The position numbers and the translations under genes are program-made. The notes under the pieces are model-generated. The model was not told the origin of the DNA. It worked only from the letters and a program-made list of their open reading frames with translations, and did not search any database. A stretch of 63,865 bases of DNA, the filler included, from Reticulomyxa filosa (lineage: Eukaryota; Protista; Foraminifera), in NCBI GenBank assembly GCA_000512085.1. It is 15 parts of 15 records of this genome, joined end to end, with 100 filler letters (N's around TTAATTAATTAA, not from the genome) between each part and the next. Parts side by side here need not be neighbours in the genome. Positions count along the whole stretch, not along the records: positions 19,682 to 26,346 come from ASPP01022833.1; 14 more parts are not named here. The stretch is one strand, 5' to 3'. The stretch's first letter is position 1. Each line of letters opens with the position of its first letter. Below are positions 1-63,865 of this stretch, one piece after another.

Positions 1-84
1 AAAAAAAAAAAAAAAAAATAAATTTAAAAAAAAAAAAAAAAAAATGAGCTTTTTTTTTCTCTCCCTCTCTTTCTCTTTGTCCAG

Positions 85-465
85 TTAAAATTGAACCTGG
101 GATTCACTTGCATCTGTGTCATTATCATTGTCACTGTCAGTTGCGTTTGCAACTGGCCTTACATCTTGGTTAAATCTTTGCACTTCTTTTATCATCGTTT
201 CCTCCACTACCACAGCGAGCCATTCCCCGTCTTCGTCTGTGTACACTTCCACTATCTTGGCCGGGAACCAGTCGTTTCTCGACTTGGAGTACACTTCCAC
301 CTGCAATGTTGTTGTGCAACAAGCCAAAAACAAAGCTATTCAACTAATCTTTCCAAAAAAAAAAATGGCTGATGAGAGAGCAAAATGGCATGATCACATA
401 ACTTTATCATCAACACCCCAGCTTTTTCGAATTTCCTTTTCTTTTTCAAGTGCTACGTCTGTCAT
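85..465 (-). CDS. Small two-exon Tudor/Agenet-like domain protein (~92 aa)
   Basis: Exon 1 465-403 (MTDVALEKEKEIRKSWGVDDK), phase-0 GT..AG intron 402-301, exon 2 300-85 (VEVYSKSRNDWFPAKIVEVYTDEDGEWLAVVV...QRFNQDVRP). The W..VEVYS..W..A.I pattern is Tudor/Agenet-like. Confidence 0.65.
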
Positions 466-1009
466 CTTGAAGGGTAGTGTAATTGCAAAGAAAATCAAAA
501 ACTGAACCAAGAAAAGGGATTTTTTTCTGTGTAAACAAGTCACTAGCCGTAATCGCTACTGGCTTGCGCTCTGCTGTTTGAATCCAACCTAAAATCTGCA
601 GCAGGAGGGTCGTTTGATCAAAGAACAAACGCTTTTCTGGGCTTGTGTGAAAGTCAAGGCAATCACTTACTTTCACAATCGTTTAGTTTTCCACTCAATT
701 TCACAATTAACAATCAACTGTTTGTTTTTTGGGAAAAAACAATGACAAACCGCCAAAAATGTACGAAAAAAGACGAAGCAACTTTCAAAAAAAATAACGA
801 GCACTTTTTGCATTGATCAATTCAGAAAAACATGCTGCAAAAAAAGCTAGTTAAGTTGATCAGTTTCAAAAGTGTTACAAGAAAGCAAAAAAATGAGTTA
901 CAAAATGAGGAGATAACCCCAGCATTTTTCTTAGGCCCTCTCTCACACTGATACAATCGAAAGAGGGGGGGGGGAGGAAGAAGAATAGATATGCATAATT
1001 GTAATACAG

Positions 1010-1885
1010 TCATATGAAATAATTCCATAGCCACCAATACATTGGAAATAAGGCGATCAAAGCAGTGTACCACAAAACACACCAATGAGGTCTGGGACTC
1101 AAAACCACGTGATAAAAGTGCATCCCTTTTGGTTCCATGATAAACAAGTAAATGCAAACGTATATGATGCCTATGCATAATGCGATCCAGAGATCGAAAT
1201 AAATCAATTTTCGCGATGAAACAATATGATCAAGAGCACTCAAAGGCAGGTTAAGGATATGGATATTTATCATCACAAACGAACGATTAAACTTGAAAAA
1301 GGGAGTAATGGCATGTGGATGAGTCCTTTTCATATGAAACACAAGCAATGGCACCAAAATGAGCCACCAAATGCTAACTGTCATTGAATTGCATAGTAAC
1401 GCCGGGAACCTCAGCAATTCATATCCATAGTATGTGTGATGGACTGTTGGATAGCAGACATATGCGACGCCAAGCAGGTAGCGCAAAGTAAACAATGACC
1501 ATGACATCATTGTAAAACTTGCCATTGGCCATATACCTACATAATGGCAGACAAGTATTATAATAACTATACCATATACTCCGATTGCTGCTCTCCACCA
1601 AATCCCAGAACTTTCCAAAAGGTCAATTCTTGGGTCGACGTTCGACAAAAAATCTTCGTACGCGTGTGAAAATTTGAACAACAAGTAGCCGACCATTACC
1701 GCTAGAAACAAGTACGCCAACGGTGACCAGGGCCCATGGCGAAGAAACTTTGGTACGCTGTCTACTGCAAACAAAAAATGATGCGAATCATCAGCGGCTT
1801 GTTTGTGTATCGTTTTTGCCTGATCAGCGGCCTTCTCAAATTTATCATGTTTTGGAAGATTTTTTCGTTCTTTCAGCTCAGACAT
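1010..1885 (-). CDS. Multi-pass membrane protein, FAR-17a/AIG1/Rolling-stone-like
   Basis: Intronless 291-aa ORF with ~7 hydrophobic segments. SFTMMSW, IHILNLP and FYHVVLSP match the spacing of the AIG1-family Thr, His and Y-x-FL motifs. Confidence 0.55.
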   Translation of the reverse strand: MSELKERKNLPKHDKFEKAADQAKTIHKQAADDSHHFLFAVDSVPKFLRHGPWSPLAYLFLAVMVGYLLFKFSHAYEDFLSNVDPRIDLLESSGIWWRAAIGVYGIVIIILVCHYVGIWPMASFTMMSWSLFTLRYLLGVAYVCYPTVHHTYYGYELLRFPALLCNSMTVSIWWLILVPLLVFHMKRTHPHAITPFFKFNRSFVMINIHILNLPLSALDHIVSSRKLIYFDLWIALCIGIIYVCIYLFIMEPKGMHFYHVVLSPRPHWCVLWYTALIALFPMYWWLWNYFI

Positions 1886-3544
1886 GATACACGAGTGTGA
1901 CTTGGAAGGTTGTATCTTTTTTATTTTAAAATGTCTTTTTGAAACATTTAGTACATTTCATTACATCGTATTTTTGTATTCCGAAAAACGAAAGCTACAA
2001 CAAATTTTCTCTTTAGTAGAAAGGACAACTTAAAATATGTTTTTTTTGCTGTAATATTAATAGCAATATATTTATCGTATTAACGTCGGCAATTGGATAC
2101 TTAGTATATGACTGTTATGACCTCGCGATAATCGATATGCTTTTTAATAAAAAATTATGTTATAAATGTTGTTTTTGAAATTTTTCAATACAGTCAATAA
2201 TACTAACAGATCGGATATTATATATAAATGCTAAGCTTCAAAGAAAGAAAACATAGCAATCCTTCGCCATTTGAACAGATAAATTAAATAAATTTTAATA
2301 AATTATGTAATAATTGAATTAAATTTTTTACATTTTGTTGATAACAAACAATCTAGATTTATCAAGGTGTTGAAAATAGAATATTATACTAGTAAACGAA
2401 GATATTGAACGATATAAGTAATAGCATATTGTAAGACGAATAATAGATTTTTTGTTTTATCTATCGCAAATTATTTAATTATTTTTTTAGACTTTATGAT
2501 ATAAGATTGTGTGACATACTTTACAGTTTGTTTTTTTTTACGATTGTCAATGCAAAAGTAAAACTATTGGTATATTACGTCCTTTGATAATAATTATTCA
2601 AAAAAGTTAAATTTTCATCATAATAACATTTTTTACATGTTCAAAAAACAAAATTCTTATGGAGTAATTTCAATTATACAAATTATAAAGTTATTACAGT
2701 AGTTATACGTACAACTTTAAGATTGTTGCTAGTACAAAAAAAGTACTTAGTAGTCAAAAGCAAGTGGATAGATAAAATTGTACGTTGTTATAAACGATCT
2801 TTGTTTATAGCCATACAAGTCATGATCAACGAGCCATTTGTTATCCAACAATGAACGAGCTCATGACATTTTGAGCTTTATAATCATTTTCTTGTTTTCT
2901 TATATTGTGCTTTTGGAACAATTTACCACCAAAATAAACTCTCGTTTTACTAGTTACAACCTCTATGCCAAAATAATGATCGAATGATTGAATAATAACT
3001 TTCGAATAAAATTTTATATCTTTGTTGATTATATTTCAATTTGCTATTTCTTGAAATAAATGTAGAAATGCTTTGACGATAACTAGTTGTCTTTTTATTC
3101 AAGTAGTAAGCATAAAATTTTTACTAGAAAACAGTAAAAAGTCTTGCTTTTTGTGTGCACAAAAGAAAAATCGAGTAGAGTCGTACATAAGGAATACATT
3201 GTTCAAGTCATGAAATCTTGATCAACTTCCACTAATATTCCAATACAAATTAGCAACAAACCATTTACTATCAAACAAGTACGTTGCTGATATTTAAGAT
3301 TTGTTTTACTTATGTCATTTTTAGCTCAAAAAAGTCGTCAATTACTAATTTGACCATTTTTTGCTAAAGGTTTCTTTGACAAAATTGGTAGAAATGACAC
3401 AGGAGTTGAAAAAACTTCATACAATAATTTTAGAATGTAACAACGAAAACGGTCCACAATTAGTTAAGAAAAACTTTAATATACGGTTATGAAAAAGGAC
3501 AGCAGCTATTTGCAATACCATAGACCGATTGCCAAAGCAATGAA

Positions 3545-6500
3545 ATGGATAAAAAAGCAGAAGCGGAGAAAGAAGAAACAGATGCACAACAAAAACAATC
3601 AAACAACACAGTAACTGATTGGGAAAGACTTGTTTTTGCATCGCAGACACAGCATAATGTTTGTATTAACCTCTGCAAATTTCACTTTTTTTTGCTATTC
3701 TCAAATCCATACAAGGAAAAACTGCCATTTTTTTCTCTTCAATGTGGGGGAAAAAAGGAAAATCATCGATTATCTCAAGCTATCAGCAATTTGAGAATAA
3801 GTACAGAAGAAGAAAAACGGCTTCTTCAAAAAAAATATGGAATTATTGTCACAATTTGCAAAAGAGATGGAAAAAGCACGTGAGTTGCTTCAATACCCAC
3901 GGTGTGACGAGCTGTGCAATGCTGAAAGCGCTTCTGCCACCAGTGAAACGGTATCACAACAATTGCACCAAAAATTGGGTGAACTACCGACAGCAACGTC
4001 AGAAAAAAAAGAGCTGGAAGAGCATTTGCAAACAGTTTAAAATATTTCGTTTTTGTATATATTGGTATGATCTAATGATTTGTGAAACACGGCTTGCTGC
4101 TAAATGTCAACTCATAGGCAAAAGAATATTTATCAGTTCAGTGCGAACTTCGACACACAAAACCCCCTTTATGTCTACAAACAAAACAACAAAAGACTAT
4201 CGAACAAGAAAATAAATTGTTAAAATTAAGCAAGTATGAAATGCAAAAGCAATATCAATTGGATAGTGAAGCAATGTTAGAGCAAATACGAGAATTGAAA
4301 GATATGCTTGGAACTGTTCACACAAAAGTACAAGAAAAAGATCATATTATCGACCAATTGAGTAACGATAACCACGAGCTAACCCAATATTGCCAACAGT
4401 TGCAAAATGGTGTTTATACAAACTGCGATGTCACCCGAAATGTAATGATTCCTTCTTTTAATAACAACTAAAAGATATTTGTCTAAACGTAGTGGATTGT
4501 TTTGTTCACACAGCAAAAACTACAAGTAGATGAAACCATCAAAATTGAACAACAGAAATTACCTATTCCCAATGCAAATGGAAAATATGAAATTGAATTA
4601 GCTCAACCAGAACTACGACCAAAACTAGAGTCTCCAAGTTTGGAGTCCAAAAGTTTGCAAGGCTCTTCTTCTAATTTGCATTTTAAGTTACTGACTGAGT
4701 TAAGTTATAGTTACACTTTTTGTTTATTTTTGTAATTTACACTGGAGTCCTCTTAAAAGATATCAAATGAAAAAATACGTGAATTGGTAACAGTGAAAAT
4801 AAAAACTATAAAAAAGCGTTGAAAGTCAAAGAGCAAAAAATAACCCGCTTAGAAGCAGATCTGGGAATTTTGAACAAAAGCCTAGCGGATACTCACGAGG
4901 CGTTGGCAAGGGTCAAATATCAACTCAGCCTTTCAGAAGAAAATAATAAAAGCATACAGCACAAACTAGACTTGCAAACCAATCAATTGCGAGTGTTTGA
5001 AAAAAATAAACAACGTTGCAACATGAAATTCAAAAAGAAAGAGCTGAACTTACTGAAATTATTCAAAATTTGAACAAGTTTATTTAAAAGACAGAGTGTC
5101 ACTTGCTCTTTTTTCACTTATTTATTCGTTTTTTTTTAATCCAAATTAACGTATAAAAAATAACCATGATCTGAACAAAAAAAAATAAAAAATAGACAAT
5201 TGAATGAAACAACAAAAGAGTGCATTATGTTAAAAGAACATACAAAGAAAGTATTATTGTTTTCTTTCCTTTTCTTTTTGATTCTTGTAAAGCAATCGAT
5301 TACAATAGAAAACAAAAATTAAATAAATATCAGGCTCATTTGAATAGCAAACGATGGAAAATGCAAGCCCAAAACATCAAATTGCAAAATGAACAACAAA
5401 TGCAACAATTAACTGTAACGAAAAATGAACTGTACTCGGTTCAAAGAAAGCTAAAGTTGAGCAGTCCTTTCTTTTCAACAAACACTATGGTCTTGATATA
5501 CCAGAAAACAGAGCCATTTCTATGTTGAAAAAAAAAAAAAGAGAGCAAGCAAAAATGGAGCAAGAATTAACTGAAATACAGCAAAAAGAAAAAGATGTTG
5601 AGTGATAACTTTTCTTTTTTAAAGCCAGATTTAGTCTCACGTTTAAAATACTGTCTTAAACAGCTTGTGAAAAGATTGTTAGGATTGAAGTCACAAAATG
5701 AACGATTGAGCCAGTACATGCAAAACTCGGTCTTACAAATTGATAAATCCAACGTAAGAGTGCATGTACTAGAGGAAGAAAACAAACAACTTCAAGTGAA
5801 ATTAAACGAAAAAAAATCAAACTCTCTAGAAGAGTTGGATGAATGTCAGGATTACAATACCATTGAAAAGTTACAATATGTACATTATTCATACATTTTT
5901 ATGTATACGTATAAAACATTGATTTGTTTATTGGTGTCGTATGGAACAATAAAACACAATAAATGATAATCTAGACTTTATTCATCATTGCAACAGAATC
6001 ACAAGTTCCTCATTATGACTCTCAAAAAGGTACATTAACGAAATCTTTTCCAATTGCACTCTTTTTTTTTTTTTTTTTTTGCGTAACTTTTTCAATAATA
6101 ACCCGTTTGAATGTGTTCGGATTAATATTATAATCTAATTAAACCGCAACTTGGTGGTGGTAGTTCATGAGCGAAAATGATGAAATGTTTCTTGTATGGG
6201 ACAAAGTCAAGCAAAAGGTACAATTTTTTGAGGAAAGGTCCATTTCTTGTTTCTTTTTTTTTTTTTAATGATCTCTTTTGCATTTCTGACAAAAACAGGC
6301 AGAAGCTGTGAATGGAGACTGGGATATGGACAAAAGATTCATCAGCGAAATCGCGTTCCAAAAGCAAGAGGATATCAAAGTGATTAATTTGTCTAGCAAC
6401 TTTGTTTTGAGTGTCAAACCATGCAATTCGCCCAAACAAATCCAAAAAAAAAAAAGAAAACAAAATAATAATGACAAATAAATAAAACGAAATAGAAAAT

Positions 6501-7813
6501 GCATTGCACTTTGGACCGATTGGTTGACGATGAGCTATTTGAACATGACCCACAATAGTTTAGTATTCGTTTCCGAACAACTACCTCCAAAGTGGATATT
6601 AAAGTTGATGTGATCTACTATTACTTATGTGTTGCAACAGCAAAAAAGAGTTTTCAGAAGTTTGGCAGAGCAAAAGCAAGAGATTGTCTATGACAGGAAA
6701 AGTAAGTACACAAGCTCCATATTTTTTATGCTCTATCAGCCAAAAAAAATTATACTTTAGAGCCAAACAAAACAAAAAAAAAAAAAAAGAAAAACAGTGA
6801 ATGGAAAAATGAACTAGAGAAATTGCAAAAAAGAGGCAAGCAGTGTCGCTCTTTTTTTAATGAGTCGTATGAAGTAATTGCACATGCAATGAGCGTATAC
6901 TCGGAAACTTTTGGGGTATGCACAGAGGGATAACTGCATGTGAGAAAAAAAGAAAGCGTTTGAAGAGTAATAGTCTGATTGTTGGACAAAAAAAATAAAC
7001 ATATACACATATATATATATAGCAATTGAATCAATTCGCAATTCAAAAACTGCAGTTACGATCGATACAGTACATATAACTAAAATCGTAACAATGACAA
7101 AAAAAGGTTATTTTGTGATTGACACATAAAGGAAGCATGCATCGGAGGAACTCAATGTTGCAGAACGGATCCACGAAAATGTCCAAGATCTGCACAAACA
7201 AAAGAACTCAATCGAAAAAGCGCTGATAGAACATGAAAAGCAATTTGAAGAGGCATTTTCGATCATCGAAAGTGTATTTTCTCATCAACGCAAACACTCA
7301 ATGACCGCTTCACTTGTGCAAGTCGACTCCGAAAAACATGCAAAAAAAGAAGTTTCTCGAAAGCTTTCCATGGAAAACAACGACCTAACAAGAACAAGAG
7401 TGGAAGAATATGTAGATCGATTAACGAACTCATCACCTACGACAATAATTACAACAAAAAGTCGTGATGAGGTAATGACCACGCTACTACCACGTATCGA
7501 GGGCAATGAAAATGGACATAATTCTGCTATTGCTATCGAAAATATGAAGGAAAAAGTTAATGAGTTTATAAGAAACGGTGGCTTTTCAAAATTGCGAAGG
7601 CTAGAAAATGAATTTATTTATGAGCCTTTGTATACACGCGAAAATCGTTACCGATTCGGCACTGTGTATATAAATATCATACTTTGTGACGACAAGTTGT
7701 TTGTTGAATATGAACCAAACTCTCGTTTATCTTTGCAAGAATTTGTCGACAAGTATGGCCCGAAGGAGATAAAAAAACTTTCATTAAAAGATCCCTCTCA
7801 GTTTCAAATATGA
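3545..7813 (+). CDS. Large multi-exon coiled-coil protein with probable C-terminal GAR (Gas2-related) domain; may be more than one gene
   Basis: Successive E/K/Q/L-rich exons (3837, 4217, 4819, 5595, 7301 ORFs) separated by short AT-rich GT..AG introns. The last exon has NRYRFGTVYINIILCDDKLFVEY...LSLQEFVDKYGPKE, resembling GAR (KYRFG...VRVGGGW..L.E.L.KHDP). Confidence 0.55.
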
Positions 7814-8242
7814 ACAAAATTGACGTGACGAACTGTTGGTTTTTGTTTTAACTTTTGTCTTGTAACAAAAATGCATGTTTAAATTCATTTAAGAAAAACT
7901 AAAAAATGCAATGTTTCTTCAAGAACCCATCGCAGTAGCGATTATTTCTTTAATGCAATCGATCAAAGTTTGCCGTTAAAATAATACTTTTAAAACGCCT
8001 TTGTCTAAAAGTAAGCAAAGCAGCAACATAAAATACCTCACGAAATGGTATCTAAGTCAATGCTTTCGAAAAAAAATAGATAAGACTCAAAAATGAAGGA
8101 GTATAAAGTAGCCAGAACAGAAAGGGTTTTGTTTTGTTTGAATTGACAAAAACTCCAATAAAAAACAAAAACAAAAGCAAAAACAAAAAAACAAAAAAAT
8201 CGAGTTTGTCAAGATGTGAAGAAAACAATGAGAGTATGCAAA

Positions 8243-9338
8243 CTATTCCTTTCGCAGAAAAAAAAGATATAGAAGAGTAATGATGACGGATTCACTGACT
8301 CGATACCAAAACAAGTTGATCCATAAGACTTTTTTGTCAAGCCACAAATTGATGGCGAAAGTGAATAGCAATATGACAATAAATAACACAATATTTAGAA
8401 TTCTGTCATTTCCGTTGGAAGAGGTGATCCAAACCAAAGTTGGAGGAATGGATGCCAACACAAAGAAGACAACGGCAACTTGCAAAGAATAATCATTCCA
8501 AACATTGCCAGTGATTTTCATTTCAACAGAAGAGCATAAAATGTAAGCTAAAAAAAAACAAACAAGAGCACTTTGAGTGATGACCCCAGACCGACTCACA
8601 TAAGAGCAGGCCGTTACGACCACTACCGCCACAACAAACCACGCTATTACCGCCATTTGGGCTATCGGCCATTTCGTCAAGTTTTCGTGGCCCATTGCCC
8701 AGTACATCATTCCAAACGTCAATGCATATAGCAAGCAAATGCACAACATCACCACTTGCTTATACAGGCAAAGTATGTATACAAACAGTGTAACAAAGTC
8801 GTTGTTTTTTTAAAAAATAAAAATAAATAAACAAAAGTCAACCCAAATTCTTTTTTTTTTTTTTTTTTTTTAACAATACAAAGACCTAACTTTACGAGGT
8901 AAAATATCGCAACATCCTTCACTCTCATCACTTTCCTTTGTATGGACGCATTTCATCCATTCCACTATTTTCTCTCCAAGATATATTGCTATGGCTAACA
9001 ATTGAATGGCTTCTACCACAATGTACAATGCTCCTGCTGTTTCCGTCACATCGCGGTACATTCTGATCGCTGATGATGGTATTTGTCCATACACATATGA
9101 ACTCAGTCCGAACCATATTGTGTCATATAGTACCGGCACTTTTTTTTGTGCTTCATGCAACCCCGGGAGGATTGGACAGATCACATATACCGCAAGCAGC
9201 AACGAAATTTTCAAAAAAAAGTCTTTCGAGGGATGAAAGAAGGTCGCACAATACAATAATATGCCAATAATTGGACAGATCCATATTGATTTGATGCCAA
9301 AAAACATTGTAACAATGACTATGCCAATGAATTCGCAA
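8243..9338 (-). CDS. Divergent Serinc/TMS1-like multi-pass membrane protein (spliced; start uncertain)
   Basis: Two hydrophobic ORF pieces separated by a T-rich intron. AGALYIVVEAIQLL...VEW and SRSGVITQSALVCFFLAY resemble Serinc GA.LFILIQL and PRSGLLQAS..Y. Confidence 0.45.
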
Positions 9339-10234
9339 AATCTTTCTCAGAAAAAATTTTTAAATTTTACGAGCACCCTTCTCTAACCAGTTTTGGTACG
9401 TCTTACAGCGTCGGTTCAATAGAAGTTAATAACAAATTAGATCTTGAACAGAATCGTCAATTGTGATCACTTTCAAACCAGTAAAACAATGTTTTGCTAA
9501 TATTGTACAAAATTAATGCTTTCATTATTTTTTAACTTTTTGTAAGCCAAATCAATGCTTTCTTTCTGTTAATAAAGGTTATTGATTTTTGATAATACAC
9601 TAAATTTAAATGATTTCAAATAATCATAATCAATATTATGAAAAGATTAACAAATGTTTAGAATAAAAAATACGTCAAATAAAATGATGTTGTGATATCC
9701 ATAATAATTATGTGTGATGAAAGTGCAATAAAATACTAAAATTGAATTTACAACTATCGCCACTAGTTTGTATAATAAACATATATAATTTTCCAATTTA
9801 CTGTTTTATGATTTTGTGCACATATCGTAGATTAGCGACAGTGTAGTGCCGCATACTAATAATGGTAACACGTAACACCTTTTTAACTTGTTATGGTTTT
9901 GAAACAATTTGCATATCATTGTGTACAATTTAGTGCAAAACGTAAATTTTTATAAATGTAATAGATAGTTACTTTCACAAAATGTTAGCTTGAAATATTT
10001 AAACAAAAATTTACAAAAATTATTATATAGCTAAAAAAGTGCGATTTTGCGTACATATACATATTGCTGTACATGAAAAAGTTTGTCCGTGATAAAAGCA
10101 AAAAATTCCGACAAATTTATTTAATTCAAACCAAAAAAGTTGAGACAAAATTAGTTGATTATTACTTTTAAATAACTAGTACTTTGATGTCATATGGCCG
10201 AAATGAAATTTCATTAAACTGTCTCGATTTTTCC

Positions 10235-10930
10235 ATGGCTTCAGGTATGTGTGCTTAAATAATTCGTGAATAATAACAGTTCAAAGTTAAATCACTATAG
10301 TTGTTATTCTGGGAACTGTCAAAGATGGTGTGCTGAAGAATGTTGACACAGTTTTTTGCAAAACGGAAATTATTTCAAACGAAAAATTTTGGATATTAGA
10401 GAATGGAGAAAAGTTTTTTCAAACATTAGCTGCAGTAGGAGAAAAGGTAACAAGCAAATTTTTTTTCTTAAATTTTTACAAGAAAGTTTCAAAAATTACA
10501 GGGCCGTTTCGTTTGGGAGTTTCCTTTTGACGTGGGCTTCAAAACGACAGCCATTCGTGGATGGCCAAAATTGTTTATTGAAGTTTATTTGAAAGACTCT
10601 GCCAACAAAAATTGCCTTTGTTAAGTTCCTTAAAAACTTGACAGTTGAGTACTTGTCAACTTCTTTTTTGTGACAGACGGCTATGGTATAACCCATGTCC
10701 CGACAAGTGCTGGCACTCACACACTGCAAGTTCCAGTGTTTAAACCCCAAACCAGTTTTTGGGACACTGTGCTATCCTACGTTTGGGGACAAAACGTGCA
10801 ATATAAATATCCTAAGGAAGCCATTCTCAGCAATAGACAAACACTTCCTCATAAAATTGTCTCTTGTGGTGTTATCAATATTGAACTCACTGTCTTCAAA
10901 AAATTTTTTCCATCATTTATTCAGTTTTAG
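10235..10930 (+). CDS. B9-domain (B9D1/B9D2-like) ciliary transition-zone protein, multi-exon
   Basis: Spliced pieces: MASVVILGTV..VFCK..WIL..G...QT / GRFVWEFPFDVGFKTTAIRGWPKLFIE / DGYGITHVPTSAGTHTLQVPVFKP. These follow the B9 consensus (W..P.D..F.T....GWP.L; GYG..HVP..PG.H). Confidence 0.85.
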
Positions 10931-11454
10931 TTGTTCTTTACACAATTTTATAATAATCTCAAATACAAAAAAAGATATTTTGTTCAATTTACTAATTTTA
11001 TACCCCTTTGCAAAGGTTTCTCATTAAGTTGCAATTACTTGTTTTTTAAGCTTTTTTACAAATTAATAATTAACTGAGAGTTCATTTAATTAAAAAAATA
11101 AGCTGCAAAGATTGTGAAAAATAAAAATCTTACATTTTTAACGATCTGAAGATTGATAAGATATGAATAATTTGAATTACGACTCGTGCTTCTGAATTTA
11201 CGAGACGCAACACTTTACTTAACCAATATTGTTTAAAATTTTGTTAGTTTTTAAGGTCAAATTAGACATACATTGCAAAAACAATTTGGCTAAATTTGAA
11301 AACGTTTGAAAGTGTTCCATTTCTATCCTGCTGCTTAAGTACTCTAGTAACCCCGGTTTTTTCGTCAGAAACGCCGACGTATCAATACCATTTGAAAGAT
11401 TGACAAAGACATAGTATCTTGAATCTTGATATATTCAGTTTCCATCCTTTTGAA

Positions 11455-12981
11455 ATGCTACAGCAAGAGAAATGGAAGTATAGGGCCTGCCTTTGCGGAG
11501 TGTTTTTAGCCTTAGCATTTTATAGTTGCAACTTGGTGAATTTGATATTTGCCCGACCGATAGGAGAAGTGCGATTAAAATTGAACGCTGAAGACAAGCA
11601 TGACAAAGGAAAAGTAAAAAATGTACAGGGATTTGTATCTGATTTGCAATTATATCCGTTTCCGAATGATTTATTTTTCTCATTGCTGCCAGCACTCCCT
11701 CTGAACGATACACCTGAAATAGAGTTGAGCTCGTTTCATACGTACTACATGATATCTATCCCATTACAAAATCGGTTATATTATTGTCAGTACTTAAAAC
11801 CCCCACACGGCCTTGGAAACATCTTAAATCAATATTGGCTGGCACGGAGCTATGCGTTTTATAACAATCAAGAATTTGTAATGGTTGGATGCGGCCAAAA
11901 TGGAGTGAGTGAAGAAGAAGAGCGACAGCTGTTTTCATTGCCATGCCGTTGTGACATTTATAATGCAAGCCACAATTTTGTGGGACATTTGCCGCACTTT
12001 TCCAATGCGACAATCCGACAGTTGGTAAGACAGAGATTTGGAGCCGAAAGTAGCACACTCGAAACTTTTGAAAAATTTTTCAAGCAATTTTTGGAGGTAC
12101 ATTTGATGATCGATCTTAATGTCCATGCCAAGGTGTACCCCACAAGCTACTTTTTTGTAAACAATCCTTCCCCTCTCTTATTTTCTTACATGAATTATCT
12201 CTTCCAATCCTTATTCGTTATCCCAGAGTCTTTGCAAGGGTTGGATACGTTTTTTGGGACCAACGTATACCGCAACGATCCCTCTCTTGTAACGCAGAAA
12301 AATTTGCAAGGCGAGTACATGGCAATTCACTTCCGTTGTGGGGATGTGTTTGGTAGAGGCGTGTCTTCCGCCTATGGTTTTTTAGGGATGTCTTTTTATC
12401 GACAAATTTTCCAATATTGGGATAAAGTACTTGGCAAGTTCAAAAAAAATTTGAAGCACATCTTTATTGTCACGCAGTTGGATCGCTCACTTATGAACTC
12501 TTGGCATGCCGTCCATGCACAAAAGTGTACGTTTATGGTGCAGAAATTTGTGGAGGCTATTCGTACCAATGTGTTGGAGCCAATGTTTGGGACCAATGGC
12601 CGATCCCCACAAATTCATGTCATTGGAAACGGGACGATCAATGGAGACTATTGGGTATTGAGTCATGCTAAATATCTTATTTGTGGCATTTCTTCGTTTT
12701 GTGTCCATGGAGCTTTAATGAACCCTTATGGACGTTGCGCACTTGCAGTCAATACTTTGGACGCCTTGCTCCAATACAACATCCCTTTACGCAATATCCA
12801 ACAGTTTTGGTCCGGGAAGTTTCGCATGGCCAGTGGTAATGGTCGCTGGATTAGTGATCGCTTTGCTCTTGTTGAGCACACGACGTATGACAAGCAAATG
12901 AGTCGTTTGATCACTGGCTCTGTTTTGCGCGAAAAAAACTATACCATTGACGCTATCGTGGAATTCATGCTCGAAAATTGA
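11455..12981 (+). CDS. Type II membrane fucosyltransferase-like glycosyltransferase (GT11/GT23-type motifs)
   Basis: N-terminal TM, GLGNILNQY, AIHFRCGD (motif I, H-x-R-x-GD) and DYWVLSHAKYLICGISSF (motif III). Intronless; first ATG at 11455. Confidence 0.7.
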   Translation: MLQQEKWKYRACLCGVFLALAFYSCNLVNLIFARPIGEVRLKLNAEDKHDKGKVKNVQGFVSDLQLYPFPNDLFFSLLPALPLNDTPEIELSSFHTYYMISIPLQNRLYYCQYLKPPHGLGNILNQYWLARSYAFYNNQEFVMVGCGQNGVSEEEERQLFSLPCRCDIYNASHNFVGHLPHFSNATIRQLVRQRFGAESSTLETFEKFFKQFLEVHLMIDLNVHAKVYPTSYFFVNNPSPLLFSYMNYLFQSLFVIPESLQGLDTFFGTNVYRNDPSLVTQKNLQGEYMAIHFRCGDVFGRGVSSAYGFLGMSFYRQIFQYWDKVLGKFKKNLKHIFIVTQLDRSLMNSWHAVHAQKCTFMVQKFVEAIRTNVLEPMFGTNGRSPQIHVIGNGTINGDYWVLSHAKYLICGISSFCVHGALMNPYGRCALAVNTLDALLQYNIPLRNIQQFWSGKFRMASGNGRWISDRFALVEHTTYDKQMSRLITGSVLREKNYTIDAIVEFMLEN

Positions 12982-14870
12982 TTTCACATCTTTCCTTTTT
13001 TTTTTTGCTAATAAAAAAAAAAAAAAAAATCAAGGATAATTCAACTCATACAAACGTTGGCGAAGAGTTGCCAAAAGTAACTTGTTATTTTTTTTTTTTT
13101 TCTTCTTAATATGGTTTAAGTTACACTCCGATGTTTTTATTTTATGAATTACAGGGGGTGTAATTCATATAATATATTTTTACAGTGAAAACACTGTTTT
13201 TGTTAATGTTTATTTTAGTTGTTTTTCTTTTTTAGTTCATTTGTTTAGTGCTTTTGTTTCGTTTTTTGTTTCATTTTCTTTTCAAAAAAAAAAATTCGAC
13301 GCAAATAAACCAATATCCAAGTTCAAATCTTCCAAGACATTTCTTTGTGTTCTAAATTTCAGAAAATTTGAGTTAATATTTTTATTATTTCTATGTCCAA
13401 TGGGTATAATTTAATTAAAAGAAACACTGATTCAAATTGAAAATTTGCTTAACTAATTAATGAAGATTGTCTTGTTTACATTACAACATTTGACGTTTGT
13501 TGTTTGTTATGGCAACTTTATCAATTTGTTACAAAGAATTTCATTATGTTATTATCCCGTAATTCAAAATTTGTAAAGGATAAAATATTTTGTAAAAATT
13601 TCAAACAGAAAAAAGAAGCACTTTGCATGTAAAATATGTTCAATCTTTTTCTTTAGACTTTCCATTATGGTTAATATGAAAGATAAATCAATTGACAGCG
13701 CAATATTCGAAAAAGACAAGAAGAAGATGAGTCTTCAAACTAAAGTGAGTCTGACTATATGTCAAAATGGCAGTATATTGTATCATACATGTGAATTTTT
13801 TTTTAAAAGTTTTTTCGAAGATACAGTGATTGTTGTATAATAATATCTTTTCTTCACAAAAAAAAGGGAGAACAAAATATGGATCTAGTTTTCAAGTAGT
13901 AAGCAGATCTCAAATTGAACAGAAAAACAGTTCTTTTATATCAACTAATATTGAAATTTTTAATTTTGAATTACAAAATAATGACAAAATGAAATTCATA
14001 ACAAACAAACTTATTGATAAATAGAGTTAAATTAAAAAATGTTGTTCAATCTTGACAAAGAAATGTTGACTCAATACTTGGTTTTACTTAATCTTTTTTT
14101 TAGAAGGCATTGACTCGTGTGTTTTATGTAATATGATGTGTTATCAAAAATTAGACTGATTGTTTTTACCAAAATTTGCATTTCACATTTGTCGGACGTA
14201 TTATTGTGTTTAAATTATTGTTTTTGTTCAGTCTAAAAAACTATGATTTTTCTTTCTTACTTTCTAAGTATGATTATGCTTTTTTTTATCCGTTAACAAA
14301 TGCGTTTGGAAACATAGCTATCCAAAAGTTCCATACTTTCGCAAAAGAAACAAATGTCTTTGTTGTTCGTATTTCTGTAACATTTGCAATTGTGCTTCAA
14401 CTTTTTTAAAGAAAAGTATGCTCTTTTCGACTATTTTATTCTTTTTTTTTATCAATGAAAAGATATTGCATTTTAATGGTATTGAAGTTGTTCGAATGTC
14501 AGTTATCGCAATTGTAAAACAAATATAATCAAAGTTAAAAAGAAAAGTTACATGCAAAGTGATACAAATTCATCATTTATCACTAAAGCAATTTTTTATT
14601 TTTTGAAAGGTAATAGGGAGTAGTTGAAAAAAATTCACAAACGTCAATCATTTCGAGAACTGTTCTTCTTCAGGACGTACGTTTTAAATCTTGTCCATGG
14701 AAATACAAGATATGGACTTGTGGAAACCTGCAACAAGAAAAGTTTGCGAATATGCTCGATCCATTGATATCGACATTTGCTTACAATTTTGTATTGCCAC
14801 CACCATACGACTGGAATGCCCTATTAAAAAGATCATCATAACAATATTATTTTCAATTAAAAAAAAAAAA

Positions 14871-14970
14871 NNNNNNNNNNNNNNNNNNNNNNNNNNNNNN
14901 NNNNNNNNNNNNNNTTAATTAATTAANNNNNNNNNNNNNNNNNNNNNNNNNNNNNNNNNNNNNNNNNNNN
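14871..14970. other. Artificial contig linker (44N-TTAATTAATTAA-44N), first of 14
   Basis: The same 100-nt block occurs at 14871, 16988, 19582, 26347, 27640, 32947, 34128, 37859, 39128, 41117, 52604, 55572, 60352 and 62587. The core puts stops in all six frames, and base composition changes abruptly across several linkers. Confidence 0.99.
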
Positions 14971-15056
14971 TTTTTTTTGTTTCCAAGCTCGCTCCTCCCC
15001 CCTTTTTTTTTTTTAAATAAACATTAACAAATAATTTTTTAAAAAAAAAACACAAC

Positions 15057-15468
15057 TTGATTTCGGCTGCGAATTCGCGGAGCCGCAAAGGGATAATTCT
15101 TTGGGATAAAAATATCAAAGGAAAAGCATCCACCTCGATAAGGTCCTTGTTGAAGAGCTAATGTACATACCAATTCTAGTAAATTCCCTGGCCTTTTCAA
15201 ATCAATTCTTTTTTTTTTTTTTGATATATACTTTGATGGATTTGAAATCTTTTCTTTTTTTTTTGTTTTGAAGAGGGAGAACAGAAAGGAAACTAAACGC
15301 TAGCTTGGTTCCAAATGCAGTTGTTTTGTCAGCGTTCATTTCTTCAAAATCCTTTTGCACTCGCATTTCTTCTTTCGACGAAAATTTGCTCGACCTTTCG
15401 CTCGAAAACGACTGCAAACGGGTCATCCTTAACCTTGAAAATAATGATATAGGTATATCTTCATCCAT
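15057..15468 (-). CDS. Ubc12/UBE2M-like E2 conjugating enzyme, 3' part lost at contig edge
   Basis: Exon 1 ISLFSRL...EEMRVQKDFEEM. The next exon (not in the ORF track) reads LLELVCTLALQQGPYRGGCFSFDIFIPKNYPFAAPRI, the UBC core (G.Y.GG.F.F....P..YP..PP). Confidence 0.75.
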
Positions 15469-15832
15469 TTTTTCCGAGGTATTATCCGCAAAAGTGAAAG
15501 AGGTGCATGCATTATCCGGATTCATGCTTTCCAATATCTATATCTGTCGTTTCCTTCTTCCCCTCCATTTTTTTTTTTTTACAGTCGGGTACTCAATTAC
15601 TGACCTAAACGTTTTCACTTTTCGCGTTGTATAACAGGACTACAATTTTGTGTCTTGGCACGGAGGACCTATTTAAGCTAATTAAAAATAAGATTCGATT
15701 TTGTTTTCCAGTCACAACGTGTTTGAAATTTCACTGTGCAAAAACTAGTTAAAACCAAATTTTTAAAATTCGTATCATATGGTCACTGAAATTTAAATTG
15801 AGAATTATAATTTATAAAAATACGTGTGCTGA

Positions 15833-16925
<1,093 letters not shown>

Positions 16926-19023
16926 GTAATTTTTATTTTCGAAAGTTGTTTCTTCAATTTTAGCGTTGCTGTTTTTTTTTTAAAAAANNNNNNNNNNNNN
17001 NNNNNNNNNNNNNNNNNNNNNNNNNNNNNNNTTAATTAATTAANNNNNNNNNNNNNNNNNNNNNNNNNNNNNNNNNNNNNNNNNNNNGCATTGGAATTCG
17101 AAACAAAGTGAGGATATTGAATTTCGGTATAAAATTAAATAATACTAAACGACACAGCATAAAAAGTAACGTCAGTTTATTTGATTTTTTTTGTATTTGG
17201 TTTGTTGTAACTATATTTTATTTTTTTGCGTTGCGATTTTGTTTTTGACTGCTGCGCGACTAAAAAATAAAAGATTAGAAAAAGCACACTGCGCTAATAC
17301 TAGCAATGTATGCAGAATGAAGCAAAATTGACAATAATTTAATGAAGTCGATTTTAACATTGTGCACATTGCAAAAGAGTCAATTGTAAGCGATATCGAC
17401 AAAGACGAACCAGTGAATTTTGAATCTTTTGGTGATAATGACCGTTGCTATTTTAGTGAAGTTCTTAACGCTATTCAACCGATGATATGGATATGCATTG
17501 CCTTGCTGGTCCTGCTTGTTCAAACATTATTGGAAAAAACCAAACGACCATAAAGATTGTCAATACGCTGTAATAGCAATCTATTTAAATTATATATGTA
17601 TACATTATATACCATACATATATTTCTTTAAATATCTTTACCAACCTTTTTCATAATTCTTATTTTTATTATTTTTTTAAATGCTTTTAGCAGAACTACG
17701 TGCACAAATTTTTTTTTTTGAACCTTTCAAAAAAAAAGTCTTGATGACAATAAACTCTTCCCCCTTTTTTTTTAAATACCGGTGATGTGGTTCAAAAGGA
17801 CAATGACAACACATGAAAATCAAATCGGCCCGCTCAATAACCACGACGACCAGGTGCTTTTGGAATTAACTCTCGTTTTGTAGAAAAACACTGTCACCCA
17901 CAACATTGTCGCAGTTGATATTTTTAATTGATATTTCAAAATTTTGATATTTAAAAAAAGTTCACAAACTAAAAAAACTACAATAAAAAATTGCAAAAAT
18001 GAAATGAAAAAAAAAAAGAAAAAACTAAAAATAAATAATTGTATTGGGCAGCCAAAGGGCGACACCTAATTCAATTTTTTTAAAAAATTTTTTAATATGG
18101 TGCAAGAGTGATGTTACTCAAATGGTACAATCATTGCACCAATTAAGATTTTTTTTTTGGCAAGACAAGTTTGTTGTATTATAATTTTTTTTCGTGAGGA
18201 AAGAAAGATATTGACTTGGCATTATTTACGAATTTTTTTCGTGTTGAACAAATATTTTTTTAAATGCTGCGCATGAATATTTTTTTTTTTCGCTAGCTGT
18301 TTGATTTAGAAATTTTTATCTTTAGTTTTTATTAATATTTGAAAATAATTTAACTAACGAGAAAATTATGAAAACGAAAAAAAAACCAAATTTGTAAAAG
18401 AAAAAAATTTAAAAAGATCAAAAAGTAAAATAATGCTGTAGAAAATAATTAAAATGTTTGTAATTTACAAAAAATTGAAAAAATGAAATGCTTTTTGAAA
18501 TGCTTGAAGATTTGTAGATATTTTTAAAAATTTTGAAAAAATGTTAATTTTAATTTAAAAAATCGATCATCTTCATAAGATGCCATTTAGTACTTTTGTC
18601 CCTACATATATTATTTGTGTTTTTGCAATATCTTTGTTTTATTTGGAAAGGGACAAACTATTGTTACGATTCTCATTAATGCTTTTGAAAAAATATATAG
18701 ATTATCTGATGAAATAGTTTGTATAGAGTAAATACTTTCGTATTTCACTTTCAGGTCAGCACTTACATTTTTTATGTATGGTGACTGGTGAAAAAAAAAA
18801 GCTGCCATTGCAATTCAAGCAGTGAATATGTAATCAAAAATTAGCATTCCGATTTACTAAGGAAAAAATGAAAAAAAAGTCTAAAAAAAAAGACTAAGTG
18901 ACGAGAAAAGCAAAAAGGGACTGTACTTGTAAAAAAGTTGATAAATGTGTTTGCACGGCGTTTTGGTGTGTTTGAATTCCTCGTATTCCTCTGTTTATTA
19001 AAGATTTTTAAAAAAATTGAGAA

Positions 19024-19581
19024 ATGTCGTACCCACATTTGTACGCGGCGTGGTTTGCAGTGTTGTGGTTGATTCCGACCAATATACTGATAATTTGTGT
19101 GTGGTACAAGCAGCTCGTGTATTGTTTTTGTAGTGACCATATCACTTACATTGCATATGAGCGTGCGAAAGGAAAAGGGTTAGCACAGACCTCACCAACG
19201 TTGTCATCGAAACCGAGTCCACTAAAAAACAGGACATTAAAAAGAGGGCTCGACTTATTACGAGTTTGAGTTACAAAAGCAGCGACAACAGCAACAACAA
19301 AATGAAAAGGAAAGCGTTCAATCACTGTCAAATACATTATTGTTAACGCCAGCGAAAGACAGTGAGTTGTCGCCATCACTGGCATCAAAGACGCCAATCT
19401 TGCCAAGTACGTATACTCACGGACAACATGGATCCTCGGGGACTTTGCAAGACATAGCTGAGCAATTGGCCAGCAAAGAAAGCGAACTTGCACATGATCT
19501 GAATATAAACACATCATCTGAGAAAGTAGTAATAGATGTAATGGTGACAACAAATGATAACAATAACAATAATAATAATAA
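19024..19581 (+). CDS. Fragment of a membrane protein (last TM plus low-complexity tail), uncharacterised
   Basis: Hydrophobic LYAAWFAVLWLIPTNILIICVWY followed by an S/T/N-rich exon that runs into the contig end. Confidence 0.3.
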
Positions 19582-19681
19582 NNNNNNNNNNNNNNNNNNN
19601 NNNNNNNNNNNNNNNNNNNNNNNNNTTAATTAATTAANNNNNNNNNNNNNNNNNNNNNNNNNNNNNNNNNNNNNNNNNNNN

Positions 19682-19871
19682 CTCCTGAATTGAATCCAGT
19701 AGAGCGTTTGTGGCGCTATTTAAAATCACATATCATTAGAAATAAAGTTTATGAAATAATCCAAGCTTTAGAAGAAGCTGTTTGTACTTTTATTAGACAG
19801 ATAACCAAAGAACAACTTAAAAATCTTTGTTCGGTTAGCTATTTACTAATTTAACTGCGGGAAATGGTATA
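19682..19871 (+). mobile_element. IS630-family transposase C-terminus and right end
   Basis: The frame from 19684 reads PELNPVERLWRYLKSHIIRNK...LLI* (stop 19852-19854), containing the IS630 SPELNPIE.W motif. It is followed by ...GAAATGGTATA ending in TA. Confidence 0.85.
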
Positions 19872-19915
19872 ACTACCTATTGGTAAAGACTCTCCTAAAT
19901 TTAAACGACATTTGC

Positions 19916-20542
19916 TTACCTTCCACCTGACACTTTCGCTAACATTGCATCAATATAGGTGGCCATGGATGGGTCTACCACTCTTGCTACTAAAAATTCC
20001 TTTTCCCACAGATCGTACTTGCCTTGCTTTAAATACATTACGCCAAGGTTAAAGTGAGCAAGCCCGTACTCAGGATCTAGTTCTATCGCTTTTTTATATT
20101 CATACTCTGCCAGAGCTAAGTTGCCTTGTTCATAATGTACTATGCCAAGCTCATTGTGAGTTTTTGCATCGTTAGATTCTAATTCTGCAGCTTTTTTACA
20201 TGCCTCTGATGCTAGAGCATGCTTACCTTGTTTATCATATAGCGTGCAAAGGTTATAGTAAGCAGTTATATATTTAGGATCTGTCTCTATAACTTTTTTG
20301 AACTGTTGTTCTGCCAGAGTTAAGTTGCCTTGCTTTAGATATATTACGCCAAGGTAACGGTGAGCAAGCAAATTGCCGTCCTGCTCTATCGCTTTTTTAT
20401 ATTCATACTCTGCCAGAGCTAAATTGCCTTCGCTTTGATATTTATTTCCCAGCACTATACGGTCAAAAGCACTTTCAGTTGCTACTGCCGTAGATATAAA
20501 GCTCAAAAATTTAGTAGCAATACCAGTTCTTTGTACATACAT
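19916..20542 (-). CDS. Tetratricopeptide-repeat protein (bacterial)
   Basis: About five 34-aa TPR units (AH..LG..Y..QG.L..AE..YKKAIE.DP). Confidence 0.9.
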   Translation of the reverse strand: MYVQRTGIATKFLSFISTAVATESAFDRIVLGNKYQSEGNLALAEYEYKKAIEQDGNLLAHRYLGVIYLKQGNLTLAEQQFKKVIETDPKYITAYYNLCTLYDKQGKHALASEACKKAAELESNDAKTHNELGIVHYEQGNLALAEYEYKKAIELDPEYGLAHFNLGVMYLKQGKYDLWEKEFLVARVVDPSMATYIDAMLAKVSGGR

Positions 20543-20662
20543 TCTTTTATAGCGTCTATTTTAAAATTGTTAATACAGGTTCTAAGTCTTGGCTTTGTTG
20601 CATGATACTTTACAATAACAGACTTCTTTCCAAACTCAACAAGAAATATTAAGGTAATAATG

Positions 20663-21333
20663 GGTTCTATCGCAAAATTAAAATGGACGAGGGACGGCCG
20701 TTGTTTTTAGGCATGACTATCCTACTAAAGCATAAAACTGCTCCATTGGAGATATTTTCCTTTTAAAAGATTTTGCCCTTTGCGTATCATATGGTATAGC
20801 TCAATGCTGGCAAGAGTGGCTCGGGCACTGATGAAATTTTTAAATCCTAGCATAGGCTTGACAATTCGCTTTAACCATCGATGATCCTGCTCAATCCCGT
20901 TGTTTAGATATTTAACCTGACGTATTTCGATCCTCTGATCTTCAGGCAAAGCCTCGTTAATCTTGAGTAAACCTGCTAAATTTGCTCCGCTCTTATCTAT
21001 ATTTACTTTCTCGGGCTTGCCGTTATTCTCAATTGCCTTCTCAAAAAACGCTTTGGCTGCCATTGCATCTCGAATTGGAGATAAGAAAAAATCAATGGTT
21101 TGGTTTTCTTTATCAACTGCACGGTAGTAATATACCCATTGACCTTTGATTTTAATATATGTCTCATCCATCCTCCAACTTTTCCCCACTGGTTTCTTCG
21201 TTTGTCTAAATTTAGCTTTAAGCTTTGGTGAATACTTTATTACCCAGCGGTTTACCGTCGCATGATCTATTTGGACTCCACGCTCTTCCATTAGTTCTTC
21301 CACAGGCTCTGTCGCAAAATTGAATTTTGTCAT
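20663..21333 (-). mobile_element. IS6-family element with N-terminally truncated transposase
   Basis: IDHATVNRWV, SWRMDETYIKIKGQW.Y.YRAVD, KYLNNGIEQDHR. Terminal IR GGTTCTATCGCAAAATT at 20663-20679. The native N-terminus is absent. The usual ..EQFYAL.. C-terminus lies in another frame (indel in the A-run near 20757). Confidence 0.9.
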
Positions 21334-21413
21334 AATTTAGCTTTCTGTAAGGCCCATAAATCCATTGGAAAATTTTGATAAATTTGATTATATTTGAACT
21401 TTGCGACAGAACC
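21305..21413. mobile_element. 109-bp non-coding mini-element bounded by IS6-type inverted repeats (MITE-like)
   Basis: GGCTCTGTCGCAAAATT at 21305-21321 and its near-inverse AACTTTGCGACAGAACC at 21397-21413 (15/17 match). No target-site duplication is visible. Confidence 0.75.
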
Positions 21414-21423
21414 TAGAAAAATC

Positions 21424-22091
21424 CTACCTATCTTTAGGTAAAGACTCTCCTTTGTTTTTAAATGCTTTTATTTTAATCGATATTTCTCTCGAGCTGTCTA
21501 TCCCCACTGCCAATGTTGAAATACCTTCTTTTTCTCCCGCTTCTTTAAACATTTCAATCAATGCTTTATCATTAGCTTCCGAGGTTGAGAACAGAATACC
21601 TACTTTGTTAGCATTAGGTATAATATTTTTTAACAAACTTAAACAATGCTTTTAACATCTTGTTTATCTGAACTTCCAGTTATATTTTTGCCAGCATTAT
21701 TATAATTTTCTAATAATTTTGCTTCAACAGGATCAATTATAGCAGCAAATATTATTGGATTTTCCTTAAACACACGTTTTGCTGCTTGAGCTACTGGGGT
21801 AGAAATCGCAATAACTAAATCAGGTTTACTAGCTTTTATTCTGCTAAGCATATTAGGAATTTGCATCTGATCAAAATTAACATTCAAATCCAGATACTCG
21901 ATTTGCTTATCGTATCCTAAAGCTGACATTTCTTTTTTAAATCCACTTATAGTTGCCTCTAAGGAAGCATGTGGACCATAATTTGCAATGCCAATTACAA
22001 TATTTTTAGCAATTCCACAATTTAGAATTACTGATAAGCAACTAACTATTAAAGTATGTATAAATATTTTGTGAAATTTTAAGATAGACAT
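21424..22091 (-). pseudogene. ABC transporter substrate-binding protein (ABC_sub_bind, TrpX-like aromatic amino acid type), frameshifted and 3' truncated
   Basis: GIANYGPHASL, KPDLVIAISTPVAQA, PIIFAAIIDPV, NITGSSD, then KVGILFSTSEAND in another frame (shift near 21637). Homology stops after IKAFKNK at ~21451. Confidence 0.8.
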
Positions 22092-22141
22092 AATAAATCT
22101 CGATTATTTTATTGATAAAGCTTAACTGATTAGGCAATTAA

Positions 22142-22189
22142 CTAACGCCACCAGCATTCTTTAAGCAATAAAGTAAAAGTAAGATTCAT
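22142..22189 (-). promoter_or_regulatory. Putative TrpL-like leader peptide MNLTFTLLLKECWWR*
   Basis: ATG AAT CTT ACT TTT ACT TTA TTG CTT AAA GAA TGC TGG TGG CGT TAG. Tandem Trp codons, an AAGAG purine tract upstream, and a stop 50 nt before the SBP start codon. Confidence 0.7.
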
Positions 22190-22216
22190 TAGTATCTCTT
22201 ATGATTTGTATAGTTA

Positions 22217-22225
22217 ATTATAGCA
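22217..22225 (-). promoter_or_regulatory. Extended -10 sigma70 promoter (TGCTATAAT)
   Basis: Perfect TGnTATAAT about 28 nt upstream of the leader ATG, in the lpxC-SBP intergenic region. Confidence 0.6.
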
Positions 22226-22272
22226 TATATTTTTATACTATGAAAGCTTAGAAAGTTTAAATAACGATTAAA

Positions 22273-23154
22273 TTAAGCCGCGGCTAATCGTTTGCTTGGA
22301 TCGATGAGAACATAAGCACTGGGATTTGAAAATAACTTTCTCAAAATCTTGTTATTCATAGCGTGCCCCCCTTTAAAGGATTTAACTCTACCTTGTAAAC
22401 GTGCTCCAGCAAGATAAAGATCTCCTATACAATCTAGCACTTTATGCCTAACGAATTCATCTGCATAACGGAGACCATCTTTATTAACTACCCCTTCTTC
22501 GTCAAGACCGATTGAATTCTCTAATGAAACACCTTTGCCAAGACCAATTTTATGCAATAAGTCTAAATCTTTAATAAAACCAAAGGTTCTAGCTTTACTA
22601 ATATCTTTTTCAAAACATGTTTGATTTTCGCTAAAAATAAAATTTTGTTCCCCAATAACTTTATTATCAAAAGATATTTTGCAATCAATTGTGAATGAAT
22701 CATCAGGCACTATTTCAATACGTTTATCTTCTATTTCAATTTCTATAGGTTTTACAACTTTGATGACCTTTCTATAATCGTTTTGGCTTATCGTTCCCAC
22801 TTGTTCAATTAATGAAACAAAAGTAAAGGAACTTCCATCCATAACTGGTACTTCACCCGCATCAACTTCTATCAGAGCATTATCTATCCTACGACCCCAA
22901 AGCGCTGACATCAAATGTTCAACCGTTGAAACTTTAGCCCCATGCTTATTACCAATTACAGTACAAAGCGTGGTTTCAACAACGTTATCACAAAGAGCAG
23001 GAATTAAATTATCCTTTTCAAGATCGACTCTTTTAAAAATAATACCATGGTTAGCCTTAGCCGGTATAATCTTTAAATTAACCGTATTGCCGCTATGGAC
23101 ACCAGTACCCTGAATTTCAATAGGTTTAGCAATTGTCTGTTGATGCCCAAACAT
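22273..23154 (-). CDS. lpxC: UDP-3-O-acyl-N-acetylglucosamine deacetylase
   Basis: QQTI, GTGVHSG, TVEHLMSAL, EVPVMDGSS, ARTFGF, LRYADEFVRHKVLDCIGDL and GGHAMN motifs. Confidence 0.97.
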   Translation of the reverse strand: MFGHQQTIAKPIEIQGTGVHSGNTVNLKIIPAKANHGIIFKRVDLEKDNLIPALCDNVVETTLCTVIGNKHGAKVSTVEHLMSALWGRRIDNALIEVDAGEVPVMDGSSFTFVSLIEQVGTISQNDYRKVIKVVKPIEIEIEDKRIEIVPDDSFTIDCKISFDNKVIGEQNFIFSENQTCFEKDISKARTFGFIKDLDLLHKIGLGKGVSLENSIGLDEEGVVNKDGLRYADEFVRHKVLDCIGDLYLAGARLQGRVKSFKGGHAMNNKILRKLFSNPSAYVLIDPSKRLAAA

Positions 23155-23363
23155 TTTGATAACTTAATAAATTACTCGAACTTAATAATACTACAAAACC
23201 ATGAATTAGACATAATTACATATTATTGCAAAATTTTACAATCCGTCTAGATACCTTATTTGTCGCAAGCGCATATGATACCAATCAATATAGCGATAAA
23301 TCCATTTATTTTAAGCATAACTTCTGTTATAAGTAACTGTAGAATAAGAATTAAGAGCTATTT

Positions 23364-23981
23364 ATAACGATTAAATATCACATTAATGACTTGCCTAATG
23401 ATGTTAAGCTTGAAGGTGATTTAGCGATAGATACTGAAGCTATGGGGCTGAATCATCATAGAGATAGGCTTTGTGTAGTTCAAATATGCGATAATAATAA
23501 AAACGCCCATGTTATTCATTTTCCTAACAAAATATACGATTGTTCTAATTTAAAAAGAATTTTGCAGGACGAATCGCGAATAAAAATTTTTCACTATGCT
23601 CGTTTTGACTTAGCCATTATACAATATTACCTCAACATTGAATTACAAAACATTTTTTGTACCAAAACTGCTTCTCGGTTAGCAAGAACCTACACTGATC
23701 AACATAGTTTAAAAGAATTATGCGCTGAATTATTAGGGGTGAGAATATCCAAGCAACAACAAACTTCTGATTGGGGCGCAATAAAATTGACTCCAGAACA
23801 AGTTGATTACGCTGCTTCTGATGTGCTTTATTTGCATGAACTAAAACATAAACTGCTTGAAATGCTTTCTCGAGAAGGAAGGCTTGAAATAACTAATAAA
23901 TGCAATGAATTCTTACCAACTAGGGCAAAACTTGATTTAATGGGATGGGCTGAAATTGATATTTTTGCTCACTCATCCTAA
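23364..23981 (+). CDS. rnd: RNase D-like DEDDy 3'-5' exonuclease (alphaproteobacterial short form)
   Basis: AIDTEAMGL, DRLCVVQ, KIFHYARFD, TYTDQHSLK, SKQQQTSDWG, YAASDV. An in-frame extension ITIKYHINDLP starts at ATA 23364. Confidence 0.9.
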   Translation: MTIKYHINDLPNDVKLEGDLAIDTEAMGLNHHRDRLCVVQICDNNKNAHVIHFPNKIYDCSNLKRILQDESRIKIFHYARFDLAIIQYYLNIELQNIFCTKTASRLARTYTDQHSLKELCAELLGVRISKQQQTSDWGAIKLTPEQVDYAASDVLYLHELKHKLLEMLSREGRLEITNKCNEFLPTRAKLDLMGWAEIDIFAHSS

Positions 23982-23986
23982 TTTGT

Positions 23987-25101
23987 TCAAGATTCGTAAC
24001 AACCGACTACTTTATCTGCCAAATATTTACTAGAATATTTAGTAACCGCTATCTCTCTTGCCTGTTTCCCCATTTTAACTCTTAAATCCTTATTTAAAGC
24101 TAATCTATACATTACTTTAGCTAAACTCTCAACATCACCAACTTTGACTAGCAATCCATTAGACTCATCTTTTACTAGATCTCTGCCTCCTGGTGCATCA
24201 GTAGTAATTATTGGCCTTCCGTAGGCAGCTGCTTCTAATAAGCTTCTACTTAAGCCTTCGCGATAAGAAGGTAGAACAGCTACATGCGCTTGTTCCCATA
24301 TTTCTCTTATATTTTTAACATATCCAACATACTTCACTATACTATGCTTATCCCAAGCTTTTAATTGCTCTTCTTTAAATGATCTTGAATATTTTCATCA
24401 GGTGCACCAACCAGCCAAAACTCTGCAAACAATCCATTCTTATTTAATAAATTAGCTGCGGTTACAAATTCACCTACTCCCTTATCAACTATCATTCTTC
24501 CTACTAAGGCAAAGATAATTTTTCCTGGTAATTCATGTAAAAATTTAAAGTTATCAGGTTCGATTCCAACGCTGCATTGATTAACAATTCGATCCTTTGA
24601 AGCAATTCTTAGATTCCTTAGCAATTCAGCATCATCTTTATTTTGAGTGATATAGATATATTTTTTATTTATTGAAACTAACTTAAGAATATTACAAATA
24701 AAAAATCGAATTACTTTTACCCATATTTTCTCGCTTAAAAATATAAAACCCATACCTAAAAAAGTATTAACTACTCTTTCTGTTTTACTAAATAATAATG
24801 CTATGCTTCCATATATAATAGGCTTAATACCAAAATGCTGAACAATATTTGGCTTCTCGCGACGATAAATACCTATGAGATTGAAAATTAACTTTAATTC
24901 TTTAAATGGATTTAAGCAAAACCTGCTGATATCTATAGTTAAAACTTTAAATCCCTGTTCTTCGACTTTAGTTTTATAACCACCTTCTTTAGTCAATACT
25001 TCTACAATATACCCTTTTTCCTTAGCGGATCGAGCTATAGGAAGAAGGTGTTCATAAAAATGCCCATCTTCTGCTACAAATAAAATTACTTTTTTACTCA
25101 T
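23987..25101 (-). CDS. GT4-family glycosyltransferase (CapM-like), split by one indel near 24390
   Basis: N-half KPIIYGS...GRMIVDKGVGEF..AA; C-half VLPSYREGLSRSLLEAAAYGRPIITTDAPG. The alternative frame SRSFKEEQLKAWDKHSIVKYVG bridges the halves. Confidence 0.85.
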
Positions 25102-25221
25102 GATATTAATTAAGCAATAATTATTAAAATGTTAGACTACAAAGTTTTATTTCGCAAGCAGCTAAACAGTATAGATTGCTTTCAGCATTATAAACAGATA
25201 TATTGCTAGTAAAAATTTTAT

Positions 25222-26124
25222 ATGGCACATTATCTAGTTACAGGTGGCGCTGGATTTATTGGTTCACATTTAGTTGATTTCCTAATCAAGCAAGGCCATA
25301 AAGTAAGAGTTATAGATAACCTCAGTTTTGGTAAGGAAAAAAATTTAAATCCGCATTGTGAATTTATCAATGCAGATATATTGGACTATAAGAATTTAGA
25401 AAAATGCTTCGATCAAATAGATGGCTGTTTCCATTTAGCAGCGATTGCTTCTGTACAATATTCTATCGCTAATTGGATTGAATCTAATCAAGTGAACCTT
25501 TTAGGTACTATAAAAGTTTTCAAATCAGCTGCTACATATAAAACACCTATTGTATACGCTTCTTCAGCCGCTGTATACGGTAATCAAACCAATACCATAT
25601 TATCTGAAGAATTACTACCAAATCCTGTTTCACCATATGCAGCTGACAAATATGCTTGTGAATTACAAGCTAAAGCATTTAACGCAGTACATGGTTTAAA
25701 ATCGACAGGTTTAAGATTTTTTAACGTTTATGGCCCTCGACAAAGCACTGATTCAGCTTATTCTGGTGTCATCTCTGCGTTTTATCATCGCATAAAAAAC
25801 AATTTGCCTATAGATATTTATGGAGATGGTATGCAATCTCGAGATTTTATACATGTGGATGATGTCGTTAGGTTAATTTCAAAAGCAATGGAATTAACTA
25901 CAAACAATTATGTTGATGTCATTAATATTTGCACTGGTATAGGAACTTCCATTAATCACATCGCACAAACTATGTTCAAAATATTTGGGCAAGTTAAAAT
26001 TAATTATAACCCTGCCAGAAAAGGAGAAGCAAAAATCTCAATCGGAAGTAATGCTAAATTATTGAATCAATTCAAATTATCTCCAACGATAGAACTACAG
26101 AATGGATTACAAAATTTGGATTAA
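25222..26124 (+). CDS. NAD-dependent sugar epimerase/dehydratase (GalE/WbpP-like SDR)
   Basis: TGGAGFIGSH, HLAA, YASSAAVYG, PYAADK (YxxxK), LRFFNVYGPRQ, GDGMQSRDF. Confidence 0.93.
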   Translation: MAHYLVTGGAGFIGSHLVDFLIKQGHKVRVIDNLSFGKEKNLNPHCEFINADILDYKNLEKCFDQIDGCFHLAAIASVQYSIANWIESNQVNLLGTIKVFKSAATYKTPIVYASSAAVYGNQTNTILSEELLPNPVSPYAADKYACELQAKAFNAVHGLKSTGLRFFNVYGPRQSTDSAYSGVISAFYHRIKNNLPIDIYGDGMQSRDFIHVDDVVRLISKAMELTTNNYVDVINICTGIGTSINHIAQTMFKIFGQVKINYNPARKGEAKISIGSNAKLLNQFKLSPTIELQNGLQNLD

Positions 26125-26237
26125 GACTTCCATTTAATCGAACAACCAATACTTGGAAATTGTTCTCCCTTAAACATAGGGGATTGCTAACATTTAGATA
26201 CATGTTATACTAGGAGAGCAACTAGTATGGAGTGATA

Positions 26238-26346
26238 ATGCATTGCAGGTTTTGTAATTCAGAAAAATATGTCAGGCATGGTTTAACAAGAGGTAAACAA
26301 AAGTTTTTATGCAAAAACTGCAATAAGCACTTTGTAGTTGATTTAG
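26238..26346 (+). mobile_element. N-terminal zinc ribbon of an IS1/IS1595-like transposase, cut by contig end
   Basis: MHCRFCNSEKYVRHGLTRGKQKFLCKNCNKHF matches C..C.S...V..G...GKQ...CK.C...F. Confidence 0.7.
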
Positions 26347-26499
26347 NNNNNNNNNNNNNNNNNNNNNNNNNNNNNNNNNNNNNNNNNNNNTTAATTAATT
26401 AANNNNNNNNNNNNNNNNNNNNNNNNNNNNNNNNNNNNNNNNNNNNTCAATACACTTGATAATAAGGTTTAATAAGATATCGATTGTATTGATTATATT

Positions 26500-27060
26500 A
26501 TTTGTGTATTTCAACAGAAACTTTAGATGTTGTTGTCCAATATTACAAACAAAGTTTTAAGGAATATACTTGGTCGTGTGCACACTTGCTTTGTGATATC
26601 AGTGAAATTAAGTGAACAGCAATTGGATGATGTTATTGAATTATTCATGGATACTTGGTAACAAAGATAAAGATATTCATTATAGATGTGCATTACCAAA
26701 TGTTTGCATTTCTGATGAATGCTTTTGAGAGTGAAAAAAAATACAATTTGTGATTACTACTTGCAACGATTTCATCACAATTGGAAGGAAAAAGTTAACG
26801 CATTCCAGCGTTTCATTTCATATTTTATAATTGGTGTTATGATACGACTCAATTTATAATGAAATTGGGAAACAATTTGATAATCCTTTTAATTATTTAA
26901 TTAATAAATTAAATTGTGAGAGATATATAATCGATGAATGAAAACAATTCCTTTCAATAAATCTCATTCAGCCAATGGACATGGATTAATTCAATCCTGT
27001 TTAGTTGTTATTTCAAATCAAATGGTCCAGACCTTGATGAAAGCAAAGAATGGTTAAAAC
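26500..27060 (+). pseudogene. Degraded HEAT-like repeat gene of an expanded eukaryotic family
   Basis: Broken fragments such as WSCAHLL / ISVKLSEQQLDDVIE / LLATISSQLEGK, with many stops and frameshifts. Boundaries approximate. Confidence 0.45.
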
Positions 27061-27763
27061 GATATAATGGTATGATTTATGCATGATTTAGAGACCAAGA
27101 ATACAAGTGCAAAACTGTTCGACAGAAGACTGTCTGTATGTGTGAAGATGCCAGCAAACGGACACAACATGAACGCACATGACGAGGAGTTGTTAGTGGA
27201 GAATGAACTGAAAGAGTTGACGAATGCGACCACACTCACATATCGCGTAGTGTTCTACAACAGCACATTAAGTTATCTTTGCGACATTAACATATGGCGC
27301 GCTCGAACACAACCTCGAAAATGTACTGTGTCAGTACATGTATGAAGTTCATTTGTCCAGTGATGCTCTTTCATCCGTATACGTAGATAGCGGTCATATC
27401 ACTTCACAAGAACCACCCATGACTGGACCTTCTTACCAGTTCCTGCCCTATTTGGTGGCACTGAAACCACGTCACAGCATGTTACTGTCTCTTATAGCTA
27501 TTTGCTCCTTGATGATACTTTTTTAAAAAAAAAGAATGTGGGTATCTTTTTACATTTTTGTGTACGCTGTTTAAAATGTGTTAACTTATTGTGGATATCA
27601 TTTGTTTATTCTTTTTTTTTCTCAATTTTTTTTAGCCAGNNNNNNNNNNNNNNNNNNNNNNNNNNNNNNNNNNNNNNNNNNNNTTAATTAATTAANNNNN
27701 NNNNNNNNNNNNNNNNNNNNNNNNNNNNNNNNNNNNNNNAAAAAAAAAAAAACAGAGAGAATG

Positions 27764-28701
27764 TCACACCTTGTTGCACTTGGAACAATCGAAAGGTTTT
27801 TTATGACGACGATTGAGATGAACGGCATGCCAATAGTGATTGGTATACTTTTTGGGACATAGCTTGCAATGGATGATCTCATTCGCTTCGCCCACATAAG
27901 CAGGAATGAAGAACTCCTCAATCGCAAACTTGATCAAGCGTGTCTGACCTAGTGGGGACAACTCGTACGAAGAGACCCACTGAACCAAGTCACGCGTGAT
28001 ATATTCAAGGTCATTGGTTTGAATCAAAGGGATGCTTTTCAGGTCGTCCGCTGTGATCAATCGTTCCAAATACTCTCTCACACTGCCCTTATTCTGTCCA
28101 TTGTCCGTGTTGTCTTCGTTTTCTTTCTTATTTTCATTTGCTTGGTCTTTGTTTGTGCTTCGTCCCAATTGCGGATGCACGTGCAACAAAATGGTCTTAC
28201 GGCTTTGCGCATTCTCTTTGCTCACTGGTCGGGGGACGTGCGCGTGCATTCGAGCCAATATCGCTCGCGTGCTGTGCAACAGATATTTACAAACTTCTCT
28301 TGAGCTGGGCGGAAGTGGAATTTTTTTTGTTAATGCCATATAATATCGCGTAATTGATTTTCCCAAACTCGGTACCATCGCACTAAAATTGCTCACACTC
28401 TCTTCAAATGCAAGTAATAACACGTCACACGAATACATCAAACGTGAAACTATATGAAGGTTCGAGTAGGATTTTGGACCGTTGAATACATACATCTCCA
28501 GAAACTTGCATGGTTCGTCGGCTCATTGCCGTCAGTCGTTTTCTTTTCATCTAGTGCAAAACGGTACACTACAAAGTTTCGATCTAACGAGGTTTGGATC
28601 ACTTGTTTCTTCTGTAAAATAGTTGACAATATACTTTCGGAATAACGTAATTCTTCTGTTGGTGGATCCTCCAACACTAAAATTTTTAATGTAGACATCA
28701 A
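27764..28701 (-). CDS. C2H2 zinc-finger protein with possible degenerate small-GTPase-like N-terminal region; frameshift near 28500-28530; 3' truncated
   Basis: CKLCPKKYTNHYWHAVHLNRRH-KKPFDCSKCNK is a C2H2 finger plus linker. Overlapping ORFs give KILVLED and MYSCDVLLLAFE. Confidence 0.55.
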
Positions 28702-29143
28702 TGATGTTAGTTGTAAGGTTCAATTTTTAAAGCTTGGCTCTCTTTGCCGTTACAAGCTTTCTTGAGCTACAATGAAAGTGAATTGTTATCTAATAACTTG
28801 ACCATCAGAGAATGCACAGAGTTTGATTTCTTACAACAAATGTTTGTAATATCATCTTATGGTATGTATGTCCTAGATTATTTTGCTCACAAACCAACAC
28901 GGACCTTGGCACTTTGATTTTGTTTATTATTTGTTATGGGAACGATACCTGGACGTTGTCACTTTGCTGTTTGATACTCCTTAAATTAATTGCTTAATAA
29001 TTTAATTTGATAAAACATATAAGTTTCATTGGAGTTTTCATAGATACAATAGACATATTGTAAAACGTCGTTCAAACTTTTTAAAGCTCTTCTGGTTAAC
29101 ATCAAAAAAGTGAAAATTAAAACGTAATCAAAGTACATTTAAA

Positions 29144-31452
29144 ATGGAAGTAAATGACACGAATTCCCATAGTGCTAACAGAGACATTGAGCCTCGTTTC
29201 CAGTCTTTGGCATCATTGCCTGTCTCGCTTTGCCTTGCTCAATGTGTAATCTACAAGCACGAAATTCTTATTTGTGGAAGTATGACAAGCAACGAATGTT
29301 ACTCCTACCATACACTGAAAAATCAGTACAAGTACATCTGCTCTTATCCAGACAACATCACATTAGAAAATCACAATGTGATAAAACTTGTGAGCAATAA
29401 TCCAAATGATATAATCTTGTTGTATTTTGGTGGGTTTGTGAATGAAATAAAGCATACCTTAATGATGAAATATGTAAGTGTTTGGGATGAAGGAGAAATC
29501 GAACTTAGAAACACAAAGGATTACAATAAATGGATGGATTTTACAAACGACAGCAATGAGCCAATTTGTATTGGAAGAGAAAGTGATGAATATCGTGGAG
29601 TACGTGTTGTGATTGGTGGAAGTAACAATCATTTATTATTTATCGTCTATTGTCCAAATGTTATTGATGTATTTGACTTGAATAAATTGCAACATATTAA
29701 ACGCGATATTTTACCGATTGGCCATGTTTGGGTATTGTTTCATTGTTTTGTATCAAAAATGGAGAATAGAACAGAGCAAATGGGACAAAAGAAAACTGAA
29801 ATGCTATTATTTCGTTGTGAAACAGGACTATCAATTGAATATGATGAAGATAACAATACATTTCAATTTTATACAGTACGCGTTTGTACAACGCTGGGAA
29901 GACTTAAATATTATTCATACATACGCGTCAAAGATGTCATTCTCTTTTTTGGTGGCCATAACTTTACATTTGGGGCGGCAAATACAGTACACAAATATTC
30001 GATTCGAGAAAATAAATGGATGAAATTTGAACATACTTTGCCTATTCCATTATATGGTTGTGCAGGACTCATTAGTGATGATGATACATATGTGCATATT
30101 CTTGGAGGAAAAAATAATGATAATTTTATTTTATCAACACATATGAAAACAGAATTTAAGGCATGGATGGGCAAAGAAACCGAGAAAGAGAAACAATGGA
30201 TTATGGAAGAAGATGAAAAAAGAGAATTAGAAGAGATTAACTCAGAGCTTAAAGAAATGAAACAAGAAATTTCTGCGAAAAAACTGAAAGTTAGCTTGAT
30301 TTCTTATTTGCTATTTGCTGCTATATAGTGCACGAAGGGGTAAGTAAAAAAAATTCAATACATTTTAATTTACGACAAAACAAAATAGAGACAAATAGAA
30401 ATTGAGCATATAATCGAACATTGGCTACGGTTATTGTCTATCAAGAAGGGATGGATTGATGATTTCACTGTTATTGTTTCGCACTATGTTCTGGTACATG
30501 TTTTATGTTTAGTTGATTTCTATTTGAAGTGCATAACGACTAAAAATTGATTTGAAATAGATAAGATATTTTAAACCATTAAAAATCTTTCAAGGACATT
30601 CTGATTTTGTTGACAGTGTGCAATTTTCACCAGACTGTTCCAAAATTGTCTCATCTTCCAAAGACAAAACAATCAGAATATGGAATATAAAATCAGGAAA
30701 AGAAATTCGAATATTGGAAGGACATTTTGATGATGTTAATAATGTAAAATTTTCAACAAAAGGTGATATGCTTGTATCATGCTCAAGAGATAAAACAATT
30801 CGCATATGGGATGTGGAATCGGGACTTGAAATAAGAAAATTCGAAGGACATTCAGATAATGTTGCAAGTGCTCAATTTTTCACCGTGTGGTCGTAACATT
30901 GTGTCTGGTTCATGGGATGGCACTATTCGGTTTTGGGATGTGAATTCTGGACAAGAAATAAAAATATTAGAAGGGCACTCTTCTGTAATTAATGATGTGC
31001 ATTTTTCGCCTGATGGTCAGACAGTTGTATCTTCTTCGAAAGACCAAACCGTTGTCATATGGGATGTAAAATCAGGTAAAAAGATAATAGAATTAGAGAA
31101 TCATTCACATAATGTAACAAGAGCACAATTTTCTTCAGATGCCCTCTCCGTTGTATCCTGTTCAAGAGATAAAACTATTCTAATATGGAATGTGAAATCA
31201 GGAACTGTAGAGCAACAATTGGATGGGCATAACAGTGCGGTGAATGACGTGAAATTTTCACCAGATGGTCAAACTATTGTATCCTGTTCAGAAAGTAAAA
31301 CTATTCGATTATGGGACGTGAAATTTGGAATGGAAATTCAAAAATTACAATGGCACTCTAATTATGTAACGGGAGTAGATTTTTCTTCAGATGGCAACGC
31401 AATTGCTTCTTGTTCTATTGACAAAACAATAAGACTGTGGGATCGATTGTAA
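29144..31452 (+). CDS. Kelch-like propeller + conserved helical linker + 7 WD40 repeats (expanded family); apparent frameshift near 30880
   Basis: Exon 1 Kelch-like (ILFFGG, VHILGG). Middle exon [22 protein letters not shown]. Repeated GH...[19 protein letters not shown]. The frame changes in a T-run. Confidence 0.9.
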
Positions 31453-31873
31453 ACAATACGAAAATTTGCATTAGTTTTTGTTTGTTCAGAAATTTTTTGA
31501 AATCGAATAGGCCAATACAATTTCACCTATTCAAAAATCAGTCCTAACAGACAAAATAGAAAAACTCTGGCCAAAATGAACAAGTTAAAAGGCACAGGAG
31601 AAAAAAAAATCTATCCATTCATGAATCAATGTAATAAAATACAACAAAAAAAGCCCAAACTAAACAGACAAGTCATTAAAATTGAGTGCAAGTTCGATGA
31701 AACATTGCAATACATTTTGGTCATAAACAGCAATAATATTTTTTTGGTAATGCAATTTTGAACAATTTCCTCTCACCAACTTTGCAAAAAAAAAACCAAC
31801 TAAACCACACAAAAACAAAAACTAAACATTTGGAATAACAGGACTGAAAAGTATATGACGATGAAGAGATGCC

Positions 31874-32850
31874 TCATTGTGTTGGATTGGTTTTGTTAAG
31901 CCAAGGAAATTTCAATCGTTTAGAGGCAGTGGTTCGAACTTTTGCAGTACTTGAAGATTTCTTACGAATGGGAAGTCCTTCAGGCAAGCTTTTTAACCAT
32001 TTTTGTTTGTTGACTTGTAAAAAGTTTTTGCTTCTGTTAAAACTCAAAGAACTTTGTCTTTGGCGTGTTTCTGACGGAAAGTTTATTCGTAATTCGCTTG
32101 CCATTTTCAGTAGTTCAAAAGGATCTACCATTGGATAAGATTGGAGTAATTGCAAATTTGTTGCAAAATTTCCTTCCATCAATTCACTGCGTACATTTCT
32201 ATTCATTAAATATCATTTAATCCACCCATTATTATCCAGCATGTTCCCCAAAGTAATATGAGGGAGGAAGAACCCAAAAAAAAAAAAAAAGTGGGGATAT
32301 TCAAACAAAACAAACTGCATCATTGCCACCGCAAAATAAGTCACAAATTGAAATCGGTTGCTATCTGCCAAAACTATCGTGTTATATTAAAACAATGGAA
32401 ACAAGACAACAAATATCGTAACACGTTTTTTTTGTTTGTGAAAAGCAACAAAAAGAAAGAACTTGTGCACGAAATATGCAAAAACGCACGCTCACAATAA
32501 ATAAATAAATAAAAAAAGGAGGTAACAAAACATGAATCCCACAATCTCAAAACATCAGGCAATTGAAACTCCATGGCCATGAGTAGCATAAGCCACCGTA
32601 AAGCGTAGAAGCGAGCGTCCAGCGTCTGTTTTTTGAGAAGAGACCAGAGTTCGGGATCGACACGATGGAGCAAAGCGTCGAATTCATTGACCACAGCCAG
32701 AATTCCAAATTGGGAGTTGTCCGCCGCGGCAATGAATCGATCACTTAAGTGTGACATCAAATTCGTGAAGCAAAAGAATGTATCTGCTTCAGCGAACATC
32801 CCGTCATTCGAAGAGTCGGATGCAAACACAAAATATATTGGAGCCAACTA
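31874..32850 (-). CDS. TBC-domain Rab GAP, TBC1D13-like, 5' truncated
   Basis: LAPIYFVF, AEADTFFCFTNLM, DPELW..L, FYALRW..LL...EF.LPDVLRLWDS; last exon R.EL..GNFATNLQLLQSYP. Confidence 0.88.
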
Positions 32851-33069
32851 GTTTTCATTTTTTTATTTTTATTTTCCCAATTCAATGACCCCCATTGTAT
32901 ATATATATATATATATTTATTTTTTTTTTTATTTTTATTATTAATTNNNNNNNNNNNNNNNNNNNNNNNNNNNNNNNNNNNNNNNNNNNNTTAATTAATT
33001 AANNNNNNNNNNNNNNNNNNNNNNNNNNNNNNNNNNNNNNNNNNNNCCGCCGTGGCCCCGGCAGGCAAA

Positions 33070-33100
33070 CACCCCCCGTCTGCCAGCAGAACGGGGGGTG
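33070..33100 (-). terminator. GC-rich hairpin downstream of dctP (terminator or stabilising stem)
   Basis: CACCCCCCGT...ACGGGGGGTG is a perfect 10-bp stem ~24 nt after the stop, followed by only a short T tract. Confidence 0.55.
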
Positions 33101-33123
33101 CCATGGCCAGGCTGCTGGCGGGT

Positions 33124-34127
33124 TTAGCGTGCCTGCGCCAGCGCGCCCTGCAGCGCCTTCAGTACCTCGCCGCCACCGTTGGCCGCAAAACGGTCGAACG
33201 CCGGCTTGGCCTTGTCGCGCATGCGCTTGAGCTCGGCGTCGCTCACCTTGTTGATCTGCATGCCCTGCTGCGTCAGGAAGCTGACGCTGCGCATCGCCTC
33301 GGCGCGGGTATCCTTGCGCTCGAAGGCGCGCGACACCACGGCGGCATCCTGCAGGATCTTCTGCTCGTCACGCGACAGGCCGTCCCACCATTTCTTGCTG
33401 ACGGTCACCACCCACGGGCTGTAGACGTGCTTGGTAATGGACAGGTATTTCTGCACCTCGTAGAACTTGCTGGACTGGATGGTGTTCACCGGGTTTTCCT
33501 GGCCGTCCACCGCCCGCGTTTCCAGCGCGGTAAACAGCTCGGCAAAGGCCAGCGGCACCGCGTTGGCGCCAAAACTGTTGAACATGTCGATGTATACCGG
33601 GTTTTGCATCACCCGCAGCTTGATGCCCTGAAAATCCTCGAAGCGGGTAATCGGGCGCTTGGTGTTGGTCACGTTGCGAAAGCCGTTTTCCCAGTACGCC
33701 AGCCCCACCATGCCCTTGGCCGGTAGCCGCGCCAGCAGCGATTGGCCGAAAGCACCGTCCAGCACCTTGTCGGCCTCCTGCTCGTTGCTGAACAGGAACG
33801 GCAGGTCGTAGACGCCGAAATCCTTCTCGATCCCCACCAGCGTGGCGGTAGAGCCCACCATCATCTCCTGCGCGCCACCGATCAGCGCGTTCTGCATCTG
33901 CACGTCGTTGCCCAGCGTGGCCGAAGCAAAGCCTTTCACCTTCAGCTTTGCCGCCGGAGCGCTTGGCCACTTCGTCGGCGAATACCTTCACCGCGCGGCC
34001 CTGGTTGCTGTCTTCGGCCAGGCCGTAGCCAAAGCGGATCAGGCGCGGCTTGATGTCGGCCGCCTGCACCAGCGGTGCGGCCAGGAAACCGGCGGCCAAC
34101 AGGCCGGCCAGTACGGGTTTGAACAGC
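33124..34127 (-). CDS. dctP: TRAP transporter substrate-binding protein (GC-rich proteobacterium); +1 A indel near 33948; 5' truncated
   Basis: Signal peptide, IRFGYGL, DLPFLF, YWENGFRNVTN, KLRVM, ELFTALE..VDGQENP, EVQKYLS.T.H.Y. GGCAAAGCTG would need to be GGC AAG CTG to stay in frame. Confidence 0.93.
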
Positions 34128-34253
34128 NNNNNNNNNNNNNNNNNNNNNNNNNNNNNNNNNNNNNNNNNNNNTTAATTAATTAANNNNNNNNNNNNNNNNN
34201 NNNNNNNNNNNNNNNNNNNNNNNNNNNAAAAAAAAAAAAAAGAAACGCAAAGG

Positions 34254-35265
34254 ATGACAGATGTTTTAAGTTATCGAACTCAAAAAATGTTAAATGAGCA
34301 AGAGAATGCTCAATTAGAATTGGTCGAAGAGGAAAAAGAACTGCCATTGGCACCTCCAAATCCAACAACGGAAGTGGCTCAAAATCAACCACCACCTTCG
34401 ACCAATGGGCCTTTGGAAAGTTTGCCTGAGAAAGCAGAGGACGACAAAAATCAAAAAAAAGTGAAGACACGAGCACAAAAGCAAGAGGAACTTGCCAAAG
34501 CAGCTGCCGAATTGGAATTTTTTTATTTGACGTGCATCGCGGTCAAGGCCAACTTAAGTGAAGAGTTTCCTGAATTTGAAGAGCAAATTCAACTCAACGA
34601 AAATCCAGTCGAATTATACAAAATTGCGCAGGTTCAGGCTATTGAAATGAGTAAATTTGGCATTTGGATTGAAACTCGAATCCGCCAAAAATATAGTCTG
34701 CCCGAACTAGGACACTCGCGTCGATTTAAAATGCCAAAAATTGTGTTTCGACGACCGTCGTTGCATTTGCGTGAAAAGATTCAACATTTGCTGAGTCAAT
34801 CTACGCCCAAAACCGAACAACATAAATCATCTGTTGTGAAAAGTCCTACATTGGTTGATGAAACGGGTAACGCAAATGCTGGAAATAATTCAACCCCTCG
34901 TCTGACTGTTCCCAGTCAAGAACAGCTTAAAATAACGACAAACGCTACTCCCGATCCTGCATTGAATAATGTGGACGCCACTCGTTCATCGGCCAATCCC
35001 GTAAACTCAAACAACTCCACTGGAAATCATGAAGCGATAACAACCATCTCCAATAATACCGATAATAAAAATAACCCACAAATCGAAGTTCAGCAAACCA
35101 CATCAGATCCGCAAGTCGGTGGGCATGAATCAAATACAAATACTTCCAACGAACCAACAACCAACAGTGCTAGAGGATGGTACTATCTATTGTTTTTTTG
35201 TTTTGTTTTGTTGCAAAAAATAAAAATCATTTGTGCTTGATGGTTCCAGCTGTGCCATTCTTTAA
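34254..35265 (+). CDS. Uncharacterised protein with spliced C-terminal CCAIL (CaaX) motif
   Basis: Long ORF. A 70-nt GT..AG intron at 35180-35249 gives ...SARGCCAIL*. Confidence 0.6.
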
Positions 35266-35868
35266 ACATTCGCAGAACAATTTTCAATTGGACTTTAACG
35301 ATGAAAGTACATGGGGACTAAGCACAGAATAATAGAAAGCAGAATAAGAATTTCGCCTCACAATTAAAAAAACAAAAAACGAGTGCTGTGTACATAGTGT
35401 AAGAGTAAGGTGAATTGGAGTGAATAACTGTTTCGACTTGAATATTCAAAATGTAATATTTGAAATTTATCTTTTGGAACTGTGAATGCAACACTAATGA
35501 TAGAAAAAAACTAACTGTTATATGCTAGTTGGTGTAACTTCTAGGTTTTAGTTTTGAAAGGAAATTTTTAAAAGAGAAATAACATTGGTTTCATAAACCA
35601 AACTTGTGATTGAAAATAAGGACAATTTAATCTAACACCTTAAAGGTTTGGTGTTTGTTTAATTTGGAAAAAGTATTTTTTCTAAAATAATTGGGTTTGC
35701 ATCCTCACCACAAGATTTTTTTTTTATGCAGTGTGTGACCCACAATCTCAGAGTTTTGAAATCTTGCCACACAAATGGGCACCAGAACAAGTGCAAGTAA
35801 GGGACAACAAATAAAAATTTTAATGATAACATGATTAAGTTATAGCAATTTTGTTTTTCCAGCACTTA

Positions 35869-36333
35869 TTACATACGTGGAGGCGGGAGCTGCTTTTGCA
35901 AGGCTTGATCAAAGGAACTTTCTTGTGTTAAGAATTCACTCAAATAATCCAATTGCCCAAATGCGCGTGTATTTGTTATCAATGCTCCAACAACAAAAAA
36001 TCCAAAATGCCACCAAAACATTCTTCTTTCCTAAAGTATTTTTAAAAATATTTTGAATATGCAAACAACCTTTAGTATACCAGTTTAAAAGAACAGAATC
36101 AAATTGTATTGGTTAAACTTTTTGAAATAAGGGTTGTACATAATTTGAGAAATATTCTTGTACTCGGCCTTGTTGTTCTTCCTATTAATTCGAAATTTCC
36201 AGACATATCTGATCCGTTATTGTTTTGCTGAAAAACAAAAAAGAAATATTTTTAAAACTGTTGGTTCTTCTTCGTCGCTTTCGTTATGATTTGCGTTTCC
36301 TCTGTTTGGCAATCTTTCGATTCTATTTGACAT
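35869..36333 (-). CDS. Small three-exon single-pass membrane protein, hypothetical (~100 aa)
   Basis: MSNRIERLP..ESDEEEPT / EEQQGRVQEYFSNYVQPLFQK / ERRMFWWHFGFFVVGALIT...PPPRM*, joined by plausible GT..AG introns. Not in the ORF track. Confidence 0.4.
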
Positions 36334-36622
36334 CGTTGATTAGTGGCTTTGGAACTTTTATCTCAAAATCTTTTTTTTGAAATGAAACCCCAGTCGTTTG
36401 CTTTCCGGTAACGTCCTTAAAACTGACACGTCTGTTGAATCAATTTAAAGCGTATTGATATTACTGTCGATGTTGATATGCAACATTAGGTCCAACGAGT
36501 CTTCTCTGTCCGAAGTTAAAATATCAATAGACAAACAGTTAAAACGACCAAAGCTCCCATAACATTTTTTTTTGAATTGTCATCAATTAGTATCATCTTA
36601 TTTGATCATCATTCAATACAAG

Positions 36623-37770
36623 ATGTCAGACAGTTACTGCAATATCTGCAGGACAAAGATAGATGTTAATAAAGTTGTCTTAATTTGTTTTGTTAGGTAG
36701 TGAAAGTGAGTGGGAAGCTGCAGATTATGAAGTTGAAAAGATTGTAGGAATGAAACGGAAGGATGGCACTTGGCACTACAAAGGTTTGTGTGTTGTGCAA
36801 AGGATTGAAGAGTCAGTTTCGAAGAATTTTTTTTTTTTTGATACAATAAAATCAGTTCACTGGAAAGGCTACAGCACGGCAGACGACACTTGGTAAGATC
36901 GTGATCAAGTCATTCAACTGTTTTTTTGTTGTTTTTTTTTTTGTGGAGAGGAACACTATCGTGTATCTTTACAAGAACCTGCATTTCTGTTCAAAACTTT
37001 TTTTTTTTTTTATTTATTAAAAAATGTGATGACAAAAGAAATTGTCGGAAGGAGATGAGAACAAGTAAAAACATTATTACTAAAAAAAACATACCGAATG
37101 TCCAGGGAGCCAGAAGATAACGTGGAAGGTTGTGAGGACCTGATCAAAGACTATGAAAAAGGTATGTTTTATGTATTTGAGAGAAAAAAATATAAAAAAG
37201 TACAAAGCTTGCGTTTTCTTCTAATTTGATTATCGTCAAATAATATCCCTTTCCCCCCCCCCTCCCCTCTCCCCCAAAAAAAAAAAAAATTGGTTAATCA
37301 TATACATATGTATAAGTGTGTATGTGCATAATGATGGTTAAAACAATGTGAAGAGATGAAGATGAAAAAAAGCAAAGAAAAAACAGCCAAATTGACAAAA
37401 ACTGCGAAAAAAGACAAGCCAGCTTCGTCGAAAAGTGACGAAGCCGGAAAAAAGTCCGACGAGAAAAATGGCGAAAAATCGGGCACTGCGTCTAAAGTTG
37501 TGCTTTTTTTTTTTTTTTTTTTTGGAATAACAAATACAACTTTGATGAACATAAAAGTTGCAAACAACCATTTATTTGTGCCAACATTTTTTTTTTTTTT
37601 TTTTTTTTTGGAATGTATATTTATGGAACGATAACAAAGACAAAAGACACACCGAAGAAAAAGGAGGAAGAAGAAAAAGCACACTCAGATCTTGATCTTC
37701 TTATTAATATAAGCAGCGGATCAGAGGCGGACAATGATTCAGAAATTGAAAAAGTCGAGGTGAGTTTGCA
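36623..37770 (+). CDS. Chromodomain protein (HP1-like N-terminus), multi-exon, 3' truncated
   Basis: Spliced DYEVEKIVGMKRKDGTWHYK-VHWKGYSTADDTW-EPEDNVEGCEDLIKDYE, followed by a K/E/S-rich hinge. Confidence 0.88.
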
Positions 37771-37816
37771 CCTTTCCTCGAGCATTCGTGATGTGTTTTC
37801 ACAGACCAAAACATAT

Positions 37817-37858
<42 letters not shown>

Positions 37859-50228: not shown

Positions 50229-52889
50229 TTGATTGAACAAGCACAAGATCATTTGCAAAAACTCCTTCTTCCAATGTTTGTTAGAAATGTTTCATCCATT
50301 TGAACGAGGAGAAGCATTCACAATTTACTTTTACTTTTTAATTTCGATGTTGTGTTGTGTTTTTTTCTGCCTTTCTTTTTTTTTTTTTTTTCTTGGTTGT
50401 TTTGTTGCCTTGTTTGGTATGAGGCAAGGAGATTTCTTTGTATAAAAACAATCATCACACACACTTCTTGCGACAATGTATCAACAAAAATTTTTGAATG
50501 TCGATTTTCAATTCCTTCGTACTGTTGTTTCAGCAATTTTTTTTCTAACATTTGGATCCATATGTAAAACAATTGATATAAATCTCAGTCAATCGTGATA
50601 ATAAAAAAAACAAGAAAGTACACTTGGAACAAATGAATTTCACAAAGAGGCTTCTCACAATAATATAACAAAAATAACATAAAAAATTAAGATTTTTTAC
50701 TCGAACACAGTTATCTTTCTAACGAAAGAGCTCACAATGAACATATGTTGTCATATTCTTGTGTTTTGCTTTATATTTTAAAAAAATAAAATATATAACT
50801 TAAGTTTTGCTCTTAGTTTATCACGATTGGTCAGCACAATGAGTGTCAATATGATTGATTTTCATGGGCGTTTCTGTTTAATAACAGAAATTAGAACTAC
50901 AGATCCCACTTCTAGTCTCACTAGTGCTACTGAGACAAGTCAACTGATTATTGCGTATTTTACTGAATCATTTTCTTCGGAGTGGAAATAGATTATTAGT
51001 TAGTTGTGCGTAAAAATGTATGTTGGATTTATCACAACATATTATAAATTCATAAATATATTTATAAATATTTTGAACTAGAAACTACATTTTTTATATA
51101 ATACTATGCACTTCGAAATTTCAAGCAATCATTTTTGTACAAACATGATTATAATGACTTTTAATATGAAAAATTAGTACATTGTAAAATTCTTGGATTT
51201 TTTTTACGGAATATAGTTATTAAAAAAAATTTAATTGTCAATCAAAACTAATCTACATTACTACTTGTTAGAATTCAAAATTTTTAAAAAAATGCTAACA
51301 CAATTTTGTAATGCACATGGAAGAAATTAAAAAGACTTGAAATGTATACTAAATGGGGAAACAAGAAATATGGGATAAACTTGACATTGATGCCGTTGCA
51401 CATGACATTTAAGTTGGTGCGAATATGTCAAGGATTTTCTTTTTTTTGCGCTGTTGTTGCTCCTTGTTTGTTCATCAACATTTGTAAGCACTTTGTTAAT
51501 TTAAAACATTATCTTCAGTCATTTTTAAGACATAGGGGAACGTTTTTCCATTATTCTTTTGCACTGGAGGACGTGAAGATAAAAAAAATTTTAAATCTAT
51601 TTATCAGCATATTAACTTTTGTCAAAAAAATTGTATTTCGAAGGTGAAAAACGTTGAACCCGCAAGATCGTTCGTAATCTAAGAGGTTTTGAAATGGAGC
51701 TATTAAAGATTTCGTAATATTGTTAGCGAAAGTGTGACTTCATCACTTTTGTTAATTTTTTGGCATGGAAATAGAATTGGATCACAAGAGATTAATGTGG
51801 TTGAATGACAAGTAATTATTACATCAAACACAAGAGGATTCCAATGTGGCATATCACAGCTGAGTTGTTATTGAGATTTACTGAGACGATCCACAAATCA
51901 TTCGACTGAAATTCAGTAACTTTTGTTGTGTTATTGGATATCTCTGCAGCGTATAGAAACAAGCCAAAATAGGGGTAAAAAAGTGCTAAATGTCTATGGA
52001 AACTGTTAACCAAAGTAAATTGCATATTTTTTTTTCATTAATTTGTTTGAATTAGCATCATTTTTGACAATTTTCATTCAGTACGTATTAAAGTTTTTGT
52101 GAATGCAACCAGTTGGAACCAACACCACGCTGTGTTTCCTTTTTGAATTGTGAGCTACTGGATTTCTTCAGGGATCAAAATATGCGTTGATACAATTTAG
52201 GAAAGAAATCTTTATGTTTCATTTTTTCTTTCAGATTTTTGATATTAAATATGTTATTTTACTTTTGGTTTTTAGTGATGAAACGCGCAAATATTGTTTT
52301 ATTGATTACTTTGTACTAAAAAAAAATTAGATGGAAAGTGGATGATTGATAGCTTATTATCAGATCGACTTGGAAGAGTTACAGTAGGTTGCAAAGAAAA
52401 CTGAACGCCTAAAACATATCTTATGATGATAATTGATTTTCTCAATGAAAAATCAACATTTAGACTTAATTTTTTTTTAAAAAAATATCTACAAGTCTTG
52501 TAGTTTTTAAATATGATATTAATTTTTTAATAACTTTTTTTTTTGTTGGATGAAATCACACATTCTTTCAAATGATTTTTGAAAATTCTGCGAGAATGCG
52601 TATNNNNNNNNNNNNNNNNNNNNNNNNNNNNNNNNNNNNNNNNNNNNTTAATTAATTAANNNNNNNNNNNNNNNNNNNNNNNNNNNNNNNNNNNNNNNNN
52701 NNNTTATTATTATTATTGTGATGATTCGTTGTGTAAATATATACATATATTTTATATACAAATGTTTTATTGCTCTCTTTTGCACACTCCCTTTGTATTT
52801 GTCCTTGAATGAAGAAGAGATAAATGCACACATATACATATATACATATATACATATATATATATATACATATGTATATGATTGAACAG

Positions 52890-53904
52890 TTGGTCTGCAA
52901 ACTGAAAGGAGAGTCCGCGTTGTGGTAAACGCATACCAAATTACAAAAGAGCACGAACAGGTGCATAGATACGAAGTGAGATTCACTCGGACGAATGACG
53001 AGACAAAAGAAAAGGAAGAACTGCCTTTGGACGAACATATATTACGTATTCGAGCATTACTTGGGTTTCGTTTGCTTTTTTTTTTTTTGAATACACATTG
53101 TCTCAATATTCAAAAAAAAAAAAAGAATCGAAACGAAATAAAAAAGAAGTCGCAAAAAAAATAAGAAATTTAAATCGGATATTTAAAAGAGACAGTGTTC
53201 GGACATTTGATAATCAACTTTTAAATGTCATTGGACCAAAAGCCGAAAGCACAACGTTCAAGAAGGGAGACCATGACGACGAAGTTCGTTTGTTGTATTT
53301 TTTTTTTTTTTTTACGCGAAATTTCTTTTTTTTTTCCCCCCCTTCTCTCTTTCCCTTCCTCTCTTATATCCACTTCCTTTTTTTTTAATCTTCTCTCTGG
53401 TCAAACCTTTCCCTTTTTTTTTTTTGGTTTTGTGTGCGTAGTTCTGTTGTTCGGGGTTGTTCCTGTTTTCTCCTCGCTCCGTTTTTTTTTTTAATGAAGA
53501 GGACATCAAAAAAATTGAAATGCGTTTTTGGTGAGAATGGGCTTGTGATGTTGATAATGATAATGATGGGGGGGGGGAATATAGTGGGAACTGTCGATAA
53601 TCTATAAAGACACATTGTCATTTTCCGAAATGAGCAAAGGAAAAACAGGCACCTCAGTTGCGCAATTGTTCAATTTGGCAAACCGAAGTCGTATGCACCG
53701 AGCCAAGTTCACTCGTCTGGGAGACGAGGGGCCATGGGTCGACACGCTACAACGGTTAGTGTATATGTGTCATATTTACTGTTCTTATATTGTTGATAAA
53801 ATCGCTCATATCACGCAGGTTGAAGCAGACACAAGAATTGCCCGGAAATAAAGGAGATTTGCGCAGTCCAAATGTTACTATTCATTAGTTTAATAACTTG
53901 CGTC

Positions 53905-53940
<36 letters not shown>

Positions 53941-55540
53941 AGGGATAATCCAATAAAAGTCAAACTTTTTTTTTGTGATTTGTTTTTTGATTGGTTTCGG
54001 ACTTTTTCTTTCTCCGTCAAAAAAATAAAAATAAAAAAAATTGGGTGACAAAAGTGGATACGACTCTACGATCCGCTGCACGTCTGTTGGGCCATGCATG
54101 CTAGTTGACATCAAACCAAAGCTTTTAATGAGTGAATCTGTTAAGATAAATTATATTCAAAAGGAAAGAGAAAAAAAAAAGAGGGAGGGAAACAAATGTG
54201 GTCAAAAAGCTATCATTGCAACAACCAACAATCAACAATCAACAACCAACACAGCTCGGTGAGTTGATCGAGTCAATGGCAAGAAATTTTCGTGACGATT
54301 CTTTAATTCAAGAAGTAGAGAGATTTAAAGGTATGTTTAGAACCTTCTTCCCTCTTTTCTTTTTGCATTTCCATGTGTTTATGTGTGTATGATACGATAT
54401 CATTACAAAAAAAAAAAAAAAAAAAAAACAAGGAAAATCTGCGTTTTTATTATACAACTTCCGTAACATTCATTGCTTCAACTTTGACTTTAATGAAAAT
54501 GAAACCACGACCTTTGAGAGAAGAAAAAAAGGTATTCGATCACAAACAGAAAAGCCCGAAGTAGAAAAGATATCGTACAAAGATTATTTGAAAGAGGCCT
54601 GGAATGTCTCCTCTCCTCTGCAAGAACGTTGCGTCGTCAAAATGGGTCGACAGGCCTTTTTGCCACAGCACATTGTCTTACCAGTCGCCAATGAGGTTTA
54701 CGATACTTTTTTTGGACACATAAGACATATGCATTCTTTATATATATATGTGTGTATATATGTATATTTACTGATTGACACAGTATATTCATCCAACACA
54801 TCAACAACACCAAAAAGATGATCGACAGTCGTCGAACACAAGTATTGCAATATACAACACTTCCACCAAGCAAGCGTTTCGATCTCATTGGGCAATTCAT
54901 TTCTTACACAAACAACTTGATGGTATCTTGTTTGTTTTTTTGTTTTTGGGAATTAATGAAACGAAGTCAACAGTATTTTGTCGTTTGTATATATGGGGGG
55001 TCTTTCTCCTTTTCTATTGACCCGTCGTATGTGCCCCCTTTTTATTCGCTTGGTTTTGCAACCAACACAAACATGATCTGATATGTCAATCACAGGACTC
55101 AAAGGACTCAAAAGAATCAAAAAAAGCGTTTTCAGTGGCGGAGAAACCTTTGGAAGTTAATCCGTGTGTATTGCCACCGCCGCGACTTTGCATAGTGGGA
55201 AAGCAAAGCGATATTCACAAGCTCGAGTGTCCACACGAACTCGACCAATACAAAAATATTGGAGGGTTTAATGGTGACACACGAGGGCTGCCAACTATCA
55301 ACATGTTGATAGTTCATCACCTCGATGACCAAGACACCGCCAACACCATAAAGGAGCACGTTAATGCCTTTTTATTTTCTCGAAGGTTTCCACAAGCTCC
55401 AATTCAACACATTGAACCTTTTCCAATCGACTTGTTCAATGAGACCAATCTTAGCACGGCCTTGTCCAAAAATGATCCCGCTGGATGGCATTTAATTTTC
55501 CTCGTTTTGCCCAGAGCAGAAGGAAAGGAGGCTTCCAAGG
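52890..55540 (+). CDS. Divergent Argonaute/Piwi-family protein (N, L1, PAZ, L2, start of MID), truncated at both contig ends
   Basis: In order: VVVNAYQI...VHRYEVRF (N), GYDSTIRCTSVGPCMLVDI (L1), YKDYLKEAWNV...AFLPQHI (PAZ), YTTLPPSKRFDLIGQFI and PLEVNPCVLPPPRL (L2), LIFLVLP (MID). Confidence 0.78.
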
Positions 55541-56665
55541 TCTATATATATACACACACACAATATATATANNNNNNNNNNNNNNNNNNNNNNNNNNNNN
55601 NNNNNNNNNNNNNNNTTAATTAATTAANNNNNNNNNNNNNNNNNNNNNNNNNNNNNNNNNNNNNNNNNNNNTTTCATGGAGAAAATCGATTCTCTTCATA
55701 TAGTGCCTTTAGGTATGGCAGTTTTTTTTGCAATCTACTGTAACAGTTGTTTTTCCAACGATTTCAAATCAGGAAAATTCTTCAAGAAATTTTCGAACAC
55801 CCTTGACAAACCGAAATACTGATCTTGACTTTTCAAAATGAACTTCAAACCTCTACAGACGTCGAAGTCAGTAACTAACTCAAGCACAAATCTTCAAAAC
55901 ACAACTTTCGAAAATTTCGGAAATGTTGAAAATGATTATTAAGTTTGCTTTTTTTTTTAACGAATAAATAAGCGTAAACTTGCTTTAACAATATTTTGAG
56001 TTTTGTCCTAGTATATTCAATATTTAACTAAATTGCTTTATCAATATTTTGATTGGCTTTTGTTTCATTATTTGACCAATTACATTGTGTCAACTGTGAC
56101 AAACTATACATCATACTTTTTTTGATGCGTCTCCTTCACCACATATTTGTTATGTCACATAAACGTGACAGCTGTGCCATTAATAAAGATCCGGGTCCGG
56201 TGATAATTCGAAAATTTTCTTTTTAAAAGCTGTGCTTTACTAGAACCGACAACTGTTTTTGAACGAATAATTTGATAACTGTAGCCCTACACTTCAAAAT
56301 AGATCTAACGAAAGATTGAAAGCAAAAAAATAAAAGACTTTATAGATCTATGATCTTTTTGACAATTTTTTCATCAATAAAGGATTGGATAGTGAGCAAA
56401 AGCTATGTGCTCATAGTTAAATTTGATGTGAACTGAATTGTAGAAATGGGGTTGTAGCAAATGGATGCTTAATGAAGCCAAGGACAAAAACAAAAATGTA
56501 TGACAAAGAATAACAAAAAAAAAAAGATATTGTCAATTTTTCCCACGAAAATCACAGTAGAATTAGTGGAAAGACAAGTGATTAGTTTGTTTGTTGTTTT
56601 TAAAAACAATGTAAGTTTGAGATCACAATGTATTGTGTTCGGAGTTAAAAAAAAGAGGGGAGTAA

Positions 56666-58133
56666 TTAATCTTCATCCATGTCAGTAACATCTAAAATCT
56701 CGAATCTTCTTTGCTCATGCGGTTCATAAGGGGCAATTTTGTAGATTAGAACAAGAGAGGCCGTGGCCAAAGCATCAAACCACTGGCCAATTTCCAATTG
56801 TGTGCTCAACCACAACCACTCTAAGACGGATGTGCCCAAACTGGCGGTGGTGTGTACTAAAGTGGCAGCCACCGAAGTCAAATACTTGATAATCGCGAAA
56901 ACAATAATGGAATTGAATACACGCCAAATGAGCAAGAAAACGGTTTTGATAGAATACCCACGGAACACACCAGAACGACCATGGTGTGTTTTTCCAATGA
57001 AAGTGCTCCAGTCGTCAAACAGCCAAAAAAAAAAAGTGAACATTGCAGAATAAAATGTGACCCAAAATTGTTGTTCAGTGAATGACATCCGTTGACTTAA
57101 AGCACTTTTGAATTTTTTTTCCATGTAGACAACATTGATACTTTCCAATACAATATATAGTAGCATCAAAAATGATCCTAGCCAAAACCACTCCGCAGAG
57201 ATGTGTCTTTTTTTTTAAAAAAAAAACGTTGTTTGGATTTTTAGTGTTGAACTCGAAGAATCCATATACGTCATATGTATTACATATATGTACACATATG
57301 TATATATAAGTTATGTCATATGTGCTAATGTAACGTGGAGTCATCGGAATTATCATTTTTATTTTTGGTGTCTTTGAAAAAAGCAATGTCTTGCGAGGCA
57401 AAGCTCGACGTCGCAGCGGTAATTCCGATCAAGGCAAACCATTGAATGCCCGATGGCTTTTCGCGAAACAAAAAGCCACGAATGGCGGCGGTGCACGGAA
57501 CAACCAAGTTTCGAATGATTGCAAATGTGCTTGCCGGCATATGTGCAAGAATATTGAAAATGCAAATGTCCATAACAAGGATCATCAGCCCATTAAAACA
57601 AAACACGGACCCATCCTTACAACAAGTCTTCAAAGATCGCTGTTGATTGGCACTGCCATTTGCAATGATTCCATTGCCACGGCCTTGCGATGAAATATGA
57701 TGTGGCGATCCATGTCCACGATCGCCACCGAATGTTGTCAGTTCTACCAAATCATCGTCCATCTCTTCCATTCCATCCACGCCGTCAAAGACCTCTAATC
57801 ACATACACATTCATTTTTTTTTTTCTCATAATATATATATATATATTTATTTATATGTGTCTTAATTGAGACATGTTGTTCGAACACACCTAATTCCAAT
57901 GGGTCAATGGTCTGAGAATGAGATATTTTCTTAGGTCTGACACAATGAATACAACCTTTGACAGCAATAATTAGCAAATAAAGTATCAATAATAAAACGT
58001 GTTTTAGACATACCACGGAGGCGTATCTATATGGATAATGAGATTGACCCTCTTTTGACCATGGAATCAATAATAAATCGACACTGTTCATTATAAATGC
58101 TACAATCGCTAAAATTACACCCAAATTTATCAT
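56666..58133 (-). CDS. SLC35A-type nucleotide-sugar transporter (CMP-sialic acid/UDP-Gal family), three exons
   Basis: YASVVCL, MPASTFAIIRNL...TA...LF.....IQWFAL, VYMEKKFK, VFRGYS and IIKY motifs, with multiple TMs. Confidence 0.85.
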
Positions 58134-58657
58134 GTTCTTTGTTCACATTACATCATTTGCAAATGTCCATCGTTTTTCAAATGTTTCACAAACAAAAACC
58201 AAAACTGCAACTTACAAACAACACAGTACAAAACAGTCCTAAAACGACATTAAAGTGCCCTTTTCTTACCAGATAATTATTTATTGTCTCACAACATCCC
58301 TCATGCTCGCGTGAACCCATTCTTTCTTTTGGTTTTCAATGTTAGTGCTATTGGCCTAAATAATAAAAAAGGATGTCCACAATAGAACTTTTGCAAAACG
58401 TGAGAGTTTACGAAGTAGTAAAGTCAAGCAAAAAATTACAAATAATCTAGATCAAACATAATAATTTGAAAGTATATCCGCTTTCTTGCAAGCAAGATTC
58501 TTCATTTTATGTTATTGAGTAGGCCCTGCAAAAGTATTAGAAAAGAGTTTAATTAGTGAAATTTTGTTGTATCATCAATTACAAAATGCGGTTATGTCAT
58601 TGTTCTGATTTGTTGAATTAATAATAAAAGATCAAGAAATACTTGGACAAGACTATT

Positions 58658-59231
58658 TTAATAGACCTGCCCAGCGTGCAAGACAAGTTTTTTCAAACGT
58701 TTTTGTCGCAATTCTAATGGAATTGCACTTGTAATTGCCGTTCCCAAAGGCTCTGTTTTTGTTGCCCATCTTTTGGCTGCCTTAGTGGAAGCCAACTGTT
58801 CTTTGGTGGCTTTTTTTAACAAAATTGCACGGTTTTGATTGAATTGGATGAATGAACCATCAGGTCTTCGATGCTTTTTTCTTGTACAAATTAATAGCCC
58901 TATCAAATTTCAAAAATCATTGAAATAAATACATATGGCCCATTTTCAACTCTTTTCATTGCGCAAACGCACCTTTTATAATTTGTTTTCTTTGAACACT
59001 TTTTCCCAAAGATGCCCTTTTAACAAATCCGATGAAAGCTCTTCCTAAATAGACATTGTTAAGTGCATGTTGCTTCACTGGAGCAATAACTTCCAGCAGT
59101 TTCGCCCCAGTATTGTCAAAACAACCGACTTTACTTTTCAATCTCAACATGTGTCGAACTCCCAATAGATGAAGAGCTCCAGTTTGATGAAAAGTCGGTA
59201 CTGGCAATAGATTATGACGAAATGGAAACAT
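58658..59231 (-). CDS. MRPL14: Nuclear-encoded mitochondrial ribosomal protein uL14m, two exons
   Basis: Presequence ending VRH, then ML...FDNTGAK. Intron 58972-58900. RRPDGSFIQFNQNRAILL and EPLGTAI...IPLELR match uL14. Confidence 0.85.
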
Positions 59232-59455
59232 AATTCACGTTCAATGATTTTTGAAGACCGTCCCTCTTTTTAGTCGTCTGTCAGCTTTTTTAAAGAAGCG
59301 AGTAATTTCAATTAAATATACTGTTTTAGTTCTAACTTTTTAAATTTTCTTATAAGCTCCGAACAGCAACTTCTACAAAACGCTTCATAAGGGGCGTGCT
59401 TACAACTGAAAAGAGAAAAACTAAAACTCCAGAGCACTTTCATCCAAATTTGAAC

Positions 59456-60120
59456 ATGTCAACAGGGCAGGCGCATTCTGTAAAACATGGTCAATACAAC
59501 TATCCTCCCTATACATTGTTTCATCCAGGGCTGCCAAATAAAAGTCGTTCAACGAAGAAAACGCCTTCCATTGTGATTGGGGCAGAAGAAATCCCAGCAA
59601 TCCCAAACCACGACTACAAACTGGACCTTGTAATTGACGACTACGAAAAAGGTACGAGTCAACATGCGAAAACACATAACCCAAGAGAAAACAGCCACAA
59701 AAGAAGAGAGGAAGAGACACATTAAAAATATAACGTGTTTTTGGTTTGCAATCAAAAGCATTTCAATAAGTTGCGAAACATTGTCATAGGCGAAGTGAAT
59801 CAAATGGATGCTGTCATAAACACAGCTGCCACAAATTCAAGCAAAAACTCTACAACGCAGAAGAGTTTGATTTCAAAAACTGTGAAAAAAGCCAGTGTGG
59901 AAACATTGAATAAAAATATGGACTATAACTACATTAACGCAACTCAAAACCAATCCCTCTATTCCAACAAAGTCTATCTTAGCAAGACAACACCGAACAT
60001 CGAGCATGGCCAATTGAAAGTCCGAGACCAAATCACCACGCACACTAATGACTACAATCTCAACAACAAAGATCATAACCACATTCATGCGTTCCCCATT
60101 TACAAACAGCTTTCACTAGG
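59456..60120 (+). CDS. Hypothetical low-complexity protein, partial
   Basis: ATG-initiated ORF and a following N/T/K-rich exon, divergent from uL14m. Confidence 0.4.
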
Positions 60121-60599
60121 TACTGCTTCCATTTCCTCTTTTTTTTTTTTTTTTTTGGTTTTTGCTTTTCTCTCCATTTCCGATTCTGAAAGCAACAAGA
60201 AGGCAAAAAAAATTGGAGAAAGAAGCATGCAAGAAGGGGAGGAAGAAAAAAAAAAAAAAGTAATAAAACTTGTCATTGATGCAAATGCTAGTTTTTGTTT
60301 TGCATGCGCATATAAATTACTTCTTGGTTCATGCAAAGAGGAGGGGGGGGGNNNNNNNNNNNNNNNNNNNNNNNNNNNNNNNNNNNNNNNNNNNNTTAAT
60401 TAATTAANNNNNNNNNNNNNNNNNNNNNNNNNNNNNNNNNNNNNNNNNNNNTTCAGAACGCGTACTGAGAGGTGACCTTATTATAACTTTCACTTGGGTA
60501 GTACCAGTACGATTTCACGTACCAGATTAAGCATTGTTAAATGGATTTTTTTTTATAATAGACAACAGAGTCAATTGTATTGCTACATTGATTGTTTAC

Positions 60600-61820
60600 A
60601 GTTAAAAAATTTGTGATGACTGTAAACACAATAAAATTTGATCTTTATTTTAAAAAAATTACTTATAAGCACCAAATTTGAATTGTACGATCAGCAGAAC
60701 ATGCTGTAATTCGATCCCCATTTTTAGATATATCCACACATAATATACCATTTTAATGCACTTCCAATTTTTTTATTTACTTTCCTAATTTTATGTCATA
60801 AATTCGAATTGCATTATCACGTAAATATGATGCAAGTGTTAAACTATCTGGAAAATATTTTAAAGCGTTTACATAATTTAAACTTCCTTTCAATATTTTA
60901 GATCTTTTTCATGTTATATTTTTTGTTATAATTTTTAAATCCGCTGAACTATATGCAATATGTTGTCTATCTGGAGAAAATATTACATAGTTGTGCAAAC
61001 ATAGAATTTGAATTGTTTCAATATTTTACCAAAATTTTAAATCATATATTTACCTAAGTTTATTTTAATATTCATTATATTAATTCCTGTAGGAATATGC
61101 AATAATTGAATCATTCTATCGATTGAACATGAAACAACATTATTTCCATATGGTGAAAATTTTGCGATAAATATATTATTGTTATGCCATCTGAAAATCA
61201 TAATTTCTTTTCCCAAAGAAATGTCTCATATTCGAACAGTATTATCGTTTGATGACGAAACAATTTTTTTGCCATCACCAGAAAGCATTACACTATTTAC
61301 TATATCGTCATGACCGAGTAAAATTTTTAATAATCGAAAGCAGATTATATATTCATAAATCAACTATAATTTTCATTTATAAAATATATAAATAATATTA
61401 CTTAACATATCTTGAAATCATTTTATTAAAATCATCGATCCAAATAACGGCAATGCAAATTTAAGAAAGTATTTAATAACAATTTTTATTTCATTTTCAG
61501 TCTATTATTTATATTTTATTTTGATATTTTTGCATGTATATGTGTTTGTTATATATTCCAGTTATTAGTAGCACCACCAATTAAATGTATCTTGGTATTG
61601 TCTTCATTCAATATATCAAAAGAATATCTAAATAGTATAGGTAATTAACAAATTGAAATGTATTTAAGTCAAATAGCATAATATTATTAATTATTAAATA
61701 TATCATAGTTGCACCGTTATTTTTATTGTATTCATTATATTCAAATATATTATTTGTGTTATTGTGTAAATTATTATTCAAACAACATTGGAACAAGTAT
61801 TCATAATGTATTATAAGCAA
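60600..61820 (-). pseudogene. Degraded Kelch/linker/WD40 family copy
   Basis: Minus strand has WIDDFNKMISRYV (linker motif) and LLGHDDIVNSVMLSGDGKKIASSSNDNTVRI*D (TGG>TGA), with more broken WD repeats. Boundaries approximate. Confidence 0.75.
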
Positions 61821-62686
61821 CTATTTAGTGAAATTAAACTTGAATTCATTTTTAAAAAATAAAAATTTTATATTATTTATTAAATAAAATAGAATATTAT
61901 TTTTTTTGTTTGACTGGACAATACAGCATAATGCAAATGAAAGTTGACACATAAAATTACGCCTAAAATTTGAATATTTTATTGATTTTTGAAAATTTTC
62001 GAGAAAAAGTTGATAACTTTTTTTAAAGCTTTTTCAGAAAGTGCAGATATTTTTTGAAATAAAAAAAGATTATGTCCAAGAAGAAAATTGATCATATATA
62101 TAAAGTGATGTTTCATTTGTCAAATTTCTTTTTCGGATATACAAAACCTTATTTAAAACTATGATTATGTAATAGTCATAACAATTTGTAAACAGATCAT
62201 AAAAGCACTTTCTTTTAATAAAACTCAGGATCCAGGTAAAACTAATTTATCGAATCCTTAAAATCAATTTTATATATTATTTGTAAAATAATAGTTATGT
62301 TATAAAAAAGCAAAATTGAGGACATAAAGTTTAATTAAAAAAAAATGAAAATTGAAAACAAATAAAATAATAAAAACTAATTGTTAGTATAATTGCTTTT
62401 TTTTAAAAGTGATATGTTTAAATCAACTAATTTTGATAAAATTTTTTTGAAAATAATATATGTACAGAAAAATTGCAAAATGAAGAAATTTCATTGATAA
62501 TGTATTTTAAATTGTCACCACATAAAAATAAAATTAAAAATATTTGATCAGCTGATCCAGAATAAATGAATTGACAATCATCAAATNNNNNNNNNNNNNN
62601 NNNNNNNNNNNNNNNNNNNNNNNNNNNNNNTTAATTAATTAANNNNNNNNNNNNNNNNNNNNNNNNNNNNNNNNNNNNNNNNNNNN

Positions 62687-62724
<38 letters not shown>

Positions 62725-62879
62725 AAAGGTGTATTTTATGTTATTTTCCAAATTTTTTTGGATAGGCTCCAACTTTCTTTTACAAAAGCACGTATACATA
62801 TAAATATATATATTTTTGATTTGGACTCTTTTTGAGTGGAAAGGGGGGAAAAAATAGAAAAGTGGACAACAACTCAACT

Positions 62880-63742
62880 CCAGCTTCATCTGCAAAATGT
62901 TGAAATAGCTCTTGTGTGATAAACTCGTATTCAAAGGTATTTGACGAATCAATATTTAAAGGCCGGATTTTGGCATTTTTATTTCCGACTTTTTCTTTGT
63001 ACCTTTTTTTGATGAACTTGGCAATGGTGGGCCAATCGCCAAAGCTGTTTCGTTGAAAGCGGTCGACCCAAAAATCGCGCGCCTCCTTATCGCGGATCTT
63101 TTCGCGAATCTGTCCGAGCTGGATCTCGCCGACGCAGATGGGCACGTAATAGCGAGGATGCAGCAAGTGGGCATGTTTATGTTCGAGGACCTGATTGGCA
63201 ACGAAGCGATACAAGTTGTTGGGCTCGTCGAGCATTTCGCCTTGCGTGAAGGCGAGGATCACATAGTTGATCGCCTCGGGGACGCCTTTGCATTCGCGAA
63301 TCAGCTTTTCGATTTTCTCGGCTTCGATCTTCTTTGCAATGTGGAAGAAGTGCGTCTTCTTCATTAGCGACCAAAACAGCTCGCGGATGTCTTCATCCGC
63401 CATTGCGCGAAGACGCATGGTGCTTCGGGGGATACGTAGCAGCATTGGCGTTTGCAACTCGTCCAAAGTGGTCCCCATCGTGGTCACTATGCGGATATTC
63501 GTTTGCTGACACAGATAGTACAGACACTCGTCCACACGCTGTCGTCGCTGCAAATGTCGCACCGAACACGCGTCCACGTCCTCAATCGCTAGCAAGTACT
63601 TGCGATGCTTCAACTCGTTTGCCAATGCCTCGTTCGTCACGCATCGCTTCATCTGCACTTGCGAGTCCAGCAAGTGGTCCGATATTATCTCGGCCACGCT
63701 ACTTTGCACTTTCTCTTGCAAAGTCTTGTAAATGTCAATCAA
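62880..63742 (-). CDS. Internal exon of an NB-ARC/STAND-like NTPase protein followed by a Cbl EF-hand-like segment
   Basis: RKYLLAIEDV (Walker B/kinase-2), IRIVTTM (RNBS-B), MRLRAMADEDIRELF (RNBS-C) and LIRECKGVPEAI (GLPL-like) in canonical order. Then IRDKEARDFWVDRF....DWPTI. Confidence 0.6.
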
Positions 63743-63827
63743 AAATTCCCGTCAAAGTATGTCTTTCCCACAAATATTCAAATGTTCGGTTTAGTAATGC
63801 CGTTTTTCCAAATCCTTTGTTATATTA

Positions 63828-63865
<38 letters not shown>

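Follow-up and report, generated by a model that had tools for sequence, protein, structure and literature searches.

Organization of the leader locus

The window, by which we mean the whole stretch of joined DNA that was analyzed (63,865 nt, along which all coordinates run), contains at positions 19,682 to 26,346 a 6.7-kb piece that is the entire contig ASPP01022833.1 of the Reticulomyxa filosa assembly GCA_000512085.1, an accession to which papers on foraminifera refer. R. filosa sequencing data have been reported to contain a symbiont of the Midichloriaceae (Rickettsiales) (PMC10847448), and from the assembly accession together with this literature we infer that ASPP01022833.1 comes from that Rickettsiales symbiont. 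A search of public sequencing runs for the stretch returned only marginal word matches (one synthetic metagenome).

As listed in Table 1, the minus strand of ASPP01022833.1 carries a short upstream open reading frame (uORF) with two adjacent Trp codons near its end, followed by a gene for a TrpX-like ABC substrate-binding protein (SBP). The elements named in the preliminary description, namely an extended -10, a purine tract, a 15-codon ORF ending C-W-W-R-stop, a 50-nt gap, and a TrpX-like SBP gene, are all present as described. The purine tract may be the Shine-Dalgarno (SD) sequence of the uORF, a possible function judged from its composition and position. A strict uORF pattern (M, 10 to 13 residues, W.{0,2}W, ≤4 residues, stop) searched on both strands of the 6.7-kb piece had a single match, the leader uORF itself.

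That description had also pointed out that a clear GC hairpin followed by a U-tract is missing, and this was borne out: a consensus scan detected no intrinsic terminator in 21300..22700, and a looser scan found no hairpin with a U-run at the leader. Furthermore, comparison of the window with the Rfam leader models gave no match at E values up to 1, and 20 related loci gave none at gathering score. The spacer sequence TTAGTTAA has some likeness to a TrpR operator, but this reading was dropped, as the match is partial and lies in AT-rich sequence.

TABLE 1 Features of the ASPP01022833.1 leader locus and positions of second uORFs in related loci
Feature	Position	Strand	Remarks
lpxC, gene upstream of leader	22273..23154		
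Sigma-70-type promoter	22217..22244	-	10/12 consensus matches, TG present
-35 element, TTCATA	22244..22239	-	Followed by 16-nt spacer to extended -10
Extended -10, TG-c-TATAAT	22225..22217	-	End lies 27 nt 5' of uORF ATG
Purine tract, AAGAGA (candidate SD of uORF)	22200..22195	-	End lies 5 nt 5' of uORF ATG; sequence read
Long imperfect hairpin over whole leader	22086..22197	-	Predicted; dG -31.3 kcal/mol, z -4.8, 0/200 shuffles as stable
Leader uORF, 15 codons plus stop, MNLTFTLLLKECWWR	22189..22142	-	ATG at 22189; 5' arm of hairpin
Tandem Trp codons TGG TGG, codons 13-14	22153..22148	-	Presumed stall site; near hairpin apex
uORF stop codon, TAG	22144..22142	-	
50-nt spacer, uORF stop to SBP ATG	22141..22092	-	3' arm of hairpin; sequence read and fold
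SD-like GAGA of SBP gene, inside spacer	22101..22098	-	
TrpX-like SBP gene, N-terminal piece, 150 aa	22091..21639	-	Premature stop; PF04392 positions 2-118, E 9e-22
SBP gene, second piece, 70 aa, other frame	21636..21424	-	PF04392 positions 124-187
IS6-type terminal inverted repeat, GGTTCTGTCGCAAA	21413..21400	-	End of SBP remnant
Second, facing IS6-type repeat, GGCTCTGTCGCAAA	21305..21322	+	Sequence read
IS6/IS240-family DDE transposase ORF	20725..21333	-	PF13610, E 6e-40
Second uORF (long-spacer class)	L015:2003-2089, L016:2663-2749, L029:3333-3440, L056:3762-3857, L006:402-473, L019:2777-2839		

The SBP gene is truncated at an IS6-type repeat

The SBP gene is broken, a point absent from the first description of the locus. 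Its two pieces match PF04392 (ABC_sub_bind) with 78 bits and 39.6 bits (gathering cut-off, 25.9), and the frame changes between them near 21640, within a short T-run. An intact relative of 326 residues aligns at residues 19 to 148 and 151 to 215 only; homology stops near 21451, and the counterpart of residues about 216 to 326, i.e., the C-terminal third, is missing. The frameshift could be a sequencing error, whereas the C-terminal truncation cannot be. The transposase ORF sits where the rest of the transporter operon would be, and no match to an ATPase or permease gene was found anywhere in the 6.7-kb piece. With an SBP gene that is both frameshifted and cut by an IS6-type element, and with no other transporter genes at the locus, the leader copy in ASPP01022833.1 is most likely a relic ahead of a dead gene. 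For the same reasons, the original proposal that this bacterium actively controls its Trp scavenging is not supported. In the R. filosa assembly, a sensor would thus have outlived its transporter, which fits ongoing gene decay and expansion of insertion sequences in the symbiont.

The terminal repeat GGTTCTGTCGCAAA resembles the end of IS26, and compared with the IS26 Tnp the transposase ORF presumably is without its normal N terminus. No more than some 109 bp are enclosed by the two facing repeats, which recalls a miniature element, and the adjacent transposase ORF begins with codons that run through one of the repeats. A family-4 glycosyltransferase gene on the minus strand is likewise split (Glyco_trans_4_2 at 24361..25101 and the Glycos_transf_1 part at 23987..24337); this second broken gene of the piece is consistent with either gene decay or assembly indel errors. 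By eye, the contig ends with short ORFs that look like transposase fragments [19690-19854 (+) and 26232-26346 (+)], one resembling the C-terminal end of a DDE transposase and the other a Cys-rich N terminus that is interrupted where the contig stops. The assembly was probably broken at these ends by repeats.

Trp-codon leaders recur upstream of related SBP genes

The preliminary description had suggested searching for a conserved WW uORF upstream of related SBP genes. A total of 82 related SBP loci (numbered L001 etc.) were collected, 2 from a one-genome-per-species scan and 80 from a metagenome scan with SBP alignment. The first two distant relatives, whose SBPs are 48% and 37% identical, already have uORFs that end in ...RWRWRNAAA-stop and ...RWRWRL-stop. 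A scripted filter for ATG ORFs of 10 to 45 codons with W..W among the last residues, applied to 450 nt of sequence preceding each SBP start, was positive in 27 of 77 loci, compared to a mean of 0.36 (maximum, 4) in dinucleotide shuffles and 1 on the reverse complement; the outcome of the suggested search was therefore positive. The 27 loci represent 24 distinct peptides with the typical end W-R-W-R(-N)-stop. Five members missed by the filter were found by eye (L001, L005, L031, L058, and L009), and in L005, L031, and L058 the leader frame continues towards the SBP start. In all, about 32 of the 82 loci have a uORF of 15 to 22 codons with 2 to 3 Trp codons just before the stop. When the strict pattern was run over 0.98 Mb of related loci on both strands, 25 of its 30 matches fell within 450 nt upstream of an SBP gene.

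The geometry of these leaders is regular. Of 30 leaders, 24 have their first Trp at codon 13 or 14, with 36 to 39 nt from the ATG to the first UGG; no in-frame stop precedes the Trp codons, which number 2 to 3, lie ≤4 codons apart, and are followed by the stop after 0 to 4 codons. The ASPP01022833.1 uORF fits, with 15 codons, W13 and W14, one more codon, and the stop, and its peptide (..ECWWR) is among the more divergent members of the family. The promoters of related leaders have a perfect TTGACA in 16 of 30 cases, and the end of the -10 hexamer lies mostly 27 to 40 nt before the uORF ATG.

The SBPs were also placed in a quick maximum-likelihood tree built with IQ-TREE, where a split with an SH-aLRT support of 99 separates a clade in which 34 of 37 members have the leader from a sister clade in which none of 31 does. 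The ASPP01022833.1 SBP falls within the leader clade, on a long branch and with only 45% of the columns filled. Taken by sequence, the 15-codon uORF is not a chance ORF, and these comparisons strongly support its assignment to a conserved family of Trp-codon leaders of TrpX-like importers.

The leader of L009 (1024-1044) is almost identical to that of L007 (2716-2772), except that the AAA run preceding its Trp codons is one A shorter. Its ATG is thus out of frame with the Trp codons, through either natural inactivation or a sequencing error.

Predicted fold of the leader RNA

The preliminary description saw only weak GGCG/TGCC pairing in the leader. The whole ASPP01022833.1 leader is predicted to fold into one long imperfect hairpin (Table 1). 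In this fold, the uORF start region pairs with the GAGA/AUG region of the SBP gene, the apex lies just past the Trp and stop codons, and 10 of the 13 SD-window bases are paired to the 5' part of the uORF.

We grouped as a short class the 18 leaders with 49 to 69 nt from the uORF stop to the SBP start, among them ASPP01022833.1 (50 nt). The minimum-energy fold of all 18 is a single long hairpin with the uORF in the 5' arm, the apex a little past the Trp and stop codons, and a 3' arm that reaches the SBP start; relative to dinucleotide shuffles, the z score averages -3.7. Of the 13 SD-window bases, a mean of 9.4 are paired with the 5' part of the uORF, versus 2.4 in shuffles.

As MAFFT aligned only the ends of the 18 short leaders, we instead compared cognate with noncognate arms and ran RNAalifold on a subfamily. 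Duplexes of cognate arms average -27.4 kcal/mol versus -15.2 for noncognate arms, and none of 20,000 permutations was as good (P < 5e-5). Although the arms vary widely in sequence from locus to locus, the best partner of every 5' arm is the 3' arm of the same leader. For ASPP01022833.1, the arms score -24.3 with each other and a mean of -12.2 with the arms of other leaders, so that its own pairing ranks 1 of 18. RNAalifold recovered the lower stem, uORF codons 1 to 6 against the SD region, with four compensatory pairs.

A second uORF in the long-spacer class

A long class comprises 12 loci in which 147 to 231 nt separate the first uORF from the SBP gene, and all of them contain a second uORF of 14 to 35 codons. 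It usually ends in W-P-x-G-Q(-x)-stop and overlaps a TGGCC-N4-GGCCA palindrome, and the first hairpin ends at its start. Beyond the examples in Table 1, similar second uORFs are found in L001, L013, L017, L027, L042, and L063, and this type occurs alone, without the first, in L010, L036, and L079.

The 10 to 14 bases directly 5' of the Trp codon of the second uORF pair with the SD of the SBP gene (cognate, -12.2, vs -8.0 kcal/mol; P < 5e-5), which independently supports a translational output in the family. A ribosome stalled at the Trp codon of the second uORF would cover this anti-SD directly. The second uORF is possibly a second-stage leader peptide, and the two would then form a two-stage relay.

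Link to tryptophan supply

The sole NCBIfam match of these SBPs is NF041285 (TrpX, tryptophan ABC substrate-binding protein), with 82 bits for the ASPP01022833.1 piece and 179 bits for the intact L004 relative. The equivalog cut-off is 390 bits, and by these scores the SBPs are relatives of TrpX and not equivalogs. Sequence relatives with solved structures are 3lkv, 6hni, and 3lft.

Related operons encode the SBP, an ATPase, and a permease, and six add kynureninase (kynU). The transporter genes are followed by kynU and trpD in L005 (6551-8346), L019 (5403-7351), L029 (6117-7956), and L056 (6467-8351) and by kynU without trpD in L041 (6415-7794), while in L001 (4894-7845) kynU, trpD, and trpC come directly after the SBP gene. 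The presence of kynureninase, trpD, and trpC in some of these operons ties the leader to tryptophan supply, and the gene content suggests that the kynU-bearing loci are operons for salvage from kynurenine to tryptophan. Given the kynU linkage, the transported compound could be tryptophan or kynurenine; with either putative ligand, the operon would serve tryptophan supply.

Proposed mechanism and alternatives

Translational attenuation is the best-supported reading, because the scanned interval has no terminator and the uORF:SD hairpin is conserved and co-varying. The same two findings fit the translational part of the earlier suggestion that the output is either Rho-dependent or translational. 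We consider it likely, on the basis of sequence and folding, that the Trp-codon leader is a ribosome-mediated Trp sensor that acts through an SD-masking hairpin and that persists in ASPP01022833.1 as a relic. Transcription would start about 20 nt 5' of the uORF. By default, the 3' arm would bury the SD and start codon of the SBP gene, and the SBP would be poorly translated. When charged tRNA-Trp is scarce, a ribosome would stall at codons 13 to 14, near the apex, and presumably hold the hairpin open; the conserved spacing would probably leave room for a second ribosome over the anti-SD at the start of the uORF. The ribosome-binding site of the SBP gene would then be free and the importer made. 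With plentiful Trp, the ribosome would terminate two codons on and leave, and the hairpin would close again. In this scheme, the leader anatomy, its conservation, the co-variation of the arms, and the gene content of the operons are observed, whereas stalling, the direction of the response, and the second ribosome are predictions.

In RNAfold calculations, masking one ribosome at the Trp codons changed the unpaired probability of the SD from 0.33 to 0.35, and masking a second, queued ribosome raised it to 0.50. Since a single masked ribosome barely opens the SD, folding alone does not support a version with one ribosome. The 36 to 39 nt from AUG to Trp would be about the minimum for a second ribosome on the anti-SD. 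It is possible, though short of probable, that these leaders form an undescribed and widespread class of Trp sensors in AT-rich Proteobacteria, including symbiont-like lineages, in which Trp at codons 13 to 14 would control the translation, and not the transcription, of genes for a TrpX-like importer and for salvage of kynurenine to tryptophan by opening the SD-masking hairpin. Such sensors would use the 36 to 39 nt to park a second ribosome and include a derived two-stage relay with W-P-x-G-Q.

Other outputs of the Trp codons were weighed against this. In transcription attenuation, an upper hairpin and a U-run would act as an intrinsic terminator, and a ribosome stalled on the Trp codons would block the hairpin and cause readthrough. 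A hairpin of -6 to -13 kcal/mol that abuts a U-run and has the Trp codons in its 5' arm is indeed seen in about 7 of 18 short and 8 of 12 long leaders (e.g., L035, L023, L007, L001, L029, and L056), but ASPP01022833.1 and nine other short-class leaders have none, no separate antiterminator/terminator pair of the trpL type is visible, and within the long hairpin the U-runs are also paired, their partners being A-rich Lys/Asn codons in the uORF. In addition, a ribosome waiting at the stop, 1 to 4 codons past Trp, would mask the same arm, and discrimination would need fast release. We therefore regard transcription attenuation as unlikely, although termination may contribute in part of the family, given that about 15 of 30 leaders have a hairpin with a U-run. 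Less room is left for Rho-dependent polarity, in which, as in systems of the tnaC type, translation of the uORF or stalling on it would govern whether Rho loads onto the leader. The lack of an intrinsic terminator in the interval scanned would suit it, but the spacer is only 50 to 70 nt long, A/U-rich and C-poor, and largely base-paired, neither property favoring a rut site, and the conserved SD pairing would go unexplained; we judge it very improbable.

Two further readings concern what is recognized in the leader. In nascent-peptide arrest, the W-R-W-R end would act in the ribosome tunnel, in a TnaC- or SecM-like manner, and sense free tryptophan or another ligand instead of tRNA charging. 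Most members do have Arg (CGN, with the third base varying) after the Trp residues, and peptide length is tightly conserved. However, the near-invariant residues are Trp only, those that follow vary (R, C, S, Q, H, F, and Y), the N-terminal parts of the peptides follow the pairing needs of the hairpin, and an operon for import and salvage would hardly be expected to respond to excess Trp by induction, which makes arrest of this kind quite improbable. Finally, the conserved element could be an RNA structure or a protein-binding site with an incidental frame, or the ASPP01022833.1 uORF could have arisen by chance. The hairpin by itself is strongly conserved, and a protein might in principle recognize the UGGCG repeats. 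On the other side, the reading frame is conserved, 24 of 30 leaders having an ATG 36 to 39 nt ahead of the first UGG, and 27 loci were observed where shuffles gave 0.36; we give this explanation very little weight.

Comparison with known leader systems

To our knowledge, nearly all described cases of amino-acid sensing by leader peptides, a textbook mechanism, are biosynthetic operons controlled by transcription attenuation. In Escherichia coli, the short leader ORF trpL (Rfam family Trp_leader) has adjacent Trp codons and then Arg near its stop, with the first Trp at codon 10, and a stalled ribosome provides the signal for the trp operon attenuator. The leaders described here are like trpL in having Trp codons near the end of a short ORF, Arg after them, and a position 5' of a tryptophan-supply operon. 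Unlike trpL, ASPP01022833.1 is without a terminator/antiterminator pair or U-tract, and a single hairpin buries the downstream SD; moreover, the first Trp is codon 13 or 14, and the regulated genes would be those for an importer and salvage, not trpE.

In ermC, cat-86, and cmlA, a hairpin has the leader ORF on its 5' side and the SD of the regulated gene on its 3' side, and a stall caused by an antibiotic together with a specific nascent peptide unmasks it. The leaders share with ermC and cat an SD sequestered by leader-ORF sequence, here with co-variation. They differ from ermC, cat-86, and cmlA in that the stall would presumably be caused by starvation for a single amino acid and in that the anti-SD lies at the uORF start, about 30 nt behind the presumed stall site. 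The leader peptide of rtpA, rtpLP, is also encoded by a short ORF with Trp codons; there, the SD is close by and is blocked by the ribosome that terminates on the leader, and a long hairpin sequestering the SD is not known to take part. Translation of anti-TRAP (AT) in Bacillus subtilis is induced by uncharged tRNA-Trp (PMC4027176, citing Chen and Yanofsky, Mol Cell 2004). A Trp-codon leader ORF and translation initiation of the next gene as the predicted target are common to rtpLP and the present family. In contrast to rtpLP, the stop lies 50 to 70 nt from the SD, masking would be by a co-varying hairpin, and the phyla and genes are others.

TrpX has been studied experimentally as a component of tryptophan uptake in Streptococcus suis, where it is T-box regulated (PMC9382623). 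The SBPs belong to a homologous family, and in both cases the genes are those of an ABC importer, which in S. suis is induced by a shortage of charged tRNA-Trp (PMC9382623). There, the T-box, a riboswitch, binds uncharged tRNA directly, whereas here a translated Trp-codon leader would take its place. We found the leader undescribed in the literature on leader peptides, tryptophan ABC transporters, trpX, and kynureninase operons, in which subscription literature was partly covered and an earlier description is possible; the leader family is apparently undescribed.

Across about 35 independent loci, Trp codons appear to gate translation of uptake and salvage genes through SD masking, with a very regular geometry. 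The family offers a handle on how a shortage of Trp is sensed by bacteria that scavenge Trp or kynurenine, many of which probably live in association with hosts, on which genes to annotate as a Trp and kynurenine salvage regulon, and on whether queued ribosomes (disomes) serve as a regulatory device.

In three loci (L004:439-3446, L007:1-2351, and L011:1-1378, minus strand), the leader and transporter operon adjoins a divergent 23S rRNA gene, and in L004 a 5S rRNA gene is present as well. This rRNA-gene neighborhood, conserved in L004, L007, and L011, could help classify these organisms.
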